A stretch of DNA of 32,490 nucleotides. Origin: Klebsormidium nitens. Lineage: Eukaryota; Plantae; Klebsormidiophyceae. Shown piece after piece: positions 1 to 32,490 of the stretch (position 1 is its first letter; each line of letters opens with the position of its first letter). The notes beneath the pieces are model-generated. The model worked only from the letters and a program-made list of their open reading frames with translations, was not told where the DNA came from and did no database searches. Both the position numbers and the translations under genes were made by a program. The DNA lies in assembly GCA_000708835.1 (NCBI GenBank), contig DF237724.1, positions 1 to 32,490 of the forward strand. The letters are read 5' to 3'.

Positions 1-3000
1 TCGTTACATGATTCCGTTCATCATGCTTGGCCTTCGATGTGCAGTTTATGTGCAGACCGACAGGAAGGCACTGAATCGGACGGTTACACTGAGGAAGAGA
101 AGCTTCGCTTAGCGCAGGCTTGGTTGACGAAGGGGCGCAGCTTGATGCCTGGTGTCCACGGGGACGACGACGACGGGAAGACGGTGATATTCATCAGCAC
201 ACCACCATGAGGTGAGCAGTATGCTGGCCTCACCAGCTTCTGCGTGTCTTTTGGCAGCAACTTCTTGTGCGAAAACCTGAGTCACCCTGGATATAAATTG
301 CAACGAAGTGATCTCTGATCAGAAAGCCCGGTTAAACCAATCCGGTTAGCCCGAGTCCACCATTTGCCCAAGCAGGATAAGTAGGATGAAGCAATTTCTG
401 ATTGAAGCACCCAACATTCTTCGAAACGGCTAACGTCCTCACTTCCCTGCAAAGGCAAGGCATGATCGAAGAAGGCACACTTAGTAACGCGGCATCATGG
501 GGCTTGTTGCCTTTAGAGACTTCCTTAACAACTCCGTCAAATTGATGGCCTTCCAAATCTCTTGCAGAGGAATGTTCTTGACCTCTCACCAGTTCTGCCT
601 GCGCGGAGATGATGCTCGGAGTATCGACTTGCCTGATCTGTACTCAAAAACGTACCAGCACGTCGGGCCGGACGTCCCTTTGTACGTGGGAGGCGTCAAC
701 TACTCGGGGAAGACCAACAAAGTGAGGGCTTATACACGTGCTCGAGGGTGGGAAACTGTCATGCTCGTCGATAAATTTTCCTGAACCATCAATTCGTCTA
801 TGTTTCCTAGGGTGAGTTGGCTATAGAGGGCGCCGTCAGATGCGAAAATGGCTTCGTGAAAAGATCCTTCGGACAGACCCTTTCGCCCACCTTTCGCCCA
901 ACTTTTCCCATTGCAGAATGGGCGTCTGGAGTACTTCGGCGGCATCCGCCACATGCAGGTCGAACAATGTGCGGTCGGGGCGGTCGCCATGCAGCTTTTT
1001 CAGACATTCCACCTATTGGGTGCTGGTGTCCCTGACTTCAGCAGCAGAGAAAGCTGGTGGGTACTCGTTCGATGAGGAATTCACTCATTCTGCTTCGTGA
1101 ACTACGCTAACCGTCAATCAAGAGCAGGTTTTTGTATTTGAATGATAGCGGCTTTTAGAGCCGGGTACAAAGTGACAGAATCAAATCCTGTCTTTCGAAA
1201 GTGAATATCAACAGCGAAGATCGGTAAGGCCCAAGGTTATAAGTCTAGGCCGTAAAAATTTGCAACTTTCTAACAAAGCATTGATTAACCTCTGGACTAG
1301 GTACCGCTCTTTCTGGCTAGCTTCCCATTGCACGGGCTTCATTACTAGATTTCTTACTCGGTTCTCAGGTGTTTCGCAGGTACAACTTGCTTCCTCTCTT
1401 CTACGAAAACGATGACGTCAGCAGTAACGTGACGTATAATACGCAGCTCAAGCACTTCAAGCAGGCATACCGCGAGCAGGAGATTGTATCTGGACAGCAA
1501 GCTTACGCATGCGCCGCGCGGCGCATTAGTGCGGCATGCTGAGAATAACGGGTGAGTAAGTTCACAGCGATCAGGACCCTTTCGAAAATAGAATCTCCTC
1601 GTCAGGATGCCAATCTCAAGCTGCCGCAACCCGTTCTCAGACCGCCTTTGCGTGCTGATCTGGATGCACGGTGTGGGCCACCAACACGGGCAGAGTGAGA
1701 GTTTCAATCTTGGGTGCAAGTAAAGCTCGTCAATCCCTGAGTTTCGAGGGCGTGTGTCTCGTCACCCGAAGCCGCTCCTTCAAAGCCCGACTGGCAGTAC
1801 AGGTCTTGCAAGAGTGTTTGGGGTCTCGCCAAATTGATCTCGGGAAGGCGCTGATACAAGGGCTCTCCACAAAAGCTTACTGATCGTCTCGGTCTCTTGT
1901 GTTCAGCGCCAAAGAAGCTGAGAGTGCTCGGCTCGGCCGTTGGATCTACGACCACTTCCGGACTTCGTACCTGCCAGTGCATCAACTTCCAGTTGGGATC
2001 ATGCTCGTTCAGGCGGGGTTCAAGGACGATCGCAAGGGGTACTTCCTGCCACGTGGTCGGGTGCTCCCCTCACAGGATGAGTACCCAGGGCTTGCGAACC
2101 AGATCTTTCCATGGGCCGACGAGGAGCTGCGGAAGGTGAAGCAGGTATGCTCATCATTACTGCTGGAAAGGTTGTCTAGGGGCTTTCCAGCATCTTCGGC
2201 TCTAAGAGAACTAAATGATCTGGCTGCAAGCACGCTGCTTGCGCTGCTTCTCGTCGTTGCTTCCATCAAAACCTTTTGACGACTATGCTGCACATTTTGA
2301 TCTTCCTTTGTGCAGAGGAATCTGACGGGACCAGCCGGCCAGCACGACATCGCCGCGCAGAAGTTCCTGGAGCTGCTCATTGCGCTGCGGGCGGTGCTGC
2401 TGCAAGACGTGGCACTCCTTCAACGGATGGGCAAGTACGAGAACCATCCCATAATCTACCACCACTTCTTCGAGGGAGAGAAGTGGGACAAGTTTTGCGG
2501 CGCTGTGGAAGAGGTGTGCAACACGCCTGCTCCTCCTCCGGAGCTCGCGAACATTCCCCCTGAGGTAAGTAAGGACACGGCCCGAGATCCTAAGTATTGA
2601 GGACGTCACGTGCTGGAGGACTTCGTTAATGTTGTCGAACAGGGCACGAGACTGCTTTAGCAGGGTTGATTTACATTCTCAAGCGACTGGATTTGTGCAG
2701 CCCGCCGCTGTCTGTCGGGAAGGAAGCCAAGTTTCGATCTAAAAAACATTTGCTGCGACAAGGGCCGAGGGACAGCAGGATCCACAATCAGTTCATGCGG
2801 ACAGGCTTAGATGAACGGCAGAACATTCTGTCAAGCTTTCGTCCTGATGAACACGAACACTGGTCCATGGATCCGTAGGTTCGACTTTCAAGGTCAACAT
2901 GCCCTTAGCTTGTGATGAGGGCAGATGCTTCTCGGAAAAGTAGTTCAAAAGATAACAAGGGAAACAGCTCAAGCTGTATTGGGCAGGTCTCTTCCCGCAT

Positions 3001-3349
3001 TTGAAGACACTGATTTTCCGTCGGGAGTGGTGTCTATTAAATGGCAAGAGCCAGCTTTTCAACCCAAGGGTTTCCTTCCGCCTTTGAAACCGGCTCGTGG
3101 GTGCAGGTGGTTGCCGTTTTGCAAGACCAACAGGTCCAGCTCGCGCGCATCGAGCGAGAGAGCCAAGCCTCGAGGGAGCGCGAGCAAGCCCTGCAGAGCC
3201 AGATGTCCGCCGTGCTGCACGTGCTCGAGCGGCTTGTGTCAGCGTTTCCGGGGGAAGACAGCCAGGCGCCGACACGTGCCCCGTCGGCCAAGGCCGCTGC
3301 CCAGTCGCCAGCAGCCCCGGAGCCTCGGCGGACCGCCACAGGGTTTTTT

Positions 3350-4060
3350 GCCCGCCCTCCGTCGGCGCCTGTCGCGGCCGCTGCGGAAGTTGCTCTTCGA
3401 GCTGCTGCTCAGGCCGCACGAGCGGCAGCAACACAAGCCGACATTGAACAGGCCACTGTTTCGGATCCGAATGAGAGCGGTCAGGCGAGCAACGAGGGGC
3501 GCGAAGCGGCGGGTGAGAGGCCGGGCTCTGCGAACACCAAAAACTTTTATTCTCTTGGTCCAGGTCGGGCACTGTCTAGGGCCTAGATTGCGTTAAACGG
3601 TGTCAATTGCTGGCAATCTCGAGAGTCGCTCTGGAGCACCTCTTGTAGGTGTCAATGTGCGGACTGCCTTATTGCAAGAGAATTCCAAAGATGTCTCGAT
3701 GAATCACAGCTTGTGCTCAACCCCTTTCATTATCTATTTGAAAGTCGCTCGTGACCTTTACACCTTTACTGCGAAGCAAAGGGATTACTTCGCATTCAGG
3801 TACAAGAACGGGCCGACAGTCGAGCGCCTCAGCGCTTCTGACGGAGCTAAGTTAGATTTCACCATGAATCCCTTGTCTCCAGGTGTCGACTCGGTTGCCC
3901 GTCCTTCATCCGCTCCTGTTGCGGCCGCGGCTGAGGCGGCCCTCAGAGCCGCTGCCGAAGCAGCTAAGGCTGCTGCCGTGCAAGCGGCAGCTGACGCGGC
4001 CGCCACCCAAGATCCGGACGCGCTAAGCGGCCAGGACGAGAACGACGCACGTGCCCCTCG
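3350..4060 (+). repeat. Internal duplication of an approximately 55-aa Ala-rich coding segment in the Crypton linker (3350-3512 and 3897-4060)
   Basis: ARPPSAPVAAAAEVALRAAAQAARAAATQADIEQATVSDPNESGQ versus ARPSSAPVAAAAEAALRAAAEAAKAAAVQAAADAAATQDPDALSGQ. Many of the DNA differences fall at third codon positions. Confidence 0.85.
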
Positions 4061-4954
4061 GACAACCGCCCAGGAGACCGTTCAGCGTGAGACAGGTAAT
4101 TGGGATCTGAAGCACGCACGTAGTGATATTGATCGCCGTGGGTTTGCAACGAGACTGACTTGGTGTCACGTGTAAAAACTTCAAACTTTGCAGATGTTGC
4201 TGAGCGTTGCATTTGTTGATTGAGACTCATCTTTCGCTCAATCACTGTCGTTAAGTGATCGAGAAGCCTTTGCATCGTCATCGGAGTTCTCAGTTCGCAT
4301 ACGACAAAGGATCCGCCCAACACAGTCCACCAGCTAGGATAAGTCGGCATCTAAACAGGTCTACAGTAGAAGCACATTTTCTTCAATCATTGAGGTTCGA
4401 AGGTCTTGATACCTCATTGACTTTCCTTGTGGAACATTCTTCCAGTTTTCAGTAAGCCTTATACTCTTGTCAAGCAATGACGGGGTCCTTCAAGACGTCT
4501 TTAATTTATACCAGAGGAGGAATGCTTTAAGTGCACCTGACGTTGTTCTCTGCACTGATCAGGTTTGCGTGAAGGGCTCGAGCCGGCGAACGGCAGTCAG
4601 AACGTGACGAGCTTTCTGGAAGGTGAAATGGAAACGGAAGAAGCGACCGGGGAGGGCTGCCGGCAGCCTCAGTCGGAGGAGGAAGGGGCGAAAGAGAGTG
4701 AAAACCGTTCGGAGGGCGAAAAAAAAGGAGAAGTGGAAAGTGAGGCAGGCGGGGAGAGCGGGACGACTTCGCAACCTTGTTCGGAAGGAAACAACGGAAA
4801 AGACGATGGGGAGGAAGCGGGTACTTTTAGAAGCTGTCCGACAGCAAGTCAAGGCGATGTCGGGGTTAGCCCAAGTGGCTCGGGGAGTGGCGGTTTAGGG
4901 GCAGCGGATGAGGGGACAATAGAAGATGCTTCGGTGGTCCCCGAGTGGGCTTTG

Positions 4955-5260
4955 AATTATATGATTGGGGGACACTACACCTCGGTTGCAGAGATTTGGC
5001 AAGAATGGGCATACGGACAAAAAGGGTATCCCTTGTCTTTGAGACGTATGGAGGAGCTGTGGGGTACTCGCTGGAGAAGAGGGCGAGAAAACGAAAGCAA
5101 ACGTCTCTCAAAATTCCGGAAGATTACAAGTTTGGTCGAAATCGTGTTGAGGCAGGGCAATGTAGGCGAGGCGGCAGCAGTACAGGCCGTTGAGAATAGC
5201 ATGATTGCATGTGGCATAGATCCGGCGCAGCCATGGAAATATTGTGAGTTGCTTCGAGAG
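4955..5260 (+). other. GCR1_C-like DNA-binding domain, followed by a basic NLS-like tail
   Basis: YMIGGHYTSVAEIWQEWAYGQKGYPLSLRRMEELWGTRWRRGRENESKRLSKFRKITSLVE matches the recognisable GCR1_C pattern (T/S-V-x-x-x-W-x-E-W...L-E...G-x-x-W-R). The C-terminus reads RQKGKRKKTGQSESNRKRKKS. Confidence 0.8.
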
Positions 5261-5399
5261 TCAAAAGCTGGCAATTCTGATGAACAAGACGAACCGGCCA
5301 GGCAAAAAGGAAAGCGGAAAAAAACAGGTCAGTCGGAGTCAAATAGGAAACGCAAGAAGTCCATCGCTTATTGACGAGTTCACATAGCTAGGTTTGCAG

Positions 5400-6110
5400 T
5401 AACTTCGAGTACGAGTTGGGGAACGAGAAGTAGACTGCAATTGCTGGCTGTTCAGGTTGTGAGTACTGGCATATTGCAAGCAGATCAGCGCAGTACTTTG
5501 CCGCAGGTTCGACACAAGCATGAAAGCATATGTTGTATGGCTATTTTGAACCACTCCGGAATGATGCATGTGTTGTCACTATATACGCGTGTCACGGCGT
5601 ACATGTTAGACGTTGGCAAAACTGTTCGATGTGCTGCCTATGTACGTATGCATGCAGTCATTGCGCATGTTAAACGTGAACTTCGAAAACAATTATCTGA
5701 ACGGGCGCTCATGCCAGCAAACGCAGCAGCGTCACACTACGCCTACGTACTGATCGGAGGTACTATTTATCCGTGTCACATTAGAATCTGATTGGCTAGA
5801 CGTACGGGACTTGCGATCCGCGTGATTTGCACTGGCATGACTGAGAGAGACTAGCTGAGCAGTGCATGCTAAATATGTAAGCCCTAAGTCACAAGGCCGC
5901 CGCGCCGGCTGCATATGACGTGCATATACCATTGCAATCATACGAACTTTTAGTGATCGCACAATTGAATGCGTCCGTCTGTTGCAACAATTGAGCTAGT
6001 CGAGATCGTCCTTTGAGCTGACAAAATTCTGTAGGCTACTAAAGATTCACAGTGGTAGACAAGCTTACTACTGTGCGCGGCGGCGTGATACGTTGGTGGC
6101 CGCGCGATTG
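5400..6110. other. Palindrome-dense / purine-pyrimidine-alternating intergenic tract 1
   Basis: CAATTG 5438, AGTACT 5462 and 5492, CATATG 5527, TCCGGA 5555, TATATA/ACGCGT 5580-5590, TACGTA/TGCATGCA 5643-5656, TGCGCA 5662, TTCGAA 5682. No credible ORF. Boundaries are approximate. Confidence 0.6.
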
Positions 6111-7392
6111 CCAGTTGGCTTGAATACCAAAACACGGTTCATGCACCTTAGACCTGACCAAAGGCGTGCTCAGAACCTTGTATTCCGAAGATCTTGGCTA
6201 ATAGTTCTGCCCGAAAGTTCTGTCCCAAGATTTACCACCATCTTCGCAGGGACAACAGCCTTCGAATCTCATGCTTGCGCGGCTCAGTGGGCCCCCTCCG
6301 GTGTTGGCCGGGTTCTATATGCCCCCCCTCAGGCTGGCCGAGACACCTGCAGGCTGTCCAGAAATGTGTTAATGGAGACAGTGGGAGAAGCGAAGTAACT
6401 TCGAAGTCCCCACTTGAACCGCCATTGATATGGCATTATGTGTTCTTTTCGGGCCCGACCATCCTCCACTACTACTCCACAAGTTGTTTCGACCTGACCA
6501 CGGTTGCAAGACAGAACTTCAACTTTCTAGAGTGGAATGGAGCGACCTGCACGACTTCCGCGAACTTCAAGGAGCAGATTGTAGGGCGGTCACGTCCCAT
6601 CAACAGTGGAACCGCTGTCCGTTTCGATGCGTGCTTTCTATCTACGAGTCAATTGTTTTAAGTTTCTTCGAAAGTTCCACGGTCCGTTTCTTCGTTCTGA
6701 ATCAAGACAAGCACAGACATCAGGATGTCAAGATTCCAACTAGGATAAGGTTACCGCCTTTCCGCGAGGTCGGCGACGTCAGACTCTTCACAAGAGACTA
6801 GATCCAACGTATGAAAAATGAAAACGTAAGCTGACAGCCTGGCAGTACGTCAAAGGAACTAAGCTGGCAGGATCCTGGCAACAACAGCCCAAGCCTACGC
6901 TTCCAAGCAGATCAGTCTTCCCTCACCGTATGGCGATGAGATGAACTCCGCGGCTGGGTTCTTCAAGGCTCAGTACTCGTGCCCCGTGTCACAAATTGTC
7001 TTCGAACCGGCGGGCTTGGACGAACTCCGTCAGAGGAACTCCCAAGAAATTGCATCCTGCAGGTTATGATATAAACGTTAACAAAGGTTAGACTGATCTG
7101 CACAATAAAGCAGATTGAACCTGCTCTTGTTCGAAAGACTTAGTATGCAGTCGGCTCAAAAGATGAGCTCAAGAGATGATTGAGTGGCAGTTGATGAAAG
7201 GCCCAGATCATTGCGGTTATTATTTGGAGGACTGCTCAAGCTCCTGGCACACGGTACTCTGTATCCGCACCACTTTGAATAAAGAGCTTCGAAGAGAAAC
7301 AGCCATATCCCCTCCATATCCTTGGATGATTCTCGAAGCTGGACAAGCTGAATCTAGCCCTGAAAGCTCTACTAGTACAGAACGTCTTCTGA

Positions 7393-7437
7393 AAGACCAC
7401 AAAAGAAAAGACCACAAAAGACAAGACCACAAAAGAC
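7393..7437. repeat. 15-bp tandem repeat x3 (AAGACCACAAAAGAM)
   Basis: Directly visible: units at 7393, 7408 and 7423. Confidence 0.95.
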
Positions 7438-8053
7438 AATCGACTCAACGTCTATTGGACATATGTAGTTCTGCCGAAACTGTTGCTGCAAACTTCACAA
7501 CGACCTCTACTCTTGCAAGGAAGGCATCTCTATTCCTGATTTGAAACAAGAGATGCATATACTGCTGACTTAGCCTGAGGCCTATAAACAATCTGCATTT
7601 GCAGAAGGACGCAGAAAGGGCAATCATAGAGCTTGTTGATAAGCTTGTTTTCGAGACTTGCCTTCCTTGCATTCTTTTGTGACCAGACCCAGCAAAAAGT
7701 TCTGATAGAGGACAGCATTGGTCCATGAGTTTACACCAATGCTGTGCTCCATCCTTGGTAGACCACATGCTATGACTAAGTAAGGCCCAGCTGTACAACG
7801 ATTGTTCAAATCAAGCTGCGTGCCGACGCTGCATAACTTAACACAAGCTCGTGCTAACCTCTTCCGAGAGCATCTTGACTTGACATCTTAGCTGGATACT
7901 GCCTCGATTTCAGGCCCTGAGAAACTCATATCAAAGAGCCAAAGAGCTCAGCTTCCTAAACTTCCTTGCTTCTGATGAATTCAAAAGACTGCCTTGAGCG
8001 TATCCATGCCTTCAAAGCAGAAAGCTCCTTACCTGAGCAATGCCACATCACCA

Positions 8054-8113
8054 GTGCAGCTGTGTCCAGTGCTGAGCGGGGCTGTAATCAGCTGTGCAGC
8101 TGTGTCCAGTGCT
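8054..8113. repeat. 20-bp direct repeat GTGCAGCTGTGTCCAGTGCT x2, period 40
   Basis: Copies at 8054-8073 and 8094-8113. Confidence 0.9.
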
Positions 8114-8999
8114 CAAGGCAGCTCAAGGTTCTGCCAAAAAGGCGCCATGGAAGATCAGTGAAGCTATGCAATGGCAAACTTGTGCTTAACTTGTAAGGCT
8201 CATCTAGGGGGCAGTATTATAGGTCAGATAGGTTACAGGCTGCAGCCCACCAAGGCTGGACTGGCTGGACTCGGGATGCAGTAGAACCCTAAAAGCATGA
8301 TGCGGTAAAGGATGTTATGTATAGCTAATTAGCCTCGGTTGGGTTAAGTCGAAAACCATTCTCAAGCTTCTGCCCCACAGAACCGAAGGCTCGGGGCATC
8401 CGACCTGGATGGAAATTCTTCAATATTTCAGGAGTTGGACCGACAAGGAACTTCGCGTCGAAAAAACAGGGCCAGGCACAAGGTCCTCTCGCGGCACTGA
8501 AAAGCGACGGTAAATTGAGGTGACCGGTCCTACCGTGCGACGGAGCCTGGCATTCGCCGCGAAACCGTGCGATACCGGCGGTCCGCCAGCTGAAATGTCA
8601 TAAACTACAGCAATGGGGCAATGGGGTGGACAATGTCAATGGAGCCAGGTCGGGATATCCACGCGAGAGAACCTAAAATTGCAGAACAGGCAGCCTCTTA
8701 TCAAAGTGGCCGTTTCTTACATCTTGTGGTGATCAATATGAATTCTTTTGATACTGAGATGCCTCACATTGCGTCACATTTCAGAGTGCCATTGTGATGC
8801 ATCTGATGTTCCTGTTGGTTCCCACAACATCTGTCTACTTACATTAGTGCGCCTGATCATGCCACAAGGCTTTTGGAAAGTTGATGTCACGATTCTAATC
8901 CAGTCTTAGGGAATTAGGCTCAAGCGGGGGCTCAAGTACCATTTGGGATAATCACCGTCTTTCCAAAAGCCCATCAAGCCGAAGGCGCCTGGTGGAAAA

Positions 9000-11828
9000 A
9001 TGGAAGCAAGCAAGATGGAAAGTGGTGTGAGACGGTGGGCCGTAGATATTCGAGGGTGGGAGGCAACAGATGAGGAGTTTGCATATTGCCTCAGTCTGCT
9101 TCCTGAAGAAGAGACTCTGGCAGTCAACAGGTGAGCAGGCCGTGCCCAGAGTTGTGAAGCATGGTGCAACGATGGGGATTCTAAGAGGCTGAGGCGATAA
9201 CCTGAAGTTGGATCTCAAGGTCATACAGGTCACAATGTTGACGAAATGATATTCGTGCTCTCAATGGAGAGTTTCTGCCTATCTGCTTTGCTAGGCATCA
9301 ATTTGAAGCTTTCTTTCAGCTCATTGGGCTGGTTCTCTAAAAAAGTTTAGTAGGGGACGCCGCTGTCAGCTTCCAGAGTGAAGCAAGCCATTTTCAAAAA
9401 AGACAACAGCTCTTCGTCTGTTGAAGTTCCTTCTCAAGAGCGGCCCTGAACTTATTCAAATGCTCTTGAGCTGTATGCACCAGATAGCATGACGTCTTCT
9501 TCGCTGTTGAAAGTATAACACATATGACTGCTGCCCCACTGACTGTGTCTAATTGCCACCTCCTGCTGTCATATGCAGATATGTCCACCTTGCGGATCGC
9601 AAGCGCGCACTGATCAGTCGTCTTCTTCAGCGGAAACTTGCACATGAAGTCCTGGGCATCCCTCTGGATAGAATCCAGATTCAGCGGACCTGCGAAGGGA
9701 AGCCTTTCCTGGTATGGAGCCCCTAAATAGTTAGACAGCAGCCACTGGTGATTATCTTATTGTGAGACAACCTTTCTTATCAAAGACTGAAGAGCCCTCT
9801 GGATGTTCTGCAATGGAGAAGTGTCCATGAGATGATCTGGAAGTTCCCTCTTTATGCGCCAGGTGCATGCTGAATAATAACGTGGAAACCGAGGACACCC
9901 TTCTGTTGAGATTCTCTAACTTGTTTCACATAGATTTGCGCTGCGGGCGCTTTCCTGACACAAGTTCCTGACAAAGTTCCAGAAATCCGAAAGTGAGTCC
10001 TGTCTGTACAGAGGGTAAATCAAGCATGCGTGCTTCAGTTTGGGGAACTCAGAGTCAGCGTGCGAATGGACTTGGCCGGAAAAGACGTAGTGCTGGTCTA
10101 ACTCTACTCTTACTCACAAACCCAGCCGTTTTCTGCGATTCTGCCCCCCCAAACCCCCCAGGCCCATCCTGTCTCCCTTCTGAAGCTAACACCCCCAATC
10201 CTTCTACAGTGCAGGCAAACCCCGGGGTGCAGTGCCCCTTCCCCTGCTTCAACTACAATGTCTCCCACCATGGCGCCTACGTCGTCCTGGCATCGGACCC
10301 CGCACGCCTAGTTGGCGTCGATGTCATGACGCACTCCCCCATGCGCCAGCCCGCACCCCCCGCAGTCGAGTTCTTCAAGAACTTTACGAAGTGTTACACG
10401 CCCTACGAGTGGGCAAACGTGATGAAGGGGGGCCCCACAGAGACAGGGCTGCTGGACCAGTTTTACAGGCAAGTGATTAAAATGCCGAGCGGTTTTCTGC
10501 TTGCATTTTGGCTTGCGACCTGCTGATCTTGGCTTCGGCCCCTGATTGCTTTTGGACCCGTGACAAAGCAGCCCATCATCGTTTGCTGTTTCAAGGTAGT
10601 AGGCAATTTTGTTCACCAGCCGACAGCGGCCTGACCCAAACCTCTATGGGCAAGTGATACCTTTTGTTCCCTGGTGTAGAAAGTGGCCGCAGAAACTTGA
10701 AAAAGCAACGGAATTGTTTGGGAACTGGGTCCTGACATGTGGCCTGCCCAGTACTTTTCTCACATGGAAACCTCCACAACGGCTTTCATAGCATTCCTCG
10801 GGGACCCCATTCGCCTCTGTTGCCATGCGCATCGTTTCGACTAATATTACGATGCTCCACTCCGGGTGCAGCTTGATTTGTCGTGTCGTATTCTCGTTGT
10901 CTCAACTCAAGGACATGGTCGGAAAGGCGGGCATCACCAGAGGCCTTACCTAAAAAGCACTCTTGAAGGCCAATTTCTTGAACTCCTTGCGTTGTTTTTG
11001 ACAGTCGAAAACGTTTGAAGCAGGTACTGGTGCATGAAAGAGGCCTACATCAAAGCTGTGGGGATCGGTTTGGGCTTCGAGCTGCGGCGCGCTGAGTTTC
11101 ATTACTTGCCCGAAAATGACATACTCAGCAGACGGGCAACGGTGTCTATCGACGGGGTTAGAAGACCGGAATGGATCTTCACGCTTGATCGGTTGGGGGA
11201 AGACCATTGGGTGAGGCCTCTCTTAGAAGCGTGGTCTTCATTCACAGAGTCTGAACAGCGAACACACATTGGGCGATTCGTGAGTGTGGATTCGTCGAGC
11301 AACTGTGGTGTCCACCGTCTGCTGGAAAGTTAAGTGCCTGGCTACTTGAAAGCAGCAGTCATTTCGTGAAGGTCGAAGTGCCGAGTCGGACGTTGCTTGA
11401 CTTGATATTGTCACGTACATCAGTAATTTTGCAGACTTGTGCACCTTATTGACATTGTGGCCGCTGATGGCAATTGCAAGGGTATTGTCCATAGTATGGT
11501 TAGCCGCAGGGGCATTTCTTTGAAAACCGACCTTCGACTGCCTTGTTGTGCTTTAGCCATCAACGTCCCTCGTTTGATTACCTTCAGATCTGGAAGGGTG
11601 GTCGCTCTTTGTTCATTGATCAATGTCTTGTCTTTGCAGGTCTGTGTAGGAAGGGGACCGCCGGAAGAAGCAACCAGCAGTTGTTCTTTCCCAAGCAGCA
11701 GCAAGGCGGCACCAGTGGTCGCACAGCCAGGAGAGAGTGTTCTAGATATCGACTTTGAATTTTTAGCTGTTGAAGATCTGCTAATCAAAGATGAAAAGCT
11801 CTTCTGGCGGACTTCACGGACAATGTGA
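9000..11828 (+). CDS. AASDHPPT: Sfp/AASDHPPT-type 4'-phosphopantetheinyl transferase, about 297 aa, 5 exons
   Basis: Exons 9000-9130, 9579-9711, 10215-10468, 11024-11210 and 11640-11828 total 894 nt in frame. Motifs: GVRRWAVDI, DRKRALISRLLQ, RTCEGKPFL, FNYNVSHHG, VGVDVM, YWCMKEAYIKAVGIGL. Intron 3 uses a GC donor (AG|GCAAGT at 10469). Confidence 0.93.
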
Positions 11829-11849
11829 GGCCGTGATTGGTTGAATTCC

Positions 11850-12420
11850 GTGGGCCAATCAAGTCATTTCGAGAGTCGTGCTGCCTTGTGTAATTCACAA
11901 CCATGAGCGATTTGCTGTGGTGTAAGGCCAATGTCTGTGCGGACTTGCATTGTTGGGGTTGACACGTATCTCGAATGAGTGACACAAATCCGTATTGCAT
12001 ATTACAATCGTAGGCACATCCGCATCTATCTTCGTCGAATCCTTTGCCTGTATGCGCATACTGCCATACGCGTGTACGTGCGTGCAGGAGATGCGCATAG
12101 ATTGTGCTGGAAACCTGGCAGGCTGCATGACAGACTAGATCTCCCGGGGCCTGTCATGGCATGGCATGCTGTGACATGCACAACCAGCTGTATATACGTG
12201 TATACAGACTTCAATAATGGCCATGTGGATCCACATCCGGATGTGGGTCCAAATCCGGATGCATAAGGACCTCGTCCAGCATGTGTGCAGATCGCCTAGC
12301 TGCACATAGGCTTCGAGCGTGAATTCATGACCAGCATAGCGGCGTAAATCACAGACTAAGGATCATGCAAGCGCTTGATCTCCTGGCAACATGCTCCGCG
12401 GCTCAAGATGCGCTAGGTGC
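11850..12420. other. Palindrome-dense intergenic tract 2, between convergent PPTase and RING genes
   Basis: TATGCGCATA 12051-12060, CTGTATA..TATACAG 12188-12207, overlapping perfect palindromes ATGTGGATCCACAT 12223-12236 and CCACATCCGGATGTGG 12231-12246, and many CATG/TGCA. Confidence 0.65.
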
Positions 12421-12802
12421 ACAACAAAGCCTCACACATGTTCTGCATTCCACCATGAACTACGTTGGACATGCACCAGTCGCTCCAAACAAATCATCTG
12501 TATAGAAAGAAAATTGATCGGCGTCATAATCTGCAGAGAGACCGACTGCGGTTTCCACATTCCAAAGAAAGCCCTTAGAAAGAATCAAGTCAAAGACGGT
12601 CCTAATGTACAAAAAGTGGATTCAAGATGCTCTTGCTAACAGGCTATGCAGGACTTCTCTACAATCAGGCTACCTACCGATTCCCTCGCAGGTGTTCAAA
12701 ACAATTTATTCTTTCTGCTTATGATTATGCTACAACTGCGTAGGTCCATCTCGAGAGGAAGTCGTTTGCATGCTCCCAGCCAAAGAGGAATCCTCATGAC
12801 CC

Positions 12803-15178
12803 CTATACAGTGTCGTCGGGAGCGTCTGGTGCTCCATTTACAATGTTGTACTTGCAAAGCGGACAGGTAGCATTTATCTTGAGCCACTTGTCGATGCAAG
12901 GGGAATGGAAATGATGAGTGCATGGCAGCTCCCTAAGCTCAGCACCATCTTCGTATGGAGAAAGGCATATGCAACACTCCTGCAGGCACAGTAAGAAGCA
13001 ATCAGACACTTGACCCAAGGTTTCAAAAGCTCGAACCTTTGCGGTGCCTCATGGCATGTTTGGAGATGGGCTTGAGATGGTAAAACAGAAGAACCTCAAC
13101 TCCTGCCAACAGTGTACAGCTGGGCTTGTCAAGCAATCTCAAAGCAGAAGTTTGGGCATTGGCATTTGATACCTGGCTGCACTACCTGCCTGAGTGCCCT
13201 CTTTGACAGCTCAAAACAAGGCACAAATACGAGCAGATACACACAGATACTTTCAGAACCAAGGACATGAACAGCGTTAAGAGAATTTGGGTAGACATGA
13301 CACTAATTCAAAACGAGTACAGCACTTTTACAATGCTGGACACCTTTCAATGTATAAATCCCTCACCGCATTGTCGGCAGACACTTTGCGCTCTTCCCCT
13401 CCGTTCTGCGGGGTCAGCACTCCCCCCTCACTCGCCCCTTCCTTGTCCCCTCCGAACACGCGGAACTTGAACAGAGGAAGGGCTCGGATATCGTCTTCCG
13501 AGGCCCCCTCCTGGTCCGCCACAGCATACAGGATGGCAATGATGCACGGCAGACAGCAGCAGACGGCAATGCCGATCACACAGGCCAGCGCGACGCAGAA
13601 GACCACAAAGAAGACGTCGAAGGCGAGGAACACGACGGAGAGCCTGCAGAACGGGATAGATCTTTTCATATCTTGAGTCTATCTTCAGACTTGCCTGAGC
13701 AATCCCCAAGGCAGAGTGTAAGCAAGCAAGAGACATGCAAGGAAGTCAGCCTGATGAGTTGCTTGGACAGACAGTCTTTTCCAATTAACGCCCACAGTGC
13801 CCTAATTGTTTGCAAAGTAGCCAGCTGCGCCCGATGACTCTGTGCCCAGCGTGTTTGAGTGGATTATTTCCATTTTTATACTCGAAAAATGTTGGCAACA
13901 ACTGGAAAAAACATGTTTTGTAAGTAAACCAAAACCCTAAATGCACAGCTGGTTTACAAGAAAGGCAGGCACTCCCAGAAGCAGCTCGGTACATCATTGG
14001 TCAAAAGAGAACAGAACCCTGCTTGCTGCTATGCATTAGTATTGCAAACAACCTCTGGGCGGATTCATTGCAGGATTGTCCGGCCCTTACCAGTAAAGGC
14101 AAGGAGCATTGTGTGCAAGCTTTTGGCCGCCTGCAGTAATCCAGTAGAACCCAACAATCCACCATGCAAAAGAGAACATTGTGTTGGCAGACTCCAGTCG
14201 CTTTGCGAGGCTGCACAACAGAAGCAACAATGTGAGGAACAGGAACCCCGAGCAGAAGCTTACAAAAGTTTAAGAGATGCCTGCATTCCATGTGAGCTGC
14301 CAATCCAGGAGAAGCTGCATTATGTACCAAATTCGTTGGGAGTCTGTGTAAGGCACACTAGCAGCCTCCATGCTTGTAAACCTCCTGATCCGAGTTCATC
14401 GACCTCCTCGTTCTGGTAAGAAATAAACGTCCTAAATCCAAATGCTTCGATCCATCAGCCTCCTCTTTGAGCAGCAACACTAAACCCCCAACTTGCAAAA
14501 TGCAATGGGTATGCTAGCCCTTCTGGCCACAATAGCGGGTTGACAAATAATGTAGCACAAAGGGTATCAATGACCGTTCTTTGACTCAATCCCAAGCAAG
14601 TTCCTTGACCAATGCCAGTCAGGTGCCAACCCTTACCTTGCAGGTTCTATTGGCTCGCCCCCTTCTGTCTCTGTTCTGACAGCAACCCGTCTTGAATCAA
14701 AACCTGTTGTTGTGACTACCGTGCCAGACGCTGTCCTCCTTGCCCCTGCTCTCCGCCGCCTCCTCTTAAATTCAGCAAACACACAGACCATGTGCACGAG
14801 GCACTGTGCTGCGTACCCGGCTATCCACAACCGCAGGTTGCTCTTTGGCTTTTCATCCTTGCTCAGAAACAAGATAACAGCAGCTACTATTACGAAGGCG
14901 AGGTTCCACACCAGATCAAGGACGACTACCGGCCGTGAGTATGCCCAATCAGACTGCCTCTCCTCCAGTTGCTCAGCTGCCGATTCCCTAACTTGGAGTG
15001 ACTGCTCTCTCATCAACCGGCTGCTGCCTGCTCGCCTGAAATACGAAGCTGCCTGGATGGTTCTCCTGGGGCTTGTCCGGTTTGGAGGATTGGTTTGAGG
15101 AGCTCCTTGACTAGACGAGGTCCCTAGCAGAGGGGAGTTGGTATCTGGAGCGGACCCTGGCCCACTCCTCACATCCAT
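12803..15178 (-). CDS. Transmembrane RING-H2 E3 ubiquitin ligase (plant At1g12760/At4g11680-like family), about 371 aa, 4 exons
   Basis: Exons 15178-14637, 14210-14091, 13643-13367 and 12979-12803 total 1116 nt in frame. Family motifs: [74 protein letters not shown]2: [41 protein letters not shown]. Confidence 0.93.
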
Positions 15179-15184
15179 GGTTGC

Positions 15185-15226
15185 TGGTTCCTATTGCTAC
15201 ACTCGTGGTTCCTATTGCTACACTCG
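15185..15226. repeat. Perfect 21-bp tandem duplication just upstream of the RING start codon
   Basis: TGGTTCCTATTGCTACACTCG at 15185-15205 and 15206-15226. Confidence 0.95.
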
Positions 15227-16303
15227 CACAGGGTAACCCTACGACCTCGGTAGATTATGCTTTATGAAGATGCGCTCAAGAAGGCATCCGCCACTGGTCA
15301 TGCAACTATCCTGCAAGACCAGCTCGCAAACTATCAGACAAACTCAAAGCAAAACTCTGCAGCGATGGAAGCAGCATCGAATCCAACCAACCCACAGCCA
15401 GAGCAGATCAATAGAATCAAACAAGATTCCAGAGTGCTGCCAAAGACTGGACAGCATGTCAACAGAATCCCTCTCAATGTCTGCGCTTTTTATATCGACA
15501 AGGAACAGCCTGACACAATCGCGGCCACGTAAACAGACAGAATAATCAGGATCAAACCCATTAGCGCAAGGTGGGCAGACTGGCCATGCACGAAGCAATC
15601 TGCCCCAAAGCGAGACAGAATCAATCACAACCAAACCTGAACCCCTGCTCGCTGAGGGCCACTCATGTTGACAAAGAAATGAATAAGTCAAAGGGGCCGG
15701 AAGGGACGTGCAAACTCATACCTGTCAAGCCCAAGAGGCTTCATCTTCAAGCTCGGGAAACAACGAGTCCCCAACATCTTCCCTGAGAAGCACGCAGCGC
15801 AAAAATGGCTTTCCCCCTTCTTGCTTGCACTGCATGCCACGGCAGCCTATGTCCGTTGACGTGAGCAGTCCCCCACCGGCGCAACCGCCATGCTGTATGA
15901 TGAGCTCCCTTCTTTTCTGTTTTGCCGGTAGCTGCGACGCCTGAGTTTCTCTGAGTCTAGCTGTGACTGTCCTTGCTGGATTGAATCCTGAAATGTGAAA
16001 CTCTCAACTTGAATTCCAAGAACTTCAACTTAGCGGAACTTCGGACCGTCAACAGGTTGAGCGACAGATTTTATACGGCTTCGATGTTTTCCACGTGGCA
16101 TAAAGACGCACACGCAAGCTGCGGCGCGGGAGGTCCTCAGCGAGAAAGTTTGGACCATTAAACTTCTCGCCTTCCTAGATCACAGCTCGTTGGCAGCTGG
16201 TTGCAGCTCTGCATGCATCCTGCTCCTTCCTGCAGCAGTTTGCTGCTATGACAGCGTCGCGTATTCTTGCTCAGCGGAAAGCGCATGCCAATGGTGGCTG
16301 TGA
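15227..16303. promoter_or_regulatory. Shared upstream region of the head-to-head RING (-) and TDP1 (+) genes (probable bidirectional promoter and 5' UTRs)
   Basis: The divergent start codons are about 1.1 kb apart, with a CG-rich patch near 16100-16145. Inferred from gene layout only. Confidence 0.45.
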
Positions 16304-19300
16304 ATGGCGTCTCCAGTTCTTGCCGTGCTGACTCCAGCTCAGATCTTGTCAGGCAGCTCAGCAGGTGCTCAACCAGAGGACCTAAGTGCAGTGGCTTTCT
16401 GTGGATGCATTGAGCTGCACGAGGGAAGCCAAGTTTTAGGAAGGGAGCTCTTCGGCACACACAAGGTGCCTCATGTGAGCCGGCGGCATTTGCAGCTAGA
16501 CGTGCGGCTACGGGAGATAGAGGTGACTGTGGTAAGTAACCTGAAGCATGAGCATTCTGAGTGGCGGAGTCATTTGCCATCTACGTCCTCAAATCCTTGA
16601 AGCCCATGCTCGCGGAAAGTAAAGTTAGCATGCAATTTGGAGAAATCCAGTGCTTCAATCTCAGCAGACTCGCTTGATGTGGCCGATAATTTGCTCTCAA
16701 TGAAAACATTACGTTGTTCATAGGTGGGCCAGAACCCCGCTGCCATCACCAACCTCGGGTTCCCCACCATACGCCTCCAACCTGGAGAGAGCGCACTTCT
16801 AAGAGACCGAGGCATGCTGGAATTTCTGCCTGGGCGGCTCCAGTATGAAGTAAACCTTCAGGGGGCAAGTTGTCACCCTATTGCACGAAATTTAGATGTA
16901 GAAAGGGTTGGACTGCCGGAGATCTTTGAGAGGCAAGTGGCCCATAGTGTCAAGGGGAGACGGCAGGAAGGAACTGATAGTGATGCCCAACTGAGTGGCG
17001 TTCTAGCCTTACGTGAGAATCAGCAGACACCACCGCTCATCGGCCAAACCTCTGTGCCAAGAATGCCATTGGATAACCAGTCCCCCCTCAACTCGAGGAG
17101 CGTACCTTTGTTGGTCGAAATTGGCGGCGCGGGTAGCTCTGCCGTGCTACAAGCGGAACACCCGTTGCTGGGTGAAGTCCAGGTTGACGCTCAAGATGAC
17201 GACTGCCATCGTGGGGGGCAACCTAGCAGCCACCAAGACCAGCTAGCTCAGGACGAAGACCTGGCCCGCAAATTGCAGAAGGAGGAGGGGGCCCATGGTG
17301 GGGCCCATTCACACCACAGCAAAGAGCAGCTTGCTTCAGACGAGGCTCTCGCACGCATGCTTCAGGAGCAGGAGGGAGGGGCGGGGGACGAGGGAAGGGT
17401 GGAAGGGCCAGATAGAAAGCGGCGGAGGAGAGGCGAGACAGAGGGGGCAGCAGGAGAAGCGGCGACGTCTGGCAGGTCGCCAGAGGAGGGGGGGGCTCAC
17501 GGGAGTGATGGCCCAGGGGCGTTTCAGTTGCTTCAGGTAGGGTCCAACTCAGCTCGAGCAAATGGAAGTCCTTTCGAATGGGCTGGAATCAGCATGCTTT
17601 TTAGCTTTACTTGGAAGTAGACTTTTGACGATCGGGAAAGTAGTCGAGATTTAATCTAGAGCCTTTTGGCTTTACTTGGGAGTGGACTGGAGATTGCCTG
17701 GATGTTGATTGAAGGTTGAAGATTTGAAAATGGCAAAGTAATCATTTCAGAGCTCCAAACTTTCTCTTTCTAGGCTTCGAAAGGGGCACTGTCCATCACC
17801 TCCTACATCTCTTGCGTCTCCGCTCCATGTCCAGGTGCACGCCCTCCCGCCTTGGGCGAAGCGCGGCTGCTGCCGCATCAGTGACGTCATCCGGGGCGAC
17901 GTCCAGTGGTGCATTCTGACGAACTACATGATCGACATCGAATGGCTGCTGTCAGCGTGTCCCATTCTGTACCACGTCCCCCGGGTTATTCTGATGCACG
18001 GGGAGTCGGGGGCATCGCTGGAGAGGCTGCAGGTGAGGGCTGTCTGCATATGACTGTTCCGAAAGTTCTTCATCATATGGAAGCCCCAAAGATTATGTCC
18101 ATTGTCAGGAAGTCCCTGGTCTTCCATGATTATAGATAGGTTCTGGACTTCACCATAGGGGAAGCTTAGTGAGCCGAAGCTTGCAGAGTTGTGTGGATTC
18201 CAGTATCGAAGGTTATGATTGGTCAAAGCCTTTGCAGTACTCGGCTGCAGAGGGCTTCATCTGAGGAAGCAGTAGGGACATACCTTGGCGAAAGGCAGAA
18301 CGGCCTCCTTTGCCGTCTCGTTTGCGGCTGTATTTGATGGACGAGCAAGGGCTTCACTCGCCCTCCTGAGAGCTACTGTTGCTTCCAGCTGGCTCGGCCG
18401 ACGTCTGTGTGCCTTTCCACGCTTTGCAGGGTACATAGCTTGTCCAGTTCTTTCCTTCTTCCAAGCAGGCCCTTGACTGCCGCTCAAAAGACTGAAACCC
18501 CTTTTCCTCACGCGAAAACTTTATTAGACCCTTCCTTATCACAGACGGAGTCGAAGTGTGTCTCCCATCACGATTTTGCATACTCCTGAGAGCTTCTTGT
18601 GACTTCTTGATACCAACCACAGCAGATGCTCTGCGCAGAAGAATGTTTCCTGTCATATCCTTTCATACTCCTGAGAGCTTAGTGTGACTTTTTATGCCAA
18701 CCACAGCAGACGCTCTGTGGTGCAGTCCACAAAGCCGGCCAACTTCTCCCTGCATAAGCCGCCGCTGCCCATCTCGTATGGCACGCACCACAGCAAGGCC
18801 ATGGTCGTGGTGTACCGGGGCGGCGTCCGAGTGGTGGTACATACCGCGAACCTCATCTACATTGACTGGAACAACAAGACGCAGGGCCTCTGGTACCAGG
18901 CAAGCGCCCCATTCTCACCCATTTCTGTCACATTGTTTGGTGGTAAATGAAGGGCCGATCATGGAAGCGTCCCTTTGATTAGCAGGACGAGGCAAGCAGT
19001 GCGAATGTCGGACGTTATCCAGAAGTGAAGCGAAACAAATCGTATGCTCATGGTCAAGAAGGATCGACAAGAAGGATCTTGCAATCTTGCAGGAGAAAAA
19101 AGGCAGCCCATACCGCTTGATCGCTGCTAAAACTTCTCGTAATCATTCTTTCCCCGCTAAGCGGGGCTGGCCGTCCTTTTCGGTGTATCTATTGATCTCC
19201 CGCACCATCTTCCGGAATTTTCGCTGTCTCTACGTTGAGTCCGTCCTTACCAACCGCCAGCTTTGTTAGGCCAAAAATTGTGGAGCAGTCAGTAAAAGCC

Positions 19301-22300
19301 GATATTATTGGATAAGGAAACAATACTTCACTCTGGCCCGTACAAAATGAGATTGACTGGGTCGCGCTACAAGCCAAGTGCTCTATGTGGGCAAATCAAA
19401 CTTTTCTTTTGATGACACTGAACACTTTCTCGTCTCCTTTCCGCACAGGACTTCCCCCTAAAGACCCCCGACAGCCCGCCGTCCTCCCCCTTCGAGCGCG
19501 ACCTCTTGGACTACCTAGAAGCCCTCCGGTGGCCCGGCGCGCTTGTCCCCTCCCCAGACGGCACCGACGAGGCGACACGTGTCAACGCCTCCTTCTTCCG
19601 GCGGTTCGACTTCTCGCGCGCGGCGGTCCGGCTGGTGGGGTCAGTGCCTGGGTACCATGGCGGGGCGGCGCTGCGCAAGTGGGGGCACATGAAGATGCGC
19701 GCGGTGCTCGAGGAGGAGGCGTTTGGGGACGACTTCAGGAGGGCGCCGCTCGTGTATCAGGTGAGGCGCCCGCTGGGGCGTTCTTTTGGGTAAAAGGTTT
19801 GCGAGTTTGCTGACTGTGATATTTCATTTTTCATCTTTCGGTTGGTAGACAGCACGTCCAACGAGTGAGCTTTTTGGGAAAAAAAGTTCATTGCATGTTC
19901 CTTCATTTGGGCAGTGGCTCGCGAAGATTGCTCTTGGGATTGACCGTGTATTCTCCGTTGCAAGCCAGGTTGTGTGGTTCGGTCTACCTATTACAACACG
20001 AAGACTTCTAAGTATTTGATGGGAAGTCGAAGATGCTGCTGGCAAAGTAACGCATTGGGTCCCATCATGAATCTGGTTCCAATTTTCAACGCGAGTGTAG
20101 GGCTGGAGTTGACTTCTTTGTGGCTCCTTTTCCGACTCGTCAAGCTTTTACCTTCTGGTCCGATCCTCGAAATCAAGCCGTCTTGCCTCTACTCAAAAGC
20201 TTCATTGGAATCCTTGATGGAAACCCAGAGATGTGTTTTGCAAATTAGTGTGTCCCAGCAATCTGTCGCAACCATTGAGCATTTCCAAGCCAACGCCGGT
20301 GCATTTGGCCTTGGTCGAGTCTTGTCGATGCAACTCGTCTGGAAACGGCCAATCCCTGTGAAGCAGCTTTCTCGCGCCTTCCTGCCGTGGAATTTCTTGC
20401 TCCATCAGATAGTATTTTCAATTGGGTATTGCCGAAAGCGAGACACGGGACAAGCGCACTCTTTCCGACCGACCCCGGACAGCTCACCCCGCTGAGCTTT
20501 ACTTCGTCCTCCTCTCTCACTTCGCCCTCCTGAAATCTCCCCTCTCTTCTTCCAACCCCCTCCTGGTTCTCGCCCGCCGAGATCCCTCCACGAGCGCTGG
20601 AAGGCCGGAATGGCGTTCCTGCCTGAGCCAGGATCGGACGCTTTTCGGACCGCGCTGATGCCTTTTCCCTCCCCTCCTCTACTTTCTCATCGCTGGGCTC
20701 CCTGGACGAGCTGTGAACTTCCAAAGCATTGTCCAGCCTGAGCCACATCCGGACGGCTTTCGGACACTTGCTGATTTTTGCCCCATTTCTCCCTTTCCTA
20801 GTTCTCGTCGCTGGGCTCCCTGGACGAGCGCTGGATGTCCGAATTCTTGGCTAGCCTGAGCAAGGGCCGGACGGCTTCCGGACCGCCGCTTGGTCTGGGA
20901 GAGGTGCGCGTCGTGTGGCCGACAGTAGAGGACGTGCGGCAGTCCATAGAGGGCTACTGCGCGGGGGGCGCAATCCCTGGGCCTGAGAAAAATGTGGCGC
21001 GGCCATGGCTGCAGCGATACTGGTCCAAGTTTCAGGTAAGCAGAAAATGATCAGTGCATTTTTTGATGATGAGTTCCATAGTTCGACTGTTGCCGTATAC
21101 GAGCATAGTGAAAAAATGATGAAGACGATATATCAGCGGTCGGCGCTTCGACTCTGTTGACTTCGAAGATAGAAAGAAGAGCGTACTTGTTTCAGTACCT
21201 CGGCTTTTCAGTCGAGCGGTCGTCACGTACGCTTCTCTGAAGGTGCAGGTAAACTTGAAGCTCTTTCTGATCCTCAACTCACGATCATCCGAAGGGTTCG
21301 CCAAGTGGTTTGTGATCTGTCCCGTAAGTATGAGCCATCAAGCCTCTCGCAAAGTTCAAACTGCTATTCAAGTCGCATCAAGGGAACGTTGCTCCCGTCA
21401 ACGCTGGGGGGAGAGAGAAGCCTTTGGCTGTCCGCTTAGATTTACCGTCATCATTCTTCTCAGGTTCGGGACATCATGGTTTCACACAACAAATAGGTTC
21501 AGATTCTTGCAACGCTTTGCGGAGCGGGCCGCCTGGCGGTGAATGCCGGGCACAGATCTGCAGCCGTCCCAAGGCTACATTGGGTACATCGAACGGCTTG
21601 TTTTTGCAGCCGTCCAGATCCAAATTGCGACACGGACCTGCTCAAGAACGTCCAGCTTACAAATATCCTCTCATGTCTTTCCTGCAGGCGGACCACGCGG
21701 GGCGCGGACGCGTGATGCCGCACATCAAGACGTTCGTGCGGCACCGCGGGAACGACGTCGCGTGGTGCCTGCTCACGAGCGCCAACCTGAGCAAGGCGGC
21801 CTGGGGGTCGCTGCAGAGAAACGATACCCAGCTCATGGTGCGGTCGTACGAGCTGGGGGTACTGTTTGTGCCGTCGCTGGTTGCGCGCTACGGCCTCGGG
21901 GAGCAGTTCTCGTGTACGGACAACGCAGCCGGGGGGGCGGGGCAGAATCTTAGAATTCTAACGCCAGGGGGTAACCGCAAAACCTCTGGCGGGGTTGCTC
22001 AGAAAGCGAGGGTAGAGGAAGTAAAGGAGGGCGGTGAAGTGGGTGCCTGCGAAGGAGAAAGCATTTTTGAGGCTGGCAGTCCGGGCGGGTTTGAAAAGGG
22101 GGGTCCGACAAGTGGAAAGAGAAAACGTACCGGGGAGAGATCCGGGGGCGAAGGATCGGAGACGAGGACCCGGGAAGAAGCAGCGGGAGAGAAAGGCAGG
22201 GCAGAAGGACCAGGGGGAAGGACCGGGGGTGACGCACAAGGGCAGAGAACGGTACGCTTCGTTAGCACTGCCGAGCGGCCGGGCCCGCACGATTCGCAGC

Positions 22301-22809
22301 TGCCGAACAGCGAGCCGTCCGATGGAACGCCGGTGATCGTCCGGCTGCCGATCCCGTACGCACTGCCGCCAGCAAAGTACGGCCCCAAAGGTGAGGCTCT
22401 GAGTCAACATTAATAAACCGCTCTCCCCTGATTAACCTCTTCTTGGACCGTGAATACTCCAGTGAGGCTCTTGGCCTGCTGCTACAACGTGCGAGAAGGC
22501 TTGGCAACGCAAAGACTTGCTGCGGTTTTTGGGAGAGGCCGGAAAAAGGGGGAGACAGGACGATAAGCACAAACGCGGAGAAGGACGGAGATGCACACGT
22601 GAAACCACCTTAACCTCTGGCGCAAAGAGTTCCTTTCAGATTGCAAATTCTCATTGTGGGTTATATCTCGGCTATCTGACCCCAAGTCGTCCACTGCAGA
22701 CCGCCCTTGGGCCGTGGACAGGCAGTACGTCCAACCCGACGTGTACGGAGAAACTTGGCCTCGGACGGTGGTCAAATACGGAGTGAAGCAGGCAGACGAG
22801 GGGGAATGA
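16304..22809 (+). CDS. TDP1: Tyrosyl-DNA phosphodiesterase 1 (plant alpha type, N-terminal FHA-like domain), about 923 aa, 8 exons
   Basis: Exons 16304-16531, 16724-17536, 17835-18032, 18726-18899, 19449-19760, 20802-21035, 21688-22390 and 22700-22809 total 2772 nt in frame. Catalytic motifs [13 protein letters not shown] and [17 protein letters not shown]. Also [30 protein letters not shown]-like [18 protein letters not shown] and [11 protein letters not shown]-like LGR..VSRRH..VGQNP. Intron 4 uses a GC donor (CAG|GCAAGC at 18900). Confidence 0.95.
18579..18725 (+). repeat. Approximately 60-bp direct duplication (period 85) of the 3' end of TDP1 intron 3
   Basis: CATACTCCTGAGAGCTT..GTGACTT..AT/GCCAACCACAGCAGAYGCTCTG..GCAG at 18579-18638 and 18664-18725. 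The second copy ends at the acceptor used in the model. Confidence 0.85.
20540..20890 (+). repeat. Three tandem copies (about 117-bp period) of the acceptor plus 5' part of TDP1 exon 6; two are decayed pseudo-exons
   Basis: Exon-like starts at 20567, 20684 and 20802 share TTCTC..CGCTGGGCTCCCTGGACGAG..GCCTGAGC..CGGACGGCTT.CGGAC. Only the third keeps the AG acceptor. Copy 2 reads [10 protein letters not shown]. Confidence 0.85.
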
Positions 22810-23149
22810 GAGAAACTGAGCTTACTCGGGGACTGGTTCCATACCGGAAAAAGTGAGGTTTGACGTATTATGCCGTCCGTGGCCGGTGAGTAAGCCCCCA
22901 ACGCCAATCAACAGAAGTAATTCAAATCCGGCGTCAGTTTCACAGTCCTCGGTTGGCCCAGGTTTTCACTCGCAAAGATTTACATCGTCTGTGGTTGCAC
23001 TCCTGCGAGTTTCAATCATGATTGAGTCAAACGATTTAACCGTACTGTTCCACCGTGTTGTTGAGACCGCAGCATGCTCAGGCAAGCAGCAGAAGACCTA
23101 CCGAATTCTCATTCGTTGCCAAACCTTTTATATCATGCTATTGGTGAAG

Positions 23150-23700
23150 CGCTCATGCTAAGGAAGGCCTATGTAGCGTGCATGCTCATGTCCCGGCCGA
23201 CAACTTGCATAGTATGCATACATATCATGATATGTGCGCGGGATCCGAGTTTGCAAACGTGCGGCGCCGACCGACCCCACCTAGCATGCCAGGACCTGAT
23301 TTGGAAACAGGAGATCGGACAACCATATATAAAATCTGCATGTGAGTTCGTCTCGAAGGACACAGCAGGATCTGCCTTAGTATGATGCAGACGATTACCG
23401 CACCCGACAAGAAGTTGCACATTTGTACAAAGCTGGCCGCCTCGGTCGATGCAGTGCCAATGAAGATGATAGATGCCGGTCGCAAGCATGCTGCTGATCT
23501 ATAAGCAGGCCAGCTGGCGACCAGCGGAAAAACGTTTTTGCAAACAAGTTACTGATTTAATGGTGTTTCGCGCCACGGTGCAAGAACTCCATTCAACGAT
23601 CCGCCTTGCAGCTATGCACGTTATACATGAAAGCATGTCTGCATGACGTGCAAAACTTTTTTGTAAGAATGTACAGGGTTCTCTTATGAGCTACACCAGA
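23150..23700. other. Palindrome-dense intergenic tract 3, between convergent TDP1 and 2OG-oxygenase genes
   Basis: CATATCATGATATG 23221-23234, GTTTGCAAAC 23249-23258, TTTGTACAAA 23422-23431, AAAAACGTTTTT 23528-23539, TTTGCAAA 23537-23544, and many GCATGC/ATGCAT. Confidence 0.65.
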
Positions 23701-23865
23701 CATAATATGTATAACCGGACTTGCACTCGTGTTAAGCGCGACTCCATTCACTAATACCTTCATCACGACGAGCAGATTGGCCAGCGTTCAAGATGTTAGA
23801 TCGTCACGATTGTCTGGAGTACTGCAGGTTTTGCTGAACCTGCTTTTCCGCCGATCTGAGATTAT

Positions 23866-26800
23866 TCACACTCCACGAGTTGAATTTAAGCCCTCCCCCA
23901 GCAAGTCACCGAGCATGTTGCGGATGAGGGCTCGATTGTCTCGTAGTTTCTTTGCTTTCATCGCAAGCTTTCTTTGATCCCAGATCGCTCCCCTTAATTC
24001 TGATTGATCCGGGAACTTATCGGATCCCGCTTTTGTCCACTCAAGGTCAGTTTGTCCATCTCGCTCTTCCGGCGAGATGGGCAGATTGTACCTGCGTTAA
24101 GGGTAGTTGGGCGTGGTTTGAGACAAGTATGAGTTCTGGATCACGAAATCTCCAAGATCTAAGCTCCACAATACCGGGATCTTTCTGTGGAGTTGTAACC
24201 ACAGTCAAGGTCGAAACGCAGAAGATCCCCTCTCAACCGTGCCTAAAGCCTTCGCGCCTTTCGACACAAACGGCAGCCGGAAGTAAGGGGCGTTACTAGA
24301 CCCATAAACCTTTCGAACTTATCCAGCAAACAGATTAAAGGGTTCGACCTTCACTTACCATCCTTGCTTTTACAGAGTGAGAGACGTGACGGACTCACCT
24401 TTGCACGCTGTCCCGCAGATGCGCCTCCTCGTCTTCTGTCACTTCCTCCATCAGCAAGTACGCACGGGCCGGATCGAGGCACAGCTTCACCAGCTCCTGA
24501 CACCGCTTACAGCTGCAAACGCACGTGACGGGCATCGCCCAGTTACGCGGCTCGCGAGGTTTCACGCAGACCTCTTCCCGCAGCTCGGCCAGGCAGCCCA
24601 GGCAGAGTTTCACAAACCAGGGCGCGTCCTTTGCGCGCTCGGCCCCTAACCACTCAAAGAGCGGCTCGATTGCTGGAAGCATTGTTTTGCCCATGTCGTG
24701 AAGCCGGGGCTTGGCGAGCAGGTGAGCGACTACCGACTCCATAGTTTCTGGGGGGACTTCGAGACAGTAGAGCGACTCAAGCAACTGGCAGGCCCACTCG
24801 GGGCTCCGCGCTGGGCTTGGATCATACTCCGATCGCGTTGGGGCGTCCTCTTCTACGAGAAGCGTGGTGACTACCGCGTCCTTTAGTAATTCGCAGAAAC
24901 CCTGGGCGGCAGGCAAGAGGTCGCCATCCGTGCGTCCGGGCGGGCGTCCGATCGCTTTCTCGACCGCAATCCGGAAAAGCAGCTCCGTGGCCGAAGTTGT
25001 CGAAATCCTGGCCAAGTTCTTCGTCATTTTCAGTGTCAGCGGCGCCCACTGATCGGGTCCGTAGCGCGCGAGTAAGCTCCGGTGGCGGTCATGTCGTCGA
25101 CGCCGATTTTGAGAGATCGTAACCGTAGTCCGACACTTCACCAGCGAAGCGCTGCCAGAGAATGCGCCAAGTCAACCAATTGACGGCGGCCGCGCACACA
25201 TCGACATGCTCCCAGTCGCTTGCTTCCGCAGCCAATCCGTCCTCGCGCTCTTCGCCCCCGGTCGAAGACTTTGGGCCGAGTCCCGCGGCCGTGCCGTATT
25301 TCGTTGCTAGAGGGGGCTCTTCTTGAGCGGCCCCTTCGCGGTTCGCAAGGGGCGGTGCTATGTCTAGCATGAGCCAGAAGCTGCGTGCCAGGTTGGAAGG
25401 GTGGAAGGAACGTTGAAGCGCGGCTAGAAGCGGCGTGTGGAGGCCCCCCCAGCCGAAGTGGGCCCCGAGCGGAGCCACCACGGGCTCGCCAGGCGCGTGT
25501 GGGCCGCCATAGTTTGAGACAAACGCCTGGAAGCAGCAGGGGGAACGAGAATGAACGGTCGCTGACCTTCTCGTAGGTACAGCAGATGTTGCGGACTCGG
25601 AAGGTGACCAAAGCCTATTTCCATCTCCCAGATCAAGAAGCGTGGTTTTGCCATGAGGAACTTGTGACTGGGAATTTGCATCGTTGAATGGACGATGGGA
25701 AGGCCCGAAAAGTTACGAAGAAGGAGCAATGCGATCTTCACAAAAGCTAGGCCCCTGACGGGTTGGAACGCAGATCCAGTACAGTATCTGCTCCGACGTG
25801 TGTTGGTTAAGAATACTAATGCTCAGGATTTGCATTCTTTTTGTGTCTTCTCAATTTGGCTTTCTTGAAACACTCAAGGCAGCACCCCTACACGAAAGTC
25901 GCAATCGTCATTTCTCACCAGAATTGGATGCTTACCTCTGCATGGTCCTGGGTACCGTGTTGGATGATGAGTTCGGCCAGCTTTCTGGCACAATCTTCGG
26001 AAAGCAACTCCGAGTGTGGGCACAGCGCCTTGAGCGCCCGCGATATTTCGTCTTCGAGGGACACGTGGCCGTGCTTGAGAACGACGACTGTGCTCGCCTC
26101 TCGGGGCGAAAGGGTGCCCGAGCGCATCCCTACGGGCTCGAACGTGCCGGGCCGAGCTCTCAACCTGTCGGAGATTGAGCACGCCTCCTGGGAGAAACCG
26201 GAAACGGAAGACAGGTGAAGCAAAGCACCCTTCTTTCATCCTTGTCGATCAGTTGCAAGTCCTTAAAGTACGGTACCATTCACGAGCATGTTTTCTGATG
26301 CGCTTTAGAAGGATATGCACAGATACGATGAATAGGATACGAAGTTGCCAAATCCAATTTGAATTTGCTTCGGCGAAAGTTTGTTGCTCCTTACCATAAC
26401 GGCCGTGTCTGCATTGTCGGCGCTGATCACCTCCCAGTGATCCCTGTGTAGCCAGAGGATGACTGCTGCCTGGTGGTACCAGCGGTCCTGTTTCACGCCC
26501 TGGTTCCCGGTGTCCTCCCCTGCTTGCACCTTGTCCCAGCCCCGGTGGTCGAGGGCGTCGTTTGGAACGAGCTCTGAGGGAATCGAAGCAGGATAAGTTT
26601 CCGGGTGAACGCGTCTACTCTGCAGGTAGTGTTTGAATAGAAGCTTCATCCGCTGAAATTGCAGGAGAAAGAATGCTGCGATCTTCGCGTTACAGCAGAC
26701 TCTTTATATGATCTGCCCAATGAAAATGCAGCCTTGAGTATTCGTATCACCTCAAACCATCTCTCTTGCGGAACTTCAGTCATCTTCTCGGACACCAATG

Positions 26801-29195
26801 ATTTTGAAATATCAATTCTCCTTATGTGGCTATAGAGACGAGCTAGCATTTCAATGATCAGAATACAAATACAGTCCTATCCCAAGTAGATTTGGTTCAA
26901 CACGCTCACCTCTCCGACTGAAGTTGAGCATGTCATATTTGTGCTTTTCCTTGTCGACAGCCACCAGATCGCGCAACTTCGAATAAGTACTTTCTATCCT
27001 GTCATAAGGTTTGTATTCTGAGTTTTCCCATCCCCTTTCGTATTCCCAACCCTCCTCATACTTCTCCAGCGTCCCTAAGTTACAATGGAACGGGGGTGCA
27101 CCCGGGGCCTGAACCACAAGAGCAGACGCCGCTTTTGAACAGGTCAACGTTCGTGGTACTGAATCTTACTTGCAAAAAGTTTTCTTGTGAAAAGCCTGGC
27201 GTAGTGGAATGCCGCGGACATATCGAACTGACCAAGACAACCAGCAGATACTAAGGACATGGTCAAGAGTGGCCAACTATGTACTATTCCAAATGGGAAA
27301 GCCTCTTCTGATTGGATTCAAGCGCAAGGCGCCCCCACCATCCAAATTTTCAGGGCCACTGCTTTCAGTCTGACAAAAAGCCAAGGAGCAAAGTCGTCCT
27401 CACCTTGGCTGCCTGTAGGAGGACGTCAATGGTGGCCATGTCCGTTCCCCGGAGGCTGTCGAAGGTCAGGCTCTTGCTCGAGTACTGGTGCGCCAAGGGG
27501 ATGACCAGCTTCTGGGGACCGCTCTTATCTCTGCTCCAAGTCTTTATGGCCTTCACAACCTGCTCTGCGGCTTCAGTGTTGTCAGCAGGCAATGGAACGC
27601 GCGTAGATCCCTGCAACGATCCACACTCTCATCACGAAGGGCATCGAGCAAGTTGGAACAGGACGATTGAACGGACCCAAACGATAGCTTTATGTGCTTC
27701 CCTGCCTTGCAACTCTGGTTCGGGTTCTCAGCAAGTCAAGGAAACCTAACCAGGACATCCAAAACAACGACTTCGTAAGGGGTCAACTCGCTTTCAAGCC
27801 CTGACAGGGTTTCTTGAAAGTCAAATGAACATGCAAGGAGTCAGTCAGATGCGTGCCAATCTGTCTCAGATTGCTAGCACATTTGTTGAGCAACGACATG
27901 ATGTTTTATGAAGCAAGCAACCTAAGAACGACAATAAGCTACTTGGATGCCCATACCTGAGCAATCAGGTTATAGATAAGAGCCAGGCGGTACCCTGAGC
28001 GAACTGGACGCAGCTCGTGCTGACAGTCGGCAAAGAAGGCGGCGTAGTGCAGACGATACAGGTCCATGCTGCCGAAATCGATGACAATCTTCTGGTTGGC
28101 GTGGCGAACGACGAGCTCTCCTAAAAGCAGACTTCGAAGGAGTCTAAGGCAAGTAGTGTGGAGCAAAAATAAAGTCCAGAATTTCCCTTCAACAACACAG
28201 CAGTGTTCCTGACACCGGTCTATTAGATGTATAAGAGCAGACAGAATGTTTTGTTGCACGTACAGTCAAAGCAAGTTGCAACATGGGAATCAGGCGAAGA
28301 TCGAGAAAACACGTGATAAAGAACCTTGACCTCAGTCTGCTCACCTCCAGAATGTGCAGAGGGTAGGGCAACCATGGTCCCAAACATGCCTTCCTCTTTC
28401 TCAGTGTCGCGATGAGTCGTGAAGAAGCCCCCAGCCTCATATAAGAGGCACTTGTAGAGGCTTGGGACTACTTTGAGAGTGTCTGGAAGGCGGAGGTCCC
28501 GCTTGACTCTCTCGTCTGTCAGCTGACGAACCTGAGAGTCCCAGTCCGGGCCTGCCAGCCTAAACTCTTGCGGAGACAGCTGCCGGCATTTGCGGACACT
28601 GTCGTCGTAAATGGTCGCTTCCCTGATAGACGAACCAGGGAGAAAACGCCTTAGTATCGAGGCTGCTTGTTGATTCTGCATCCTTCCATCTTGAGGCTAT
28701 CTGTTGATAAAATGGTGATCCTGGTCCAATGCTTCTTCAAGGAGCAATAAGAAGAAACAACCGAAACAAAAAAGTTGTCTCGGGAAGCAATTGTAGGATT
28801 TTCAGATACCTGAGAGAAGCAGTTTGAAGGGTCATTGGATTGCATGTTGGATTGGCAGACAATCGTAAATCTTCTAGAGCATCGGTTGTGGCTACGAGCA
28901 TGAACATAAAGCTTTGAAAGAATGATATTTGAGAAATAAAAAAGAGGATGAAACCCAGCGCACTTAGCTCTGCACCCTCACCTGCGACCGAAAGGTGCTG
29001 GGGGAGATACTTGAGCTAGCTGCTGTGCTTGGTAGGGGAGAAGCGGCAAGCTTATTGGGCCAAGAGCAGGGACCTCCAGTCCTGGAAGGCTAAAGAACTT
29101 GAGCGTGTGGATCACACAGAAGCTCCAGATTGCTTCACATTCTTGAGAGCAGTATGCAAGTCTGTATGATATGGGGCCCCAGAGAGCCTCTTCAT
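23866..29195 (-). pseudogene. Large 2OG-Fe(II) oxygenase-superfamily gene (prolyl-hydroxylase-like N-domain, helical region, C-terminal CxCxxC), apparently frameshifted
   Basis: Approximate exons 29195-28982, 28622-28345, 28120-27957, 27610-27404, 27108-26910, 26573-26395, 26187-25936, an unclear exon at about 25750-25560, 25526-24399 and 24091-23866. Motifs: LPGLEV..LPL..QA..APFGR, DSVRK, LYKCLLYEAGGFFTTHRDTEKEEGMFG (HxD), GGELVVRH, YAAFFADCQHE..GYRLALIYNL (distal H, R), TGNQG..RWYHQAA, WAMPVTCVCSCKRC. Frame breaks at about 29125 and about 25100. The start codon is tentative. Confidence 0.75.
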
Positions 29196-30007
29196 CTTCA
29201 AATATCTGGTACTTCTGCGCTTAACTGCAGCAATGAATCTATTCATTTGTTCCAAGCTTTCGAAGCAGATTTGTTGGCTGAGAAACCTTATCAAGCATAC
29301 CTGAACAGCGGCGCGGTTCTCTCTCTGCAGTCCACACCCGCGGGGCGGCGCGAGTCTCCAATCCCACCCAACTTTCTCGGCCGTCCGATGGGCCGGGGGC
29401 ATCCGAATGCCGTCGATCCGAGATTCGGCTAAAATGTGCTGAAAGTGCCCGGTACGCCCGTGCATCTCATAAGCTATGCGCCGCCGAGTCGGAGTTGCAG
29501 TCAGTATGGACTTGTATCTTGCCACTGGACTGACTCGCGGCAGGAGGGCTGCATTGTGTGGCGCCACGGGCATTGGCGAGCTGGAAGGCGGAAGTGTGCG
29601 CGTCTTCTTTCTGGCAAGAGGTGAGCAATGCGGCATTTGTTTGCTTTCAAGTCGCTGTCACCAATGGAGAGTCGAGCTATCATTGAAGAGGCTGGTTGTA
29701 ATGCTGGATACTAGTACTGCCAGTGTAGCAAAGTCAAGCGCATTTGTCAGCAGTAGACTACTAAAGTGGAAAGACGTGACACTGGCTGCACTAATGGGGT
29801 CAAACTCCAAGGGCTCTTGTAGCACGCCACTCAGTACACTCCGAGTCATTGAGCTGAAGTGGTGGTCCAGGCTTCAGCTCAATGATTTGTGGAGAATAAA
29901 GCATGAGCTTTGAGGTACCTCCGTTGCCAACCAAAGTGCCTCCAAACTGGATGACTTACTGAAGCCCGGTCGAATTTGGCATCTTACACTGTGATCGTCG
30001 AGAGTGG

Positions 30008-30714
30008 NNNNNNNNNNNNNNNNNNNNNNNNNNNNNNNNNNNNNNNNNNNNNNNNNNNNNNNNNNNNNNNNNNNNNNNNNNNNNNNNNNNNNNNNNNNNN
30101 NNNNNNNNNNNNNNNNNNNNNNNNNNNNNNNNNNNNNNNNNNNNNNNNNNNNNNNNNNNNNNNNNNNNNNNNNNNNNNNNNNNNNNNNNNNNNNNNNNNN
30201 NNNNNNNNNNNNNNNNNNNNNNNNNNNNNNNNNNNNNNNNNNNNNNNNNNNNNNNNNNNNNNNNNNNNNNNNNNNNNNNNNNNNNNNNNNNNNNNNNNNN
30301 NNNNNNNNNNNNNNNNNNNNNNNNNNNNNNNNNNNNNNNNNNNNNNNNNNNNNNNNNNNNNNNNNNNNNNNNNNNNNNNNNNNNNNNNNNNNNNNNNNNN
30401 NNNNNNNNNNNNNNNNNNNNNNNNNNNNNNNNNNNNNNNNNNNNNNNNNNNNNNNNNNNNNNNNNNNNNNNNNNNNNNNNNNNNNNNNNNNNNNNNNNNN
30501 NNNNNNNNNNNNNNNNNNNNNNNNNNNNNNNNNNNNNNNNNNNNNNNNNNNNNNNNNNNNNNNNNNNNNNNNNNNNNNNNNNNNNNNNNNNNNNNNNNNN
30601 NNNNNNNNNNNNNNNNNNNNNNNNNNNNNNNNNNNNNNNNNNNNNNNNNNNNNNNNNNNNNNNNNNNNNNNNNNNNNNNNNNNNNNNNNNNNNNNNNNNN
30701 NNNNNNNNNNNNNN
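30008..30714. other. Assembly gap (707 N)
   Basis: Run of N. The poly-X ORFs across it are artefacts. Confidence 1.
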
Positions 30715-31373
30715 AGCGCACAGTCAGAATGTACCAAGAAACGCCGTATTACTTCTTAAGAATCTAAGGGGCGTTTTCTGGTACATCTTGCGGGGCATGG
30801 CCGGCATTGCAAAAGGTTTGAGGCCGCTGCAGCTTTCTGGCGGCGGGGACACCCGGTTGACGTACTGCAGAGTCCTTTCGATTCAGGGAACGTTCTTGCA
30901 CGTACCGTGGCAAGCGATATTGTACTATTTCTCACTCGACGGAATTTAATGGACATTTCCTGGTACATCCTGGCAGGCATGGCGGGCCCCTCAAACGGTG
31001 TGAGCTTTTCATTCAGGAGACAGCTCGGAGGGAGTCGTGAACGTGTACCAAGAAATGCTGTGTTACTAAAGAATCTAATGGGTCTTTTCCTGGTACACCT
31101 TCAAGTTGCAGGGTATGGCCGGCCCCGACTTTCGTCCATCCAGTGCACAATGAGCCTGTACCAGGAAACGCTGTATTACTTCTAAAGAATCAAATGGGTG
31201 ATTTCTTGGTGCACCTTCCAGTTGCAGGGTATGGCCGGCCATCCCCATCAAGCACACAAACCGTTCCGTCCAGCGCACAATCGTTCTGTACCAAGAAACG
31301 CTTCTTTGTATTACATCTAAAGAATCTAACGGGTCCTTTTCTGGTACACATGCAAGCTGCAGGGTATGGCCGG
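30715..31373. repeat. Array of five imperfect 75-100-bp repeats, each containing an inverted repeat, separated by variable spacers
   Basis: Units at about 30715-30804, 30901-30986 (degenerate), 31044-31122, 31140-31238 and 31270-31373. Core: TGTACCARGAAACGC-TGTATTAC-TTCTAAAGAATCTAA-GGG-TTTTCYTGGTACA-..GCAGGGTATGGCCGG. Confidence 0.9.
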
Positions 31374-31697
31374 ACTAATCGTCTACGAGAATTTGTGGGA
31401 GAGCGCTGAGCCTTTGCTTGAATCGTAAAGGCCCATTCTTTGCGGCTCAAGTCGCTGCCAGACCTCGCCGTCCCTTGCCAGCTCTGAGTCACGTACTGCC
31501 ACTATGGTACAGATTTTGCCAGTAAGCATGGTCAGCAAGCTACAAGCATGGCTCGCATAACCATAACAGAAGGCAGTCGAGAAAGGCGGTCGTTTCTTTC
31601 CAAAACAGAGTCGCCCCCTTTGCAATCTCAAGGGGGTCACCGGGACTTAGGGCCATCGAAACCTGCTCAAAATCAATGCTTTCTCCTCGGTGCCAGG

Positions 31698-32490
31698 ATG
31701 AATCTCGTGACGGCATCCCGTGACGGAAAAGAACCGTCTGGCATCGTGCTCATCTCCTCGACCACCCCAGCGGCCTCAGCGACCCTGCACAACACCTTGA
31801 AGGCCGGTCAAGCAGTCAGAAGTTGTGCGGCAGTCCACTTCCAAGGCCCGGCTCTAGTCTTCAGCGACATCAGGAGCGTCCCGGCGGCCGTCCCGCCCTT
31901 GCCAAATGCTGGGGGTGTGCGAGGGGGCCGCCCCTCCTATGCGGCAAAGCAGGGAGCCGCCGACTTTGCGTTCGACTACGGGCTCGCCTTCAGCTTGCGG
32001 CCTGCAGAGGCTTTTGCTCGGGGCGGATCCGGCTCAACGTGCCTCGGGCGCGCATGCGGCAGGAAGGGGGCGGTCTACGCTCGAGGGGGCGAACCCTTTA
32101 TTTGGGAGCGAAAACGAAACCGAGGCGGAGCAGTCATCTGCCGAGGCGGAGGGGGGCATCTCTTGTGCTTGCGGTGCGTGGAGGCCCAGTACGAAGAAGG
32201 AAGCCCCTTTATTTCGAGCGCATCCGGGGGCCCTGTTCCTCAGCAAGAGCTCTTCACAAAGTACGAAGTGGTCCCCAGCACGAAAGAGGTTCGGGAGGTA
32301 CGGTCGGGGGAGGAGGCGAGCGAGGGCGGCCACCAATTCTTCGTGCAAAGGAGGGATCTCGCCCCCTGCCCGTATTGCCGTGAGCCCAAGGCGGCCGCTC
32401 TGGCGAGGCGCGGTGTCAAGAGAACGCTTGAAGAGGGGCCGAGCCCACGAGAGCTTGGCACGGTGGCGCTCCTGTCGGAGTTGAGTCGAA
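31698..32490 (+). CDS. Intronless ORF of at least 264 codons, open to the window edge, with RING-like Cys/His pattern; function unknown
   Basis: The frame from ATG 31698 has no stop to 32490, so it is absent from the supplied track. It encodes CLGRAC..VICRGGGGHLLCLRC..CPYC. It may be an internal exon, since a CAG| acceptor-like site lies at 31696. All three + frames are open over part of this GC-rich stretch, which weakens the call. Confidence 0.5.
   Translation, partial: MNLVTASRDGKEPSGIVLISSTTPAASATLHNTLKAGQAVRSCAAVHFQGPALVFSDIRSVPAAVPPLPNAGGVRGGRPSYAAKQGAADFAFDYGLAFSLRPAEAFARGGSGSTCLGRACGRKGAVYARGGEPFIWERKRNRGGAVICRGGGGHLLCLRCVEAQYEEGSPFISSASGGPVPQQELFTKYEVVPSTKEVREVRSGEEASEGGHQFFVQRRDLAPCPYCREPKAAALARRGVKRTLEEGPSPRELGTVALLSELSR

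Follow-up and report, generated by a model that had tools for sequence, protein, structure and literature searches.

The analysed stretch of Klebsormidium nitens DNA (32,490 nt, hereafter the window) most probably carries at its left end the relic of a CryptonF-type gene, with at least nine exons and a reading frame broken before the HxxR box. The gene occupies positions 1-5374 of the plus strand, is interrupted by at least eight introns and ends at a stop codon at 5372-5374. Its most upstream exon in the window, E0, lies in a frame that is open back to nucleotide 1, and the 5′ part of the gene probably continues past the left edge; the window holds the 3′ four fifths of this CryptonF-type DNA-transposon gene. 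The locus is KFL_007750010, the public protein of which (P0001) maps back at 100% identity and is annotated as an 'Ndc10 domain-containing protein' with an open frame of 648 aa. A preliminary description had placed an intron-rich CryptonF-type tyrosine recombinase (YR) of a streptophyte alga at 45-2564. The nature of the host, the many introns and the break-up of the gene in lists of open reading frames (ORFs) are all borne out, but the proposed end is not, as three further exons beyond 2564 run on to the stop codon.

On its domain composition, the locus is a CryptonF-type gene that combines a YR of the NDC10_II family with a GCR1_C domain, the pair that defines the CryptonF group (Kojima and Jurka 2011, PMC3212892). 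The preliminary description had proposed searching profiles with a spliced protein, and the public spliced model matches Pfam NDC10_II at E=9.1e-19 (68 bits; gathering score 26.3), well past any chance match. GCR1_C (PF12550) was found in the ORF at 4565-5371 (E=1.3e-11, 45.1 bits; gathering score 23), on the same strand as the recombinase exons and linked to them through exons of the public model. This domain aligns with that of the homologue P0030 at 33% identity (BLASTP, E=8e-10). The block DIAAQKFL..LLQD, which had been taken for GCR1_C, is instead the C-terminal end of NDC10_II (profile 271-313). Pfam scans of single exons gave only two weak NDC10_II matches, in the correct order. With an HMM built from 19 homologues, the six exons E0 to E5 are collinear with the profile at E-values from 6e-3 to 2e-18, the two halves of E3 being marginal (0.014 and 0.081); an HMM restricted to Closterium proteins lay too far from the gene for exon 3 to be resolved. 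The homologue profile also matches the Ndc10/Cbf2 structure PDB 4aco (E=7.5e-6). A phmmer search of PDB with KFL_007750010 returned one designed protein only, which we rejected as spurious. Phage_integrase gave no match at the Klebsormidium locus and a sub-threshold one in the Closterium relative P0010 (E=0.0071), and the link to the tyrosine recombinase superfamily is drawn from NDC10_II together with the motif pattern. The label 'transposon' for KFL_007750010 rests on homology and architecture.

Table 1. Exons and related features of the CryptonF-type gene in the window (a slash marks an exon border)
Feature	Position	Strand	Description
Exon E0	45-151	+	frame 1, CADRQEGTESDGYTEEEKLRLAQAWLTKG; acceptor AG 43-44, donor ctg/GTGTCC at 152
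Exon E1	519-721	+	frame 2, FLTSHQFCLRGDDARSIDLPDLY ... YSGKTNK; donor aaa/GTGAGG at 722
Exon E2	917-1056	+	frame 2, NGRLEYFGGIRHMQVEQCAVGAVAMQLF ... SRESW
Ancestral exon E3	1380-1551	+	two frames; donor cgg/GTGAGT at 1552
E3, frame-1 part	1381 to ~1485	+	YNLLPLFYENDDVSSNVTYNTQLKHFKQAYREQEI
E3, frame-2 part	from ~1487	+	YLDSKLTHAPRGALVRHAENNG, with H1508 and Arg II (R1517)
GT..AG interval, 64 nt	1434-1497	+	encodes YNTQLKHFKQAYREQEI; probably no intron
Exon E4	1907-2144	+	frame 3, AKEAESARLGRWIYDHFRTSYLPVHQLPVG ... FPWADEELRKVKQ; W1941 and nucleophile Y1968
Exon E5	2316-2564	+	frame 3, RNLTGPAGQHDIAAQKFLELLIALRAVLLQDVALLQ; C-terminal end of NDC10_II
Exon E6	3107-3512	+	helical VVAVLQDQQVQLARIERE stretch, then Ala/Pro-rich linker
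Exon E7	3883-4095	+	Ala-rich linker; exact match to KFL_007750010
Last exon E8	4563-5374	+	acidic linker, GCR1_C ~4973-5197, basic tail (KGKRKK..RKRKK), stop

Each exon of the recombinase part has support of its own (Table 1). Nucleotides 49-135 of E0 correspond to positions 146-175 of the 19-homologue profile (E=0.006), and this exon gives weak tblastn matches to the Closterium proteins P0016 and P0021 and to P0030; the putative E0/E1 junction follows from phase and from the spacing in Closterium. E1, which carries the catalytic Arg I and the beta-hairpin Lys, corresponds to profile positions 171-235 (E=4.7e-8), with lRG and gKtnk aligned, and matches residues 1-50 of KFL_007750010 at 100% identity (tblastn). 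E2 matches positions 82-135 of Pfam NDC10_II at E=0.0074 and the homologue HMM at E=8.5e-17, and shares 43% identity with the fungal proteins P0028 and P0029. A HMMER search with E4 among 1.8 billion proteins recovered 24 at E<=1e-3, the locus's own public protein among them, and E4 matches the homologue HMM at E=2.3e-18. E5 matches Pfam NDC10_II at E=6.5e-4 and the homologue HMM at E=2.8e-15, with 70% identity over 20 aa to P0028 of Coprinellus.

Downstream, the helical stretch of E6 would likely form a coiled coil; the exon equals residues 278-413 of KFL_007750010 exactly and shares 48% identity with the paralogue fragment P0025. E7 repeats the end of E6 as an internal duplication (3284-3472 versus 3831-4019, 51% identity, tblastx E=3.5e-12), and the ORF of E8 is open over 4565-5374. 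Outside E3, all exons are open and bounded by canonical splice sites, so that decay of the gene is slight, a point against reading it as a relic.

All six catalytic residues (R-K-H-R-W-Y) are encoded in the DNA of the locus at the coordinates first reported for them, although not in a single reading frame. Arg I is R602 (codon cgc, within LRGDDAR), the Lys is K710 (aag, within SGKTNK), and the HxxR box at 1508-1519 reads cat gcg ccg cgc, with its His at 1508 and its Arg at 1517. Together with the Trp and Tyr of E4, these residues align to the conserved lRG, gKtnk, tHaaR, GRW and sY of the homologues, and the spacing from H to W, 27 residues, is the same as in P0030. Right after the nucleophile Tyr the Klebsormidium copy has an insertion of two codons (PV), which is unique, since every homologue has a gap there.

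The reading frame is broken by an indel at ~1485-1495, inside the exon that encodes HxxR. Up to ~1485 the homologous sequence lies in frame 1 and corresponds to profile positions 287-324; from there on, SKLTHAPRG...ENNG lies in frame 2 and corresponds to positions 319-337. In shuffle tests the real score was reached in 1 of 2,000 shuffles for the frame-1 half and in none of 2,000 for the frame-2 half. Within E3, stops interrupt frame 1 at 1540, and frame 2 is interrupted at 1430; only in frame 2 does the strong donor at 1552 (GTGAGT) join E4 in phase. As the HxxR box thus lies in a different frame from the upstream part of its exon, we regard the Klebsormidium copy as a defective member of CryptonF. 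The earlier proposal that six exons splice in phase into a complete catalytic set is therefore upheld for the collinear order of the exons and fails for the set itself, which splicing does not restore across the break in E3.

A set of six residues could still be expressed if the 64-nt GT..AG interval in E3 were removed as a mini-intron, leaving an intact recombinase, but we consider this very unlikely. The GT at 1434 and the AG at 1496-1497 would indeed give an in-phase junction (..NVT/KLTHAPRG) that brings HxxR into phase; the donor at 1434 is also the one chosen in the public model, and the remaining exons are all open. Against this, none of the ten aligned homologues has a gap in the 21 residues that the interval encodes, and the interval itself scores as homologous sequence, its score being reached by 32 of 2,000 shuffles when taken alone and by 1 of 2,000 with its exon context. 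The donor GTATAA moreover has no G at +5, the pyrimidine tract before the acceptor is poor, the interval is far shorter than the six other measured introns of the gene (171-542 nt), and its removal would shorten the W-to-H spacing from ~42 to 21 residues.

The frame break could be an error of assembly. That a sequencing or assembly error conceals an intact, autonomous Crypton is nonetheless quite improbable. Such an error would fit a copy with canonical splice sites and only one disrupting lesion in ~4 kb of exons, on a scaffold that is small (35.5 kb) and contains an N gap; however, the sequence at 1480-1500 holds no homopolymer or simple repeat, a second unique change, the PV insertion, stands beside the nucleophile Tyr, and the public annotation also offers no model that runs through HxxR.

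Measured against its homologues, the public model of KFL_007750010 departs from the expected gene twice, once at the HxxR box and once in the core of GCR1_C. It joins the weak donor GTATAA at 1434 to E4 (1433/1907), so that HxxR is skipped, and it splices out 5026-5399 (5025/5400), which removes most of GCR1_C; a protein made from the locus, for example according to this model, would lack Arg II and most of GCR1_C. The model keeps its 648-aa frame open while omitting both elements, as might a domesticated, non-catalytic host gene for a structural or DNA-binding protein of the Ndc10/Gcr1 kind known from yeasts. The descent of Ndc10 and Gcr1 from CryptonF is a precedent for such a fate (PMC3212892), and diverged paralogues of the Klebsormidium gene keep its intron borders. 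Domestication is nevertheless unlikely here: the segments left out by the model can still be recognised as coding sequence and are near intact, which is unexpected after long-standing exaptation, the catalytic R, K, W and Y are kept, and the GCR1_C domain that the public model splices away has an ORF that is open throughout.

Relatives were sought with residues 1-280 of KFL_007750010, as a word search with the entire protein was swamped by low-complexity words; in whole-protein searches the public protein (the model without HxxR) was the only query. Full-length relatives with both NDC10_II and GCR1_C, at 27-31% identity, include proteins from fungi and from Phytophthora-like sources. Protein fragments in the Logan and JGI collections, which we take to be paralogues, share 62-82% identity and have identical borders of exon 4, and a Closterium family provides relatives from another streptophyte alga at 33-39% identity on exon 4. 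The profile search gave no chlorophyte relatives, its matches being almost all oomycete-type relatives of P0030, and a five-row alignment pattern run on metagenome contigs gave 211 matches, none of them a true relative.

In a tree of 21 NDC10_II proteins, which covered neither CryptonS, CryptonA and CryptonI nor Chlamydomonas references, long branches dominate, and vertical descent and horizontal transfer are not separable. A pairing of Klebsormidium with Coprinellus in this tree was discounted as long-branch attraction. The Closterium NDC10_II proteins (CAI5941263.1, CAI7744489.1 and others; Zygnematophyceae) show the same YR motifs (RG, KT.K, H.AR, GHW and AY), whereas their C-terminal region, unlike that of the Klebsormidium gene, has no significant match to GCR1_C. 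Their branches are very long, and the data neither support nor reject them as sister to the Klebsormidium gene (AU test of a Klebsormidium+Closterium clade, p=0.26). It is a long shot that the recombinases of the two algae form one old, vertically inherited streptophyte lineage in which the present locus is turning into a non-catalytic, Ndc10/Gcr1-like host protein. If true, the introns of this lineage would have been retained from a time before Klebsormidiophyceae and Zygnematophyceae diverged, and the yeast domestications would have a parallel on the branch that led to land plants.

The Klebsormidium gene shares with the CryptonF elements of fungi and oomycetes (Goodwin et al. 2003; PMC3212892) the order of an NDC10_II-type YR, a helical linker and GCR1_C, at 27-31% identity over the YR and 33% over GCR1_C. 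It differs from them in having many more introns (at least eight), a long linker that is Ala-rich and acidic, and an internal exon duplication. The Crypton-derived host genes of yeast, Ndc10/Cbf2, Gcr1, Hot1 and Msn1, belong to Pfam families that are also found at the Klebsormidium locus; according to PMC3212892, the yeast proteins no longer have the catalytic residues, all six of which the Klebsormidium locus still encodes. In Chlamydomonas reinhardtii, CryptonF elements are described as active transposons, and CryptonF-1_cRei is one of its autonomous Cryptons (López-Cortegano et al. 2023, PMC9977147). CryptonF-1_cRei, whose membership of CryptonF we read from its name and which we liken to the Klebsormidium locus by description and not by sequence, also has a host in the green lineage, although a chlorophyte rather than a streptophyte alga, and it is active, whereas the Klebsormidium copy is frame-broken.

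In an intact element of this kind, GCR1_C and the N-terminal part of the recombinase would, by analogy with the family, bind the ends of the element, and DNA cleavage and rejoining at the R-K-H-R-W-Y site would proceed through a 3′-phosphotyrosine intermediate. A short terminal sequence would be recombined with a near-identical target, as in CryptonF-1_cRei of Chlamydomonas. A CryptonF element is expected to end in a target-like motif or in direct repeats of only 5-6 bp (6 bp in the fungal and oomycete elements), and to have neither terminal inverted repeats (TIRs) nor long terminal repeats (LTRs). Positions 1-9000 of the window contain no TIR, no LTR and no direct or inverted repeat of at least 20 nt, and the absence of TIRs and LTRs there is as expected for Cryptons. 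Neither a cargo gene nor a 3′ landmark was found among the ORFs at 5.4-10 kb or by Rfam over 1-12 kb. Taking the locus to be a frame-broken CryptonF-type gene, we consider the Klebsormidium copy to be probably a recently inactivated, non-autonomous relic.

The preliminary description had seen in the locus a sign of an under-described lineage, which overstates its novelty, because active CryptonF elements had already been described from C. reinhardtii (PMC9977147) and the locus itself was already annotated. No prior description of Cryptons in streptophyte algae was found in the literature searched. The Klebsormidium copy leaves the understanding of how Cryptons work unchanged, and, with the green lineage already a known host of active CryptonF, it is a modest addition: a streptophyte alga, with relatives in Closterium, joins the hosts of CryptonF-type tyrosine-recombinase transposons.

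The locus is a probably defective copy of a CryptonF element in Klebsormidium, of a kind that is itself already known, and it is already present in the public annotation as an Ndc10-domain protein. The surrounding DNA is of nuclear eukaryotic type (~52% GC, one N gap), and three-frame translation of 1-3700 gives short open stretches with GT..AG intervals between them. When the ORF of exon 4 (E4) was used as the query in a HMMER scan of 1.84 billion representative proteins, the top match (99% identical) was P0001, from a 35,526-nt contig and named at source 'hypothetical protein KFL_007750010 [Klebsormidium nitens]' and 'Ndc10 domain-containing protein'. Because P0001 maps onto the window by tblastn in nine pieces at 100% identity, it is the public spliced model of this locus, and it was used for all whole-protein searches. 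The Pfam NDC10_II profile, proposed beforehand as the test of the assignment, matched P0001 with E=9.1e-19 and 68 bits (gathering score 26.3), and the family assignment therefore stands. Scans of single exons gave two weak but collinear NDC10_II matches (911-1072, profile 82-135; 2310-2597, profile 271-313).

Nine exons were delimited, and a custom HMM of 19 homologues (fungal, Phytophthora-like and Closterium), run on stop-to-stop fragments of the window, matched these fragments in perfectly collinear order. Profile positions 1-145 have no counterpart within the window; as frame 1 is open from nucleotide 1, the gene's N-terminal part probably falls outside the window on the left, or outside the scaffold. 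An Ala-rich linker (SAPVAAAAE.ALRAAA...) is present twice, at 3284-3472 and 3831-4019 (+) (tblastx, 51% protein identity, E=3.5e-12); because the end of E6 is 51% identical to E7, this represents an exon-sized duplication inside the gene.

Exons of the Crypton gene (limits from homology and splice signals) and matches of the custom HMM
Feature	Position	Strand	Profile	E-value	Remark
E0	<=45-151	+			open frame extends to nt 1
E1	519-721	+
E2	917-1056	+
E3	1380-1551	+			holds frame break
E4	1907-2144	+
E5	2316-2564	+
E6	3107-3512	+
E7	3883-4095	+
E8	4563-5374	+			stop at 5372-5374
HMM match	49-135		146-175	0.0062
HMM match	521-721		171-235	4.7e-8
HMM match	914-1060		235-283	8.5e-17
HMM match	1396-1509		287-324	0.014	frame 1
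HMM match	1496-1552		319-337	0.081	frame 2
HMM match	1908-2252		338-428	2.3e-18
HMM match	2337-2546		414-481	2.8e-15
HMM match	4931-5221		562-655	3.4e-10

The combination of a tyrosine recombinase with GCR1_C defines CryptonF (PMC3212892). The preliminary description was right about this architecture but not about its reason: the block it pointed to, DIAAQKFLELLIALRAVLLQD, is indeed encoded at ~2347-2405 but is the C-terminal end of NDC10_II, whereas GCR1_C sits in the last exon, and the element, rather than ending at 2564, extends at least 2.8 kb further. GCR1_C (PF12550) was found in the ORF 4565-5371 (E=1.3e-11, residues 137-211, ~nt 4973-5197), and E8 aligned with the GCR1_C of P0030, an oomycete-type relative (E=8e-10). 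KFL_007750010 treats 5026-5399 (+) as an intron and ends in NFEYELGNEK, read from 5400, so that most of GCR1_C is lost although the ORF is open to its stop; this removal reflects either alternative splicing or an artefact of annotation.

The catalytic residues proposed for the recombinase are all encoded where they had been placed, namely R602 (LRGDDAR), K710 (SGKTNK), H1508-A-P-R1517, W1941 (LGRW) and Y1968 (RTSY), but the intact frame that had been supposed to join them is not supported, as HxxR is out of frame with the first part of E3. That first part, the conserved W-YNLLPLF...VTYNTQLKHFKQAYREQEI, is read in frame 1, with a stop at 1540, whereas the HxxR part, SKLTHAPRGALVRHAENNG, is in frame 2, with an upstream stop at 1430; it is also frame 2 that is in phase with E4 when the consensus donor GTGAGT at 1552 is used. 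Because both halves score as homologous to consecutive stretches of the custom profile and the segment is ungapped in all ten aligned homologues (for example, ITYHTQRASYLKAFGTLGLAFSKVTH in P0030), the ancestral E3 was continuous. In shuffle tests of the two halves (2000 shuffles each), the real score was reached by 1 and 0 shuffles, and 14 residues separate the A(F/W/Y) motif and the His in these homologues, compared with 15 and one third here. As read from these alignments, this copy appears to carry a frame-breaking indel at ~1485-1495. No homopolymer is present there, and a read error, though possible, is therefore not the obvious explanation. HxxR could formally be brought into phase by splicing out a 64-nt GT..AG interval (GT 1434 to AG 1496-1497), which yields ..NVT-KLTHAPRG and whose donor is also used by KFL_007750010; however, this would cost 21 conserved residues, its donor and acceptor are both weak, and the other measured introns of the gene span 171-542 nt. 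The public model itself splices the donor at 1434 to 1907, dropping HxxR entirely. Besides the frame-breaking indel and the missing 5' part, a two-codon Pro-Val insertion (1974-1979, +) lies two residues past the nucleophile Tyr (SYL-PV-HQLPVG) and was found in no aligned paralogue or distant homologue. From these features we infer that an active recombinase could not be made from this copy.

No direct or inverted repeats of at least 20 nt were found in 1-9000, and no second Crypton copy within the window. The ORFs at 5.4-10 kb are without a Pfam domain, no Rfam match lies in 1-12 kb, and host-type genes begin at ~10 kb. A short sub-threshold match to the 4'-phosphopantetheinyl transferase N-terminal domain at 9993-10523 (+) (E=2.6e-5; 24.8 bits, gathering score 27) probably represents an exon of the first host gene that follows the element. 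A tyrosyl-DNA phosphodiesterase exon, of a host DNA-repair gene, lies at 21424-22410 (+) (Pfam Tyr-DNA_phospho, E=5.5e-28); it is probably by coincidence that it lies near a gene for a tyrosine recombinase. Near the right end, a run of 707 N (~30004-30710) marks an assembly gap.

CryptonF is described from fungal and oomycete hosts (PMC3212892), with active copies known in Chlamydomonas (PMC9977147); the literature searched yielded no report of Cryptons in Klebsormidium or in any other streptophyte alga. By analogy with the family, end binding in an intact member would fall to GCR1_C together with the N-terminal region of the recombinase; R602, K710, H1508, R1517 and W1941 would activate the scissile phosphate, and Y1968 would serve as the nucleophile. 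A short terminal motif would be recombined with a near-identical target, following the Goodwin model; the CACCG/CAYCG insertions and clean excisions seen for CryptonF-1_cRei of Chlamydomonas reinhardtii agree with that model (PMC9977147).

Full-length relatives, with NDC10_II and with or without GCR1_C, come from Tilletia, Coprinellus, Apiospora and Phytophthora among other sources, and their profile matched Ndc10/Cbf2 among solved structures (E=7.5e-6). One pattern scan of metagenome contigs found no relatives. More distant relatives (33-39% on E4), all with NDC10_II, occur in four Closterium strains (P0010, P0013, P0016 and P0019, from Closterium sp. NIES-53, Naga37s-1, NIES-64 and NIES-65); their C-terminal region was not recognised as GCR1_C, and no description of this recombinase family was found in the literature searched. 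Some of its members are clearly truncated or degenerate. Long branches dominate a maximum-likelihood tree of 21 proteins, in which the pairing of Klebsormidium with Coprinellus was flagged as suspect, and a Klebsormidium and Closterium clade was not rejected by the AU test (p=0.26). The close protein fragments (62-82% identity, from Logan and JGI sources) are prokaryote-style ORF calls running from the intron before E4 into the intron after it. As both E4 borders are common to these fragments and this copy, they form a family with inherited introns. One JGI paralogue fragment, P0025, aligns at 4972-5040 with the GCR1_C region as translated in the wrong frame (frame 1), and this paralogue thus seems to be frameshifted in GCR1_C, pointing to further decayed copies.
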